A stretch of 64,000 nt of DNA from an uncultured delta proteobacterium (GCA_963840855.1 CAWJBB010000021.1:32001-96000), one strand, 5' to 3'; shown: positions 1 through 64,000, counted from the stretch's first letter. Made by a program: numbers and translations. Notes: a model not told the origin generated them from the sequence alone.

Positions 1-1
1 C

Positions 2-478
2 CGCTTCACAAGCGACAATGCGCTGGCGCCGATTCAGCTCGCTTTCGCGGGAGTCTTCGATCGCTTTCCAAAATTACGCGTTTATTGGGCCGAGACTCAA
101 GTCGGTTGGCTCCCCTACTGTCTCTCGCAGATCGACGACAATTACGAGCGCAATCGCTACTGGGCCGAGCGCCAGTGGGGCATGGCGCCGCTCAAGCACA
201 AGCCCAGCGAGTATCTCTGCCAGCGCAATCTTTGGGGCTTCATGAAAGATCCCCTGGGCGTGCGGCTGCGCCACGATATCGGCGTCAAAGCGCTTTTGTG
301 GGGCAGCGACTTCGCCCACGCCACCGGCGACTGGCCGGAATCCCGCCGGGTGATCGACGAAACCTTCGTCGGCGTGCCGCCGGACGAACGCTACGCCATG
401 CTGGCCGGCAATGCCATAGAGTTCTTCAAGCTTAAGGATACGGTGCCGGATGTGAACGATCTAATCCGCGCGGCGTGA
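2..478 (+). CDS. Amidohydrolase_2 family protein, 5'-truncated by window edge
   Basis: Frame open from nt 2: GVFDRFPKLRVYWAETQVGWLPY...LLWGSDFAH...AMLAGNAIEFFKL, typical LigW/ACMSD-like C-terminus. Confidence 0.85.
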   Translation, partial: RFTSDNALAPIQLAFAGVFDRFPKLRVYWAETQVGWLPYCLSQIDDNYERNRYWAERQWGMAPLKHKPSEYLCQRNLWGFMKDPLGVRLRHDIGVKALLWGSDFAHATGDWPESRRVIDETFVGVPPDERYAMLAGNAIEFFKLKDTVPDVNDLIRAA

Positions 479-566
479 GAGATAGTGTGACGCCGCACAA
501 CGCGGCCCCGAAAGAAATCACAAAAATAACCGTGGTCCGACATAATAAAAAGTTTTTTCCAGCAAA

Positions 567-635
567 ATCCGTCCGCCCTGAGCGTGTCGAAGGGCTCCGG
601 AAAGGAACCTTTCGAGAGCCTCAGGGTGACCGGAT
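567..635. repeat. REP-like palindromic element (CCTGAGC...GTCGAAGG family)
   Basis: ATCCGTCCGCCCTGAGCGTGTCGAAGG...CCTTTCGAGAGCCTCAGGGTGACCGGAT hairpin; related copies at ~14700, 26048 and ~36805. Confidence 0.65.
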
Positions 636-663
636 CTTCCAGAAGTATCAGGTAGCCACTAAT

Positions 664-1787
664 ATGAAACGCATCGTCGCCACTATTCTGTCGCTCGGAT
701 TTCTCCTCACCGTTCCGATGGTCTCCGGCGCCGCCGAATCCAAGCAATCAGCTCGAAAGAAGAATGGGAAAAAACCGTTGAAGCGGCCAAAAAAGAGGGT
801 CAGATCACCGTGTACCATTGGGGCGCGCCGCTGATGCTCGATGCCGGCGCGTTTCAGAAAGCCTATCCTGAAATAAAAGTGACTACCGTCAGCGCCATGG
901 GAACGGAGCTGATGCAGCGGATCCTCGCGGAGCGGCGGGGCGAGAAATTCATTCCTGATGTCTACATCGCCGGCATCGCGTCGGCGGTGGTACTGCACAA
1001 GGCGAAAACTTTCGATCCGATTAAATATGCCTTGATCCTGCCCGAGGTGAGCGACGAATCCAAATGGTGGCGCGGCAAACATACCTACGGCGACGCCGAA
1101 CGGAACACCATTTTCACGTTTACCAAGAGTCCCGATTACGGCAGCATCGGTATTAACACGAAGCTGGTGGATCCCACCGAGTTCCGCTCCTATTGGGATT
1201 TCCTGCAACCCAAATGGCGATCGAGAATCGTCGTCCAAGATCTCCGCGGCGGCGGGCCGGGCTCCACGCCGTTGCGCTTCATGTATTACAATCCTGACCT
1301 GGGAGCCAAATTTCTGCGCCAGCTTTACAGCGCCATGGACGCAACCCTCTATCGGGATAACCGATTGGCCCTGGACTGGCTTGGCAGCGGCAAATTCTCC
1401 ATCGCTTTCTTCGTTCAAAAAGTGGAGGAAGCAGAAACAAAGGGCCTGCCGGTCGTGCAGTTCAAGCAAACGATGAAGGAAGGCGTCGGCCTCTCGTCTC
1501 GTGTCGGCCATATGGCGCTGCTGAACCGCGCCCCCCATCCCAACGCCGCCAAAGTCTTTATCAACTGGTTCCTGTCCCGCGAAGGACAAGATCTCTTCCA
1601 GAAACTTCAGGTCACCGCCCGCGATCCGGCGGACTCGCTGAGGATTGACATTGCCAAAAATCAGATTCCGTTAGCCGACCGCAGGCAAGACGGGGTTAAA
1701 TATATCGACCTCGATGAGCATAAAGTGTTTGACCCTACTCCCGCCATCCAGTTGGTCAAGGAGACCCTGGGGGAAATCGGCAAGTAG
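664..1787 (+). CDS. ABC transporter extracellular solute-binding protein (Fe3+/polyamine-like), frameshift near 755
   Basis: Signal peptide MKRIVATILSLG in one frame joins EWEKTVEAAKKEG...APHPNAAKVFINWFLSREGQ in the next. Confidence 0.8.
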
Positions 1788-1903
1788 AAACACGGTCAGA
1801 AGTATGACGCTCTTGAACCAGGACAGAAAGTCGTCGAAGAAGCGCCCGCACAGGCGGGAAAAAAATAGTTACGATTCAATCGCTGATTCAGTTCATTACC
1901 TCC

Positions 1904-2164
1904 ATGCCGGCGAAAGTTAAACGACCCCGAAAGACGAGAAAAACGCCTAGTTGCCCAGAATGCGGCGCCGTGGCGGTGATTCCCGTCGTCCACGGCATTC
2001 CTAGTCCCGTGCTACAAAAAGCGATAAAGGAAGGCAAAGCGATCATCTCCAACCGCGAAGAATGGGAAGGCATGACCGAATGGTACTGCAAAGCCTGCGG
2101 CTGCGACTGGAGCGGCCGCTGGCGGAGATTCAAAAAAGTTGGAAGTGTTAACGCCACGCGTTAG
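1904..2164 (+). CDS. Small zinc-ribbon hypothetical protein
   Basis: CPECG and WYCKACGCDW cysteine pairs. Confidence 0.65.
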   Translation: MPAKVKRPRKTRKTPSCPECGAVAVIPVVHGIPSPVLQKAIKEGKAIISNREEWEGMTEWYCKACGCDWSGRWRRFKKVGSVNATR

Positions 2165-2246
2165 AACGGGAAAACCACGGCGCAGACACGATTAAACATT
2201 ACGGGGCGCGGGCGACAATACCCACCGCAGACGCCTTAAAAAAATC

Positions 2247-3611
2247 ATGGACGCTCTGACTCGCCAGATGGCGGACTTCGCCAGCCGACTTTCCTACGAG
2301 CAACTGCCCATGGCGGTGGTCGCCGCCGCCCGACGTTTTCTCGTGGACACTTTGGCTTGCGCCATCACGGCGCGCGATTGCGAATCGGTTTGGATCGGGC
2401 TTCGCCTGGCGGAAGGCGCGGCGCCGGCGCGTTATCCGGGGCGCATAATTTGCCATAGTCAAAGGTCATCCGCTGAAAGCGCCGCATTCGTGAATACGGC
2501 GATGATTCGTAATCTCGATTTTAACGACCAGTATCCCGGCGGCCACCCCAGCGACTGCGTCGGCGCATTTCTGGCGATTGCCGAAGCGGCCAATACGGAC
2601 GGCCGCCGTCTCATCTCAGCCATGGTCGTCGCGTACGAGCTCTTCGTCCGCATCAGTGACGCCACCGGACTGCGTTATAAAGGTTGGGATCAGGGCTTTG
2701 CAGCTGGTATCGGAACCGCAGCCGGTGTCGGCCATCTGCTTCGCCTGCCACCGGAGCAGATCGCCGAAGCCATCGCCATTATTGCAGTCGCCAATATTCC
2801 CATGCGTAACACGCGCGCCGGCGAGCTTTCGCTCTGGAAAGGCGCGGCAACTGCTTTTGCCACCCGTAATGGTATTTTTGCCGCGCTGCTCGCCGCCGAA
2901 GGGATGACGGGTCCAGACCGGCCCTTTGAAGGCAAACATGGTTTGTGGGATCTGATCACGGGCCCATTCAAGTTCGCGCCGCTGCCGACGGAGGGCGGCC
3001 CCTACCGCTCGCCGGATGTGCAACTCAAGGCTTGGCCCGTAGAGTACAACGCCCAGTTGCCGGTTTGGGCGGCGCTGGAGCTGCGCTCGAAAGTCGATTG
3101 GCGCGATTTAGCCGACATCGATATCGGCACCTACACCTTTGCTTACACCGAAATCGGCAGCGAGCCGGAAAAATGGGACCCGAAAACAAGAGAAACCGCC
3201 GATCACAGCATGCCGTATATTTTCGCCAAGGTTCTGGTCGATGGAACCATCGGCATCCAGGCATTCGAAGAATCCGCCTACCGCGATGCTTCCATACGTC
3301 CACTGATGAACAAGATTCACATCCATCTCGACGATGAAGTTACCGGCATGTATCCCGGTGTCGTCGCCATGAGAGTGCGCGCAAGACTCAATAACGGGCA
3401 GGTTATCGAGCTATTTCCCCGCGATCCCCTGGGCCACACCAATAACCCGATGAAAGACCAGGACGTGCGGACAAAGTTCACGGAGAACAGCGAGCTGGTT
3501 CTGGGGGCCGAACAAACAGCCACGATTTTGGAAGGGTGGTGGAAGATCGCCGATCTTTCCGCTATGGAGTTGGCTGGCGCTCTCGATCTGTTGGACAAAG
3601 GGCGTGATTAA
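2247..3611 (+). CDS. MmgE/PrpD family protein (2-methylcitrate dehydratase-like)
   Basis: RNLDFND, GHPSD, WKG, TADHSMPY motifs; 454 aa. Confidence 0.9.
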   Translation: MDALTRQMADFASRLSYEQLPMAVVAAARRFLVDTLACAITARDCESVWIGLRLAEGAAPARYPGRIICHSQRSSAESAAFVNTAMIRNLDFNDQYPGGHPSDCVGAFLAIAEAANTDGRRLISAMVVAYELFVRISDATGLRYKGWDQGFAAGIGTAAGVGHLLRLPPEQIAEAIAIIAVANIPMRNTRAGELSLWKGAATAFATRNGIFAALLAAEGMTGPDRPFEGKHGLWDLITGPFKFAPLPTEGGPYRSPDVQLKAWPVEYNAQLPVWAALELRSKVDWRDLADIDIGTYTFAYTEIGSEPEKWDPKTRETADHSMPYIFAKVLVDGTIGIQAFEESAYRDASIRPLMNKIHIHLDDEVTGMYPGVVAMRVRARLNNGQVIELFPRDPLGHTNNPMKDQDVRTKFTENSELVLGAEQTATILEGWWKIADLSAMELAGALDLLDKGRD

Positions 3612-3616
3612 TTCGC

Positions 3617-3685
3617 TTCAAAGTTCAAAGCAAAGACAGGGATCCTTAGATCCCAACATTGAACTTTGAACATTGAACGTTGAAC
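3617..3685. repeat. Inverted heptamer tandem-repeat element
   Basis: TTCAAAGTTCAAAG ... TTGAACTTTGAACATTGAACGTTGAAC. Confidence 0.8.
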
Positions 3686-3752
3686 TCGGAATGGAAGCCA
3701 TAGGCCAAGACCGCGCGCTCCCGATGTTTTTCAGCGAGATGGCCTGTAAGGT

Positions 3753-3774
3753 TTGACAATGACTGCACATTGTC
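3753..3774 (+). promoter_or_regulatory. Putative -35 (TTGACA) overlapped by palindrome GACAATG-N6-CATTGTC
   Basis: Perfect 7-bp inverted repeat just upstream of the FAH gene. Confidence 0.45.
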
Positions 3775-3777
3775 GCA

Positions 3778-4725
3778 ATGATAAGCGCAATTTCCACCAG
3801 GGAGGTCATACCTTTGAAGATCCTACGGTTTAATGACGACCGGATCGGCGTCATCAAGAATGGAAATATGGTTGTGGACGTAAGCGACACAATCAGCGCG
3901 CGCAAGGCCAAAGGGCCCCAGCGGGTGATGGAAGAAATCATCGAAGGGTGGCGTAAGTACCGCCGCCGCTTCGAAAAAGTACTCGCAGAGCAAGCCGGTG
4001 TGCCGCTGGATAGCGTGCAGCTTCGCAGCCCCCTGGCACGCCCCGGCAAGTTTCTCGCCGCCTTCAGCAATTATATCGACCGCGCAGGACGCACCGCGGA
4101 CAATTTCCCCAACGAATATTTCTACAAATCGCCCGATCTCGTGGGCCCCGGGGAAAGCGTCGAATTGAGAGACATTCCGGCCTGCGTGGTTTACCAACCG
4201 GAAGCGGAATTTTCATTCGTCATCGGCAAGACCGCCAAAGACGTTCCGGAAAAAAAGGCGCTGGACTATGTGTTCGGTTATGTGCCGACTTTCGATATTT
4301 CGACCCGGGGTCTGGTGCGCCGGACGCAATTTATCGGCAAGGGGCAAAGCAGTCATGGCTGCTGCGGCCCGTGGATCATCACCAAAGACGAAATCCCCGA
4401 CCCCCACAATGTTGTCGTGAAATCATGGAACAACGGCGAGCCCAGGCAGAATTACAATACCAGCAATATGGCGCACAAAATTCCCAATCAGATCGCCTGG
4501 CTCACGAAATTCGTCCAGCTCTCGCCGGGCGACGTCGTCGCCACCGGCACATTTCACGAAGGGTTGATGCCGATAAACCCGGGCGACACCATCGAAATCG
4601 AGTTCGAGAACCTGGGCCGGGCGAAATTTCTCGTCACCGGCAACAGTCCGCGCAAGACGGTGGACTGGCTGCCTGGACGCGACCAGCCCAAGCCGCCCGA
4701 AGGCGGCGGTATCCATAAGGTCTGA
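3778..4725 (+). CDS. Fumarylacetoacetate hydrolase family protein (true start probably TTG ~3814)
   Basis: EAEFSFVIGK, GPWIITKDE, LSPGDVVATGT; GGAGG RBS before the TTG. Confidence 0.9.
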   Translation: MISAISTREVIPLKILRFNDDRIGVIKNGNMVVDVSDTISARKAKGPQRVMEEIIEGWRKYRRRFEKVLAEQAGVPLDSVQLRSPLARPGKFLAAFSNYIDRAGRTADNFPNEYFYKSPDLVGPGESVELRDIPACVVYQPEAEFSFVIGKTAKDVPEKKALDYVFGYVPTFDISTRGLVRRTQFIGKGQSSHGCCGPWIITKDEIPDPHNVVVKSWNNGEPRQNYNTSNMAHKIPNQIAWLTKFVQLSPGDVVATGTFHEGLMPINPGDTIEIEFENLGRAKFLVTGNSPRKTVDWLPGRDQPKPPEGGGIHKV

Positions 4726-4736
4726 CGGCGAAACAG

Positions 4737-4819
4737 TTCGAGTCACGGGTCAAGCGTCAAGGATTGAAGGATTTGAAATGAATTCTAACTCGAGACTCCA
4801 GACTCGAGACTCTGGACTG
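4737..4819. repeat. Heptamer tandem-repeat element (GACTCGA type) between convergent genes
   Basis: ACTCGAGACTCCAGACTCGAGACTCTGGACT with opposing TCGAGTC arm. Confidence 0.55.
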
Positions 4820-4824
4820 CCGGT

Positions 4825-5595
4825 TCATACTTCATCCTTTCTGAGCATCCCCCAGTGCCACGGCAACAGCGCGCGGTGCGCGAAATTGAAAAGCAGATTG
4901 AGCGCGTAGCCCAAGACCGCAAGCGCAAGCATCCCGGCGTACATCTGCGCGACCTTGAAGCGCCGCTGGGAATCGAGAATAAAATAGCCGATCCCATCGG
5001 TGCTGCCCACCATTTCCGAAATCACGACAAGAATGAGCGTGATCGGCAAGCTAATTCGCAGGCCGGTCATGATTTGCGGCGAGCACGCAGGTAGGACCAC
5101 CTGCCAAATGATTTTTACGTGGGATAGACCGAAGGTCTGGGCGGTGTTCAAGAGCAGCCGGTCGATATTTCGTACGCCGTCGAGTGTATTGAGCAGGATC
5201 GGCCAGGCGCAGGAAAAAAAGATCACAAAGATCTTCATCTCGTCTTCCAGGCCGAAAAACAGCAGCGCCACTGGAATCACCACCGGCGGTGGAACCGGCC
5301 GGAGCATTTCAATCACGACTTCCAGGGCGCGATAGCAACCGTCGAAAAGCCCCATCAGAATTCCCAGCGGGATAAAAACCGCCGCGGCCAAAAAGTAGCC
5401 AATGGCTGCCCGTTTCATGCTCGCGAGGATCTGCAGCGGTATATCGCCGGCGGCCACGAGTGATCCGAAGGATGCGAAGATTTTGCTCAGAGGCGGAACG
5501 ATCAATGGATTGACCCATTCCGACCGGGAGGCCAGCTCCCAGACAAAGAACAAAGCGAGCAGGAACAAGATGCCGTCGAGCTTCGATTCACGCAT
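4825..5595 (-). CDS. NitT/TauT-family ABC permease
   Basis: LRPVPP, EAA-like loop, SEMVGSTDGIG. Confidence 0.9.
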   Translation of the reverse strand: MRESKLDGILFLLALFFVWELASRSEWVNPLIVPPLSKIFASFGSLVAAGDIPLQILASMKRAAIGYFLAAAVFIPLGILMGLFDGCYRALEVVIEMLRPVPPPVVIPVALLFFGLEDEMKIFVIFFSCAWPILLNTLDGVRNIDRLLLNTAQTFGLSHVKIIWQVVLPACSPQIMTGLRISLPITLILVVISEMVGSTDGIGYFILDSQRRFKVAQMYAGMLALAVLGYALNLLFNFAHRALLPWHWGMLRKDEV

Positions 5596-5597
5596 GA

Positions 5598-6377
5598 CTA
5601 AGCCGACTCGCGTGCGATCATGCCGCGGCGCCAGCGCAGCGCCGTTGTTTCCAACACGAGAAAGAGCCGGTTGAGCGCGTAGCCCAGGACCGCCACGACG
5701 ATAATCCCGGCATACATATTGCCGCTGTTAAAAGAGCGCTCCTGATCCAGAATAAAAAAGCCCATCCCGCGGCTGCCGGCGATCATCTCCGCGGTGGTAA
5801 CCAAAATCAGCGCGATGGACAGACTGATTCTCAGGCCGGTCGCGATATAGGGCGAGGCGGCGGGCAAAATAATCCGCCACAGAATCAGCCGGCGGCTCAA
5901 GCCAAAGGTGCGCGCGGTATCGATGAGCGTCGGCTCGATATTTCTAACTCCGTCGATGGTGTTTACCAGCATGGGCCACAGGCTCGCGTATACCGTCACC
6001 GCCACGATCATGCGGTCGCCGATGCCGAGCGCAAGAACAGCGACCGGAATGATCGCCACCGACGGCATCGGACGCAAGAATTCGATGAGGGTTTCCAATA
6101 GACTATAGGCGAAGCGAAAATAGCCGAGCAGGATGCCCAACGAAACGGCGAGCAGGGCAGCGATCACGTAGCCTTCGAGAAAGCGGCTGAGGGTTGACAG
6201 CAAATGACCGGCGACTTGCCCCGATACGAACAATTGAGCGAGGGCGGCGAAAATTTGGCTCACCGGCGGGATGTAAAATTGCAGCGTGGGGCTCGCACGC
6301 GCGCCGTATTCCCACAGTGAAAGCAGTATCGCCAACACCAGCCAGCCGAGCCAGTTGAATTTTTTGCCGCCGTTCAT
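5598..6377 (-). CDS. NitT/TauT-family ABC permease
   Basis: [24 protein letters not shown]; start MNGGKK overlaps ATPase stop. Confidence 0.9.
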
Positions 6378-7144
6378 GGCGCGTGGCCGATCTGGCGATA
6401 GATTTCGTTGCGCATAGCCATGAAGCCCGCCTCGGCGCGGGTCGCCAACTGGTTGCGCGGCCGGGGAAACTCGACCAGCAACTCCTGGATGATTTGCGAC
6501 GGGCGGCGGCTTAAAACCCAGATGCGATCGGACAGATAGATCGCTTCCTCGATGTCGTGAGTGATAAAGAGAATCGTCGTTTTGAGCTCGGCCCACACTC
6601 GGAGCAGCGTGTCTTCTAGCTCCAAACGCGTGAGCGCGTCGAGAGAGCCGAACGGCTCGTCCATCAAGAGCACCTCCGGCTCATAGGCGAGCGCGCGGGC
6701 GATGGCGACCCGCTGTTGCATGCCGCCGGAAAGCTCCCAGGGATAATGTTTCTCAAAACCTTTGAGGCCGACGATATCGATCAGCTCCCTGGTCCTCGAC
6801 TCGGCGCCGGTTGAGCGGTCGCCGCGCGCCTCCAAACCGAAGCGCACGTTGCCCAGTATGGTGCGCCAGGCGAACAAGGACTTGTTGTATTCCTGAAAAA
6901 TCAAAACGAGGTTGGGCGGCGGCCCTTTGACTTCCTTACCTTTGACGATCACCCGGCCCGAAGTCGGCTCGATCAATCCCGCAACGGTCATTAACAGAGT
7001 CGTTTTGCCGCAGCCGGACGGTCCGACAAAGGAAACGAACTCCCCCGCTTCCACCCGGCAAGTGACGTTGCCGATGGCAAGTGTGCTCTCGCCGTGCAGT
7101 TGACGATAGCTCTTGGAGAGATTTTCAACTTCGAGGATCGGCAT
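6374..7144 (-). CDS. NitT/TauT-family ABC ATPase
   Basis: Walker [17 protein letters not shown], Walker B LLMDEPF. Confidence 0.95.
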
Positions 7145-7152
7145 GGGGAAGA

Positions 7153-7198
7153 AGGAGTGATGGAGTATTGGAGTCTGAGAGAAACCCATCACTCCATC
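7153..7198. repeat. Inverted octamer repeat element (TGGAGTRA type) inside ABC operon
   Basis: GGAGTGATGGAGTATTGGAGT...CCCATCACTCCATC; similar element at 56164-56239. Confidence 0.65.
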
Positions 7199-7202
7199 AG
7201 AT

Positions 7203-8165
7203 TCACCCCTTCGGCGCCAAGTCGCTGATGACGTCCCTCGCCTTGAGCGCGCGGGGGATCAGCTTGTACTTCTGTGTGAGGTCGATGGTGACTTGCAGGT
7301 CTTTTTCCGACACCCCCTTTTCAAAAACCGGCAGGGGGATCTTGCCGGCCAAATCCGGATTCAAGCCGGTCCACTTGACGATTGCGTCCCGGCTGCCCTT
7401 GGGGTCGGCACCAACGGCGTCGATGCCGCGGTTGAGAGCCGCAATGAATGCCTGCGCGGTCTGCTTATTTTTTTGCAGCCATTTTTCCGACGCAAACCAA
7501 CTGGCGATGAGGAATTTCCCGATCACATCGCTCCACGGGTTGGCGAGCACCCGGGCGACGTCCTTGGCCAGCGCCGCGCTAGGAAAGGGCTCTTGCGCGC
7601 TGGCGGCGTCGATTTTACCAGCCACAAGGGCGGCTTCCATCTGCGGAAACGGTATCTCGACGAATTTCACCTTGGCGGAGCTTGCGCCGTTTTTGTCGAG
7701 CCATGCCAGCGCCATGAGATGAACGATATTATTCAACGTGTTCACCGCCACGGTCTTGCCTTCGAGATCCTTCGCGCTGTTTATGGGCGACCCTTTCGCC
7801 ACCAAGAGCGCATGGGTATCGTTGGTCCCTTTGACGTTGGTGGCACCGCCGGCGATGAACTTGAAATCGAACCCCTCCACGTGCGCCTGGTAAAGGGAAA
7901 TCACGTTGGTCCAGCCGATCTGGAGATCGCCGGAGGTGACGCCTTGCACGATCACGGCGCCGCCCGCCATCGGCAGGGTTTCGAGCTCTAGCCCCGCAGC
8001 TTTGAAGAATCCCCGCTCCATGGCGACGAACATCGGCGCGTTGTCGACGATCTTCATGTAACCCAACTTGCCTTTGGTCTGCGCCCAGCTGCGCCCGCTC
8101 AAGAGCGGCAAGCCGGCGGCGGCAACGGTCACTTTTCCGAGAAAATCGCGGCGTGTGAGTCCCAT
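7203..8165 (-). CDS. TauA/NMT1-like ABC substrate-binding protein with Tat signal
   Basis: TRRDFL twin-arginine motif; SsuA/TauA-like sequence. Confidence 0.9.
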
Positions 8166-8259
8166 AGTCTTCCCCCTGAAGCGGTAAGCTGAGATTTTCG
8201 CCCAACGCTAACCGCTAACTCGAAACAGGTCAAGCGCTGGCATTGTCAGGAACGATTCG

Positions 8260-8394
8260 GTTCAAGGTTCAAAGTTCAATGGCTTCGCCTGTTCAACGTT
8301 CAAGGGTCAATGTTCAACGTCCCCACGTCCCAACTTTGAACTTTGAACGTGAAACCTTGAACCGCGCCGAAGGCGCCACGTTGAACATTGAACC
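8260..8394. repeat. Inverted heptamer tandem-repeat element
   Basis: (GTTCAAN)x~7 ... (TTGAACN)x~6. Confidence 0.85.
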
Positions 8395-8527
8395 GCGCGC
8401 AGGTTTCACTGCGCCGCCGATTGACAACTCCGGGGCGCTGCCGCAAAGATAGCGCTGCATCTTTCTTACGAATAACAGTCATGACCGGGCAGGAAAAAGC
8501 GCGCGCCGCACATAGAATTGGAAGCCT

Positions 8528-9313
8528 ATGCTGATCGACGCTCATGTCCACCTAGACAGATATGGCGACCTGCTCGACGACGCTTTACGGGAAATCGGAC
8601 AGGGACGGATATTCACCGTGGCCACGGCGATGGACGCGCCGTCGTACGCCCAACTCAAGATAATCGCCGATCGATCGCCGCTGGTCCTGCCGACGTTCGG
8701 CGTCCATCCTAGACGCGCGCGGCAATATGCCGGTCGTTTGCACGAAATGGATTCGCTCATTGAGGGCAGTCCAGCCATCGGCGAGATCGGCCTCGATTTT
8801 CACTGGGAGAAGGACGCGTCGACCTTTCCGGCGCAGGTTAAAGTCCTTGAATATTTCTTCGCCGCCGCCCGCGAGCAGAACAAATTCGTGAACCTTCACA
8901 CCAAGGGCGGAGAGAAAGAGATCCTTAATCTACTCGAAAAGTACGACGTTCGACGCCCCATCATCCACTGGTTCTCCGGCCCGCTAGATATCCTGCGCGC
9001 AATGATTCAGTACGGCTGCTATTTCACGGTGGGCGTCGAAGTGCATCATTCAAATCACATCAAAGCCATCGCCGACGAGATTCCCGATCAATTGCTTTTG
9101 ACCGAAACCGATAACCCGGGTGGATTGAAATGGTTGAAAGGCGAACTTGGCATGCCAAGGGCCATTGCAAACGTCGTCGAAACGGTGGCTGCATTACGGC
9201 AGTCAACACCGGAGCGAATCGAACGACTCGTTCACGGGAACTTCGCACGCTTGATCAAAGACGACCCGTGGCTTCAGGACACACAAGCGCTTTTAGCCCG
9301 GCCGGAGGGTTAG
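8528..9313 (+). CDS. tatD: TatD family deoxyribonuclease
   Basis: IDAHVH, GVHP, IGEIGLDF, LLTETDNP. Confidence 0.9.
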   Translation: MLIDAHVHLDRYGDLLDDALREIGQGRIFTVATAMDAPSYAQLKIIADRSPLVLPTFGVHPRRARQYAGRLHEMDSLIEGSPAIGEIGLDFHWEKDASTFPAQVKVLEYFFAAAREQNKFVNLHTKGGEKEILNLLEKYDVRRPIIHWFSGPLDILRAMIQYGCYFTVGVEVHHSNHIKAIADEIPDQLLLTETDNPGGLKWLKGELGMPRAIANVVETVAALRQSTPERIERLVHGNFARLIKDDPWLQDTQALLARPEG

Positions 9314-9551
9314 CGGTCTACCTCGCGTCTCGGATCGTAGCTGAAACTAAAAACCCTAGACCGCGCCGGCGTTACGGCCAAAGCTTTTTTGAAGCACTCT
9401 TCCTTTTCCAATTCATTTACGCAGCGGTTGGCGTAGTGAGCGTCAGCGGATCTTCTTCGCGTCGGCTTTCAGTCGAACGTAACGCTTGGATTTGTTAGTG
9501 TCAGATTGCGTTCCCGCGAACACAATCCAGCACGGCAGGAGGTCCATTAGT

Positions 9552-10484
9552 ATGTTGGAATCTTACGCGAAGGAAATTACTCCGAAACTTGTTGACATGG
9601 GCATTGACGCGGCCCAAACGTCGCTGCGCATTGCGCTGGTCGTCATTGCCGCCTATGTCGGCATCAAAGTCTTACGCATCGCCCTCGATAACCTGGAACG
9701 GCTGCTCATTCGTGCCGCAGAACTCACCGAACGCGTCCCCGACGCGGGGAGTCAACGCATCAAGACCCTCATCGGCGTGCTGCGTACGATTGCGGTGATG
9801 CTGGTCTGGTTCGTTGCGGTCGTGACTTCCTTGAGCCATATCGGCGTCAACATCGGCCCGATTCTCGCCGGAGCCGGTGTCGTCGGACTGGCCGTGGGCT
9901 TTGGCGCGCAGAATCTCGTGCGCGATCTCGTGAGCGGCTTTTTTCTGATTCTCGAAAACCAGGTGCGCGTCGGCGATGTCGCGGTGATCAACGGTACCGG
10001 CGGGCTCGTCGAACGCATCAGTTTCCGTACCATCGTGTTGCGTGATCTCGAAGGCGTGGTTCACGTTTTTCCCAATGGGACAGTTAACACGCTCGCCAAC
10101 CGATCCAAAGAGTGGTCCGCCTACGTTCTCGATATCGCCGTGGCCTATAAAGAAGACACCGACCGGGTGGTCGAAATCATGCGCCGGGTTGGCATGAGGA
10201 TGCAATCGGAAGCGCCCTACGGTTCGTTGATGATCGAACCCATCGAGATATTTGGCGTCGATCAATTCGCTGACTCGGCGGTGAATATCAAGGCGCGATT
10301 GAAAACCCTGCCGCTGCAGCAATGGACCGTGGGACGGGAGTACCGCCGCAGACTTAAGAAGGCCTTTGACGGCGAGGGAATCGGGACTCCGTTTCCGCAC
10401 CGCACACTCTACATGGGCGAGACGAGCGCGCCGTTTCAGTTTGTGATGAAAGGGACCGACGGCGCTGTCGAAACTCGCAACTAG
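9552..10484 (+). CDS. MscS-family mechanosensitive channel (YbiO-like)
   Basis: LAGAGVVGLAVGFGAQNLVRD, GDV, FPNG; AGGAGG RBS before ATG 9552. Confidence 0.9.
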   Translation: MLESYAKEITPKLVDMGIDAAQTSLRIALVVIAAYVGIKVLRIALDNLERLLIRAAELTERVPDAGSQRIKTLIGVLRTIAVMLVWFVAVVTSLSHIGVNIGPILAGAGVVGLAVGFGAQNLVRDLVSGFFLILENQVRVGDVAVINGTGGLVERISFRTIVLRDLEGVVHVFPNGTVNTLANRSKEWSAYVLDIAVAYKEDTDRVVEIMRRVGMRMQSEAPYGSLMIEPIEIFGVDQFADSAVNIKARLKTLPLQQWTVGREYRRRLKKAFDGEGIGTPFPHRTLYMGETSAPFQFVMKGTDGAVETRN

Positions 10485-10502
10485 CGCGGTTTATTCATAA
10501 AC

Positions 10503-10603
10503 GGTTCAACGTTTAAGGTTCAATGTTCAACGTATTTCCCTCCTTTGTTGCATTCGCACAATCGCGATCCCTGACTTTGAACGTTGAACTTTGAACCTTG
10601 AAC
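10503..10603. repeat. Inverted heptamer tandem-repeat element
   Basis: GGTTCAACGTTTAAGGTTCAATGTTCAAC ... TTTGAACGTTGAACTTTGAACCTTGAAC. Confidence 0.85.
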
Positions 10604-10705
10604 GGAGTTTCATGCCTGCCGTCCCTCTTCCCATTTTTCCCGAAGCGTGTACATTGAGTTGAATTATTTCTTCAAAACGGGCACCTGCGGAGTATACCCG
10701 ACACC

Positions 10706-11881
10706 TTGGTGGACAAAGAACATTCCCTTTCGCGCGCGGAAACCGGATCCGTCATCGCCGTCAGTCTCATATCCGCGCTGCGCCTGCTCGGCATCTTTCT
10801 CATGTTGCCGATTTTCAGCGTCTATGCGGTTCGATATGCGGGAGCGAGCATGGCGTTGGCGGGCGTCGCCTTCGGCATCTACGCATTGACGCAAAGCTTG
10901 GCGCAGATCCCGCTCGGCTGGGCCAGCGACCGCTGGGGGCGCAAGCCGGTCTTGCTGATTGGACTCGCGCTGTTCGCGCTGGGAAGTATCGCCTGCGGCC
11001 TCGCCGAGACTATTTTTCAGCTCATCCTCGCCCGCGTCATCCAGGGCACGGGCGCCGTGGGCTCGGTCGCATTTGCCGCGCTGGCCGACGTGACCCGGCC
11101 GTCCGTGCGCACTCAGGCCTATACGATCACCGGCATCGCCATCGGATCGGCGTTCATGATCGGCATCTTGGCCGGGCCGCTGCTGGCGGCAAGTGTCGGT
11201 CTGGACGGTCTATTTTACCTGCTTGCGGCCATCGCTTTTCTCGCGATGCTTCTCGCCGCGATTACATTTCCGCGCGCTCCTCGCTCTGAGCACAAGGAAC
11301 CGCCGCTGGCGTTAAAGCCCATCCTTTTCGACGGCGCCTTGCGTCCGATCTTCCTGGCGGCCTTCGTCCTCTCCTTGGCGCTCAATCTATTTTTTTTCAC
11401 CTACCCGTTGAGCTGGCACGAGCTCGGCCTCGACAAGGCGGATCTTTGGAGAGTGTATCTGATTATTTTCTTGCCCAGCGCGCTTCTGGTCTTTCCTTAC
11501 GTGCGCCGGTCGGAGAAGCGCGGCCGCTTCCGCGCCCCGCTGCTCCTCGGCTGGCTGAGCGCGGCGGTGGGATATGCTGTCTACTTGCTCGGCGCGCAAT
11601 ACGATTTTCTTCTCTATCTGGGCGGCGCGACCTTTTTTTTCGGCTACAGCCTTTACCAGCCTCTGCTGCCGGCGTTTTTGACCAGGCGAGTGCCGCCCGC
11701 CGGCCGTGGCAGCGCCAGCGGCATCTATACCTTCGCCGGATACGCCGGCTCCTCCGTGGGCGGCATTTTAGGCGGCGCGTTGATGCAAATCTCGCCGTCG
11801 CTGCCCGAACTTCTCGGTGTTGTCACTTTGCTGCTGTGGTTTTTCCTGGGGCTGCCTTCGCCGCCGGAGAACAGCGCTTAG
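10706..11881 (+). CDS. MFS transporter (YajR-like)
   Basis: Motif A GWASDRWGRKP; about 12 hydrophobic segments. Confidence 0.9.
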   Translation: MVDKEHSLSRAETGSVIAVSLISALRLLGIFLMLPIFSVYAVRYAGASMALAGVAFGIYALTQSLAQIPLGWASDRWGRKPVLLIGLALFALGSIACGLAETIFQLILARVIQGTGAVGSVAFAALADVTRPSVRTQAYTITGIAIGSAFMIGILAGPLLAASVGLDGLFYLLAAIAFLAMLLAAITFPRAPRSEHKEPPLALKPILFDGALRPIFLAAFVLSLALNLFFFTYPLSWHELGLDKADLWRVYLIIFLPSALLVFPYVRRSEKRGRFRAPLLLGWLSAAVGYAVYLLGAQYDFLLYLGGATFFFGYSLYQPLLPAFLTRRVPPAGRGSASGIYTFAGYAGSSVGGILGGALMQISPSLPELLGVVTLLLWFFLGLPSPPENSA

Positions 11882-11986
11882 CGTGTCCGCCCCCTCCTCG
11901 CGAAAGCGGGGATCATCGCGGGGGTTGCTCGGAATGACGAGCGCGTAACGAACTTCAAAAATATTGCACTCGCTGGATTTTTGTCG

Positions 11987-12982
11987 CTACTGCAGATGGC
12001 TCAAGTCGACCAATTGATTGAGCTCTGCCTGGGTCAACGGTTGTTTTAAGAAATTATTTTTGATTCCGTCCTCGATGATCGTCTGCATGCCGCGTATCGG
12101 TTTCAAGCTCATCGCCGCTCTGTTGTAGTATTCCCAAGTTTTGAGCACGGCCGATTCGGGGAATTTCAATTCGGCGCGGCGTATCCAAATTTTAGCGGTG
12201 TCTTCTTTGTGTTCGAACATGTAGTCGAGGGCGCGCTGTTGCGCTCTGAAAAAGCCGCGGACGGCCTCCGGGCTTCTTGTCGCAAAGTCGTTGTTGGTGA
12301 AATGCACCCGCGCGGTAATATCTTTCATCGCCGCGATCTCATCGCCCCTGACGACGACGCGGAGTTCACCTTTCTCCACCCGGTCCAAATAAAACGGCGC
12401 CACTGACCAACCAGCGTCGGCCTGGCCGGTGCGAACCGCCGTATAAACCTCCGGGATGCCGCCCAACGACACCGGTTCGGCCGGTTTGAGTCCCCTGGCT
12501 TTGAGCTGATCCGCAATCCCGAGCACAGCCATGTGACTTGATGCGCCCGGGCGGCTGTAGGCCACTTTTTTACCCGCGAGATCGTCGAATTTGCGGATGG
12601 AAGTGTTGCTCTGCACATACCAGTAGGCATCCATCCCGGTAATCTCAGCGGCGGCGATTTTGATCGGCGCCTTTTTTACGAATGCGCTAATGACCGCCAA
12701 AGTTCCGGTGCCGAGACCAATCTGCGCGTCGCCGGAGACCACCGCTTGCACGTTTTCGCCCCCGCCGCGGGTAAACACGGCGTCAACGTCGATATTATTC
12801 TCCCGGTAAAAGCCCTTTTCATGGGCGATGTATACCGGCACGGCAACGGTGAACAGCACCCGGTGCGGCACCACGACGACGATTTTAGTGCGCGCCGATG
12901 CCGCCAGCGATGCAGTCGGTGCCCCGAGCCAGAGAAAAAACGCGACCAGGGCGAAAGTTCCATAGCGAAGTTTTTGTTCCAT
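11987..12982 (-). CDS. TauA/NMT1-like ABC substrate-binding protein
   Basis: Signal peptide; AHEKGFYRE, RGGGENVQA. Confidence 0.85.
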   Translation of the reverse strand: MEQKLRYGTFALVAFFLWLGAPTASLAASARTKIVVVVPHRVLFTVAVPVYIAHEKGFYRENNIDVDAVFTRGGGENVQAVVSGDAQIGLGTGTLAVISAFVKKAPIKIAAAEITGMDAYWYVQSNTSIRKFDDLAGKKVAYSRPGASSHMAVLGIADQLKARGLKPAEPVSLGGIPEVYTAVRTGQADAGWSVAPFYLDRVEKGELRVVVRGDEIAAMKDITARVHFTNNDFATRSPEAVRGFFRAQQRALDYMFEHKEDTAKIWIRRAELKFPESAVLKTWEYYNRAAMSLKPIRGMQTIIEDGIKNNFLKQPLTQAELNQLVDLSHLQ

Positions 12983-12994
12983 GGCTCGACCTCC

Positions 12995-13789
12995 TTAGTC
13001 TCGATGCTCCATTTGTTTGAAGCCTTTGAGCGATTCCTCTCTGAGCGCGCCCCAAACTTGCGCCACCAGCCGGCCGAAGCGGTCGGAAGCAATAATCGTC
13101 GAATCGCGTGGATGAGGCAAGTCGATATCGACCAGCGACTTCACCCGGCCAGGACGCGCGGTCATCACCATCACCCTGTCTGACAGCTGTACCGATTCAT
13201 TGATATTATGCGTCACAAACATGATTGTTTGCTTGAGCTGGTCGCGGATTTTGAGCAGCTCCTCTCCCAGAATGATCCGAGTCTGTTCGTCCAGCGCGCC
13301 AAAGGGTTCGTCCATCAAAAGAATCTTGGGCTGCAATACCAACGCGCGGGCAATGGCCACCCGCTGGCGCATACCGCCGGAAAGCTCGGAAGGATAACGC
13401 GCTTCGAAACCGGAAAGGCCGACCAGACCAATCATGTCCGACGCCTTGCGCCGCCGATCGTCCTGAGGCACGCCGCGCATCTCGAGGCCGAACTCGACGT
13501 TGGCGAGAGTCGTGCGCCAGGGAAAAGTGGATTCCTCCTGAAACACCATGGCGATGGCCGGATGGGGCCCTTTCACCGGCTCGGCTTCCACCGTTAATCC
13601 GCCAGAGCTCGCGGGTATCAACCCGCCGATGATTCTCAGCAACGTCGATTTGCCGCAACCCGACGGGCCGATGATGGAGAAAAACTCGCCGGCGCGAACC
13701 TCCAGTGAAACGTCATCGACCGCCGAGACGGGTTGAAGCCCGTCGTCCGGGTCGCCGAACACTTTGCTGACATTACGGAGGCTAAGCAT
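12995..13789 (-). CDS. NitT/TauT-family ABC ATPase
   Basis: [28 protein letters not shown]. Confidence 0.95.
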   Translation of the reverse strand: MLSLRNVSKVFGDPDDGLQPVSAVDDVSLEVRAGEFFSIIGPSGCGKSTLLRIIGGLIPASSGGLTVEAEPVKGPHPAIAMVFQEESTFPWRTTLANVEFGLEMRGVPQDDRRRKASDMIGLVGLSGFEARYPSELSGGMRQRVAIARALVLQPKILLMDEPFGALDEQTRIILGEELLKIRDQLKQTIMFVTHNINESVQLSDRVMVMTARPGRVKSLVDIDLPHPRDSTIIASDRFGRLVAQVWGALREESLKGFKQMEHRD

Positions 13790-13909
13790 CGCTACGGTGG
13801 CAATTTGGAGCAAGAGGAAAAATAGTACAGGCCATCCGTAAACGCAAAGGATTTTCCTGACGGCCGTGAGCCGTATCGCAGGCCCGTTTCGAGCTCTCGC
13901 CTTGACCCG

Positions 13910-14115
13910 CTAAGGCACCGCGCTGCCCCAGAGTTCCTGCGAAACCACATTGTCGAGAGCGGTATACAAGTGCATGAACCCGCCGGTAACCGCGCATGTG
14001 CCGATGCGGGTCTTGACTGCCACCTCTCCTGGTTTCGCGAGATATGGATTGGCGTGGGCCCGACTTCCGTCCAAGCCGAGCATCAACGTGACCTGAGCGA
14101 AAAGCGCAAACATCC
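13910..14115 (-). pseudogene. Truncated N-terminus of a probable ABC substrate-binding protein at the integron boundary
   Basis: Signal-like segment plus ANPYLAKPGE...IGTCAVTGGFMHLYTALDN, then an early stop. Confidence 0.4.
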
Positions 14116-14151
14116 GCCCACCGCAGGAACAAAATGCATGGCCTGGCCCCT

Positions 14152-14610
14152 TTAGACTGCGCCCAGTCTTTTTCTCAAACCCTCCGCTCCCCATCCCATC
14201 ACCACGTCATGATTCCACTTGAAGAGCGGACGCGCCAGCGGCGACAGTATATTCATCCAAAGCTTCGTCGTCTCGACCTCCCAGTCATAACGTGCAACTG
14301 TGCCCGTCCGATCGACGGAAAACTGCCAGAGCCCTTTCCCTTCCAGTTCTCCAGTAGCGACCGCTTCGATTATTGACAAGGGTTCAACGCGTACTGTCCG
14401 CATGTCAAATGTGAGCTTATACGGGAGCAGGCTTTTCCAAGTATAGCGACGAACGCTGTCGATACCATCTTTATCTCCCTGCTTCAGCTCGACAACGCTC
14501 TCTACGCCTTTCCACCAGTTTGGCCAAAACTCAGAATGGTAGATTTCATTCCAAACAGATTCGATGGGCGCCGTAACATCCCAGATGGTTACAAACCTAT
14601 ATTTCGCCAT
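14152..14610 (-). CDS. SRPBCC/polyketide cyclase family protein (probable distal cassette)
   Basis: APIESVW...WPNWWKG...WNHDVVM START-like pattern. Confidence 0.85.
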   Translation of the reverse strand: MAKYRFVTIWDVTAPIESVWNEIYHSEFWPNWWKGVESVVELKQGDKDGIDSVRRYTWKSLLPYKLTFDMRTVRVEPLSIIEAVATGELEGKGLWQFSVDRTGTVARYDWEVETTKLWMNILSPLARPLFKWNHDVVMGWGAEGLRKRLGAV

Positions 14611-14622
14611 GATGCATGATGA

Positions 14623-14768
14623 ACTAGTGAACTGTAACAGCTACATAGCGTTTGCCGTTCATGGTTCGAGAACCTCACCACGAACGGCTCGCGCCTTGAC
14701 CGTTCACCCTGAGCTTGTCGAAGGGTTCTGCGAACTTAGACGCGAACCAACCGTTACAGTTCACTAGT
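14623..14768. mobile_element. MITE-like element, 146 bp, perfect 16-bp terminal inverted repeats, internal REP-like palindromes
   Basis: ACTAGTGAACTGTAAC ... GTTACAGTTCACTAGT; internal CCGTTCACCCTGAGCTTGTCGAAGGG. Confidence 0.75.
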
Positions 14769-14846
14769 GGCGCTGCGGGCTGACGCCATCCTTTTCGCCA
14801 TGGGCAATTAACCCTTCGATGAAAGTGGTGCTTGCAACAACGGCAT

Positions 14847-15458
14847 CTAACGCCCGATCGTTCGCAAAGCGGCCTTCACGTCACCCGCAGTTTTGTACTT
14901 TGCAATTTTTTTTGTCCCGTCTTGCCACTCGCACTCACATCCCCCTTCGAGCTTCTTGCTAATGCTCTCTTCAAATTTTAACTTGGTAGCCTTTTTATCT
15001 GGGCTTGGTGCCGCATAGACGAAAGTGGCGTAGAGCTTGCCGCGAAAGTCGTAGTGGACCTGAGGCCAGGAACAAATAATAATCAGTTTCGTCTGCTTGC
15101 CTCTACCGACATTGGCAAAGAACACGGATTCAATTTCTGGGTCACCACCCTCTGGCTTGAAAGTATCGATCAAGACCTTTCGGTATGTTTTGCCGGCTTC
15201 GGGTAGGTATATGTAACTCACAATTCGACGATATGTTTGGCCCGACTCCTCGAACTCTTGTTCGTAAAACGCAATGATAGCATTCGACTTTGCGCCCCAT
15301 GCGCTCGTCTCAACGACTTGGTGTACGAGTGTCGTTTGCGGCGGCCCGGATCTCTTCGCGAAGTTCTCAGCCGTCTCATTGGCCAGCCGCGTTACGGACG
15401 AGGCGTCGGCCGACAGCGGAGCGAAAAGTAAAAAAAGTATTACGAGTAGCGGCTTCAT
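14847..15458 (-). CDS. Secreted hypothetical protein (cassette)
   Basis: Signal peptide MKPLLVILFLLFAPLSADA; starts just after attC core GTTAGGA. Confidence 0.75.
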   Translation of the reverse strand: MKPLLVILFLLFAPLSADASSVTRLANETAENFAKRSGPPQTTLVHQVVETSAWGAKSNAIIAFYEQEFEESGQTYRRIVSYIYLPEAGKTYRKVLIDTFKPEGGDPEIESVFFANVGRGKQTKLIIICSWPQVHYDFRGKLYATFVYAAPSPDKKATKLKFEESISKKLEGGCECEWQDGTKKIAKYKTAGDVKAALRTIGR

Positions 15459-15465
15459 AAGGTAA

Positions 15466-15528
15466 TCCTAACGACTTGGCATGAGGGACGCGACGTTAGG
15501 AGCGTCTCACTGTATGTCCTCGTTAGGC
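15466..15528 (-). other. attC site
   Basis: Minus strand GCCTAAC...GTTAGGA, 63 bp, internal GAGACGC/GCGTCCCTC stem. Confidence 0.75.
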
Positions 15529-15567
15529 GCCTAAAATGATGGGGGCGGGCCGCCCTCCCTGGCTGTT

Positions 15568-16185
15568 TTAGGACTTCCAAATACCTAGCGCCCGGAGCGT
15601 CGCGTCGCGCCGTTCTGACAGGCCGAGTTTTGCAGGACCATTGATTTTTGCAGTCACGCCTTCGACATCGCCGACATCAGCCAATGGAGAACATTGACGC
15701 GCATCCCAAAACGCAAACGCTACGCTGGCGGCGGTCTTGGGTTCACGCGCGAGTTCAGGATTACCTTCTAGATCCAGATTGACGATGCCTCCGATTTCTC
15801 GATAGTTTGACCGGCCTGTGAGCTGCTTATACCCAGAGCCTCGGTACCGCCATCCATCTCCGCTCGCTTCGTCGCCGTTGCCGATACGATTGGCATAGAC
15901 GCGGTTGGCGATCGCCTCTGGCCCACGCCGAATCAAGGCACGGGCATCCTCGCTTCCACGCACCGCCGAAAAAATTCCATCGAGCCGTGCCGGATCTTTG
16001 TAATTCAAATTTTCCACCATGATCGCAAAGCCGCCCGTTTCAACGAAGATTTGACCCAGGAAATGACAAAGTCGACGCGCTGTCGTCACCGAACTAGTCT
16101 GTCGTGCATTCTCTAATGCGCTTGCATGAATTTCTGGGTCTTTGATTCTGGGAGCAAATTTGCGAAGCGTTTCGGCCGTAATCAT
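15568..16185 (-). CDS. Glycoside hydrolase family 19 (endolysin/chitinase-like), cassette
   Basis: HFLGQIFVETGG, ENLNY, GDGWRYRGSGYKQLTGRSNY, TAKING; GGAG RBS. Confidence 0.9.
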   Translation of the reverse strand: MITAETLRKFAPRIKDPEIHASALENARQTSSVTTARRLCHFLGQIFVETGGFAIMVENLNYKDPARLDGIFSAVRGSEDARALIRRGPEAIANRVYANRIGNGDEASGDGWRYRGSGYKQLTGRSNYREIGGIVNLDLEGNPELAREPKTAASVAFAFWDARQCSPLADVGDVEGVTAKINGPAKLGLSERRDATLRALGIWKS

Positions 16186-16309
16186 TGGAATACTCCTAAG
16201 GATATAGATAGTGCATCGCGACTTCAACGAATTTCTGAGCAAAAGGTAGATTCGCGCCGAGTGTTTGTCAAGGGTTAGATGGATCTCTCCAACCGGGGTG
16301 ATGCCGGGC

Positions 16310-16375
16310 GCCTAATGAAGTCCCCTCAATCCTATTGTGACGCTTCTTGGCGGTCCGGTTAGTGACGCATTAGGC
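16310..16375 (-). other. Degenerate attC (cores GCCTAAT / ATTAGGC)
   Basis: Cassette start TTAGGCGCC matches the GH19 cassette end GGCGCCTAAC; the stem is poor. Confidence 0.4.
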
Positions 16376-16465
16376 GGCAGGCGAGTTACGGCAGCGCGGT
16401 GCATCTCCATGCGAGACAGCAAACAACGCACTAAATCGGTGTGATAACCAAGCATACGAACTCTT

Positions 16466-16732
16466 TTACGAAAACTTCCACCATACAAACAGCGCGCCGG
16501 CGGCAGGAAGGGCGAAAATCAATAGAAAAATTGGGAGTTCCTCGGCGACCGAATACCCGGCGCTCGTAACGCCAATCCACATATTAAGCAGAGCGGCTAC
16601 CATCCAGAGCGGGATGAAGACTTTGGCAGCAGTGACCATAGGCTGCGTGCCGGCTCCGCCAATCAACCGCCCTGCCAAGACAGACAGACCGAGCAGCACG
16701 AAGCCTCCCAGGATGATCGTCATCGTGCGCAT
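16466..16732 (-). CDS. Small membrane protein (cassette)
   Basis: Three hydrophobic segments, AGYSVAEELPIF; preceded by core GTTGGGC at 16779. Confidence 0.8.
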   Translation of the reverse strand: MRTMTIILGGFVLLGLSVLAGRLIGGAGTQPMVTAAKVFIPLWMVAALLNMWIGVTSAGYSVAEELPIFLLIFALPAAGALFVWWKFS

Positions 16733-16822
16733 CGTTTCTTCCTTGAGCCAACCTGATGTGCTTGCGCGTAACGCCCAACGTATTGCGTTTTATCCCCCAA
16801 AGCGTACTGAGAGCGCGCGCGC

Positions 16823-17660
16823 TCACGACGGCTTGATGCCTGCGGCCACCGTACCTCGGCTGGACGCAATCAATCCTCGGAGAGATCCCGAAGGATCGAC
16901 GGTGCGCCGCGGTCACTCAGCCCAGCGGCTACCCGCACGGCCTCGGGGCTGCACTGACCACCGCCCGATAGGCGCCGAACGCCTCCTGCATCATCGCCAA
17001 TGCCTGTGCGGCCGATGGCAGCCGTAACGGGAAGACCAAAGTGCGTTGCTCGACTCCCACAAAACCATTGTCTGTCAACAAGCGCTCGAGCACACCGGGA
17101 GCGCCGAGCGCAAAAATCCCTGGTTGTCCGGGCGGCGGTGGCGACTTGCCGGCGTGGCGCAGCAGAATCTCCATCGGCGCGGCCATAAACGGATTGGCCG
17201 GCGGCGTGGTGAAGACTACGACAGCGATCTTCCCGCCGGGACGCAGAGCGTGCCGCACCGCCGCAAGGGCTTGTGCCGGTGCAACAAAGAGCATCAGGCC
17301 TAAACGACAGATGACTGCATCGAAGCTCTGCGCGGCCACATCGAGGTCTTCTGCGGCGCCCGCTAGCGTCGTGACATTAGCAAGACCAGCGACGCGTGCG
17401 TTTTCCCGCACGTGGTGCAGCATCGATTCGGCAATATCATTCGCGACCACGTGCCCCCGTGGGCCAACCCGGTGGGCCGCACGCAAAGTCTGGCTACCCG
17501 CGCCGCAGGCGAGGTCGAGCACGCGCGCGCCGGCGTCGACCCCAGCCATGGTCAGCATGGTCTCGGTGGCGGGCTCCATCCAGTTGGCGACAGCCGTTTC
17601 CCATCGCGCCCAACCAGGCGCGGCGCCTTCCCACTGTTGCCGGATATCTGCCTGCTGCAT
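16823..17660 (-). CDS. Class I SAM-dependent methyltransferase (UbiE-like) with indels near the C-terminus (cassette)
   Basis: VLDLACGAG, FDAVICRLGLM; C-terminal VAAGIKPS* lies in another frame. Confidence 0.8.
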
Positions 17661-17706
17661 GTCTTCTCCCTTACGGTCCCCGCTCTAGCGGCGATGTTTG
17701 TTCAAT

Positions 17707-17786
17707 GCCAAACGTTTTTAATCAGTCGCACGACGGCTTTGCGAGCGCCGGCCTATTCCGCGTCGATCTGAAGCAGATGGTTAGGT
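17707..17786 (-). other. attC site
   Basis: Minus ACCTAAC..TCAGATCG...CGACTGA..GTTTGGC, with an extrahelical base in the L arm. Confidence 0.65.
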
Positions 17787-17823
17787 CTAGAAATTAAGAA
17801 TGTTCCCCTTCTTTCCCTCTCCA

Positions 17824-18831
17824 TTACCTCTGCCCCCCGTAGAGCCGGTCGATGAAGCTGCTCTTGTCCAGCTCGGCAAGCGGTCCGGAATCGATGAACT
17901 CGGCGGGCTTTCGCTGGGCCACGCGCGGGTCTCGCTCGGCGAGATCGTTAAGAACGGCTTGGACCGCGCTATCCACTGCGTAGGGCTTCGCCGGCATTTC
18001 CCTTCCATAATGGCTCCACGCTTCTCCCATGGCGTCGCTGTCCTTGCTGCGCATGAATTTCGAAAGAAGGGAGATCGTCTCCTCTTTCCGCGTCTTGAAG
18101 AAGTGGACGCCGCGGACGATGGCGCGCACGACGCGATGAGTGAGGTTGGGATGCTGCTTGATAAACGAGCGCCGCGTCGCCAGCGTGGCGCCCTGGTATT
18201 CGACTTTCAAATCGTAGAGATCAACGAGAAAATGCATCCCCATCTTTCGCGCGGGAATCGTTGTGGGCGGCGAGATCATGGTGGCCGCGACCTTGCCGGT
18301 TTCGAGCGCCGGCCACATCACCTCGTTCGATCCGAGGTAGATGAGCGTCACGTCCTTGTCGGGATCGAGGCCCAGATGGCGGAGCGAGGTGCGCGCGTTT
18401 TTCTCATAGGCGTCGCCCGGCCTTTGGAGGCCGACGATCTTTCCTTTTAGCTCCCTGGCCGTTCGAATCTCGGGGCGAGAGGCTAGAATCATCGACGCAT
18501 AGCGTGAAAACCCGCCGAGCATTACGACGTCTCCCTGCTTCATCGATGCCGGGATCAGGAGGAAGGCAGACATGATGGAGAAATCGACGTCAGTGGAGAT
18601 GAGCGCGATGGGGGCGACGGAGCCGGAAGTCTGCACGATCTCGACCTCGAGGCCTTCCTCGCGGAAGAAACCCGCCGCGTTAGTCACATACGGGATGGAA
18701 TGGGCCACCGCGCGCGCCGCATGGCCGATTCGAATTTTCTCTTTCTCGGGTTTGCTCTGAGCCAAAGCGGCCGCTTCGACAGAGACGAGACAGAGAAGCA
18801 ACACAGAGGTAAGGAATGATCTTTTTTTCAT
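17824..18831 (-). CDS. TauA/NMT1-like ABC substrate-binding protein located between two attC sites
   Basis: Signal peptide; AGFFREEGLEVEIV, LGLDPDKDV. Confidence 0.85.
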   Translation of the reverse strand: MKKRSFLTSVLLLCLVSVEAAALAQSKPEKEKIRIGHAARAVAHSIPYVTNAAGFFREEGLEVEIVQTSGSVAPIALISTDVDFSIMSAFLLIPASMKQGDVVMLGGFSRYASMILASRPEIRTARELKGKIVGLQRPGDAYEKNARTSLRHLGLDPDKDVTLIYLGSNEVMWPALETGKVAATMISPPTTIPARKMGMHFLVDLYDLKVEYQGATLATRRSFIKQHPNLTHRVVRAIVRGVHFFKTRKEETISLLSKFMRSKDSDAMGEAWSHYGREMPAKPYAVDSAVQAVLNDLAERDPRVAQRKPAEFIDSGPLAELDKSSFIDRLYGGQR

Positions 18832-18935
18832 CGCAGCTTTCCCCTCTTGAACCCTTGATCCTTAAAATCCTTGACACTGCGGAGAGTACTTCGAGCATAC
18901 GTAGAGAACCTCAAGTGTGCGGGAGCGCTGTGGCG

Positions 18936-19032
18936 CCGAAACGGTTGGCGCTTGAGCGGCAACCGCGCTCAGCATATGGTCGCATCCATCGGGTAGCCGG
19001 GCGCGGTTGACCGCTCCAAGCGAGTGTTAGGA
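18936..19032 (-). other. attC site with non-canonical R' (GTTTCGG)
   Basis: TCCTAAC..CGCTTGGAGCGGTCAACCGCGC...GCGCGGTTGCCGCTCAAGCG..GTT. Confidence 0.8.
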
Positions 19033-19076
19033 TGCTGTCGCCTCGGCGGCCCAGCCTTCCCACGCAACTGCCTAGC

Positions 19077-19466
19077 CTAACTTCGTTGGGCTCGCATGCT
19101 GGCGCGCCTTGCCACGACGAAGGCGACAGTCATAAGCAGATGAATCACAAGGAACAGTTTCGCTACCTGGCGTGCGCCACCACTGAACACCCCCCATACG
19201 TCCATGGAAGTTGCGCAACCAAACCCAACGATATTGGCAAGGACAATGGCGTTACGCGCCGCAGAAGGCTCCGCATTCCGAGCCATCCAGTTCAAAACTG
19301 CAATCCCAAGAAAGGGACCGCGGAAAACCCGGAGATAGGCGATCAGTGCGGGGGAGGCATCCGCTGGAACGGCATCGATACCTATCTCCCGTGGGGCAAA
19401 CATGAACCCGACGCCAAGAACGGCCAGGTAAATCGCTGAGATTGTTAGCACTACCTTGAGCTTCAT
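19077..19466 (-). CDS. Membrane protein, about 4 TM (cassette)
   Basis: MKLKVVLTISAIYLAVLG; AGGAG RBS. Confidence 0.8.
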   Translation of the reverse strand: MKLKVVLTISAIYLAVLGVGFMFAPREIGIDAVPADASPALIAYLRVFRGPFLGIAVLNWMARNAEPSAARNAIVLANIVGFGCATSMDVWGVFSGGARQVAKLFLVIHLLMTVAFVVARRASMRAQRS

Positions 19467-19491
19467 GCGATAGGCTCCTGTGTGAAGATAT

Positions 19492-19560
19492 TTGAGCCGC
19501 GCGCCGGGGCGACAGGTTAGCACGGACGGTCGGCGCGACAGCTCCAGCGCGAGGTTAAGC
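19492..19560 (-). other. Truncated attC (R' core missing)
   Basis: GCTTAAC..GAGCTGTCGCGCCG...CGGCGCGCGGCTC followed by no GTTRRRY. Confidence 0.65.
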
Positions 19561-20352
19561 AGCGCCTGGTCGAATCGAGTTCTGCTGAAACGCCAGGAGT
19601 TCGATTATCTCGATGACGGGCGTAGCCGCCAGCTCCTGAGCCGCCGATCTCTCAATTGCAGCCTGTCCGTGCTGGAATGCCAAATCTGAAACGAGCGCAA
19701 GCGCCGTATCAGCGCGCACGCTGGTTCGCTTCGCGAACTCGCAGAGACTCGTCGCCGTCATCTGCTCGACGCGCCGATGCTCCCTCAACAGGAATCCGCT
19801 CCTTTCAAAGACCAGGACCGTCTCCTGAATCGTCGGAAGTTGTTGACAAATGGCTCGGGTCGACGGCCAATAGCGAAACAATGTCGGGAACCCATCAAGT
19901 TGATCACCGAAAGTACCCCTCACGAGCACGTGGCCTCCACGACGCACGATCCGGCGAAGCTCGTTCGCGCAGGCATGCCGATCCCGAACGTGATGCCAGA
20001 CCTGGGACATCCATACGAGATCGCAGCTCTCGCCTCGCAATGGAATACACTCTGCGGAGCCGGCAATATACGACAGATTGTTCTGTTTCTCCCCGCTGGC
20101 ACCGATGGCAAGCATCCTGGTCGACGGCTCTACAGCAATGACCTGAATGTCGAACGATCGCGCAAACAGTGTCGCAAAGCGGCCCGTACCTGATCCCAGA
20201 TCCAGAAGCCGAGTGAACTCCGTGTCCTCGACAAACGGCGCAAGAACGGAGGACCATGTTCCGGCAGCTTCGTTCGAAAGGGCCCGCCCGGCCTGATAGT
20301 TGGCCGACATTCGACCCTCGTAGTCAATCACACCGGGAGAGAATTTCTTCAT
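19555..20352 (-). CDS. Class I SAM-dependent methyltransferase (cassette)
   Basis: LLDLGSGTG, AVEPS, GSAECIPL; stop codon lies in attC R''. Confidence 0.9.
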   Translation of the reverse strand: MKKFSPGVIDYEGRMSANYQAGRALSNEAAGTWSSVLAPFVEDTEFTRLLDLGSGTGRFATLFARSFDIQVIAVEPSTRMLAIGASGEKQNNLSYIAGSAECIPLRGESCDLVWMSQVWHHVRDRHACANELRRIVRRGGHVLVRGTFGDQLDGFPTLFRYWPSTRAICQQLPTIQETVLVFERSGFLLREHRRVEQMTATSLCEFAKRTSVRADTALALVSDLAFQHGQAAIERSAAQELAATPVIEIIELLAFQQNSIRPGAA

Positions 20353-20375
20353 TCTGGATTGCCGTCTTGCCGACT

Positions 20376-20476
20376 GTCTAACCGCTACGCCTCAGCCGCC
20401 GCGGCCCAACCGAGTCCTTTCGCCTTCACCCAAAGCCGCTCGCGGGCCGCGGTCAGGCTGGAGTCGGGGGTTAGGC
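20376..20476 (-). other. attC site
   Basis: GCCTAAC..CTCCAGCCTGACCGCGGCCC...GGGCCGCGGCGGCTGAG..GTTAGAC, 101 bp. Confidence 0.9.
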
Positions 20477-21062
20477 GATTGGTGGCAAGACGTCTTGAAA
20501 CAGTATGCCAAGCAATTGGCCCCCTTCTGGCCGACTCCAATCCTGAGCGAGTTCGGCCATGAGCGTGTTTGTTGCGGTAAACACAACCCCCTCGCGTTCC
20601 ATGCGCCGCCGCGACATATCTTCGGAAAGTTCGAATGGCGACCCTGAAGCGTCCATAACTGCCTGTACTTGGTAGCCCTCGCGACAGGCACTAATTGCCG
20701 GATACACCAAACACACATCGGTGGTTACACCGGCCATGATGAGATTCCTGCGACCTGTCGCTTCGACGGCCTGTTTGAAGTGCGGATCACTCCAGGCGTT
20801 AACAATTCCGGCTCGCTGAACCCTGGCAGCAAACGCCTCAGGAAGAATTTGTTCCAGTTCCGGAAGCAATGGCCCCTGAAGATTCTGCTCCTGCGAACTC
20901 GTAAGGACGACAGGGATGTTCAAGAATCTTGGCTGTTTTGGCAAGAGCCAGCGTGTTTCGTTTGACCACATCAAGTGGGATGTTCTTGATGAGCTTCATC
21001 GTCCCGACTTGATGGTCGATGAGCAAAAGAGCGCTATCAGTGGACGAAAACGTACCGATCAT
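20471..21062 (-). CDS. Isochorismatase/YcaC-like hydrolase, frameshift near 20920 (cassette)
   Basis: ALLLIDHQ...NIPVVLTSS...NAW...AGVTTDVC; GGAGG RBS. Confidence 0.85.
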
Positions 21063-21093
21063 TTGCAATTATCCTCCGTTGCAATTAATGCCG

Positions 21094-21144
21094 CGCTAAC
21101 GAGCCTCGTAGAAGAACCTCGATTTTCGAACGACATGGTTAGTC
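21094..21144 (-). other. Degenerate attC
   Basis: GACTAAC...GTTAGCG, same cores as attC 22749-22829 but shortened. Confidence 0.5.
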
Positions 21145-21415
21145 GTCACTGTTGATGCCTGCTGCCATAGTCAGTGAAGTGAATTCCGTTGTCGCAGATC
21201 AACAAAAATAGGGCCATGGACTGGTATGTCTGGTTCTCTCGATACGTCGTGGCTGTCTAGTGCCGCGCCGACCGAGGCGATCTTCTCGACTGGCTTGTGC
21301 GCCAAACTGAATAATTGACACTGAACGATCACTTGCTTCTTACCGACGCAAAGTAAATAGTTCGCAGCGCGCTTGGGCAAAGGATACTCGAACACCGGTT
21401 ACGGGTCAGGTCTTG
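21139..21415 (-). pseudogene. Degraded copy of the first cassette gene (22824-23210)
   Basis: Collinear matches: CTTTGCCYAAGCGCGC, TTTGGCGSACRAGCCAGT, GATCGCCT, AACAGTGACGACTAACCA. Confidence 0.65.
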
Positions 21416-21634
21416 TTTCTTGTATCAATGCTCGTCTTCGAACCGGCATCTATCTGACAGCAGGCGTGACAGCCAGCTAAAAGCAACGCCTTTGTCCAAG
21501 ATTTCCAAGAACGTTTTGCGGTCGCCGTCGTAATCGAAAATGACTTTCGGCGTCGCCCAGGAATGCAATAACTCCAATAGCCCCACATACAACGATTCTT
21601 GAATACATGAGTATATTTCGCGATCCCTTTGTTG

Positions 21635-21722
21635 GCCTAACGGATAGTGGCTCACCCGTGACGGCAACTCCAAAAGAAATCAAGAAAGGCTGGCCGCCGT
21701 CAGGTGCAGCCACGTGTTAAAC
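21635..21722 (-). other. attC site
   Basis: GTTTAAC..TGGCTGCACCTGACGGCGGC...GTTGCCGTCACGGGTGAGCCA..GTTAGGC. Confidence 0.9.
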
Positions 21723-22124
21723 CGCACGTCGAAGGCTGACGCGGTAAGCGACTTGCCACAGCGATACCAAAGTGCAGGCCAAGAATATCCCGTCAGCGAT
21801 GAGATTGACAGTGCCTGAGAATCCTGAAAGAGCCAAGAGATAGATCATGACGTACACAATTCCACCGCCCGCCACGAACGCCAAGACGCTACCGAGCCAA
21901 TGCCGCCTGAACAGCAGTATGGCTGTCAACAGATAGAGAGGAATGAAGAACATGTCAGGGTAGATCAGAGAGACATATGCTTCTTTCGGAAATGCTTCGG
22001 GCCGTTGCCAAGTTCCGGCGAAGACCGACCTGACTGCATACGCCTGGAACAAGCCCCAGATGGCAAACCAAGTAATGGCAAACCAAGGTCTATTCATTGG
22101 GTTCCAATCACGAGAGAATTTCAT
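21717..22124 (-). CDS. Membrane protein, about 4 TM (cassette)
   Basis: Hydrophobic ORF whose TAA lies in attC R''. Confidence 0.8.
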   Translation of the reverse strand: MKFSRDWNPMNRPWFAITWFAIWGLFQAYAVRSVFAGTWQRPEAFPKEAYVSLIYPDMFFIPLYLLTAILLFRRHWLGSVLAFVAGGGIVYVMIYLLALSGFSGTVNLIADGIFLACTLVSLWQVAYRVSLRRAV

Positions 22125-22152
22125 AGCGGACACTTTGTGTCGCAAGATGCCG

Positions 22153-22208
22153 GGCTAACGTTGCGGCTGAGAGGCACGAAGCGTCCTTCTCTAGCCGATT
22201 GGTTAGAT
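22153..22208 (-). other. attC site (short, 56 bp)
   Basis: ATCTAAC..CGGCTAGAGAAGG...CCTCTCAGCCG..GTTAGCC. Confidence 0.85.
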
Positions 22209-22425
22209 GTCTTACTTCTGAAAGAATCGCGCAAGTCGCCGAATCCGATATTTCGACTGGAGATCTAGGAGCGTTTTGTCCATATTCTGAGAGGCATATA
22301 ATAAGTTAGAGCCGATGGGCGCGCAGCGGAGGGCGAAACCTGTTGGCGGCGCGTCTCTCTCAAGTTAAACAAAAGGAAATAAAAGAGCCAGAAGGCATGG
22401 CTCTTGGTGCTCCCAACAATCTAAC

Positions 22426-22472
22426 ATATCGGTCTCCGCCCGAGCTTCCGGGTGGAAGATGACCTCCTTCAC
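22426..22472 (-). pseudogene. 5' stub of a ParE/RelE toxin
   Basis: GTG overlapping the antitoxin stop; MKEVIFHPEARAE then junction CCGATAT-GTTAGAT. Confidence 0.65.
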
Positions 22473-22705
22473 GACCGCTTGTTCCGCAACTCAGCAAAGA
22501 TCTCACGGGCCGGTATTCCTTGCACAACTCCGTCGCGCAGTTCTTTAAAGCGCCGCTCTGCCTCTGTGATCCAGAGCTTTTCAATCTCCTCTGGCGACTC
22601 CGCGGTTCCCTCCAGGCTTGATAGGAGGCGCACCACAAGCCGTGTACGATCCTCGGGCGACAACCGCAACGCGTCCTTCTCTATTTCAGGTAAGGAATGC
22701 GCCAT
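22469..22705 (-). CDS. Addiction-module antitoxin component (TIGR02574-like), cassette
   Basis: ALRLSPEDRTRL...LWITEAERR; AAGGAG RBS. Confidence 0.85.
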   Translation of the reverse strand: MAHSLPEIEKDALRLSPEDRTRLVVRLLSSLEGTAESPEEIEKLWITEAERRFKELRDGVVQGIPAREIFAELRNKRS

Positions 22706-22748
22706 ATGATTCTCCTTGCCGGTCAGGATAGCACGGGATTTCAGCTCT

Positions 22749-22829
22749 CGCTAACGTCCGCGTTGAACGGCGCTCGCAAGCGAGCGAAGCCTCGTTTGCG
22801 AGCGTCCGTTTTCGAACGCGTGGTTAGTC
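22749..22829 (-). other. attC site
   Basis: GACTAAC..CGCGTTCGAAAACGGACGCTCGCAAACGAG...CTCGCTTGCGAGCGCCGTTCAACGCG..GTTAGCG. Confidence 0.9.
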
Positions 22830-23210
22830 GTCACTGTTTGCTCGCCACGATGCTGCGGTAAGTCGTTCAATTGCCGCATAGTACCGGGTTCGGGCCGTGT
22901 CCGGGATGTCTTGCTCTTTAAGGAGAACGTAAATTTCCTCGGCGACCACAGAGCCGATAGCGTGAACCGCGTCGTGTCTTGAGAGGCCTTCTCTGACCAG
23001 GCGATCGAGCGCTCTGACAACTGGCTCGTCCGCCAAAGCGAGTTGATTCTCAACAACCACGTGCACCGACGCATGAAGTGTTCGCGCGCGCTTAGGCAAA
23101 GAAACTCGCGTATCTCGGTGATGCTCTTGCACCAATAGGATTCGTTCACCCTCATCAAGCGCAAGCCAATCTTTGGAATCAGGGGCGACCTGAGGATCGT
23201 ACTGGTCCAT
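22824..23210 (-). CDS. DUF1841-like hypothetical protein (first cassette)
   Basis: LHASVHVVVENQL...RHDAVHAI; cassette start GTTAGTCGTC mirrors its end GACGACTAAC. Confidence 0.75.
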   Translation of the reverse strand: MDQYDPQVAPDSKDWLALDEGERILLVQEHHRDTRVSLPKRARTLHASVHVVVENQLALADEPVVRALDRLVREGLSRHDAVHAIGSVVAEEIYVLLKEQDIPDTARTRYYAAIERLTAASWRANSDD

Positions 23211-23224
23211 CGCTTACTTGTGAC

Positions 23225-23290
23225 GACTAACTATTAAGTGAGCTGTTTAGGCCACGCCGTTCCTGGCCGCCTATCCCAAACAGCCTTACA
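23225..23290 (-). other. Candidate attI site
   Basis: G/TTAGTC crossover at 23231 with no attC stem upstream; inverted repeat GCTGTTTGGG/CCTAAACAGC nearby. Confidence 0.6.
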
Positions 23291-23429
23291 CGACCTTTAG
23301 GATTACTCGTTGAACTGTATCGCTTACTTGCGACGCGAAAGTCAAGACACGTTTTCCGACAATTGCCGCCGGCATGGCGGCCTATCCCCCTATGGGCCCG
23401 CAGTCTATCCCCGAGGCGATAACGCGTAT

Positions 23430-23967
23430 TCAAAGTCTCAGTAGCCGGTCCGCTGGACTTTGAACACCTCGGCCACCGCGATTTAGAACGTGGGTGTAGA
23501 TCATCGTTGTGCTGACATCGCGATGCCCCAGTAACTCCTGAACCGTCCGAATGTCATACCCGTCCTCTAGCAGATGGGTCGCAAAAGAATGCCGCATCGA
23601 ATGGCACGTCGCTTGCCTTGCGATCCCGGCGTTGCGAGCAGCCTCTCGCACGGCTTTTTGTAGCACTGATTCGTGAAGATGATGCCTGAATTGTTGTCCT
23701 GTTACGCGGTCAACGTAGTATCTCAGCGCTGGAAAAACCCATTGCCATCCCCACTCTTGCCCAGCGTTTGGATATTTCCGATCCAGCGCATTGGGCAACA
23801 CAACTCGGCCTAAGTTCTTGTCGATATCGTTCTGGTGCTGCCGTTTACCATCGTCGAGGTGCTTGATGAGCAAGTCTTTGACGTTTCGGAGGCGTTGCCG
23901 GTGCATTGACCGCGGCGCTGCCCTCGATTTGATTTCTGTTCAGTGGGTATATCTTGTCGCTTTCCAT
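23430..23967 (-). pseudogene. intI: Integron integrase with large internal deletion
   Basis: IntI-specific [43 protein letters not shown]; RBS-led start MESDK...TPPK fused out of frame near 23885. Confidence 0.9.
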
Positions 23968-24002
23968 ATTGTTTCCTCCCGTAGTCGCCGTTCAAGGATC
24001 AA

Positions 24003-24781
24003 TCATAAGATTCTTCTTTGAAATCGAAAACCGTCACGATTAGCTGAGAGTTGGCTCGAGTTCCTGAGGCGTGGGAGCGGCATCTCGTCCCATGTCCTCC
24101 CGTCCAGTTCACGGCCGGTACTTTTCTTTCTTGTTCCACCCCACTGCTTGAAGAAGAAAGGCACACCTTGAGCAATGCATCGGTCCCTAATCTGTTGTAC
24201 CCACCGTGGGTCCAATTGCGGCTCCAGGGCCGGATTCTCCTCCAACAATTACCCAATGAATTCCTCTGTAGCGGCAATCGAGGAATCGGTCCCAACAGGG
24301 GCTCGACAGATAGAAACCGAACAGACTGCTGGCACTTTTCGTCAAGTGATCCGATCCGATAGGTATAGTCGACTATTCTCAACGCTCACGCCCATCCAAA
24401 TGTTATCGTGCCAAGGAAGCTTTCCAGCGAGTTCAACGAGTCTCTCCGATCGCTTGGTCAGAATCTGAAACGTGTGCCAATGAGCTTTTCCCATGACATC
24501 AAAAATCGCTGGATAAAATCAAGCGGCACATCGGGATGAAACAGATCACTCATCGAATTGACAAAGATCTTCCGCGGCTGACCCCACCGCAAGGGCTGTT
24601 CAAGTAGATCGTCGTGCAAAGTGACATCGAAATTGTTCCTGTACCTCGCCTGCCCCATGGCATGTAACCGCCGCGCCATGCGATGCGCGTAGCAATTCTT
24701 ACATCCAGGGCTGATCTTCGTGCAGCCAGTTACCGGGTTCCAGGTTGCATCGGTCCATTCAATCGCCGAATCTTGAGCCAT
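24003..24781 (-). CDS. DUF5131 (phage Gp37/Gp68-like, three-Cys motif) protein, frameshifted
   Basis: [54 protein letters not shown]. Confidence 0.9.
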
Positions 24782-24788
24782 ATTTACC

Positions 24789-25666
24789 TCATAAAAATCT
24801 GAAGCCTGTTTGCGGATCTGAATATTTCTTTGTTTCCTTCCAAAATTTTGGACCTAACTTATGCTTGCTGTACAGCGCGAGTCGATATAGCGGCAAATTC
24901 TTCTCGTCAGATCGAATCAGAAGTGCTTCTTTTACACCTGGGTCAATGTAGCCCAGTTTCTGCATCGAGCGTCCAAACTCCTCAACAACGAAATTCTCGA
25001 ATGATTTGCCGGTCGCCTTTTCTTTACTCCCAACGACTACGCCAATCTGCGTTACCAACAAAATGCTCCAGTGTCTTATTTCGAGGCTGTGTGTAGTTTT
25101 GCTCATTGCGATTTGCGTCCATGCTGGATGGAATAAGTACCAGAAAATCCATAAATCTTTGCGACAGCGCTTCTATTGTTGAAAAATGCAAGTTCTGCAT
25201 CTGAAATGGATCGAGAAAACAAAACCCCAGGACCCTTTGGTTCCTTCCGGGTCGTGGCATCTCCGCAATAATATTATCTACCGATGCGTTGGCATTCCCA
25301 GTGATAATCTTTACGTTCCTGTTCGGAAAATCCCGTCGACACCTCGTTTCAAGAGCTTCGGCAAAGTTCTTGTCTCCTTCACAGAAAATATATTTGTCGA
25401 ATGCTTCAGGCATTCCAAGGATCAGAAGAGGCGACGCAGCTGACTATTCGTCTTGTCCCACGAATTCGAGATCGCCCAGAGCCAGCAAACAAATCCAAAT
25501 AAACAAGAGCATCCCACTTGGTACGCATAGATTTTATGAAGAGCGACGCGTACAGTTGGACTTGGCGATATTTCTCTTCACCCCAAGCTCCAATCTCGGG
25601 TGTTGGCAATCCGTCGTCATCCAGCTGTTTTAGCGGTTCAATGTTTGCCATATAGAGAGTTTGCAA
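24789..25666 (-). CDS. tcmP: Three-Cys-motif partner protein (methyltransferase-like), frameshifted
   Basis: [31 protein letters not shown]; adjacent to DUF5131. Confidence 0.85.
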
Positions 25667-25738
25667 CCATGCAACTTATATTGAGGCATCATTCTGGATC
25701 AACAGAAATTTTCACGCATCCGCATGATTACTCCGTAC

Positions 25739-25776
25739 GTTTGGAACGATTGGAACTTCTGGAACGTTTGGAACCG
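25739..25776. repeat. Nonamer tandem repeat, single arm
   Basis: TTTGGAACGATTGGAACTTCTGGAACGTTTGGAACC immediately after the imuB stop. Confidence 0.75.
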
Positions 25777-25779
25777 TGT

Positions 25780-27291
25780 TTATTCAATAGATCCTTGCAA
25801 AAACCATCTTCGTCTTAGCCGATCATAGTACAGCCATAAAATATCGCCGCGGCGGGTTTCGGCGTAGTAATATTCGCGCTGGATTTCTTTGCGCCACCAG
25901 CCGCCGGAGAAAACATAGGGCCCGGTGAGCCGGTCGACGGTGCCGTACTTGGGGCCCAAAATGAGCCAGCCGTCTTCGTGGGTGTGATAGGGTCCGCCGG
26001 GGAGCAAAACCGGTTTGGCGACGATCCGGCGCACCAACATTTGGGTCGTCCTTCGACGTTGCTCAGGACAGGGGGGGAGCTTGACGCGGTCGAGGGGCTC
26101 CCAGGCGAAGCGCGCTTCGGGTAGATGGCCGTCTTTCAGCGTTGCGTGCACGACGGCTTCGTCGCCGAATTCCGCGCGCAATCGCGCCAGCGCGCGGTTG
26201 GCGGCGTCGAGATCGCGCGCAGGCTGCTCGGCAAAAAGATGCAGCTGTTCTCGGGTCGCGGCGCACACCTCCGCTTTTAATTCAATCTCGATGGCGCCGG
26301 CGGAGAATTTCAGCGACTCCAGTCGCAGGCGGACCAGGTCGATTATTTGCGCTTCCTCCAGCGTCGGCGTTGCCGGACGGATCTGCTCCTTAAGCCAGCC
26401 GCTGCGATCGATTAGGAAAGACAGCCAAAGCACTGCGAGTGCCTGGGCGCGCTTGGCGAGCGCCGCCAGCAGCGGATGGAGCATTTGCTTGATGAGAAAG
26501 AGCAGCCGCGTGGCATCGCTTTCCGGATCGTCGAGGATGCGTCTTTGCGCCACCGGTTCTTCGGGTCTGCTTGGATCGAGAGGCGCCCAGAGCTCGCCGG
26601 CGGCCATTTGATGCAGACGATAAGCCTCGGCGCCGAAGCGCTCGCGCAATCCCGCCGGCGGCAAAGAAAGCAAGGCGCCGACGGTTTTGATGCCGAGCTT
26701 GAAAAGCGCGTCGCGAAAGTGCGGATCGATATGCAAGCGAGCCAGCGGGATTTTGTTCGCCGCGCTCCGTTCTTCGGCGGCATCGCGAAAAATCGTGATA
26801 CCCCTTTGGGCCTTGACCACCGCGTAAGTGCCGAAGCGGGTGAGACCGACGGCGACGCTGGCCGCGAGACACTGCATTGCTATCTCCTGGCGAATGGCAT
26901 GGGCCCAATGGCGCGGCGAGGAATAGAGACGCTGCAGCCCCGCGCCGTTGAGCCAGAAAACTCCGGGCTCGCTTGCAGAAGGCTCGACTTCGGGCGAAAA
27001 ACCCATAAGCCGGCGGGTCAGCTCGGCGACCGATTGCGTGATTTCTTTCGGCGCGACTGCGCCGGCGCGCAGCCCTGAAGCCAGAGAAAGCGCCGCGGCG
27101 TAGCGCAGGCCCGGCAGCACGCCCGATTGCCGCGCCTGCTCATTGACCCAGAGAACCACTCCCTGCGGCTTATCCTCGGCGACCACCGCTGCGGGCTGGG
27201 CCGCCCAACCGGGATGCCGTTTGAGCAGTAACTGCAGCGGAAAGGCCGGCAGATCAACACAGGCCAGCCGGCCCAAAGTAGAGCTCTTCAT
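25780..27291 (-). CDS. imuB: ImuB, catalytically inactive Y-family polymerase
   Basis: ACVDLPAFPLQ, FSPEVE, RLRAEFG, GPYVFSGGWW..QREYYYAE. Confidence 0.9.
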   Translation of the reverse strand: MKSSTLGRLACVDLPAFPLQLLLKRHPGWAAQPAAVVAEDKPQGVVLWVNEQARQSGVLPGLRYAAALSLASGLRAGAVAPKEITQSVAELTRRLMGFSPEVEPSASEPGVFWLNGAGLQRLYSSPRHWAHAIRQEIAMQCLAASVAVGLTRFGTYAVVKAQRGITIFRDAAEERSAANKIPLARLHIDPHFRDALFKLGIKTVGALLSLPPAGLRERFGAEAYRLHQMAAGELWAPLDPSRPEEPVAQRRILDDPESDATRLLFLIKQMLHPLLAALAKRAQALAVLWLSFLIDRSGWLKEQIRPATPTLEEAQIIDLVRLRLESLKFSAGAIEIELKAEVCAATREQLHLFAEQPARDLDAANRALARLRAEFGDEAVVHATLKDGHLPEARFAWEPLDRVKLPPCPEQRRRTTQMLVRRIVAKPVLLPGGPYHTHEDGWLILGPKYGTVDRLTGPYVFSGGWWRKEIQREYYYAETRRGDILWLYYDRLRRRWFLQGSIE

Positions 27292-27856
27292 GTTTCCACG
27301 CCGGTCCCCGCCGTTTATCCTTGAGCACCCGAAGCGCGCAGGCAAAGCGATTTTCCAAGGCCCTTTTTTTTTCCGCGTGGGCCCTGAGCGAGACCAGCGA
27401 GCCGAGCGAAAAATCTTTCCGTTCTTTTTCCGTCAAGCAAACCACCGCGGTATGGTGATGATGCGCGAGGCCGGTCAAGCGGCTCTGCAGCGGCATGGGG
27501 ATATCGGCGCCGCCGAGATCGAGCACGATCAAGCCGAAGCCGCCGGAGCGCAAAAGTTTTTCGCCCGCGCGCGCGATGTTTTCCGCGGCGCTGAGCCGGA
27601 TCACCACCAGCGCCGCTAGATCGGTTCCGCCCTGGGCCGCGTCAGGTGGATAGAAAGCACTCTGCGCCCCGGTGACCCAACCCACCGGTTCACCTCGCTC
27701 CTGAGTTTCCCGCACCAGGCCGAAGGCCACGGTCAACGAGGCCGCGGCCGCCGACGCGGAAATTTCCACCAGCCGGCCGGCGACCTCCGCAGAAATTCCA
27801 CAGGGCCTTGGAAGTAATAACTGGGCGAAGTTTTTGCGCAGGAAGAAAGCATCATA
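27254..27856 (-). CDS. imuA: ImuA/RecA-like protein (5' end uncertain)
   Basis: GRLVEIS, FYPPDAAQGGTDL, LLRSGGFGLIVLDLG; directly upstream of imuB. Confidence 0.8.
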   Translation of the reverse strand, partial: YDAFFLRKNFAQLLLPRPCGISAEVAGRLVEISASAAAASLTVAFGLVRETQERGEPVGWVTGAQSAFYPPDAAQGGTDLAALVVIRLSAAENIARAGEKLLRSGGFGLIVLDLGGADIPMPLQSRLTGLAHHHHTAVVCLTEKERKDFSLGSLVSLRAHAEKKRALENRFACALRVLKDKRRGPAWKHEELYFGPAGLC

Positions 27857-27861
27857 CCTGT

Positions 27862-27944
27862 CGTTCAAGTCGTTCAAAACGTTCAACGAAGTTTAACGGT
27901 TCCAAAGGTTCCAAGACCGTTCCAATGGTTCCAACGCGTTTAAG
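27862..27944. repeat. Nonamer repeat arm downstream of four-helix-bundle gene
   Basis: CGTTCAAGTCGTTCAAAACGTTCAAC...GTTCCAAAGGTTCCAAGACCGTTCCAATGGTTCCAAC. Confidence 0.8.
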
Positions 27945-28387
27945 ACTGTCGAGCTGATTGACGCAGCTTCCGAATAATCGATCGGGTTGGACTCGTTGTA
28001 TTTTGGCCCCTGCATTCCGCTTCGTTTGAGATAATTAATTAGGTGCTCGATCATTGCTCGACAGAGCGCTTGAAGAATTTCAGCAAGTCTGTCGGATTCA
28101 TTCTGTTGCGATGATATTCTTGATCAACAGCCACATACAGTTGCGAGCGAACTTCGCCGCAGGATCCTTTCGCGACATAGAGAAATTGGATGAATTCTTG
28201 ATTTCCGCCGCGTTCAAACCCTTCAGCAATGTTTGACATGATAGAAATTGCCGCGCGTTGGATTTGATCCCGCGAAGACTAAAATCCTTTGAAAATTTTG
28301 GCGCTAGAAGTTAACGGTAGATTTCTTGTCGTTAAACGGCGCGCCTCTTTCCAGATTTCCAAATCTTCGAAATGTTTTATCGTGCAT
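27945..28387 (-). CDS. Four-helix-bundle protein (TIGR02436/IVS-like), several frameshifts; 3' end approximate
   Basis: [11 protein letters not shown]...[41 protein letters not shown]. Confidence 0.9.
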
Positions 28388-28461
28388 AGGACCTCCAGAT
28401 GAAACGTCGGTTCAAACGATTAGTGCAACGTTTCGAAGTGACTCCGGTTTCGGATTCCGGG

Positions 28462-28488
28462 TTTAACCTTGAACGTTGAACCTTGAAC
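28462..28488. repeat. Heptamer repeat arm upstream of four-helix-bundle gene
   Basis: TTTAACCTTGAACGTTGAACCTTGAAC. Confidence 0.75.
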
Positions 28489-28492
28489 TGCT

Positions 28493-29101
28493 CTAGAATT
28501 TTCTCAGCAGCCCGACTATTTTACCCACAATGCGAAATTCTCCTTGCGAAAGCATAATTGGAGCGTATTTATCATTCTCCGCTTTGAGCGTGATGACGCC
28601 GCCTTTTTTGTAGAACCGCTTGAGTGTCGCTTCGCCTTCGATCAAGGCGCAGATGATCTCGCCGTTTTCCGCCGTACCTTGCTGCTTGACGATCACCCGG
28701 TCGCCGTCCAGGATACCGGCGCCGGTCATGCTGTCGCCTTTGACCTGGAGCGCGTAAAGCTTCCCCGATCCCATGTCGCTCGGTATGGTCAAAAGCCCTT
28801 CGATATTTTCTTCGCTGAGAAAGGGTTTGCCGGCGGGGATTCGTCCTAAAACCGGCACCTCGCGGGTGGCCGGCAAGACCGCTTTTCCCATAGCGTTGGC
28901 CATCTCAATGGCGCGTTTACCGACCCGGCGGATGTAGCCTTTCTTTTGCAGCGCTTTCAGATGATCGGCGACGCCGTTGGTGGAGGCGATCTTAAACTTG
29001 GCGCCGATCTCGGGAATCGACGGCGCATAGCCCTTCTCTCGGATCACGCGCAGCAAGAAGTCATAGATCTCTTTTTGCCTGGCAGTCAGTGTGGGAAGCA
29101 T
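28493..29101 (-). CDS. lexA: SOS repressor LexA
   Basis: LTARQKEI wHTH, A-G cleavage site (IPAG), catalytic GDSM and ATLKR. Confidence 0.95.
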   Translation of the reverse strand: MLPTLTARQKEIYDFLLRVIREKGYAPSIPEIGAKFKIASTNGVADHLKALQKKGYIRRVGKRAIEMANAMGKAVLPATREVPVLGRIPAGKPFLSEENIEGLLTIPSDMGSGKLYALQVKGDSMTGAGILDGDRVIVKQQGTAENGEIICALIEGEATLKRFYKKGGVITLKAENDKYAPIMLSQGEFRIVGKIVGLLRKF

Positions 29102-29108
29102 AAGAATC

Positions 29109-29137
29109 TATATACTGAAAATAATTTCAGGTGTCAA
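29109..29137 (-). promoter_or_regulatory. lexA sigma70 promoter with putative LexA operator
   Basis: TTGACA-17 bp-TATATA; the spacer contains palindrome CTGAAA-TTAT-TTTCAG; ATG lies 7 nt after the -10. Confidence 0.8.
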
Positions 29138-29157
29138 GGACGCGGCGAAGCGCGCTG

Positions 29158-29299
29158 GTTCAAGCCGTTCAAAACGTTCCAAACGTTCAAGTCGTTAAAA
29201 CTAAGGTCGTTTAACGGCTTTAGTTCTCAACTATTTAAAAATCATTGAGTATTGAACGACCGAAACGGCTTGAACGATTTGAACACTGGAACTTTGAAC
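29158..29299. repeat. Inverted nonamer tandem-repeat element
   Basis: GTTCAAGCCGTTCAAAACGTTCCAAACGTTCAAG ... TTGAACGATTTGAACACTGGAACTTTGAAC. Confidence 0.8.
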
Positions 29300-29318
29300 G
29301 GTAACGCGCGTCGACGCG

Positions 29319-30908
29319 TTAGACTTTCTTTCGTTGATGCGACAGGTAATCGACCAGGAGATACTCTCCCAGCCGATCGGGGCGAGTGTAAAAGGCGCGG
29401 CCCTTGTTGATGCGCGTGAGATCGTCGACGAACCCCCGAAGAACCGGGCTATCGTCGAGCATGAAGGTATTGATGGTGATGCCTTTGCGCGTGATGCGCT
29501 CGGCTTCTTTTAAAGTCTCTTCGGCGGCGCGCTGGCTGATGCCACCGAAGCTTAAAGGCCATTCGCAATAGAGCCGTCCCTGACGGCAGTAAGCGGTCGG
29601 TTGACCGTCGGTTATCACGATCATCTGCTGGTTCTGGCTGGGACGCCGTTCGAGCATTTGGGCAGCCAGATGCAACCCGTCCTGCAAGTTCGTGAATGGA
29701 TCGCCCATGTTCCAGGTCGCCTGGGGCAGGTCCTTGGCCTTCAACTCCACCGCCCGGGTGAAAAATCCGACGATGCCAAAATAGTCGCGCGGGTGCAGCG
29801 AGCGCACCAGGCTCTCCATAGCGAGGGCCACTTTTTTGGCCGCCGCAAAACGCCCTTCCCAGCTCATCGACCAGCTCATATCCAAAAGCAGCACGGTGGC
29901 CGCCCTGGTCGTGTGCTCGGACTCATAGACCGCAAAATCCTTTGGTCCGATGCGCACCGGCACGCCACCGCCGCGCAGCAGGGCGTTTTTCAGCGTCTGG
30001 ATCATGTTGATGCGAAAGGGGTCGCCCTGAACGTAGGGCCGGCTGTTTTCGGTGAGAAACTCCTGGCTGCCGCGATTGCGTGTCGAGTGGCGCCCCATGC
30101 CGTCGCGGCGCAGTTGCTGGTAAATATCTCTCAGCGCCAGCTGGCCGACGCGCCGGACGCCTTTAGGGGTTAGCTCGAAGCGCTCGCCCTGCTCCAAGAC
30201 GTAGCCGCCCTCTTCGAGCAGTGACTGCATGCGCATCACCCCTTCGAAGTCCTGTTTGGGATCGCCGCCGAGAAGTTTTTCCAGCAGCTCTTTGTCGACA
30301 TCCTTAAGCTGCATGCTGGAGAGCTGCCCTTCCAAACGGCGCAGATCCTCCATGTGCTCCATGAGTTCCCCGGACTGCTCGAAGGGAACCGGCGTCTGGC
30401 CGCGAAACAGACTGCCTTCGCGGCGCAGCCAATTTTCCAGCTTGCGAATCTGCTCGAGCTGCATCAAGAGCTGCTCAAATTGCTTTGCCGCGTCGGCGTT
30501 TTCAAAACGGTAGGATGTCAGTTTTTCTACCGCGTCGCTGACTTTGCCGGGAAGATCGTTCAAAAACTGTTGCTTGGATTGCGTGTCTTGGCCGGCTTCA
30601 CTGAGCTCGTCGAGGGTCTGGCGCTCCTGATCGACGATCGACTCCAGCTGTTCCTGCGCTTCGTCCATGGCGGACTGGAGCCGGTACTCGTCGTAGAGCT
30701 TGCGCATCTCCTTGGCGATTTGAGCCAGAAGATCGTCAATTCCCTTGGTCTGTTTTTCTCCCTGCTTGATGCCTTTTTGCATCAAGCGGCGCATCGCCTG
30801 CTGTAGATCGCCGGTGTCGTTCATGTAGTCGTTGAGCTGGTCGAACACCGAGTCGGGATCGAGACCGTCTCTGAGGCTGGCGTCCCAACGGCTGTATCGA
30901 ATGTGCAT
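29319..30908 (-). CDS. VWA domain protein
   Basis: MIDAS DMSWSM, TNLQDGL, ITDGQPT. Confidence 0.9.
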   Translation of the reverse strand: MHIRYSRWDASLRDGLDPDSVFDQLNDYMNDTGDLQQAMRRLMQKGIKQGEKQTKGIDDLLAQIAKEMRKLYDEYRLQSAMDEAQEQLESIVDQERQTLDELSEAGQDTQSKQQFLNDLPGKVSDAVEKLTSYRFENADAAKQFEQLLMQLEQIRKLENWLRREGSLFRGQTPVPFEQSGELMEHMEDLRRLEGQLSSMQLKDVDKELLEKLLGGDPKQDFEGVMRMQSLLEEGGYVLEQGERFELTPKGVRRVGQLALRDIYQQLRRDGMGRHSTRNRGSQEFLTENSRPYVQGDPFRINMIQTLKNALLRGGGVPVRIGPKDFAVYESEHTTRAATVLLLDMSWSMSWEGRFAAAKKVALAMESLVRSLHPRDYFGIVGFFTRAVELKAKDLPQATWNMGDPFTNLQDGLHLAAQMLERRPSQNQQMIVITDGQPTAYCRQGRLYCEWPLSFGGISQRAAEETLKEAERITRKGITINTFMLDDSPVLRGFVDDLTRINKGRAFYTRPDRLGEYLLVDYLSHQRKKV

Positions 30909-30948
30909 CGTGAGAACCGGTGTCCTGAGCCTTACTCACTACCCAGAA

Positions 30949-32346
30949 CTACTTGCCGTAGGTGGCCCGACCACCTTCTACTTCTTTATTCAATTTTTGG
31001 TGCAAGTGGAGCCCTTCAAGGACGAATTCAGTGGCGGACGCCATCAGCGACGGTGATTCTTGAATGCCGAGATTGCGGATCGCCTCCTTGAGACCGGGGA
31101 TTTCCTTGATCCCTTCCAAATAATCCTGTGACGCCATCTGGTCCGACACTTCCACGCCCCAGCCGGCGTTGAAGTATTCCACGACTTTTTGCAGCGAATT
31201 GAGACTGAAGTGCTGATCGAAGACCTTCACGATGGAGCGGTTGAGGAGCTTCTCCACCAACTCGCCTTCCTTCTTGTCCTCGCCGACATACTCGATCTCG
31301 ATTTTGCCGGTGGTGGACGCCAGCAGGGCGTGAAGATCGCTGATGCGCGGGACGATGTCGTTTTCCTTCAGGCGTAGCGCGCGCTTTTCGGCGTTGCTGA
31401 TCAAGCTTTCGTAGTTGTTGATCGTGACGCGCACGCTGACGCCGGACGACTGATTGATCTCGTTGGACTTGCGCGCCTCGAAGGTCAGGCAGCCGAGGAT
31501 CTCCTTCATGAAGCCCGGCACTTCCACTTTCCGGCTGCGCTTGTCCGTGGGACCGGCTTCCTGTTCCATGATCGCGAGCTCGTCGCCGATGTTCTTCGGG
31601 TAGTGCGTGCGAATCTGCATGTCGAAGCGGTCCTTGAGGGGCGTGATGATTCTACCCCGGCTGGTGTAATCCTCGGGGTTGGCGCTCGCCACGATGACCA
31701 CATCCAGGGGCAGGCGGATCTTGTAGCCTTTTATCTGAACGTCTTTTTCCTCCATCAGGTTGAACAAGCCGACCTGGACTTTTTCCGTCAGGTCGGGCAG
31801 CTCGTTGATGGCGAACACACCGCGGTTGGTGCGCGGCACGAGGCCGTAATGGATCGTTTCTTCGTCCGCGAGATAACGCCCCTCGGCGACTTTGATGGGA
31901 TCGATCTCGCCGACGAGATCGGCGATGGAAACATCCGGGGTGGCGAGCTTTTCGCCGTAGCGGGCGTCGCGGTCGATCCACTCGATGGGCAAACCATCGC
32001 CCGTCTCTTCGGCCTTTTTGCGGCAGGCGCGACAGATCGGCTGATAGGGATTGTCGTTGATTTCACAACCCGCCACGATGGGGATGCGCTCGTCTAACAG
32101 ACTGACAAGCCCGCGAATAATGCGCGACTTGGCTTGGCCGCGCTCGCCTAGAAAAACCATGTGATGACCGGATAGAATCGCATTTTCGATTTCCGGAATG
32201 ACTGTATCGTTGTAACCGATGATGCCCGGCAATATCCGATTGCCGCTTTCCAAGTGTTGCACTAAATTTTTCCGCATCTCGTCGCGCACAGATAAGACTG
32301 CGATGCCGCTTTTTTTAAGTTCCCCCAGTGTTTTTGCTTCGCTCAC
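30949..32346 (-). CDS. AAA+ ATPase (Mg-chelatase ChlI/MoxR-like), VWA partner
   Basis: GERGQAKS, AINELPDL, RGRIITPLKDRF. Confidence 0.9.
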   Translation of the reverse strand: MSEAKTLGELKKSGIAVLSVRDEMRKNLVQHLESGNRILPGIIGYNDTVIPEIENAILSGHHMVFLGERGQAKSRIIRGLVSLLDERIPIVAGCEINDNPYQPICRACRKKAEETGDGLPIEWIDRDARYGEKLATPDVSIADLVGEIDPIKVAEGRYLADEETIHYGLVPRTNRGVFAINELPDLTEKVQVGLFNLMEEKDVQIKGYKIRLPLDVVIVASANPEDYTSRGRIITPLKDRFDMQIRTHYPKNIGDELAIMEQEAGPTDKRSRKVEVPGFMKEILGCLTFEARKSNEINQSSGVSVRVTINNYESLISNAEKRALRLKENDIVPRISDLHALLASTTGKIEIEYVGEDKKEGELVEKLLNRSIVKVFDQHFSLNSLQKVVEYFNAGWGVEVSDQMASQDYLEGIKEIPGLKEAIRNLGIQESPSLMASATEFVLEGLHLHQKLNKEVEGGRATYGK

Positions 32347-32436
32347 GTGATTCGGCCTCCCTAATCGTTAATATGATTGCTGCCCAATGTCGTGTCTCAG
32401 AAATCTGATTTCGCAACTCACTTCTGTTTGATAGCA

Positions 32437-32928
32437 TTACTCCGCCAGGCTCTCAAAATGCGGTTTCAAGCGGTCGTAGCTGTCGAGCAGATGCTGGGGC
32501 ATGACGCGTGTCTCGCCTACGACCGGCATGAAGTTCGTGTCCCCTTCCCAACGCGGCACCAAGTGCCAATGCAAATGATCTTCCACACCGGCCCCCGCGC
32601 ACTTGCCAAGATTCATGCCGAGGTTGATTCCGCCCGGATTGAGAACGGCGCGGACGATAGCCACCGAACGGCGCAGCGTTTCCTGCAGGTCGGTATGCTC
32701 GTTCTGGGGCAAATCATCAAGTTTGTTTTCATGTCGCTTGGGCGCCAGCAGGAGATGGCCGTTGTTGTAAGGGTATTTATTGAGCATGACCAGCGAATGT
32801 TTAGTTTGGGTCAAGACCAAGGTCTCGCGCGGCTGTTCTTGAAGGTTTTTTGCACAAAAGATGCAACCTCCGACTTTGCCGCCCTGGTCGATATAGACCA
32901 TTCTCCAGGGGGCCCAGAGTTGCTTCAC
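32437..32928 (-). CDS. HIT family hydrolase (Ap4A phosphorylase-like)
   Basis: LWAPWR, CIFC, NKYPY, HLHWH. Confidence 0.9.
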   Translation of the reverse strand: MKQLWAPWRMVYIDQGGKVGGCIFCAKNLQEQPRETLVLTQTKHSLVMLNKYPYNNGHLLLAPKRHENKLDDLPQNEHTDLQETLRRSVAIVRAVLNPGGINLGMNLGKCAGAGVEDHLHWHLVPRWEGDTNFMPVVGETRVMPQHLLDSYDRLKPHFESLAE

Positions 32929-33248
32929 GCCCCGGCTCCGTCGTCATCCATGTCTTCGGCATCGTAGGGTTTGCCATCGACCCGCAGGCGCAGCTCCTTA
33001 CCGACTTTGAAAAACGGCACGCGCTTGGCTGCCACCGATACCAGCTCGCCGCTCTTGGGGTTGCGCCCCTGGCGCGCGCGGCGGTGCTTTACCACGAAAC
33101 TGCCGAAGCCGCGAATCTCAATGCGGTCGCCTTGCGCCAGTGATTCCACCATGGAGTCGAAGATCGCATTGATGATCACTTCCGAGTCTCTTCGCGAGAG
33201 ATGCGGAAAGCGCTTGTTCACTTCGTCGATCAAGTCTCTTTTTGTCAT
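32925..33248 (-). CDS. ihfB: Integration host factor subunit beta
   Basis: MTKRDL, RIEIRGFGSF, GRNPKSGE, FKVGKELR. Confidence 0.9.
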   Translation of the reverse strand: MTKRDLIDEVNKRFPHLSRRDSEVIINAIFDSMVESLAQGDRIEIRGFGSFVVKHRRARQGRNPKSGELVSVAAKRVPFFKVGKELRLRVDGKPYDAEDMDDDGAGA

Positions 33249-33321
33249 ATCATCCCCCTCACGCGCCGAAAAAGGCCATTTGTCTTTCTGCAGCGGGCCG
33301 CGCCTTGCGTCTGTTGAGCGG

Positions 33322-34221
33322 TCATGGGAGCAATGACGGCGACCATTCATAACGCAGCCAGCTGCTTTCGCGGCGTGGCATTCTAACACCAAATGCTCCG
33401 AAGAATATTCTGTCCCACCAACTCTCCCGTTCGGCGCGCGAATAATAGACCGCCGGCCTGGTTTCTACCCCAGCCTGCTTGGCGGCGAGGTCGATGGCAT
33501 CCTCCAGCGTGCCGAACTGGTCGACCAAGCCGAGTTCTTTTGCCTGCGCGCCGGAATAAACGCGTCCATCGGATAGTTTTCGGACGGCCGCCTCGTCCAT
33601 GTCGCGGCCTTTGGCCACCGCGCTGACGAATTGGCCGTGGACATTGTCCACCAGCGACTGCAAAATCGCCCGCCCCTCCGCGGACAGCGGTTGAAATGGC
33701 GAACCTATGTCTTTGTTGTCGCCGCTTTTGACGTTGTAACCCTTAACACCGATCTTTTTCATGAGATCTTCGACGTTGCCGAGCTGCATGATCACGCCGA
33801 TGGAGCCGGTCAAGGTGCCGGGATTGGCGACGATCTTATCGCAGGCACTGGCAATATAATAACCGCCTGAGGTCGCCATGCCGCCCATGGAGGCGATGAT
33901 CGGCTTGCTGGCTTTGGCCTTGCGGATTTCCGCGAAGATTTCCTGGGTCGGTGCCACGGCGCCGCCCGGCGAGTCGATGCGCACCACCACCGCTTTGATC
34001 CACGGCGCTTCTTTAAATCGTTTGAGCTCGCCCAAGACTTGGCGGGAGTCATCAATGGCGCCGTCGATGAGCAGGACGCCGACGCCGTCGTCGGAGAGCA
34101 TGGATAGAACTTTAGACTCCCCGCCGGTTATGTAGGCGAAGAAAAACGCGCCGGTAAAGACCACCAGAATAAAGACCCCAAGCAGTCCTATTCCTTTCAA
34201 GACCGGATGGCGGCTAGACAT
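33322..34221 (-). CDS. sppA: Signal peptide peptidase
   Basis: IDSPGG, ATSGGYY, TGSIGVI. Confidence 0.9.
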   Translation of the reverse strand: MSSRHPVLKGIGLLGVFILVVFTGAFFFAYITGGESKVLSMLSDDGVGVLLIDGAIDDSRQVLGELKRFKEAPWIKAVVVRIDSPGGAVAPTQEIFAEIRKAKASKPIIASMGGMATSGGYYIASACDKIVANPGTLTGSIGVIMQLGNVEDLMKKIGVKGYNVKSGDNKDIGSPFQPLSAEGRAILQSLVDNVHGQFVSAVAKGRDMDEAAVRKLSDGRVYSGAQAKELGLVDQFGTLEDAIDLAAKQAGVETRPAVYYSRAERESWWDRIFFGAFGVRMPRRESSWLRYEWSPSLLP

Positions 34222-34259
34222 GAGGGCGGCTCTCGCTGGTCATTCTGCTCACAGGTTTC

Positions 34260-35999
34260 TCACTTGTCCTTGCGGCGGCCGGTCCCTTCCTCGTCCCGGT
34301 CCAACCTTAGCTCGTCGTTCAGCAGGGACTCGAAGGAGAACCTACCACCTTCTTTTTCTTTCTTGAGATAGTTCTCCATCTCCTGGCGCTCTTCCGACCG
34401 GCGCAGTGCCTTGACGCTGAGTCCGATTTTTTTCTCGTGGGTATCGATATTAATGACTTCCGCCTCAACCTCGTCCCCCGGTTTATAAAGGCTCGATGGC
34501 TTGTCAATCCGCTCGGTGCTGAGCTGGGATACATGAATCAATCCCTCAATGCCTTCTTCGATGCGCACGAAAACACCGAAATCGGGGACGCTGGTCACCT
34601 GCCCCTTGACTCTCGACCCCACCGGGTACCGTTCGGCGACGACTTGCCAGGGATCGGGGTTCATCTGTTTGATGCCGAGAGAGAATCTGGCGGTTTCGAC
34701 ATTGACACCCAACACTTTGGCTTCGACGACGTCGCCCTTTTTGTAAAGTTCCGAAGGATGTTTGATTTTCTTGGTCCAGTGTATATCCGAGATATGGACC
34801 AGCCCGTCGATGCCTTCTTCGATACCGACGAAAATACCGAAGTCGGTCACATTGCGCACCGGGCCTTTAACGACGCTCCCCACCGGATACTTCCCCTTGG
34901 CTTCTTCCCACGGATTGACCATGACCTGTTTAAGCCCGAGAGAGATGCGCCGGTGTCCTGGATCGATATTGAGCACGACCACCTCGACGCCCTGTCCAAT
35001 CTGAAGAAGCTTTGACGGGTGGGCAATTTTTCTGGTCCACGACATCTCGGAGATATGAATGAGTCCCTCGATGCCGCTTTCCAGCTCGACGAAAGCGCCG
35101 TAGTCCATAAGGCTGATGACCTTGCCTTGAACACGGGCGCCCACGGGGTATTTTTCCGTCACCGTATGCCAGGGATCGGGAGTCAACTGTTTCATGCCAA
35201 GAGAGATTCTTTCTTTCTCGTTGTCGAATTTCAGCACCACGACCTTGACCTTATCGCCCACCTGGACGATCTCCGACGGGTGGGCAATACGGCCCCAGGA
35301 CATGTCGCTGATATGGAGGATGCCATCAATGCCTCCCAGGTCGACGAACGCACCGTATCCCGTGATGTTTTTTACCGTGCCTTCAAGGATCACGCCTTCT
35401 TCGATCACCTTGAGAACTTCGTGTTTGAGAACATCCCGCTCCTTTTCCAGGAGCGTGCGGCGGGATACCACCACGTTGCCGCGCGCGCGATTGAACTTCA
35501 CAACTTCGAAACGGTCCTTGGTGCCGATAAACTTGTCTAGATTTCGGCTTGGCCGGATCTCCACATGGGATCCGGGGAGGAATGCCGGCACGCCGACATC
35601 GACTTTGAAGCCGCCCTTAACCTTGCCGACAATCGCCCCCTCGACGGCGCGCCCCTCGTTGAACGCCTTTTCAAGATCCTCCCAGACTTTTATGCTTTCG
35701 GCGCGCTGCCGCGACAAGACGATGCCGCCATTTTCCCCTTCGGACGAAGCGAAATAAACATCGACTTCGTCGTCTACTTTGATCTGGAGATTACCTTGCC
35801 GGTCGCTGAACTCCTGAACCGGAATTTGTCCTTCGGACTTGTAGCCGACGTCGATCAAGACATGGGTTGCCGTGATCCCCACCACCCGCCCCTTGACGAT
35901 GCCTCCCGGTTTTACCGTGCGCAGGCTTTCCTCGAATAGCGTCTCGAACTCGTTAAGGCCTCCCGCGTCGGCGCCTTTGTTTGCATCATTTTCCGCCAT
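34260..35999 (-). CDS. rpsA: 30S ribosomal protein S1
   Basis: Repeated S1 domains (GAFVDLGGIDGILHISD and others). Confidence 0.95.
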   Translation of the reverse strand: MAENDANKGADAGGLNEFETLFEESLRTVKPGGIVKGRVVGITATHVLIDVGYKSEGQIPVQEFSDRQGNLQIKVDDEVDVYFASSEGENGGIVLSRQRAESIKVWEDLEKAFNEGRAVEGAIVGKVKGGFKVDVGVPAFLPGSHVEIRPSRNLDKFIGTKDRFEVVKFNRARGNVVVSRRTLLEKERDVLKHEVLKVIEEGVILEGTVKNITGYGAFVDLGGIDGILHISDMSWGRIAHPSEIVQVGDKVKVVVLKFDNEKERISLGMKQLTPDPWHTVTEKYPVGARVQGKVISLMDYGAFVELESGIEGLIHISEMSWTRKIAHPSKLLQIGQGVEVVVLNIDPGHRRISLGLKQVMVNPWEEAKGKYPVGSVVKGPVRNVTDFGIFVGIEEGIDGLVHISDIHWTKKIKHPSELYKKGDVVEAKVLGVNVETARFSLGIKQMNPDPWQVVAERYPVGSRVKGQVTSVPDFGVFVRIEEGIEGLIHVSQLSTERIDKPSSLYKPGDEVEAEVINIDTHEKKIGLSVKALRRSEERQEMENYLKKEKEGGRFSFESLLNDELRLDRDEEGTGRRKDK

Positions 36000-36004
36000 G
36001 AGCC

Positions 36005-36706
36005 CTAGCTCCGATCTTCTTGGTTTACTGAATTCTGAGTTAGTCGCGATCGTATCAAATCCATGACGCGCTCGGCCACCGCATCCGCCGTGAGCGTGGA
36101 GGTATCGATCGCCACGGCATCCTCCGCCTTGCACAGCGGCGCCAGATCGCGCCCGCTGTCGCGCTGGTCGCGCTCCTTAATTTCGCGCACCGTCGTCTCT
36201 AACGAGACTTGCCGCCCGCCGCCGAGCAGTTCCTCGTAGCGGCGCCGCGCCCGCTCATCGAGCGATGCGTCGAGATAAATTTTAATTTCCGCGCCTGGAA
36301 AAATCACCGTGCCGATGTCGCGCCCTTCGGCGACGATATGGCCTTTCCCGCCCGCCGCGCGTTGCAGCTCCAACATTCTCTGGCGCACAGTCCTTTGTGT
36401 CGAAACCTTGGATGCCATCTGGCTTACTTCCGGCGTGCGAATCAAGTCCGCGACATCCACGCCATCGAGCATCACGCTCAACCGCCCGGCGTTTTCATTC
36501 AGGCCGATTTCAGTTTCGCGCACCAGCGCCGCCAATCCTGGTTCGTCACCCAGGTCTAGCCGTTGCCGCAACACTTTCAGCGCCAGCGCCCGGTACATGG
36601 CGCCAGTGTCCAAGTAGGTAAAACCAAGTTCTTTGGCCAATCGTTTCGCCAACGTGCTTTTTCCCGCTCCCGACGGTCCGTCAATTGCGACAATCACATC
36701 GTTCAT
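36005..36706 (-). CDS. cmk: Cytidylate kinase
   Basis: IDGPSGAGKST, DTGAMYRA, EGRDIGT. Confidence 0.95.
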   Translation of the reverse strand: MNDVIVAIDGPSGAGKSTLAKRLAKELGFTYLDTGAMYRALALKVLRQRLDLGDEPGLAALVRETEIGLNENAGRLSVMLDGVDVADLIRTPEVSQMASKVSTQRTVRQRMLELQRAAGGKGHIVAEGRDIGTVIFPGAEIKIYLDASLDERARRRYEELLGGGRQVSLETTVREIKERDQRDSGRDLAPLCKAEDAVAIDTSTLTADAVAERVMDLIRSRLTQNSVNQEDRS

Positions 36707-36764
36707 CCCAAACTGCCCCTCAGCAGCAGTTCGCGTGCTTCGATCCTTCGGTTTAGCTCAGTAT

Positions 36765-36860
36765 AGCACGAACGGCAAATAACCAATGATTTCATCCACT
36801 GCGCCGTTCGCCCGGAGGCTCTGGAAGGGTGAACCGAGGGTTTTTTCAGCAGCCCGCTAG
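36765..36860. repeat. REP/MITE-like remnant between aroA and cmk
   Basis: CCGTTCGCCCGGAGG..GAAGGG plus IS-end-like TTTTTCAGCAGCCCGCTAG. Confidence 0.5.
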
Positions 36861-36887
36861 TGGAGCGACTATCCTCTGTCTTGCGTC

Positions 36888-38174
36888 TCATTGCAACCGC
36901 ATTTGGTCCATTAAGTCAAAGAACGTCGGGAACGAAATATCGGCGCAGCGGGCGTCGTCGATCTCGATCGCGCCGTCGCTAGAAAGCGCGGCGACGGCGA
37001 ACGACATGGCCACACGGTGATCGGCGAAACTGCGCACCGCGGCGCCACGCAAACAGCCGCCGCCGTAAATGGTCATGCCATCTTCCCGCTCCTCTACTTT
37101 AACGCCAAGGCGCCGCAGCCCCTCGGTCATGGCCGCGATGCGGTCCGACTCCTTGTAGCGCAGTTCTTTAACGCCTGAGAACGTCGTCACCCCGCCGGCC
37201 AAGGCCGCCGCAACCGACAGCACCGGATATTCATCGATGGTGCGGGCCGCCAGCTCCGGTTCCACCTCGACGCCGCGCAGCGCGCCGCCGCGCGCGCGTA
37301 TATCCGCCACGCGTTCGCCCGCTTCGCTGCGCTCATTCATTAATTCGATGGCAGCGCCCATGCGCTTTAGAACTTCAATGATCCCATCGCGGGTGGGATT
37401 GCAACCCACGTTGCGAATCGCGATATCCGAACCCGGCACCGTCGCGGCCGCCACCAGGAAGAAAGCCGCTGACGATATGTCGCCGGGAATGCGCACGTTC
37501 TGAGCCACGAGGCTCTGTCCGCCATCCAACGTGACGACGTTTCCCTGCGCGCTGAGACGGCAGCCGAAGCCGGCGAGCATCACTTCGGTGTGGTCGCGGG
37601 ATTTGATCGGTTCTACTACAGTCGTTGTGCCCGAAGCTTGCAGTGCCGCCAGTAGGATCGCCGACTTTACCTGTGCGCTGGCGATGGGCATAGGGTAGTG
37701 GATGCCGTGCAGCCCGCCGCCTTGAATTTCCAGCGGCGCCAGGCCATTGTCCGCAGCGCTCCCAATATTCGCGCCCATGAGACGCAAGGGATCGATGATT
37801 CTTTGCATCGGCCGCTGGCGCAACGAGCCGTCGCCGTCCAGCCTGCTGAGAAACGGCCGACCGGCCAGCGCGCCGGACATGAGTCGCATAGTGGTGCCGG
37901 AGTTACCGCAGTCGATGACCGCCGCCGGCGCTTGAAGTCCGTCCCATCCCTTGCCTTCGACGCAGAGCGCTTCCCCGGAACGAAAAATTTCCACGCCCAA
38001 CTGGCGAAACGCTCTGACGGTACGCGAGTTGTCATCGCCGCCGGAAAGATTGGAAATACGGCTCTGGCCCTGGGCCACGCTCGCCAGCATTACCGCTCGG
38101 TGGGCGATGGACTTGTCTCCGGGAACGACGATTTCTCCGCAGAGCGGTTTCTTAACGGGTTCAATCCTTTTCAT
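36888..38174 (-). CDS. aroA: EPSP synthase
   Basis: PGDKSIAHR, GNSGTTMRL, SAQVKSA, KESDR, DHRVAM. Confidence 0.95.
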   Translation of the reverse strand: MKRIEPVKKPLCGEIVVPGDKSIAHRAVMLASVAQGQSRISNLSGGDDNSRTVRAFRQLGVEIFRSGEALCVEGKGWDGLQAPAAVIDCGNSGTTMRLMSGALAGRPFLSRLDGDGSLRQRPMQRIIDPLRLMGANIGSAADNGLAPLEIQGGGLHGIHYPMPIASAQVKSAILLAALQASGTTTVVEPIKSRDHTEVMLAGFGCRLSAQGNVVTLDGGQSLVAQNVRIPGDISSAAFFLVAAATVPGSDIAIRNVGCNPTRDGIIEVLKRMGAAIELMNERSEAGERVADIRARGGALRGVEVEPELAARTIDEYPVLSVAAALAGGVTTFSGVKELRYKESDRIAAMTEGLRRLGVKVEEREDGMTIYGGGCLRGAAVRSFADHRVAMSFAVAALSSDGAIEIDDARCADISFPTFFDLMDQMRLQ

Positions 38175-38237
38175 ACGACCATTTTGATTATTCATTGTCC
38201 GGTGAAGACCACGACAAACGAACTGCCGAGTAAATCC

Positions 38238-38304
38238 TGCTTGAACCGGGCTCAAAGCATTCCAAACGTTTTGAGCGACTTGAACGGCTTGAACGATTTG
38301 AACC
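38238..38304. repeat. Nonamer tandem repeat
   Basis: TTGAGCGACTTGAACGGCTTGAACGATTTGAAC. Confidence 0.7.
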
Positions 38305-38312
38305 CTTCGATT

Positions 38313-39167
38313 TCATCCCAGTTGCTCTCGCACTTCATTGGCGTTGGCGAATTCCCGGTCGAGGGCGCGCCCGTTGCCGCCATCGACCCAACGCTTCATC
38401 CGTTCGAGGTTGCGGATGTAGGTGCCCAGCGATCTGGATACGGCGCGACGGTTAAGCAGACAGATGTCGCGCCAAAGCTCCGGCCGGCTCGACGCAATCC
38501 GGGTGATGTCTTTAAAACCGCCGGCGCAAAAACGTTTCAAATCAACTCCATCTAATTTGGTCTGATCCAGGGCATTGACCAGCGCAAAGGCGGCCATGTG
38601 GGGCAGATGGCTGACCACACCCAGGATATGGTCATGCCGGTTGGCATTGATGATTTCCACGTAGGCTCCGACACGACGCCAGAGCAGCACCATCTTTTTC
38701 AACGCCGCGCGATTGGTTTTTCGCGTCGGCGTCAAGACGCAAAGCCGCCCCATGAAAAGATTTTCGCGAGCGGCTTCGGCGCCCCACTGCTCGCTGCCCG
38801 CGATCGGATGGGCGCCGACAAAGTGAATGCCCGCGGGCAGGAGCCTTTCCATACCGCGCACGATTTGCCCTTTCACGCTGCCAACGTCGCTCACGATGCA
38901 GCCGCGCTTGAGCCGCGGCAAAAATGCCTCGGTCAATGGCACGATGGTTTGCACGGGCGTCCCCAGCATCAGAAAGTCGGTGTCGGCGGGAATTTCTTCT
39001 TCTCTCACGAAATAGCCGTCGATGATGCGCTTTCTTCGCGCGATTTTTAGATTAGCTTCCGTGCGACCATAGCCGACGATTTCTTTGACCAGACCGCGCC
39101 GGCGCATGTCCAGCGCCAGCGAGCCACCGATCAGCCCCACGCCCGCCACTACCATTTTTTGAAACAT
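38313..39167 (-). CDS. tyrA: Prephenate/arogenate dehydrogenase
   Basis: GVGLIGGS, DVGSVK, HPIAGSE, SHLPH, TRIASS. Confidence 0.95.
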   Translation of the reverse strand: MFQKMVVAGVGLIGGSLALDMRRRGLVKEIVGYGRTEANLKIARRKRIIDGYFVREEEIPADTDFLMLGTPVQTIVPLTEAFLPRLKRGCIVSDVGSVKGQIVRGMERLLPAGIHFVGAHPIAGSEQWGAEAARENLFMGRLCVLTPTRKTNRAALKKMVLLWRRVGAYVEIINANRHDHILGVVSHLPHMAAFALVNALDQTKLDGVDLKRFCAGGFKDITRIASSRPELWRDICLLNRRAVSRSLGTYIRNLERMKRWVDGGNGRALDREFANANEVREQLG

Positions 39168-39197
39168 GTTTGCTTGCAAATCCTTCGAAAAAATACC

Positions 39198-39284
39198 GTT
39201 CAAGGTTCAAGGGTTCAAAAGTTCAAGGGTTATTCCGAATCCGATTTTCCGGAAACTTTGAACTTTGAACATTGAACCTTGAAC
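39198..39284. repeat. Inverted heptamer tandem-repeat element
   Basis: GTTCAAGGTTCAAGGGTTCAAAAGTTCAAG ... TTTGAACTTTGAACATTGAACCTTGAAC. Confidence 0.85.
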
Positions 39285-39294
39285 CGGCATGTAA

Positions 39295-40392
39295 TCATGC
39301 CGTCCTCATGATGCGGGCCAGCGCTTCGATGAAGCGGCGGTTCTCTTCCATCGTCCCCACGGTGACGCGTACGTACTCTGGAAACTCATATGCGCCCATC
39401 GGCCGCACGATCACGGCCTGGGAAAGCAAACGCTGGAACACTTCGTTGCCGTTGCCGACGCGCACCAGAACGAAATTCCCGTGGCTTGGCACATAGGGCA
39501 AGCCAAGCCTGCTCATCTCCGAGTTGAGAAACTCCATACCCTGGCGATTAGCTTCGAGGCTTCTGCGCGCATGCTCTTTGTCATCCAGCGCGGCAAGCGC
39601 CGCCCACTGGGCCACGGCATTGATGTTGAATGGCTGGCGCACGCGCTGCATCAAGGCAATGACATCTCTGGAGGCCAGCCCGTAGCCGATCCGTAGCGCG
39701 GCCAATCCGTAGAGCTTGGAAAAAGTCCTGAGGGTGATAATCGTCTTGCCCCGGTCATGGTAGCGGAGCGAGTCCGGATATTCCGGGTCTCCAACATATT
39801 CAAAATAGGCCTCGTCGGCGATGATCAAGACTTCTTCGGGCAGCCGGTCCAAAAAACGTTCCCATTCGGCGCGCCGGTATATGGTGCCGGTCGGGTTGTT
39901 TGGGTTGGCGAGAAAAACGATTCTGGTCTTGGGCGACACCGCATTCGCGATAGCATCCAGATCATGGGTAAAGTTCCGCAGCGGAATTTCCTTGGCCACT
40001 CCGCCCACCGCTTGAACAATGAGCTTATAGACGATGAACGCCTGGCGGGCCATCACCGCTTCATCGCCCACGCGCATGAACGTCCGCGCCGCCAGCTCGA
40101 TGATTTCGTTGGAGCCGTTGCCGAAGATAATCTCGTCCGGCGCCACGCCAAGTCTTTTTGCCAGACTGTTTTTCAAATAGAAACAGTCGCCATCCGGGTA
40201 AAGATGCAGCTGGCCGAGGTTGGCGCGGATCGCTTCGAGCGCCCTCGGCGCTGGCCCGAGGGGATTTTCATTGGAGGCCAACTTAACCGAGTTGGCGATG
40301 CCGTATTCCCGCTCCACCTCTTCGATTGGCTTGCCCGGCGCGTAGGGAACGAGCGTGCGGATATATTCCGGTACCTGATCGATGGGTTTCAT
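39295..40392 (-). CDS. hisC: Histidinol-phosphate aminotransferase
   Basis: KLASNENP, NPNNPTG, DEAY, RTFSKLYGLA. Confidence 0.95.
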   Translation of the reverse strand: MKPIDQVPEYIRTLVPYAPGKPIEEVEREYGIANSVKLASNENPLGPAPRALEAIRANLGQLHLYPDGDCFYLKNSLAKRLGVAPDEIIFGNGSNEIIELAARTFMRVGDEAVMARQAFIVYKLIVQAVGGVAKEIPLRNFTHDLDAIANAVSPKTRIVFLANPNNPTGTIYRRAEWERFLDRLPEEVLIIADEAYFEYVGDPEYPDSLRYHDRGKTIITLRTFSKLYGLAALRIGYGLASRDVIALMQRVRQPFNINAVAQWAALAALDDKEHARRSLEANRQGMEFLNSEMSRLGLPYVPSHGNFVLVRVGNGNEVFQRLLSQAVIVRPMGAYEFPEYVRVTVGTMEENRRFIEALARIMRTA

Positions 40393-41465
40393 GCGCCGCT
40401 CGGATATGATCCTAGAATTTTAAAAAACACACAGTGCCGCTCCAGTTGGCCGATGGCACTTTTCACCCGCGGCTCGTTCCTGTGTCCCTTCAGATCGAGA
40501 AAAAACATATACTCCCAAGGCTTGTTCTTGATCGGCCGCGATTCGATCTTGCTTAAATTGATCCGGCGGTTGGCAAAGGGCCGCAGCATGCGGTGCAAAA
40601 TCCCCGGCTCGTCTTTGACGGAAAAGGCCAGCGAAGTCTTATCGCGCCGGGACGGCTTTGCTTCTTGGTCGCCGATCACCAAAAAGCGCGTGATGTTTTG
40701 GCTCTGGTCTTCGATGTTAGCCGCGACTATTTTTAAATCGTAAATCTCCGCCGCCAAGCTGCTGGAAACCGCCCCGATGGAACCGTTTTGCGCCGCCGCC
40801 GAGGCGGCATGGGACGTGCTCGGCACCTCTTCCAATTCCACTTTCGGAAAATGGCGGCTGAGCCAACCGCGGCATTGCGCCAGCGCCTGGGGATGGGAGA
40901 CGATTTTTGTAATTTCGCCAGCGCGGCCACCTCGTGACAGGAGATTGTGATGGATACCCAGAAAACTTTCGGCGCAAATCTGCAACTGCGAATCCACTAG
41001 CAAGTCCAGCGTATAGGCCACCACTCCCTCGGTTGAGTTCTCGATGGGCACGACGCCGAAAGCAACCCGCCCGCGCGCTACATCCTGAAAAACTTCCGCG
41101 ATGCTGGCGGTGGGCAGGAGCACCGCCGTGGCGCCGAATTTTCGCCGCGCGGCCAGATGCGAATAGCTCGCTTCGGCGCCGAAGAACGCGACCTTCAACG
41201 GCGCTTCGAGACTGCGGCAAGCCGCAATGACTTCCCGGAAAACGGATTGAACGGCTGGTGCTGGAAGCGGACCGCGGTTGAGCTTGGAAACTCTCTGGAG
41301 GATTTCCTGCTCGCGGCTGGGGACGTAGATTTCTTGGTTGGTTAGCCTTTTGTGATGGCCAATTCGCTGCGCCAGAGAAGCCCTGTCGTTCAGCAGCCTT
41401 ACTATTTTTTCATCAGCTTGATCGATCTTTTTTCTAAGAGCATCGACCGACTCAATACGGTTCAA
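40389..41465 (-). CDS. pheA: Chorismate mutase/prephenate dehydratase
   Basis: N-terminal CM domain, PIENSTEG, SHPQALAQC, TRF, IESRP. Confidence 0.95.
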   Translation of the reverse strand: MNRIESVDALRKKIDQADEKIVRLLNDRASLAQRIGHHKRLTNQEIYVPSREQEILQRVSKLNRGPLPAPAVQSVFREVIAACRSLEAPLKVAFFGAEASYSHLAARRKFGATAVLLPTASIAEVFQDVARGRVAFGVVPIENSTEGVVAYTLDLLVDSQLQICAESFLGIHHNLLSRGGRAGEITKIVSHPQALAQCRGWLSRHFPKVELEEVPSTSHAASAAAQNGSIGAVSSSLAAEIYDLKIVAANIEDQSQNITRFLVIGDQEAKPSRRDKTSLAFSVKDEPGILHRMLRPFANRRINLSKIESRPIKNKPWEYMFFLDLKGHRNEPRVKSAIGQLERHCVFFKILGSYPSGA

Positions 41466-41608
41466 TGACTACCTCACCTGGGTGCGCGCACCGACCCTCG
41501 GCATGCGCCATGCTGTGTTCGTAAGCTATCTTAATCGCTACGGAATTGCAAATATTGATAAATTTCGACTTGACCCGATCGGGGCCATGGCTGTAACTAT
41601 CAAGGATA

Positions 41609-42505
41609 GTGCAAGAGATCATAGTTCCAGAGGCTCAAACGGGCAAGAAAATCGAGAATTTTCTCACGAGAAATTTTCCCATCGGCTACGTGCGCAAGCT
41701 GTTTCGTAAAAACGGCGTACGCCTGAACGGCAAACGCGCCAAGGCGCACGATCTAGTTCGACCTGGAGACCGGATCGAGCTTTTCATCCCTTTCGAGCCT
41801 GAGACCAGGCCGGCCGAAGGCCCGCCAGCCGAACCATCGGAGATCGATGTTCTCTTCGAAAGCGCTGAACTCCTGGTGCTCAATAAACCCGCCGGCCTCG
41901 CCGTCCATGAAGCGAAAGCCATCGCAAAGAATCGCACGCTTCTCGGTCTTCTCGAAGCGTATTTTCGAGGAACGCCATTCAAGCCGCGCCTGGTCCACCG
42001 CTTGGACAAGGACACGTCAGGCGTTTTGCTGGTCGCGAAAAATGTCGAGGTTGCGCAAGAAATCGCGACCTACTTCGAGGAGGGAAAGGTTGACAAGGAA
42101 TATCTCTGCCTGGTGGCCGGCCGGTTGCCGCGAAATACCGGCACCATCGACTCCCCTTTGCCTGGGCGGGATGGAAAACCCGTGCGGGCCATAACCCACT
42201 ATCGAATTGAAAAACGGTTTTCCGATACGACAATGGTCCGCGTGACCATCGAAACCGGCAGAATGCATCAAATCAGGCTGCACTTCGCGAAACTCGGTTA
42301 CCCCGTCGTCTTAGATAGCCGGCATGGAGACTTCGGTTTCAACAAGTCTTTTCGCAAACGCTTCGGTCTCAAACGCCATTTTCTCCATGCGGCGCGCCTG
42401 ACCATGAGTTTTCGCGGCAACAGATTCACTTGGGTGGCGCCGTCCCCCGATGATTTACAGCGAACCGTCGAAGGGCTCGCCGCCGCGCAACTGAGCCGAG
42501 TCTAA
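41609..42505 (+). CDS. RluA/RluC-family pseudouridine synthase
   Basis: S4 domain, NKPAG, HRLDKDTSG, TGRMHQIR. Confidence 0.95.
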   Translation: MQEIIVPEAQTGKKIENFLTRNFPIGYVRKLFRKNGVRLNGKRAKAHDLVRPGDRIELFIPFEPETRPAEGPPAEPSEIDVLFESAELLVLNKPAGLAVHEAKAIAKNRTLLGLLEAYFRGTPFKPRLVHRLDKDTSGVLLVAKNVEVAQEIATYFEEGKVDKEYLCLVAGRLPRNTGTIDSPLPGRDGKPVRAITHYRIEKRFSDTTMVRVTIETGRMHQIRLHFAKLGYPVVLDSRHGDFGFNKSFRKRFGLKRHFLHAARLTMSFRGNRFTWVAPSPDDLQRTVEGLAAAQLSRV

Positions 42506-42513
42506 CGTCCCCG

Positions 42514-43149
42514 TCAAAGTTTGAAAACCAACATAATGCCGTCGCGCAGCGGCAGAAGCACGTTGTCGACGCGCGGATCGTGGCGAATTCTTTTATTGAG
42601 CGCGTCGATGGCCTGGCTGCCGGGGTCCTTGGGATCGAGCACCCGGCCGCTCCTGAGCATATTGTCCAAGACGATCAGCCCTTTGGAGCGCACCAATTCC
42701 ATGCACGCGTCGTAGTAATCGCCGTAGGATTCTTTGTCGGCGTCGATAAAACAGATATCGAACGGCCCGGGGATGAACTTGAGCGAAAACAAAGCCGGTC
42801 CTAGTTTTACTTCGATTTTATCGGCATGCGCGCTCTGAGCGAAATATTGGCGGGCAATTTCGGTGGTCTCTGGATTGATATCGCAGCTGACGATATGGCC
42901 GCCTTTGGGCAGCGCCTCGGCCCAAGCCAGCGTGCTGTAACCGGTAAACATGCCGATCTCTAGAATCCGCCGAGCCCCGGTCATGCGCACCAACATTTTG
43001 AGAAACGCGCCCTCCAGCGCGCCGACCATCATTGCCGGGCTACGGGTCTTGGTGAAAGTCTCGAGCCATAACTTGGAATGGATATCCGACAGCGGCTTGC
43101 TATGGCGCTCAGCATAGTCCTCGATTCCCAGTGGTCTTAAATCAATCAT
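42514..43149 (-). CDS. O-methyltransferase (CCoAOMT/Methyltransf_3)
   Basis: LEIGMFTGYS, FIDADK, LDNML. Confidence 0.9.
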   Translation of the reverse strand: MIDLRPLGIEDYAERHSKPLSDIHSKLWLETFTKTRSPAMMVGALEGAFLKMLVRMTGARRILEIGMFTGYSTLAWAEALPKGGHIVSCDINPETTEIARQYFAQSAHADKIEVKLGPALFSLKFIPGPFDICFIDADKESYGDYYDACMELVRSKGLIVLDNMLRSGRVLDPKDPGSQAIDALNKRIRHDPRVDNVLLPLRDGIMLVFKL

Positions 43150-43174
43150 GGCATCTCCTCGCTTCGCTCGGAAT

Positions 43175-43342
43175 CGCAAATTTCAGATGTCACATTGCAA
43201 AAACGAGCTTTGCATTTTTCATTCCGCATTTTGCGTTCTGCCTTCGACATTCTCAAATCTGAATTGTCTACTTTTTCTTCCATCAGTCCCTTCCAACGGC
43301 TTTAACGACTGGAACCGTTGGAACGTTTGAAACCATTGGAGC
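43175..43342. repeat. Composite short tandem-repeat region (TTTGCAT heptamers plus TGGAAC nonamers)
   Basis: TTTGCATTTTTCATTCCGCATTTTGCG; ACTGGAACCGTTGGAACGTTTGAAACCATTGGAGCC. Confidence 0.6.
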
Positions 43343-43343
43343 C

Positions 43344-44093
43344 TTAGGGTCCCGTGAGTCGCATTCCGCCGTCCACCGGAAGTATCGCCGCCGTCACCAT
43401 CGAAGCTTCGTCCGAGGCCAGATAGAGCGCCGCATAGGCAACATCTTCCGGTTCCCCGATCCGGCCAATTGGCACTCTGGTTTTGTAACGCGCCAACTTC
43501 TCTGGTGTGGACGTATCCACCATCGGTGTTCGCGTCGGACCAGGGCAGATGCAGTTCACGCGAATCTTATCCTTGGCGTGATCCATGGCCATCGCTTCGG
43601 TGAGCCGCACCATGCCGCCTTTAGAGGCGCAATAGGCCGCCCGTCCCGACTGTCCGAGCATTCCGGACCGCGCCGCAATATGGAGAATCACACCGCCGCC
43701 GCGTTTTTTCATCTCCGGAATCGCCAGACGCGAAACTATGAAAGCGCCTTTTAGATTGACGTCTAGGGTGCGATCCCAATCCTCTTCCGTGATGTCGGTG
43801 ATGCTGCCGTTGGTGCGCACGCCGCCGCTGTTCACGACGATATCGATGCTCCCAAACTGCCGGACGGTTTCATCGATCAAAGTTTTCATCTGTGCCGAGT
43901 CGGAAACATCGCCGGGCCAGAACAATGCTTTGCCGCCGAGTTTCTCGACCATGGCAACGGTCTCCCGCCCCTTAGATTCGGTGGGCGAGGTGCCCGTCAC
44001 CGCCGCGCCTTCCTTGGCGAACATCACGGCGATGGCCTGGCCCAAGCCGGAACCGAAGCCGGTGATGAACGCCACTTTCCCTTTGAGTTTCAT
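43344..44093 (-). CDS. SDR family oxidoreductase
   Basis: TGFGSGLG, YCASK, VNCICPG. Confidence 0.95.
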   Translation of the reverse strand: MKLKGKVAFITGFGSGLGQAIAVMFAKEGAAVTGTSPTESKGRETVAMVEKLGGKALFWPGDVSDSAQMKTLIDETVRQFGSIDIVVNSGGVRTNGSITDITEEDWDRTLDVNLKGAFIVSRLAIPEMKKRGGGVILHIAARSGMLGQSGRAAYCASKGGMVRLTEAMAMDHAKDKIRVNCICPGPTRTPMVDTSTPEKLARYKTRVPIGRIGEPEDVAYAALYLASDEASMVTAAILPVDGGMRLTGP

Positions 44094-44199
44094 CGCGCTC
44101 TAACCTCCTTGGCAATCAACATATACCTTCGACGCCGGGTTGACTCAACTCTCACCGGTTGTTAACTTCATCCAACGATTTTAGCGGGATCGACAAAAA

Positions 44200-45457
44200 A
44201 TGAGCGCCAATGCCAACGAAAGAGTCCCGGTTACCGTACTGACGGGTTTTCTGGGCGCGGGAAAAACAACCCTTCTCAATCGCATACTCACCGCCGAACA
44301 TGGCCGCCGGGTCGCCGTCATCGTCAATGAGTTCGGCGAAGTGGGAATCGACCACCATTTGCTGATCTCCTCGGACCAGGAAATCGTGGAGATGAGCAAC
44401 GGTTGTATTTGCTGCACCGTGCGCGGCGATCTCTTGCGCAGCCTGTTTCAACTGCTCGAACACAAATCGAAGTTCGACACTTTGATGATTGAAACGACCG
44501 GCCTCGCCGACCCTGCTCCGGTGGTCCAGAGCTTTTTCGTCGACGAGCGGATCAAAAGCGAGTACCAGCTCAATGGCGTCGTCACCGTCGTCGACGCCAA
44601 ACATATCTTTCAACAGCTCGGCAATTCGCCTGAGGCCAAAGAGCAGATCGCCTTCGCCGACATGGTGCTGTTAAACAAAACCGATCTCATCAACCCCGAA
44701 GACCTGCCGGAGCTGGAATATAAGATCAGAAATCTGAACGGCGCCGCGCGCATCTGCCAGACGAGAAATTCCGACGTGGACATCGGCATGGTCCTGGATC
44801 TGCGCAGCCTCGAGCCTCGAGGTCAAAGCCGAACAGCACGACCACAATCACAAACACACGGAAGACATCGAAACGGTCGCCATCGTGACTGCGGGCGATC
44901 TCGACGGCGTCAAAATCAGCCAATGGTTTCGCGAGCTGATCGCCGAGTTCGGCGCACGGATCATGCGCATGAAAGGGATTCTCAACCTGCGCAAAGACCC
45001 CGATCAATTTGTTTTCCAGGGCGTGCACATGCTTTTCGAGGGCCGGCCGGGGCGCCCGTGGGGAGACGCCGAAGACAGAATAAACCGTCTCGTCTTCATC
45101 GGCCGCGAACTGAACAAAGAAAAAATCACTCGAGGTTTCATGGACTGCATCACGGCTGAAAACGGCGACGCTTCAGCCGCCGACGTCGATCCCTTCGGGC
45201 GCAAGCAGGATGTTTCAAATTTTACCCTGGACCAAATCCGCTACTGGGTGCAAACAATCCTCACCTTTCCACCCGATGCGCCCATAGTCATTAAAGAAGT
45301 GCCCTGCGTGAAAGCCGGCTGCCCGCCGGTGGAAACCGCGATCATGGTTTTCTTGCCCGCCGAGCCACCGAGAGTTTTCAAGATTCTCGCGCGTATCAAT
45401 GATGTGACCTTCGATCATGTCTATAACCTGATCGAAAATCCCCTTCCCTGCTGTTAA
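44200..45457 (+). CDS. CobW/COG0523 metallochaperone GTPase with extra C-terminal Cys domain; frameshift near 44815
   Basis: GFLGAGKT, GCICC, ETTG, NKTD; CobW_C (RMKG, FQGVH) in the next frame. Confidence 0.9.
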
Positions 45458-45486
45458 TTCGCAACGGCGGATTGCGACACAGCCTG

Positions 45487-47130
45487 TTAACGAAACCAGG
45501 AAAGATTCTCGAACTCGATGAACGCCGCCTCGAGGCGCCACTGCTCCAGCGCGCGCTCGCTGCGCTCGAGAAGTTTGTCGCAACTCTCCGATGGCAGCCG
45601 CGTACCGGGAGCATCCGCGCTGCAGGCTAATGCCATAATGTAAGGGGCATTGCTGCGCCAGAGGCTTTCGCCGGGAAGGAAACTGTATTCCAGGCTATTG
45701 CGCGCCAGCCGTTTTAGATCCGGGTAGGTCAGACCATAATCGCGCACGGCGCGGAGAAATTCATTACTGAGGTCAATTCGGGCTACGCCTTCGTCGTCGG
45801 AGGCCAGGACAACCGGCACCCCGGCCTTGAGATAATCCGGCAGCGGATGATCCGCGCCTTTAACGTTAAGAATGACATCGTTGCTGGTCAGGCAGATCTC
45901 GACCGCCACGCCCCGCTGTTTCATCTTCGCCATGAGCTCGAAGGGCTCGTCTTCGTGGAGAATATCTACGCCATGGCCAATTCTGCGCGCTTTGGCGATT
46001 TCCACCGCCTGACGGATATGAAAGCGCAGGTCCTCGGGGCGGACCAGGCCCATGGTTAGCTCGCCGGCGTGTAGCGAAATCTTGACTTCGGGGAGTTGGC
46101 TGGCGAGGTAGCCCACCATCGTCATGTGCAGACTATAATCCCGCAGCGCCACCGTATGGTCCTCTGGCGCCACGAGATTGATGCCCACCACGAGTGGTTC
46201 GGCTTTGGAAAGCTCGAAGGCAAAAGCAAACTGGGCGAATACCTGCTCCGGTTGGCCCACCCGGTTGGTTTGCGCCATCAGACGCCCCGTAACGTTGCAC
46301 GCCGGCTGCGCTTCGGTGGGGCTATCGCATTTTAGCGACTCACGGTATGTACGCACGCGATTGTTCAGGTCGATCCGGGCTCGGTTCACGAGCGTTCCCA
46401 ACCCGTTGGCGAGCAGCCATTGCCGCTGCTTGCCGAAGTCGCCTTGATCCTGAGGATCTATCTTGGGCATCTTTCCCGCTAGTTCATAGACGGCGTCACT
46501 CTCAAAGGTGAGCATGATCTCAAGATACTGGATATTTTGTGACGCCGCGCGATTGGCCACTTCGGTCAGCATCTCCACGCCGTGCTCGTAAGGATTCGAC
46601 GCAGCGCCGAAGCCACCGAACGAGGCAAAGAACTGATCGTGGCCGGATTGGCCGGCAAAGTCGAGATTGCGGGTGGAAAGCTTGTTAATGAGAGCATCCC
46701 GCGCCGCGTTTTTTTGCATCAAGGTTTTCGCTAGAGGCGTTTGGTCGCTTTCCTTGCAAGGCGGCGGGACCAAACGTTGCGCCGCAAGGTCGACGCAAAA
46801 GTTTCCTTCCGCCGCCCACTCCAGATAGCTTTCCGCATACACCGCGCCACTCAGGTGCGAATGAAGATCGCCGCCCTTGGGCATACGTTGCACAAAGGCG
46901 CGCAGCATGGGCGGACGATGGCGATGCGCCTCGAACCAAGCCGCGGCGCGGTCGGTGGCCGGACTCGACGCGTCAGTGGCGATTCCGACAGAACGGTCAA
47001 CCGAGGGCCTTGTTGAACCCGTCTCCAGTGGTTGGGTCACACAGGCGTTAACAGACATTGTCAATGCGGCAAGTGCGCCGAGCAGCTTTGCGGTTCTTAA
47101 GCCCTACTGGCCGGTGGTCATCATGTCCAT
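45487..47130 (-). CDS. Adenosine deaminase-like putative lipoprotein; in-frame TAG at codon 9
   Basis: PKGGDLHSHLSG, HAGE, RIGHG, CLTSN, SDDEG; lipobox-like VNAC. Confidence 0.85.
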
Positions 47131-47267
47131 GAGCAACACCTATGTTGCTTGGAAGCGGACTGAGTCAACAACGCCCCGCGCAATGTTCGCTATCAATGAA
47201 GCTTCGATGCGGCGGGTTTGAAAAGCGCACCCAAACCCTTTCTCGGCAGAGATCTAGAATCCAATTA

Positions 47268-48675
47268 CTACTCCGCCGCGAGCTTGTGCACGAGCTCATA
47301 CATGCCGCGCAGGCCGGCGCGCAGGCTCTGGATAGTCATTCTTTCATCGATTCCGTGTACCATACCGCCCTCGGAGGCGGGATTGCGCAGCGGCATAAAT
47401 CCAAAACAAGGAAAACCCTTCTCACGAAAAAAATGACAGTCGGTAAAACCCCGCACCAGCGGCGATACCACCGCGACGCCGTCGTTGTTTTTCGCCATCT
47501 CGGTAATGATTCCCATCGCCTCCGGGTGCGGCGGCGAAGTCGCCGGCGGAAATGACAGGATGACCTCGATCTTGATCGAATCATCGCCGATGATTTTCTT
47601 TAGCTCTTTAATGAACTCCTGGGGATCCTCGCCGGGCAGGAGTCGCACATCGAGCTCGGCTGTGGCCTCTGCGGGGATGACGTTGGTTTTTTCAGAGGCC
47701 TTGATCACCGTGATCGCAATCGTATTACGTACGCGCGGCGTCATTGCGCGAGTCCTTGGCAAATTCCGCAGCGAACGCTGGATCTTGCAAAGAAGCGCGC
47801 AGATCGAGATATTTCTTGCGCCGCTCGTCTGGCTCGGAGTTCGCCGTTTGGGCATAGAACTTCTGCACTTCGGGCACGACTTTGATCGGCGCGCGATATT
47901 GCGTAACGCGCTGCAATGCCGCGATGAGCTTGTTCACCGCAAGGTTGCTGGCGGGTGTAGAACCATGGCCGGGTTGTCCTCGAGCGGTCAAACGCAGCCA
48001 GAGCGGCGTCTTTTCCGCTATGCTGACGCTGTATTCCCGTGCTTTGCCGTCCGTGCCCAGTCTTATGCCGCCGCCTTCGTTCAAAACCAGACCGACGTTG
48101 GCAAACAATTCCGGATGCTTTTCCAGCAAATATCCCGCGCCCATGGCGCCGCCCGCCTCTTCATCGGCGGTGCCGAGAAAAATCACGTCGCCTTTGAGCG
48201 GGATATTCTGGCGCTTCAACGCCAAAAGTGTCATTAACTCCGCCACCGCCGGCCCTTTATTATCCAGCGCGCCGCGGCCCCAGATCTGCCCATCCTTGAT
48301 GAGCCCGCTGAACGGCGGCTCTTTCCATTCTTTCGGGTTGGCGGGGACCACGTCCATGTGATTGAGCAAGAGCACGGCTTTCTTGGTTCCGTTGCCGCGC
48401 AAGCGGGCGAAAATATTGCCCCGCCCCGGCGCCGACTCGATGATCCGCGCTTCGATGCCGGCGTGGTCGAAGATTTGCTTGAAGAACTGAGCGGCCTTGA
48501 TTTCGTTGCCCGGCGGATTGGTGGTATCGATTTGGATGTAGCGGCTGAGAGTCGATACCGCTTCGTCTTCTAAGCCCTTCCAGTCAAGCTTGACTTCGGC
48601 CGCGTATCCGCCCGCAACCGCAGCCAAGGTAACCAGCACCACCGCGACGGGATTGAAGCGTTTTCTTCCATTCAT
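47268..48675 (-). CDS. Secreted M20 family metallopeptidase/acylase; frameshift near 47730
   Basis: NPPGNE, HMDVV, GRGALDNKG, DEEAGG, HGIDER. Confidence 0.9.
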
Positions 48676-48695
48676 AGTGCGCCTCAAGTATAACT

Positions 48696-49613
48696 TTAAG
48701 ACGAGAGAAAGCCGTTGACGGTTTTCAATATTTCCTGCTGTTGGTTTGGGTGATACCAAAGAACCTCCCGGTCGCCGCGAAACCAGGTGAGCTGTCGCCT
48801 GGCGAGATGACGAGTTTCCTGTTTCATTTCTTCAAGCGCGTCCGAGTGTTCTTGCACGCCCTGTAAAACTCGGCCCATCTGAAGATAGCCGACGCTGCGC
48901 AGCGGTCTTAGGTCCAAAGCGTAACCCTTAGCGGCTAATTCCTGTACTTCTTCCAACAGACCGTCCTGAATCATCCGATCGCAACGTCGGTTGATGCGAT
49001 CATACAGCTCGCCCCGTTCGCGGTTCAAACCGATTTTGAGCACCTGAAACGGCTGCTCTTGGAATGCATGCTCCCGCTGCCACTCGCTAAGCCGCCTACC
49101 CGTGAGCTCATAAACCTCTAATGCACGGATCGTGCGCTGGCGATCATTGGGATGAATCGAGGACGTTACCGTCGGATCGAGATCGACCAAACGTTGATAT
49201 AGAGAGCTCAAGCCGCTTTCGTCAATTTCTTGTTCGAACCGCCGGCGAATTTCCGGATCCTGTCCGGGTCCTTCGAAGAGCCCGCGGGTTAACGCCTTGA
49301 GATACAATCCGGTGCCGCCGCAAACGATCACATTCTTATTCCTTTCATGAATTTGCCAAATGATTTCCGTAGCCACGTGACGGAACATCGCGGCGTTAAA
49401 CTCTTCATCGGGTTTGACGACATCGATCAGGTGATGGCGGATGCGCCCGCGGTCGGATATCGACGGCTTTCCCGTGCCGATGTCCATATAGCGGTACACC
49501 TGTTGCGAATCAGCGTTGACTATCTCCCCGCGGATTCGGGCGGACAGTTCCAGCGCAAGTTCGCTTTTGCCAACCGCCGTGGGACCGACGATAACAACGA
49601 TTTTGGCTTTCAT
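48696..49613 (-). CDS. miaA: tRNA dimethylallyltransferase
   Basis: GPTAVGKS, DSQQVY, GGTGLY, RQLTWF. Confidence 0.95.
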   Translation of the reverse strand: MKAKIVVIVGPTAVGKSELALELSARIRGEIVNADSQQVYRYMDIGTGKPSISDRGRIRHHLIDVVKPDEEFNAAMFRHVATEIIWQIHERNKNVIVCGGTGLYLKALTRGLFEGPGQDPEIRRRFEQEIDESGLSSLYQRLVDLDPTVTSSIHPNDRQRTIRALEVYELTGRRLSEWQREHAFQEQPFQVLKIGLNRERGELYDRINRRCDRMIQDGLLEEVQELAAKGYALDLRPLRSVGYLQMGRVLQGVQEHSDALEEMKQETRHLARRQLTWFRGDREVLWYHPNQQQEILKTVNGFLSS

Positions 49614-49630
49614 CGAACTCGAAGCGTTCT

Positions 49631-49717
49631 GTTCAAGGTTCAATGTTCAAAAGTTCAAGGTTGATTCTAGGAATCCTCCGCTCCGCCACTTTGAACATTG
49701 AACGTTGAACTTTGAAC
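49631..49717. repeat. Inverted heptamer tandem-repeat element
   Basis: GTTCAAGGTTCAATGTTCAAAAGTTCAAG ... TTTGAACATTGAACGTTGAACTTTGAAC. Confidence 0.85.
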
Positions 49718-49725
49718 GGCGAAGC

Positions 49726-51459
49726 CTACACCACCCGCTTGAACAGCCGGTCCAAATCAGCGCGGCTAAACTCGATCAGCACCGGCCGCCCATGGGGGCA
49801 TTGTGTGGCATGATCGGTCTGGTCCAGATCGGTAAGCAAGGCGCGCATCTCATCCGGCTCCAGTTTTCGATTGGCGCGAATTACGTTGTGGCAGGCGATG
49901 GTGGCGAGCCGCTCTTCCAGGTGCTGGCGCAATTTCTCCGACTCGTCGACTTCCGCTAACTCGGCGATCATCTGGCGCACTGTTTGGACGTAGTCTCCTT
50001 CAGGCAACAGCGCCGGCGCCGCCGTGATCGCGAAGCAATTTGGGCCGAAAGGCTCCAGCATGAATCCGAACCGCTCCAGCACCGGCAGCTTGCGCTCCAG
50101 CAAAAGCAATTCGCCCGCCGACAATTCCAAAGTCTGTGGAATCAAGAGGCTTTGCGTCGCCACTGCGCCGCTGGACAATTGGCGGCGGAGCTTTTCGAAA
50201 GCCACCCGCTCATGGGCGGCATGCTGGTCGATGAGCGACAACCCGTTATCCGACACACAGACCAGATAGCAGCCGAGAATTTGACCCAACACGGTCATAG
50301 AAGAGAAAAAACCATTCGGCCGAGCCGCCGCTTGGACCGGCACGGAAAATAGTTCCCGCGCGGGAAGCGATAGAAAATTCACGGCCGATGAACGCGCGTA
50401 AGGCATCGGTGATTCAAAAACATGGTAAAACTCGCGGTGCTCCGCGAGCGCCGCTCGCGCTGACGGCTCTTTGGCATTGTCTTTCAACGCCGCGCGGATC
50501 GCCTGCGTTACCGCGCCGTGGATTTCGTTCTGGCGGCGGAAGCGCACTTCAAATTTTGCCGGATGAACGTTGACGTCGACCTCGCCGTAAGGAATCTCGA
50601 GAAAAAGAACCACGACGGGATATTGTCCCTTCATCAGCAAAGTATCGTAGCCCTGCATCACCGCGTGGGTGAGCACCTTGTCGCGCACGTAACGGCGGTT
50701 GACGAAGGTAAAAAGATAGCGGGCGTTGGGATAAGAAACCGGCGCGGCGCTTAAGTAACCGCTGATGCCGATTTCACCATGAAACCAGGAAAACGGCGCA
50801 AGGTTCTTAACCATATCGGGACCCAGCACCTGGCCCAACCGGTCCCTGGCGTCCCGCACGGACACGTAGTCCGCGATATTCCGTCCGTCATGCTGCAGGC
50901 GAAAGTGAATCGCCGGGAAAACCAATGCCATGCGATTGACCACATCGCAGATATGGCTCAGTTCCGTAGCGGGAGCTTTAAGAAACTTTCGGCGCGCCGG
51001 GATGTTGAAAAAAATATCTCTGATCTCAACCGTCGTTCCCACCGCCGCCGCGCTGGCGCGCGCTGCCTCTTTGCGCCCGCCACTGACCCGGAGCCGCTGG
51101 CCAGTTGTCGCCGTCGCCGGGCGCGAGACGATTTCAAGTTTCGCTACCGAGCCGATGCTCGGCAAGGCTTCGCCGCGAAAGCCAAGCGTCGCGATGCGCA
51201 ACAGATCTTCTTCGCCGCGAAGTTTGCTCGTGGAATGTCTCTCCACGGCGAGCGCCAGGTCTTCCGGTGCCATCCCTTCGCCGTTGTCGCTCACGCGAAT
51301 CAATGACGCGCCGCTCTTTTCAACCCAGACCGAGATCTCCGTAGCGTTCGCGTCTATAGAATTTTCCAGCAGCTCCTTCACCACCGAAGCCGGACGTTCC
51401 ACCACCTCCCCCGCCGCGATACGGCTCGCCATCTCATCTGAAAGGATTTGGATTTTCAC
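49726..51459 (-). CDS. mutL: DNA mismatch repair endonuclease
   Basis: IAAGEVVERP, GFRGEAL, DQHAAHER, CPHGRP. Confidence 0.97.
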   Translation of the reverse strand: MKIQILSDEMASRIAAGEVVERPASVVKELLENSIDANATEISVWVEKSGASLIRVSDNGEGMAPEDLALAVERHSTSKLRGEEDLLRIATLGFRGEALPSIGSVAKLEIVSRPATATTGQRLRVSGGRKEAARASAAAVGTTVEIRDIFFNIPARRKFLKAPATELSHICDVVNRMALVFPAIHFRLQHDGRNIADYVSVRDARDRLGQVLGPDMVKNLAPFSWFHGEIGISGYLSAAPVSYPNARYLFTFVNRRYVRDKVLTHAVMQGYDTLLMKGQYPVVVLFLEIPYGEVDVNVHPAKFEVRFRRQNEIHGAVTQAIRAALKDNAKEPSARAALAEHREFYHVFESPMPYARSSAVNFLSLPARELFSVPVQAAARPNGFFSSMTVLGQILGCYLVCVSDNGLSLIDQHAAHERVAFEKLRRQLSSGAVATQSLLIPQTLELSAGELLLLERKLPVLERFGFMLEPFGPNCFAITAAPALLPEGDYVQTVRQMIAELAEVDESEKLRQHLEERLATIACHNVIRANRKLEPDEMRALLTDLDQTDHATQCPHGRPVLIEFSRADLDRLFKRVV

Positions 51460-51622
51460 TTTTGTGGGAGTTTCTTAATTTTGAGCATATCTTAGCCTGC
51501 ATTACAGGGTCAAGAAAACAGGCCGTTATCATGAACTTCCCATTGACTTGTTCCATTGGCCTTGGGTAACTTGAATCCGCCAGGCTTCTTGCGGCTGAAA
51601 ACAACGCCGCGAGGGAGGTCCT

Positions 51623-52405
51623 ATGAAGTATTATTGGTGGCTCGCGATCTGGCTGCTGCTCTATCCCGGCGGCTTGCCCGCGGTTCAAGACACCGGCACG
51701 GTGGAGACCAAGATCAAAACCGTCATGGTCGATCCCAATACCCAGGCGCCGGTGGTGGTTTTGGAATCCGTTGCGGATCAGAGACTCCTGCCCATCTGGA
51801 TCGACGTCGCGGAAGCGCGCGCCATTGCCCTGGAGCTTGAACAGGTCAAGACGCCGCGGCCTCTGACTCACGATCTGATGCGCAATATCCTCAACCGGAT
51901 CGGCGCCACACTCGAGCGCGCGGTCATCACTGATCTTCGAAACAACACCTACTACGCGATACTTTATTTGCGTCTAAAAGGCCAGGAGCTGCAAATCGAC
52001 GCGCGCCCCAGCGACGCCATCGCCTTGGCGCTCAGAATGAAAGCGCCGGTGTTCGCTGCCGCTCAAGTATTCGCTAAATCGAGGGCTGCGCCGACGCCTA
52101 AACGGGCCGACGATGGGCAACGAAAACTCGGCATCCAAACCCAGGATCTTACTGCCGAACTTGCCGCCCTCTTCGACGTCGGGCATGAGAGCGGAGTGGT
52201 TGTGGTCCACGTGGAATCCAGCAGTCCGGCAGCGGCGGTCGGCATCCAACGCGGCGACGTCATCACGAAGGCCAACGATACGACGATTAAATCCGCTGGC
52301 GATCTCGAGCGCTTGATTGCGGCGAAAAAAACCCCGGCTCAAATCAAACTCGAAATCATAAAAAAGGGCAAGCCGACGATTATCATCATCGACTTGCCGT
52401 CCTGA
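51623..52405 (+). CDS. DUF151 bifunctional-nuclease domain fused to PDZ, with N-terminal hydrophobic signal
   Basis: LPIWI..EARAI, RPLTHDL, DARPSDAIALA; C-terminal SPAAAVGIQRGDVI. Confidence 0.85.
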   Translation: MKYYWWLAIWLLLYPGGLPAVQDTGTVETKIKTVMVDPNTQAPVVVLESVADQRLLPIWIDVAEARAIALELEQVKTPRPLTHDLMRNILNRIGATLERAVITDLRNNTYYAILYLRLKGQELQIDARPSDAIALALRMKAPVFAAAQVFAKSRAAPTPKRADDGQRKLGIQTQDLTAELAALFDVGHESGVVVVHVESSSPAAAVGIQRGDVITKANDTTIKSAGDLERLIAAKKTPAQIKLEIIKKGKPTIIIIDLPS

Positions 52406-52494
52406 CCATAGCCTGCGCGGATCAGTTATTTTGTCATCCCTATCTCTCCGCGAAAATTTACTCTTGTGGGTTGCACCGCCGGTAAGGTTGCGGT

Positions 52495-52971
52495 CTATGG
52501 CCCTTCTGGGGACTTTTCCGCCAGACTTTTAATGGCGGCGAGGACTTCCTTGTAGGTACCGCAGCGACAGATGTTACCCGAGAGATAATCCCGCACTTCA
52601 TCTTCTGTCGGCCGAGGATTACTGCTGAGTAATGCTTTTGTCGCCATGATCATCCCTGACGTGCAGTAGCCACACTGAAACGCCTGTTGCTCCAAAAACG
52701 CCTGCTGCACCGGATCCAGCTCGTCACCCTGCGCCAATCCCTCGATCGTCCGCACGTCCTTCCCCTCGGCGTTGCTCGCCAACATCAAACATGAACTTAC
52801 CGCCCGCCCATCGACCAATACCGTGCACGATCCACAGACCCCTACACCACAGCCCTCTCTACTTCCCCGTAACCGCAAATCGTCGCGCAACCATTCTAGC
52901 AATGTCTGATTAGGCCTCACCGCGGCATCCAGCTCCCGCCCGTTGACTACCGTATGTATCTCAATCTTCAT
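52495..52971 (-). CDS. Mo-hydroxylase 2Fe-2S small subunit (CoxS-like)
   Basis: GCGVGVCGSC, QCGYC, GNICRC. Confidence 0.95.
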   Translation of the reverse strand: MKIEIHTVVNGRELDAAVRPNQTLLEWLRDDLRLRGSREGCGVGVCGSCTVLVDGRAVSSCLMLASNAEGKDVRTIEGLAQGDELDPVQQAFLEQQAFQCGYCTSGMIMATKALLSSNPRPTEDEVRDYLSGNICRCGTYKEVLAAIKSLAEKSPEGP

Positions 52972-55304
52972 ACGCTTTCCCCTTTGACCAATCGTAGTCC
53001 AGCCACGACCCGATCGGGCCGCAACGGCAAATCCCTGAGCCGTATCCCTCCCAATGCGTTCGCCACCGCGTTGCCGATGGCCGGCTCCACCGGCCCAAGC
53101 GCCGCTTCGCCCACTCCCTTCGCCCCAAAGGGCCCCTCCGGATGTGGCGTCTCAACGAGCACCGACTCAAACCGCCGGGGATGATCTTCCATCGATGGCG
53201 GCATATACTCCAAGAACGTCGAGTTGATCGGCTGCCCGTTGTCGAACACCATCTCCTCAAACAGCGCCGAGCCCAACGACATGATCATCGACCCTTCGTT
53301 CTGCATGTGACATTGCCGCGGATTGACCGCCTTGCCCGCATCCACCGCCGACACCACCTGCTCGATCGTGACTTTCCCGGTCTCAGTGTCCACTGCCACT
53401 TCGGCCGCGCAGGCCGACAAGAAAAAAAACGCCGATGCTTTGCCCTTCCCCGTGCGCGGATCGACTCCCCCACTGGTCTGGTTGTCGTAGCTCGCCGCCA
53501 TGCTCCCTACCGCTGCTCCGTAACGCGCTTGAAAAAGCTGCGATATACTCTTTTTCTTCTCCGGCGCTCCCTTTACTTGCATGTTCCCTTCCACCAGTTC
53601 CAGATCTTCGACGTCAGCCTCAAGCACATTGGCCCCTATCTCCAATAGCTGCCTGCGCACCTGCTCGGCCGCCTGTCGCGCCGCTTCACCCATCGTAAAC
53701 ACCGTGCGGCTCGAACTGGTCGATTGATCGAAGGGTGTTACGTCGGTGTCGGGAAACGTCACGCTCACCCGCTCCGGCGAAATCCCCAGCTCCTCCGCCA
53801 CAATTTGCGCCAGCGAGGTCTGCGTCCCTTGCCCGATCTCCACGCTGCTGCTCAACAACACGGCCGAACCATCGGCGTTGAGCCGGACCACCGCCGAGGA
53901 GTTCGACGGCGTCATCGTCGTCTTGATCATCACCGCCAACCCCTTGCCGCGCACTTTGCCGCTGGGCACTCGGTTCTCTTGTTCCGCTTTCCCCTTCCAC
54001 CCCATCGCTTTGGCTGCGCCTTTAAGGCAGTCCGCAATCCCCACCGATACCAACTTATCCCCGGTCACGAACACATCTCCTTCTTGCACCAGGTTCTTTA
54101 ACCTGATTTCCAACGGATCGATCCCCAGCCGCCTGGCGATGTCGTCCATCTGCGACTCATACGCCCAGCAAACCTGCGGCACGCCAAACCCCCGGTATGG
54201 CCCCGTCGGCGGCGTGTTCGTGTACACGCAGTACGTCGTCAAATCCTGATGCGCGATCCGATAAGGACCACCGGCAACCTCGCCGCCGTTTTTGGTCGTC
54301 GACGGCCCAGTCAAGGCGTAGGCCCCGGTATCATAAATGCCTTCCACCTGGCGCGCGACAATGGTCCCGTCCCGTTTCACTCCGGTTTTGATCTTCACCA
54401 CCGACGCATGGCAGTGGGCGGTTAAGAAAACCTCTTCTCTGGTCAACACCCACTGCACCGGCCGGTGCGCCTGGCGCGCCAAGGCCGCCGTCAACGGCTC
54501 CAGGCGCGGATGCACTTTGCCGCCATAGCCACCACCCACGTAAGGCACGATGACGCGCACTTTAGATTGCGGCAGATCGAAAAGCTCGGCTAACTGGGCG
54601 CGGATCGATGACGGATTCTGCGTCGAGGTGTAGATCACCAGCTTGCCGCCCGGCTCCCAATAGGCCAGCGCCGCATGGGGTTCGATATGCCCATGCTGGA
54701 TCTTCTGCGAACTGTAAACATCTTCAAAAATTTCGTCCGCCGCCTTGAAGCCAACCGCCACGTCACCCTGCTCAGCGTGATAGACGCTCAAGACGTTGCT
54801 GTTTTTCTCAAATTGAAATTGCGCCCGGTCGAGGCGTGTTTCCGACCTGGCGCTCTCGGTGTGTAAGATCGGCGCGCCGGGTTTCATCGCTTCCGCCGGA
54901 TCGAACACCGCGGCCAATGGCTCGTAGTCCACCGCGATCAATTCCAGCGCCTCCTCCGCGATGTCCTTCTCCTCCGCCGCCACCGCGGCAATAATGTCCC
55001 CTACGTACCTCACCCGATCCACCGCTACCACCGCCTGATCCTTCACCACCGGTCCGAAATAGGCATTCATCCCTTTTAGATCGTCCCGCGTTAACACCGC
55101 CACTACGCCGGGCAACTTCTTCGCTTGGCTCCCATCCACGCGCGTAAGCCGCGCATGGGGGTAGCTGCTGCGCAATACCTTGGCGTACACCATTCCCGGC
55201 ATCTCGACGTCCGCGGTAAACTGCGCCCAGCCCCTGAGCTTCGCCGGCCCGTCGACCCGGAGAAAATTCTCGCCTAGACCGCTCATTGTATTTTGCTCCT
55301 TCAT
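52968..55304 (-). CDS. Xanthine dehydrogenase-family molybdopterin-binding subunit (CoxL-like)
   Basis: GGGYGGK, YRGFG, GQG, GAKGVGE. Confidence 0.95.
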   Translation of the reverse strand: MKEQNTMSGLGENFLRVDGPAKLRGWAQFTADVEMPGMVYAKVLRSSYPHARLTRVDGSQAKKLPGVVAVLTRDDLKGMNAYFGPVVKDQAVVAVDRVRYVGDIIAAVAAEEKDIAEEALELIAVDYEPLAAVFDPAEAMKPGAPILHTESARSETRLDRAQFQFEKNSNVLSVYHAEQGDVAVGFKAADEIFEDVYSSQKIQHGHIEPHAALAYWEPGGKLVIYTSTQNPSSIRAQLAELFDLPQSKVRVIVPYVGGGYGGKVHPRLEPLTAALARQAHRPVQWVLTREEVFLTAHCHASVVKIKTGVKRDGTIVARQVEGIYDTGAYALTGPSTTKNGGEVAGGPYRIAHQDLTTYCVYTNTPPTGPYRGFGVPQVCWAYESQMDDIARRLGIDPLEIRLKNLVQEGDVFVTGDKLVSVGIADCLKGAAKAMGWKGKAEQENRVPSGKVRGKGLAVMIKTTMTPSNSSAVVRLNADGSAVLLSSSVEIGQGTQTSLAQIVAEELGISPERVSVTFPDTDVTPFDQSTSSSRTVFTMGEAARQAAEQVRRQLLEIGANVLEADVEDLELVEGNMQVKGAPEKKKSISQLFQARYGAAVGSMAASYDNQTSGGVDPRTGKGKASAFFFLSACAAEVAVDTETGKVTIEQVVSAVDAGKAVNPRQCHMQNEGSMIMSLGSALFEEMVFDNGQPINSTFLEYMPPSMEDHPRRFESVLVETPHPEGPFGAKGVGEAALGPVEPAIGNAVANALGGIRLRDLPLRPDRVVAGLRLVKGESV

Positions 55305-56149
55305 GCCGCACATTCGGTCAACGCGCGGCGCACCAACACCTGAACCAGTTGCCGTTTGTAATCCGCGGGACCGCGCAGATCATCGATGGGGTCCACAGCC
55401 GCTGCGGCGTTACGGGCGATTTCAGCGATCGCGTCAGCAGTGGATTTTTGTCCCGACCCAAGCCCTTGATCCGTTAAAACGACGGGCGCCGGCGACACCG
55501 CGCCCACCACGACACGCGCCTCTGCCGGCTTGCCGTTAGCATGCCGTACCCATGCGGCGACCCCCGCGCAGGGACGATCCTCCGATGAACGCGTGGTAAA
55601 CTTAAGGTAGATGCCTTTGACATTCGCCAGCGCTGGCGGCACTAGCAATGCGGTAAGTATTTCATCCCGCTCTAAACCCGTCTCGTAACTGCCGATCAAA
55701 AAATCGCGCAGTTTGACGGTTCGAACGTTGTCGCGCGTGGTTAACTCCACACTGGCATCGAAGGCAACTAGCGCCGCTGGTGGATCCGACTGTGAATCCG
55801 CGTGGGCCAAATTACCACCGATGGTTGCCATGTTGCGGATGCGAATGTTCGCCACCACGTGGCAAGCCTGAGCCAGCAAGGGGTAGTGTTGCCGCACCGC
55901 CGGCGCGCTCTCGACATCGAAGATGCTTGCCAATCCGCCAACCCGGAGCCCGCTCGCCGGCTCGTAGGTAATTTCCGCCGCGCCTTTGATTTTTTTTAGA
56001 TTGACTAAAGTCTTAGGCAGCAGGATGCCGTGCTTGATCAAAATCAAAACCGCCGTGCCGCCGCTGATAAGCTTGACGTCTTCGTCCGCCGAGAGAATTT
56101 TACAAGCGTCGTGAATCGATTTCGGTTCGAGCATATTGAAACGTCGCAT
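55301..56149 (-). CDS. Mo-hydroxylase FAD subunit (CoxM-like)
   Basis: SGGT, IRNMATIGGN, DLRGPADYK. Confidence 0.95.
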   Translation of the reverse strand: MRRFNMLEPKSIHDACKILSADEDVKLISGGTAVLILIKHGILLPKTLVNLKKIKGAAEITYEPASGLRVGGLASIFDVESAPAVRQHYPLLAQACHVVANIRIRNMATIGGNLAHADSQSDPPAALVAFDASVELTTRDNVRTVKLRDFLIGSYETGLERDEILTALLVPPALANVKGIYLKFTTRSSEDRPCAGVAAWVRHANGKPAEARVVVGAVSPAPVVLTDQGLGSGQKSTADAIAEIARNAAAAVDPIDDLRGPADYKRQLVQVLVRRALTECAA

Positions 56150-56163
56150 GTCACACCTCTACA

Positions 56164-56239
56164 TTGGAGACTGGAGTACTGGAGTGATGGGGGAAGGGAG
56201 CGATGTATTTCAAAACCCCATGCTCCAGCACTCTATTCC
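56164..56239. repeat. Inverted octamer repeat element (TGGAGT type)
   Basis: TGGAGACTGGAGTACTGGAGTGATGGGG ... CCCCATGCTCCAGCACTCTATTCC. Confidence 0.7.
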
Positions 56240-56264
56240 GCTGCACGCAAGAAATCTTTTTCTA

Positions 56265-57347
56265 CTATTCTTCCGCCGCGGCCCACAACACGCGAATGGC
56301 CGGCGGTTGCAGCCATTTTGTGCCACGCCTCTGCAAGGCGACTTCTTCCCAGGTATCGCCACGGTCATAGGTCACGTAAATCGCCCCTTGTCCGGGCGGG
56401 CCAGCCGTATGGCCCCGAGCAACGTCACCGAATGCCGCAAAAATGGAGTTCTGGTGGTAAGGATTGAAAGCCAATTGCCAGCACATCGCGGCATGTTTGG
56501 CAGGCAATCCCGCGCCGATTTGACGCCAGCTTTGGCCGGCGTCCTCGCTGCGATATATGCGTCCATGGACACCGCCCGGCTGGTCCCAATACTGCGGCGA
56601 GCCATGCCCGGCGGCTAAGAACATCGCCGCAGGCTCACCGGGAAGATTAATCAAGTCATGAAAATAATCGCTCGCCATACCCTTTTCGGCGCGCTTCCAG
56701 CCTTTTTCCGGCGGATCGGCGGAGAAGAAGCCGCGCGACGTTGCGGCGAAATATTTCGTCTTGCTCCCCGGCGAGCGTGCGACCATATGAATGTCCGGAT
56801 ACTCGAATCCGTCACTGACATCTTCCCAAGTTTGGCCACGGTCAAAGCTGCGTACGACACCGCCATGCTCGATGGCGATATAGATGGATTTGGCATTTTC
56901 CGGATCGATGTAAATATGCCGGATATGACCTTGATGGGGCGGCTGCGGGAAATACCACTTGTATTTGACCTCCTCGGGCATCTCGACGAGGGATTTGAGC
57001 TCCTCCCAAGAATCGCCGCCGTCTTCGCTGCGGTAAAGGTGGACCGGCTCGGTTCCAGCGTAAATCACTCGCTCATCGGTGGAATCTACGGTGACCCAAC
57101 GAATATCGCCCTCAAGTACGCGCCGCCAGTGCCTACCGGCGTCTTTCGTACGATAAAGACCGTCGAAGGTTACGCCCGCAAACACGGTTTCGGGGTTCTG
57201 CCGGCAGCCGTAAACCGAATCAACAACCTGATTCTTAAAGTAGGGCTCAAACTCTCTCGATCCTCCCATTGAGGTCCAGATATCTCCCACTCCTCGAAAG
57301 ATGATCATTCCCGACTGCGTACCTGCGTAGAGCCGATAGGCTTCCAT
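56265..57347 (-). CDS. BNR/Asp-box beta-propeller protein
   Basis: Repeated S-x-D-x-G-x-[ST]-W motifs. Confidence 0.85.
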   Translation of the reverse strand: MEAYRLYAGTQSGMIIFRGVGDIWTSMGGSREFEPYFKNQVVDSVYGCRQNPETVFAGVTFDGLYRTKDAGRHWRRVLEGDIRWVTVDSTDERVIYAGTEPVHLYRSEDGGDSWEELKSLVEMPEEVKYKWYFPQPPHQGHIRHIYIDPENAKSIYIAIEHGGVVRSFDRGQTWEDVSDGFEYPDIHMVARSPGSKTKYFAATSRGFFSADPPEKGWKRAEKGMASDYFHDLINLPGEPAAMFLAAGHGSPQYWDQPGGVHGRIYRSEDAGQSWRQIGAGLPAKHAAMCWQLAFNPYHQNSIFAAFGDVARGHTAGPPGQGAIYVTYDRGDTWEEVALQRRGTKWLQPPAIRVLWAAAEE

Positions 57348-57461
57348 AAGCTAGCCCCCCGTATGCTTACCGACAAACCCAAGCGATATTGGCGCGAATC
57401 TATTCCGAGCCGCCGGCGCCCGTCAAGAGCGCTACGCGGCTCCAATCAGGCTGGAAGTCAC

Positions 57462-57499
57462 AAAAAAAAGGGCAAGTCCGCTTGCGCGGTACTTGCCCC
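57462..57499 (-). terminator. Rho-independent terminator after ubiD-family gene
   Basis: GGGCAAGTACCGC-GCAA-GCGGACTTGCCC followed by T8 on the minus strand. Confidence 0.8.
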
Positions 57500-57525
57500 T
57501 GCCCCGAATAAACGGCGCGCCGGAG

Positions 57526-58965
57526 TTATTTTTTCCCGTTGGTTCCGAAAAGTTCGGCGCCCCATTTTTTCGCCGTGGCGTCCACCACTTCTTTGCTCGA
57601 TTCGGCCACGGGCGGGAAGTCTTTGATCCATTCATAAGGCCGGGTCGCATCGATGATCGCGCGGGAGTTGAAACCCTTCTTGGTCGGATGAATGACCGGA
57701 TCGAGGGGGCCGCTCCAACACCGGCGCAGGATATCGATGTCTTGCTCCGGTTCACAACGGGTGCACATCGCCCAGATCACGTCGTCGGTATTTGAAGGGT
57801 CGATGTCGTCATCGACAACCACGACGAAGCGGCCGAGATAGGCCCCCGCGTGACATTGCGACGCAATCACAGCGGCTTGCTTGGCATGGCCGGGATAGCG
57901 CTGCTTGATCGATACGGCCATCATAAGCCGGCTGCCGCCCGAAACGGTCAACCATACCCCTTTCACATCCGGCACGCCGGCCTTTTCCATTTCATCCCAA
58001 ATCAACGCGGAGCGTAAATAGGATCGATACCAGCCGAGCTCCGCCGGCGGACGGCCCGGGGGCGAACCGAGAATGATCGGATCGTTGCGGTGATAGAGCC
58101 GCTTTACTTCGACCCAGGGCTCGGCGCGCTCGGCGCTGGCGTAGTAGCCGGTCCATTCGCCAAACGGCCCTTCGACCTTAGGGTTATCGAAATGGACGTC
58201 GCCTTCGATGACGATCTCGGCATTGGCCGGTATCGGCAAGCCAGAGTACTCGCCTTCGACCATTTCAAATGGTGTGCCGCGAATACCGCCGATGAATTCA
58301 TACTCCGGAACGCCGTAGGGAACTTCGATGCTGCCCGCCAGGAAGGTCAGCGGATCATGGCCAAAAGACATCGCGATCTTAAACGGCTGGCCGCTGGCCG
58401 CATACTTTTCACGCTGGATACGGCCATGCTTGCCCGGGGAAATGTAAAATCCGAGTTTGTTCTTGTCGTGAATCATGACGCGGTAGGTGCCGTAGTTGAC
58501 CCAACCTTCGTCCGGGTCGCGCGTAATATCGACGCTGCCCGTGCCGATATAACGGCCGCCGTCTTTGTCATGCCACAGCGGGGTCGGAAACTTGAACATA
58601 TCGATATCGCCGTCTTTGTAGACGTTATCGAAGAGCGGGCTTTTTTTGACGAACCTGGCGGGAACCGGTTTGATCTTCTTGTAGTTCTCTTTCCAGATTT
58701 TGACGAAATCCATTTTGGTTTCGCCCGATGGCATACCGAGAGTGAGAGCGAGCCGTTTTCTCGACGCCAAGGAATTGGACAACACGCGATAACCCTTTGG
58801 ATAGCCTTTGATATCCTCGAACAATACCGCCGGCCCGTCCTCTTTGTGGCCCACCAGCTCGGTGATGGCACCGATTTCCAAGTTCCAGTCGCAGCCTTTG
58901 AGGGTTTTCAGTTCACCCATCTCGTCCGCGATCTGGATCCAGTCCCTAAGGTCCTGATATTCCAT
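57526..58965 (-). CDS. UbiD family prFMN-dependent (de)carboxylase
   Basis: DGGRY, NYGTYR, EGPFGEWTGYY, VVDDDID. Confidence 0.95.
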   Translation of the reverse strand: MEYQDLRDWIQIADEMGELKTLKGCDWNLEIGAITELVGHKEDGPAVLFEDIKGYPKGYRVLSNSLASRKRLALTLGMPSGETKMDFVKIWKENYKKIKPVPARFVKKSPLFDNVYKDGDIDMFKFPTPLWHDKDGGRYIGTGSVDITRDPDEGWVNYGTYRVMIHDKNKLGFYISPGKHGRIQREKYAASGQPFKIAMSFGHDPLTFLAGSIEVPYGVPEYEFIGGIRGTPFEMVEGEYSGLPIPANAEIVIEGDVHFDNPKVEGPFGEWTGYYASAERAEPWVEVKRLYHRNDPIILGSPPGRPPAELGWYRSYLRSALIWDEMEKAGVPDVKGVWLTVSGGSRLMMAVSIKQRYPGHAKQAAVIASQCHAGAYLGRFVVVVDDDIDPSNTDDVIWAMCTRCEPEQDIDILRRCWSGPLDPVIHPTKKGFNSRAIIDATRPYEWIKDFPPVAESSKEVVDATAKKWGAELFGTNGKK

Positions 58966-59117
58966 TCCGTCCTCCTAAAGATTTGCAGAAAATTCGGTTA
59001 GCGCACATGAGGTGGCCTGAATTTATCGGAAAATAAGCCATGGGTCAAGACGACGAGGCGCCGTCAAACTGGGGAAAGCTAATTGAAATCAACACTTTCT
59101 CATGCTACCCCTGAGTT

Positions 59118-59588
59118 GTGCCGGGCAAGTTGAAGAGCCTCGAAGAACTCAAGTCCATCGCTTTACAAGCGAAAGCCCGCGGCCAAAAAGTCGTTTTCAC
59201 CAACGGTTGCTTCGACATCCTGCACCAGGGCCATTTGCACGTACTGCGGGAAGCGAAGGCGCTCGGCGATTTGTTGATTGTCGCGGTCAATAGCGACGGT
59301 TCGGTCAAGCGGCTCAAGGGCCCCTCACGGCCGGTCATCGGCGAAGCCGGACGTTCTGAGTTGATCGCTGCTCTGGAGATGGTAGATTACGTAACGCTGT
59401 TCGCGGAGACAGACCCCCGCCGTCTCATCGAAGAGATTCAGCCGGACATCTTGGCGAAGGGCGGGGATTGGCGCCCGGATCAGGTCGTGGGCGCAGATAT
59501 TGTCGAGCGAAGCGGCGGCACGGTTGCCGTAATTCCCTACTTGAGAGGTTTTTCAACTACGGAAATTATTGAAAGGGTGCGGAGCTAG
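59118..59588 (+). CDS. rfaE2: D-glycero-beta-D-manno-heptose 1-phosphate adenylyltransferase
   Basis: FTNGCFDILHQGH, KGPSRP, KGGDW, STT. Confidence 0.9.
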   Translation: MPGKLKSLEELKSIALQAKARGQKVVFTNGCFDILHQGHLHVLREAKALGDLLIVAVNSDGSVKRLKGPSRPVIGEAGRSELIAALEMVDYVTLFAETDPRRLIEEIQPDILAKGGDWRPDQVVGADIVERSGGTVAVIPYLRGFSTTEIIERVRS

Positions 59589-59593
59589 AACCT

Positions 59594-59785
59594 ATGGCAA
59601 GAAGTTGCGCAATTTGCGGCAAAAAACGGTCCATTGGCAACAAAGTGAGTCACGCCAATAACAAATCCAAGAGATCGTGGCAACCTAATTTGAAAAGAGT
59701 GCGCGCGACATTTGCCGGGCAGGTCAAACGCGCTCTGGTCTGTACCGACTGCATTCATTCAGGCCGTGTTCAGAAAGTGGCCTGA
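59594..59785 (+). CDS. rpmB: 50S ribosomal protein L28 (Zn-binding form)
   Basis: CAICGK, GNKVSHA, PNL, CTDC. Confidence 0.95.
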   Translation: MARSCAICGKKRSIGNKVSHANNKSKRSWQPNLKRVRATFAGQVKRALVCTDCIHSGRVQKVA

Positions 59786-59903
59786 CATCTGCTGCCACAC
59801 TCGTACGCGTCAAATATGATAACGCCTGACAGAGCGTAGCTACGAGTATACCGTGGGTAACACGGGTTCAAAACGTTTTGAACGAATTGAACAATAAATC
59901 GAA

Positions 59904-62117
59904 TTACTGAAGCTCTTCATTGGCAGGACGCGCCGATTGAGGCATCTCGCTCATTCGGCCCCGCGCCCGCACGGCTTTAAATACGCCCTTCACCTTCGAT
60001 ATGTTCTGGAGCACGCGCTTCAGGTGCTCGGAGTTCTTAATCATGACCTCGAAGGTATTGAGCGCGCGCTGATCGGCAAAAGTCCGGATCTGCGCCCGCG
60101 CGATATTGGCCTCGGCGCTGGTGATCGCCGAGCTGATGGCCGCCAGCAGTCCAGGCTGATCGACGCAGGTCACGTCGATTTTCACCGGCCGCGGCGATTG
60201 GCCGTCTTCTTCCCAACTGACCTCGACCTTGCGGTTCGGGTCGCTTTCTAGAATCGTCGGGCAACCGACGGTGTGCACCGTAACGCCTCTGCCTCTCGTG
60301 ATGAACCCGAGAACCGGCTCTCCCGGCAATGGGTGGCAGCAAAGAGCGAAGCGGATCAGAACATCGTCGATGCCTTTGACGCGTATCCCCATGCCCCGTT
60401 TCTGATTGGAGACGAGGCGAAATAGGCTTTCGAGGGAGCCGCCCGATTTTTTGGGGCCAAGATCCAATTTATCCGGCGGCAGGAGCTTGGCCAGAACATG
60501 GCGCGTGGTGATCCGGCCGTACCCCAGTGACGAGAGCAAGGCCTCTTCGTCCTTTAAGCCCAACTCTTTAGTCAGCCCCTCGATCCTGCCGTCGCGTTGC
60601 AAGGTCGAGTAGTCCATTTGATGGCGGTGCAAGTCGCCGTCGAGAATTTCTCGGCCGATGACGACGCTGCGCTCGCGCTGCTGCGCTTTGAGCCATGCGC
60701 GGATCTTCGATTTGGCGCGCGGCGTTTTCGCCCACTTGAGCCAATCACGGTTCGGCGCCTGCTGTTCCGTGGTGATAATTTCCACGGTGTCACCGCCGCG
60801 CAAGATATATTTCAGCGACACCAACTGGCCATTGACCCGCGCCCCGGAACAACGGTGCCCCACCTCGGAGTGAATCCGGTAGGCAAAGTCGATAACCGTC
60901 GAGCCTTTGGGAAAGTTCAAAAGATCGCCCTTGGGCGTAAAAACGTACATTCCGGTGGAAAACAAGTCCTCTTTCAAACTATGGAGAAACTCCTGCGGGT
61001 CCTGCATCTGCTCCTGCCATTCGAGCAACTGGCGCAGCCAGGAGAAGCGCTGGAAGTCGCTCACCTGAAAATCTTCACCGTCCTTATAGCGCCAGTGAGC
61101 GGCGATCCCTTCCTCGGCGACGCGGTGCATTTCATTGGTGCGAATCTGGATTTCGATACGCTCGCCGTAGGGGCCGATGACGCTGGTGTGAAGCGACTGG
61201 TACATGTTGGGTTTCGGTATTGCAATGTAGTCCTTGAAACGGCCAGGCACGGGCCGCCACTGGGAATGGATGACGCCCAGCGCCTCGTAGCACTCCCGCG
61301 GCGTGTCCACCAGCACCCGAAACGCGACAAGATCGTAAATCTGGTCGTAGAGCAGGTGCTGGCTTTCCATTTTTTGATAGATGCTGTAGAAGTGCTTCGA
61401 GCGGCCGCTCACTTCCGCGTCGATGCCCTCGGTGTCGAGCTTCTTGCTGATGATCGAAATGACTTCTTCAATATATTTGTCGCGGTCGCCTTTTTTCTTG
61501 GCGACGTTGCGCTTGAGTTGGTAGTAAATTTCCGGGTGAAGATGTTTGAGCGCCAGGTCCTCTAGCTCACTCTTGATCCATGCGATGCCGAGGCGGTGGG
61601 ACAGCGGCGCGTAGATTTCCAAGGTTTCTTCCGCCGTGCGGATCTGTTTATCCAGCGGCATATGGCTCAACGTTCGCATGTTATGGACTCGGTCGGCCAG
61701 CTTGACCAGGATCACCCGGACGTCTTTACCCATCGCCAGGATCATCTTGCGGAAGTTCTCCGCTTGCTTTTCCTGGTGGCTGCTATATTCCGCATGGCCG
61801 AGTTTAGTGACGCCGTCCACCAAAGCGGCGATCTCGTCCCCGAACTGGCTGATCAGTTCGTCCAGCGTGGTAAGCGTGTCCTCCACCGTGTCGTGGAGCA
61901 GCCCGGCCACGATGCTTGGCACGTCGAGTTTGAGATCGGCGATGATGTCGGCCACTGCCAGGGGGTGAATAAGGTAGGGTTCGCCGGATAGCCGTTTTTG
62001 CCCACGGTGAACCTCGGCGGAAAACTCGTAGGCCGAGCGGATGATCCCGGCGTCCGCCGCGGGATAGTAGGACTGAACCTTTTCAATCAGATCGTTGATG
62101 CGCATGTCTTTGCTCAT
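59904..62117 (-). CDS. relA: Bifunctional (p)ppGpp synthetase/hydrolase (Rel/SpoT)
   Basis: HD motif LHDTVED, RFKD, YQSLH, TGS and ACT domains. Confidence 0.95.
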   Translation of the reverse strand: MSKDMRINDLIEKVQSYYPAADAGIIRSAYEFSAEVHRGQKRLSGEPYLIHPLAVADIIADLKLDVPSIVAGLLHDTVEDTLTTLDELISQFGDEIAALVDGVTKLGHAEYSSHQEKQAENFRKMILAMGKDVRVILVKLADRVHNMRTLSHMPLDKQIRTAEETLEIYAPLSHRLGIAWIKSELEDLALKHLHPEIYYQLKRNVAKKKGDRDKYIEEVISIISKKLDTEGIDAEVSGRSKHFYSIYQKMESQHLLYDQIYDLVAFRVLVDTPRECYEALGVIHSQWRPVPGRFKDYIAIPKPNMYQSLHTSVIGPYGERIEIQIRTNEMHRVAEEGIAAHWRYKDGEDFQVSDFQRFSWLRQLLEWQEQMQDPQEFLHSLKEDLFSTGMYVFTPKGDLLNFPKGSTVIDFAYRIHSEVGHRCSGARVNGQLVSLKYILRGGDTVEIITTEQQAPNRDWLKWAKTPRAKSKIRAWLKAQQRERSVVIGREILDGDLHRHQMDYSTLQRDGRIEGLTKELGLKDEEALLSSLGYGRITTRHVLAKLLPPDKLDLGPKKSGGSLESLFRLVSNQKRGMGIRVKGIDDVLIRFALCCHPLPGEPVLGFITRGRGVTVHTVGCPTILESDPNRKVEVSWEEDGQSPRPVKIDVTCVDQPGLLAAISSAITSAEANIARAQIRTFADQRALNTFEVMIKNSEHLKRVLQNISKVKGVFKAVRARGRMSEMPQSARPANEELQ

Positions 62118-62746
62118 GGCCGTTTACGCCGAGACAACGGCTCTAGTCGCCACTCGCTGACCCGCGCGGTCCTCGCTCGCTCGGCTTGAACGATGGATTG
62201 CAACGCCTCCACCGCCGCGGCGACGTCGCGGTTCACGATATAATAATCATACTGGATAACGCGTTGAATTTCATCCTGGGCATTGGCCAGCCGCCGCCGG
62301 ATCACCGCGGCGTGGTCGGTCCCTCTGAGTTTCAGCCTGCGCTCCAGTTCGGACCTCGAAGGGGGCAATAGAAATACCGAAACCGCGTCGGGGTACGCGC
62401 CCTTGATCTTTTTTGCCCCCTGGACGTCGATATCGAGGAGAATGTCTTGCCCGGCGCTGAGACAGCGGTCCAGCGGTTTTCGCGGAGTGCCATAAAGAAA
62501 ACCATGAACTTCCGCCCACTCGGCGAATTCACCGCGGGCCCGCATCGCGACAAACCGGTCTTTGCTGACAAAGCGGTAATGGCGGCCGTTGACCTCGCCG
62601 CGGCGCCGCGCCCGGGTCGTGCAGGAGACCGAGAGTTTGATATCCGGGTAGCGCCCGCGCAGCCCTTTGGTCAAAGTGGTCTTGCCTGCTCCCGACGGTG
62701 CCGAGAGGATAAAGATAATTCCCCGGCGCTTGGCCAAACGCGTCAT
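62114..62746 (-). CDS. gmk: Guanylate kinase
   Basis: APSGAGKT, TTRARR, YGT, DIDVQG. Confidence 0.95.
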   Translation of the reverse strand: MTRLAKRRGIIFILSAPSGAGKTTLTKGLRGRYPDIKLSVSCTTRARRRGEVNGRHYRFVSKDRFVAMRARGEFAEWAEVHGFLYGTPRKPLDRCLSAGQDILLDIDVQGAKKIKGAYPDAVSVFLLPPSRSELERRLKLRGTDHAAVIRRRLANAQDEIQRVIQYDYYIVNRDVAAAVEALQSIVQAERARTARVSEWRLEPLSRRKRP

Positions 62747-63606
62747 TCGATATTCTGGGTTTGTTCGCGGATCTTCTCCACGCGTTCCTTGCCCGCCAAG
62801 ACCAACTGCACAACGTCGAGCTGGGGCACTTTAGAGCTGATGGTATTCAATTCGCGCTGGATTTCTTGAAGCATGAAGTCAATCTTTTTCCCCACCGATC
62901 CCGCGTCGTGCAGAGCGCCGGCTAACGCCGCCACGTGGGTTTTCAAGCGCACCACCTCTTCATTGATATCCCCTTTAAACGCCCAGGCCGGCGCTTCTCC
63001 GTCTGAATCGCCGCGCGGCGCACCGTTGCTTTCCTTTATTGCGCTGGCAGACTTAATCAGCCGGGTGCCGATCGCCCCCGCGCGCGCTTCGATCTCGGCG
63101 CTGACCTGTTTTAGAAAAGCAACCTGGGACAGCATATCGGCCGCCAGCTGACGGCCTTCGCGCTGGCGTGATTGATCGAGTTTGCGCAGCGCCGATTTAA
63201 GCGCTTGTAACAACGCTGCTCTTTCCGCTTTGGCGTCGACCTCATTATCGCGCACGCGAAAGAGGTCCGGACCGCTAGTCAGTAGCGCCACATCAAGATC
63301 ACCGGCAAGGCGAAACTTCTTCTTTGCCGCCTTGATCGACCCCAGGTACTGCCGCAACAATGCTTCGTCCAGCTCCAACGTGCGCTCCGTGCCCTTGGCG
63401 GCAAAGCGATTGACAAACAGATCGACGCGACCGCGCGTGATGCGCTCGCGCAGTTGCTTGCGAATCTCTTCTTCGAACCCCAGATATTCCCGCGGCACGC
63501 GCACCTGCAAATCCAAGTGCCTGTGATTCAGGCTGCGCACTTGAATGGAAATCTTCGTGCCGCGGACCTGCTGGACCGCCTCGCCGTATCCGGTCATGCT
63601 TCTCAT
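62743..63606 (-). CDS. yicC: YicC/RloC family endoribonuclease
   Basis: SMTGYG, SLNHRHL, DINEEVVRL, RELNTISSK, IREQTQNIE. Confidence 0.9.
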   Translation of the reverse strand: MRSMTGYGEAVQQVRGTKISIQVRSLNHRHLDLQVRVPREYLGFEEEIRKQLRERITRGRVDLFVNRFAAKGTERTLELDEALLRQYLGSIKAAKKKFRLAGDLDVALLTSGPDLFRVRDNEVDAKAERAALLQALKSALRKLDQSRQREGRQLAADMLSQVAFLKQVSAEIEARAGAIGTRLIKSASAIKESNGAPRGDSDGEAPAWAFKGDINEEVVRLKTHVAALAGALHDAGSVGKKIDFMLQEIQRELNTISSKVPQLDVVQLVLAGKERVEKIREQTQNIE

Positions 63607-63697
63607 AGCTGTTTTTCCTTAAGGAGCTGTCTGAGTTTTTGCTGCGCCACAGCTCCATGACGTCCAATAATGACCTGATTGCCGCCATCAGTGAAAG

Positions 63698-64000
63698 TCA
63701 TCCTCGATCTTCGAGCAGTTCGTAATAGTAAACTTCATTACCAGCCGCCATCCGTTCCACAGTGAAATGCTTGCGCACATGCGCCGCGGCCGACCGTCCC
63801 ATGGCTCGCGCCCGGCTCGGATCGGCGATCAATTTGGCGATGGCGTCACTGAGCGCCTTGCTGTCCCGCGGCGGAACCAGGAAACCCGTAAGGCCATCGG
63901 TAATCACGTCGGTTAGACCTCCGACACGGCTGGCCACAACCGCTTTCCCCGCCGCCATCGCTTCGAGCGCCGCGACGCCGAGCCCCTCGTACAATGAAGG
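63698..64000 (-). CDS. GT4 glycosyltransferase C-terminus (partial)
   Basis: EGLGVAALEAMAAG, VGG, GFLVPP. Confidence 0.85.
   Translation of the reverse strand, partial: PSLYEGLGVAALEAMAAGKAVVASRVGGLTDVITDGLTGFLVPPRDSKALSDAIAKLIADPSRARAMGRSAAAHVRKHFTVERMAAGNEVYYYELLEDRG

Follow-up and report, generated by a model that had tools for sequence, protein, structure and literature searches.

A decayed PF05635 gene inside inverted tandem arrays between lexA and an imuA-like gene of a Candidatus Binatia bacterium, and its likeness to 23S rRNA intervening sequences

Why should a gene of the four-helix-bundle family PF05635/TIGR02436, the type carried by intervening sequences (IVS) of 23S rRNA, lie between lexA and an imuA-like gene, with oppositely oriented runs of a short tandem repeat on its two sides? 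The question is raised by a stretch of 64,000 nucleotides from an uncultured delta proteobacterium (GCA_963840855.1, CAWJBB010000021.1:32001-96000), which we call the window and whose own coordinates are used throughout. Bacterial heptamer arrays, such as the intergenic STRR repeats of cyanobacteria, have to our knowledge gone unexplained for decades, and the IVS of Leptospira 23S rRNA was reportedly treated by Ralph and McClelland in 1993. In the available text of one paper, PF05635 is still termed functionally uncharacterised (PMC11270868). The locus links this very large family with heptamer arrays outside rRNA, and we found no description of such cassettes outside rRNA in open-access papers and preprints. 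An initial annotation of the window had proposed a transposase-free insertion unit that may loop out of mRNA. The explanation that we favor, and hold to be probable, is that the locus is a decayed IVS-type cassette, that is, a PF05635 gene inside inverted tandem arrays, situated within an mRNA operon.

The genes of the operon are encoded on the minus strand, which corresponds to the transcript. The first of them, lexA (28493..29101), encodes the SOS repressor (TIGR00498, 203.2 bits, plus PF01726 and PF00717) and has its stop codon at 28495-28493. The 5' arm (28461..28488) begins 4 nt 3' of this stop and consists of GTTCAAG, GTTCAAC, GTTCAAG and GTTAAAC at a period of 7 nt; the contig of one relative has one extra 7-nt unit. 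A leader of 73 nt (28388..28460), about 45 nt longer than those of intact orthologues, then runs to an ATG at 28387 and includes a GGAGG ribosome-binding site at 28396-28392. The PF05635/TIGR02436 sequence itself (27993..28387) is followed by the 3' arm (27863..27934), which holds four TTGGAAC, one TTAAAC and three TTGAAC units at a period of 9-11 nt, the last three of which pair with the 5' arm, and which stops 6 nt before the imuA-like ATG at 27856. Both arms, first pointed out in the initial annotation, are read directly from the sequence. The pattern GTTCAA-N3-GTTCAA, with at most one mismatch, matches 11 times in the window against an expectation of 0.31, and none of 100 shuffles reached 11 matches. 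The imuA-like gene (27254..27856) has a RecA fold and is named by context, as its scores to PF00154 (25.5 bits) and to the NCBIfam model NF033429 (24.5 bits) are both below cut-off; orthologues are present in 26 of 41 genomes. It is contiguous with lexA and with an imuB-like gene for a Y-family polymerase homologue (25780..27345; PF00817, 43 bits). The dnaE2 gene does not adjoin this group, and a dnaE2-like gene stands alone on another contig (C46:72476).

The enclosed sequence is recognizably of the expected family. It scores 90.7 bits against PF05635 (cut-off 33.8) and 83.4 bits against TIGR02436 (cut-off 24), both values obtained with an in-frame TAG read as X, and the PF05635 match ends at profile position 86 of 106. 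No open frame runs through it: frame 1 supplies the ATG and, further on, the tail, and the intervening body is spread over frames 2 and 3 and interrupted by stops. Alignment to six intact orthologues locates indels of +1, +1, +2 and +2 near 28380, 28328, 28267 and 28105, respectively. The extra letters at 28380, 28328 and 28267 are missing from contigs of about 93% identity from two studies; these sequencing-run contigs are those of relatives, no run having matched more than 23% of sampled words. Assembly error is unlikely, since lexA and the imuA-like and imuB-like genes, about 920 codons together, are intact in the same contig. As judged from its reading frames, then, the enclosed PF05635 copy is a pseudogene, disrupted by in-frame stops and by four or more indels that break the frame. 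The TIGR02436-type gene of the initial annotation thus keeps its family but not its integrity. Decayed cassette copies of this kind are easily mis-called as short ORFs, and in annotation a four-helix-bundle gene should be called together with its surrounding repeats, as a single unit.

The likeness to the IVS of 23S rRNA extends beyond the protein family. In Coxiella burnetii, the available text of PMC4990558 describes a helix-45 IVS whose inverted repeats at the termini make up a 28-bp stem that is cut by RNase III, and which has three or four tandem heptamers, strain-variable in number, before its ORF. Common to the two systems are a same-family ORF, a stem made by inverted repeats at the ends, tandem heptamers just 5' of the ORF (variable in the IVS, four here at 28488-28461), and an ORF that is decayed in some IVS-bearing strains, as far as that source goes (PMC4990558). 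They differ in that the present locus lies in an mRNA operon (lexA/imuA-like) and the window has no Rfam rRNA match, and in that the arms here are long arrays of a unit dispersed throughout the genome. More generally, neither the window nor any of five related loci had a match that reached the gathering score of an Rfam family.

The arms are predicted to pair. When the whole lexA-imuA spacer is folded to minimum energy, the 5' arm pairs with the last three 3' units to make a closing stem, and the arm-versus-arm duplex has an energy of -68.2 kcal/mol (z -3.4), equaled by 1 of 100 mononucleotide shuffles. The arm duplexes of 12 operon cassettes gave z values of -1.3 to -6.4, and in 10 of the 12 at most 1 of 100 shuffles was as good. 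The fold of the whole 651-nt spacer was no better than shuffles (z -0.37). The stem carries bulges because the 5' arm has a period of 7 nt and the distal 3' arm one of 9 nt, and in the lexA-imuA transcript the arms would form an interrupted stem of about 20-26 bp. Such a stem may be cut by RNase III like the 23S IVS stem, or may otherwise uncouple the two halves of the operon; by analogy, processing of the RNase III type is a tentative proposal that we would put at somewhat short of an even chance. The stem ends 6 nt from the imuA start codon, and so could gate imuA translation. The looping out of mRNA suggested in the initial annotation is compatible with the modeled stem. A metatranscriptome contig (X16, record 14) covers, in a relative, the end of lexA together with the beginning of the gene, and is a hint at most.

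Is the arm-bracketed design peculiar to this locus? The 7.1-Mb assembly (93 contigs, 94% complete, 8% contaminated) has six PF05635 loci, and the other five are each bracketed by approximately 7-nt tandem arrays of a unit of their own, of the types GAGGCGT, GATCAGA/GTCGGA, CACGA-rich and GTGTCAG; the initial annotation's notion that the paralogues would have flanking arrays is borne out for all of them. Members of the family are present in 29 of 41 genomes, at most 13 per genome. This tally counts G009 and G015, both flagged as unpublished, the loci of which are excluded from the later counts. In 63 full-length copies, the upstream flank was scored against the reverse complement of the downstream flank. 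Cognate inverted arms exceeded the 95th percentile of non-cognate pairs in 50 of these copies and the 99th percentile in 22; 13 copies in relatives had no significant inverted arms, including one that is cut by a contig end and was scored as a miss. Direct, same-sense similarity of the flanks exceeded the 99th percentile in 6 of the 63. The hairpin is not universal, because some copies have same-sense arms instead (L034, L053, L054, L056, L067, L094 and L102). Five copies (L034, L067, L071, L094 and L102) have long same-sense repeats on both sides, with direct scores of 43-106, and these look like tandem cassettes or duplicated upstream regions rather than hairpins.

Relatives of the operon lineage occur at unrelated sites in Acidobacteriota, Zixibacteria, Ignavibacteria, Planctomycetota, Nitrospirota and other phyla, and they too have GTTCAA-like arms, for example GTTCAAAG, GTTTAAAC, GTCCAAAG and ATTCAAGA. 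In these phyla 30 of 50 copies exceeded the 95th percentile, against a null that is inflated by shared GTTCAA-like units. The fit of arms between loci rises with protein identity (rho 0.37, reached by none of 300 permutations); pairs scoring at least 30 make up a share of 0.05 at 50-60% protein identity and of 0.85 above 80%, and there is no fit below 50%. These data show that the arm-bracketed design is the rule for the PF05635 family in the clade and for the lineage's relatives in other phyla. Within the genome, two of the paralogous loci (C19:25217-25531 and C58:104745-104984) are the same locus twice, consisting of a substrate-binding protein gene, the cassette and a glutathione S-transferase-like gene, the neighbors being labeled by eye from the sequence; with a contamination of 8%, the duplicate probably represents two strains. 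The two copies differ in the number of GAGGCGT units, and the C58 copy has lost about 100 nt between two downstream arrays and has a truncated gene.

The imuA-like protein was searched in 40 relatives, and 15 loci of the same bacterial family have both lexA and imuA. The gene is found at the lexA-imuA junction in 7 of the 15, namely in the window, in all three congeners and in three other genera. At the other junctions there is an empty GTTCAA hairpin (L013, L017 and L024; 3 of 15), half a hairpin (L021), arrays of other units (L020 and L026), or nothing comparable (L014 and L019). In five genomes a cassette lies directly after imuB (L036, L047, L063, L064 and L068), and one genome, G002, has both sites occupied. 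The 12 operon copies, seven after lexA and five after imuB, all fall into one clade (SH-aLRT 92) of a 64-copy tree, in which the two sites are intermixed; support inside the clade is weak, from an alignment of 105 columns. A scan of one genome per species, seeded with 11 operon copies, identified the clade as Candidatus Binatia, placed in the Deltaproteobacteria in older records. Among loci of at least 70% identity, 22 of 25 adjoin lexA (8) or imuB (14); among the more distant loci, in other phyla, 1 of 54 is near an SOS gene, a lexA-like gene 2 kb away. Because the seed was the operon lineage, the scan bears solely on where this one lineage resides, as distinct from a general association of the family with SOS genes. 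Among intact copies the median dN/dS is 0.079, from the 9 of 55 pairs with unsaturated dS, and by this codon comparison the intact operon lineage is under strong purifying selection.

The cassette is therefore an old, exchangeable resident of the operon and not a recent insertion, and we regard it as very probable that it is an IVS-type cassette, dead at this locus, with a long-term residence in the operon. The insertion unit of the initial annotation fares poorly here, as what we find is largely conservation in the operon across the clade, by one Binatia lineage with a dN/dS of about 0.08. That one lineage keeps to the SOS mutagenesis operon, under purifying selection, is a new observation and is unexpected for a purely selfish element. 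The cassette stays with lexA where the operon is split, given that three loci with lexA and a cassette (L106, L108 and L109) have no imuA or imuB within the following 5 kb. On one Binatia contig (L109 and L135), lexA with its cassette is separated by about 20 kb from imuA-imuB, which has a separate copy. In several relatives (L013, L016, L017 and L021) a conserved palindrome, GCACTC-N3-5-GAGTGC, followed by GGCGGAAGCC, is situated just upstream of imuA; it has no Rfam match and is missing from the window and the congeners.

Residence in the operon does not mean that any one copy is fixed there. Compared with the nearest genome, G001, lexA is 96% identical (dS 0.15) and imuA 91% (dS 0.20), versus a dS of 1.66 for the best-preserved 51 codons of the pseudogene, a contrast that rests on those 51 codons and in which an AT-rich composition could partly raise dS. 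Between G001 and G002 the dS excess is only 2.3-fold. In a sliding comparison with G001, positions as far as the lexA stop are 93-100% identical; the value drops to 28-90% between 28501 and about 27790 and is 90-100% thereafter. The divergent block is thus about 700 nt long, about 60% identical and sharply bounded, and contains the cassette together with the first 20 or so codons of the imuA-like gene. The copy in the window is of the allele type of G004 and G011, and G001 and G002 have the other type. The 91 pairs in which lexA was compared with the gene, two of them matching a genome with itself under different locus identifiers, include close hosts with divergent alleles (L104 and L119, lexA 84.8% versus gene 66.7%) as well as the reverse pattern (L016 and L015, lexA 64.1% versus gene 77.1%).

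The structure of the intact copies offers a route to loss. Their gene is succeeded by a second array oriented like the 5' arm, which a short loop separates from a reverse array, and the empty hairpin of L024 corresponds to this inner array-loop-array after the gene in L009, L015 and L016. Recombination or slippage between the 5' arm and the same-sense array after the gene would delete the gene and leave an empty arm-loop-arm hairpin. Replacement, in turn, may occur by homologous exchange, with the end of lexA as one limit and the 5' end of imuA or the distal arm as the other. We consider it likely that the cassette turns over as a block, a process that would be visible as a divergent allele between near-identical flanks, as an emptied hairpin in some relatives and as a pseudogene here. 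The block replacement could be ordinary homologous recombination from strain to strain, independent of the arms. What is new is the sharply bounded replacement of an allele and, at one fixed site, a natural and tractable series of intact, replaced, emptied and decayed states.

The main alternative to a decayed IVS-type cassette is the insertion unit, in an active form: a recently inserted, transposase-free element whose loaded form seeds the empty GTTCAA hairpins. The arms are indeed common to loaded and empty forms. Genome-wide there are 629 arrays of at least three GTTC(C)AA units, among which are 101 tight hairpins and 127 forward-then-reverse pairs with loops of at most 150 nt. Empty hairpins elsewhere in the window had been noted before and are confirmed; an example with 33-nt arms (76% complementary) and a 61-nt loop lies upstream of the lexA promoter (29158..29284). 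The lexA-imuA locus is the single pair in the genome with a loop of 300-1000 nt. Its description in the initial annotation as the loaded form of the empty hairpins is therefore apt as to structure, but it is the sole loaded one among about 230 hairpins, and its gene is dead, both of which speak against an active unit. Mobility is favored by the paralogues at unrelated sites, each with its own arms, and by the low GC of the cassette (about 44-45% in the cassette and pseudogene versus 55-63% in the flanking genes; the gene is below its locus in GC in 53 of 63 copies of relatives). It is favored also by a paralogue at C40:72297-72703 (L005/L006), which is split by half a GTTCAA element of three reverse units (C40:72471-72512) and has lost profile positions 40-47, implying that GTTCAA arrays moved or recombined into the gene.

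Comparison among genomes is similarly divided. All five other-phylum genomes with a GTTCAA-armed copy have further GTTCAA arrays (7 to 113 matches each), but the cassette's own arms account for nearly all of these in two of the five. Only one genome has GTCCAA arrays, and it is the one in which the arms of the copy are built of GTCCAA. Within the same bacterial family, 23 of 24 genomes have triple GTTCAA arrays, reaching 370 per strand; in a second family 2 of 5 genomes have a single such array, and the 11 genomes of a third family have none; a reversed control pattern had essentially no matches. Across relatives we saw no clear relation between the abundance of GTTCAA arrays and the presence of an operon copy. 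Against seeding by the loaded form, the 96% complete genome G020 is rich in GTTCAA (197 pattern matches), and neither an imuA match nor an operon-type copy was found in it. The lineage, moreover, is limited to two gaps of one operon across Binatia, under purifying selection. An active, recently inserted unit is, on balance, unlikely.

A second alternative to a decayed IVS-type cassette takes the gene for a functioning part of the SOS regulon, encoding a ring protein that binds DNA or RNA and recognizes its own repeat, with the arrays as binding or regulatory sites. Long residence in the operon at a dN/dS of about 0.08 would be expected of such a gene, and the ribosome-binding site directly after the 5' arm in intact copies is in keeping with it. 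The solved relatives closest in sequence, 2GSC (E 1e-14) and 2RLD, were each deposited with five chains, and the homologue Avd is an accessory factor of an error-prone polymerase, according to the available text of PMC10053308. The rise of arm fit with protein identity (rho 0.37) also points this way; it is no proof of recognition, however, because common descent of the whole cassette alone predicts that arms and protein co-diverge. The gene has been lost repeatedly, being absent from 8 of the 15 same-family junctions and decayed here; either of two sites may be occupied, so that its position is not fixed; and relatives in other phyla lie outside SOS operons (1 of 54). We consider this alternative quite improbable. 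Equally doubtful is the broader idea that each PF05635 protein is the sequence-specific partner of its own bracketing repeat, and that the Binatia protein is an SOS-induced ring acting on hundreds of GTTCAA hairpins, which it would propagate, protect or resolve; this is one joint claim, to which we assign a low probability. If it were true, many bacteria would owe their dispersed heptamer and nonamer arrays to a repeat system that is guided by a protein, needs no transposase and has the IVS-type cassette as its loaded form.

That the gene merely happens to lie between two arrays of a REP-like repeat that fills any intergenic gap has in its favor the roughly 629 arrays in the genome, the arrays in 23 of 24 genomes of the bacterial family and the geneless array pair upstream of lexA, but it is most improbable, since the paralogues are bracketed by different units of their own, relatives in other phyla at unrelated sites also have GTTCAA-like arms, and at one array per approximately 11 kb two arrays abutting one 450-nt gene are unlikely by chance.

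The dispersed hairpins nevertheless share features with several known systems. Like REP/BIME sequences and REPtrons, they are short intergenic hairpin repeats present in hundreds of copies, often directly after stop codons; REP elements are single imperfect palindromes, in contrast to the tandem 7-9-nt arrays of the arms here. REP is mobilized by a Y1 transposase, and Y1 transposases were considered as mobilizers in this genome, but none of the 10 Y1_Tnp matches lies within 800 nt of a GTTCAA array, the nearest being at 891 nt. No transposase is associated with the locus, and the term transposase-free used in the initial annotation stands. As in MITEs, copies with inverted repeats but no gene far outnumber the loaded form; the arms here are, however, tandem arrays, and no transposase-bearing parent is known. 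The array pairs in forward-to-reverse order that span 1.7-2.1 kb (on C2, C3, C31, C40 and C41) were considered as other cargoes and rejected, as they enclose unrelated ordinary genes at background frequency; one encloses an IS110-like transposase, a label given by eye from the translation.

The TAACTGA repeats of Beggiatoaceae are tandem 7-nt intergenic units with many copies per genome and of unknown function, and the available text of the paper makes no mention of S23, four-helix or intervening sequences (PMC4679880). Both STRR and TAACTGA repeats are described as direct arrays without a linked protein gene, in contrast to the inverted pairs that bracket a gene family here. PF05635 resembles Avd, the accessory protein of diversity-generating retroelements (DGR), in the available text of PMC10053308, the two sharing a homologous four-helix-bundle fold; unlike in a DGR, no reverse transcriptase was found in Pfam scans of the 16 neighboring ORFs at 17.8-32.3 kb. 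Periods of 7 (597 arrays) and 9 (737 arrays) dominate the 3153 tandem arrays of the genome. Other families of tandem units include AAAGGCGC at period 8 (39 arrays) and, at period 7, AAACTAG (20), AAAATCC (17) and ACGCCTC (15), most of them without a PF05635 gene of their own in the genome.

The ends of the operon have features of their own. Directly 3' of the imuB stop there is a solo GTTCCAA arm (25741..25774), at a position equivalent to that of a same-lineage cassette in five relatives. It opens a region (23430-25774) in which a decayed mobile element stands where dnaE2 would be, with DUF5131 as two ORFs (24458-24781 and 23999-24382) and a fragment of an integrase of 158 amino acids (23430-23906); an ORF in this element, without a Pfam match, presumably resembles a three-Cys-motif partner protein. 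At the other end, a lexA promoter can be picked out by eye, with a -35 element TTGACA (29137-29132) and a -10 element TATATA (29114-29109), and a CTG-N10-CAG palindrome (29115-29130), a candidate SOS box, occupies its 17-nt spacer. The -10 element is only 7 nt from the lexA start codon, which suggests a nearly leaderless lexA mRNA.
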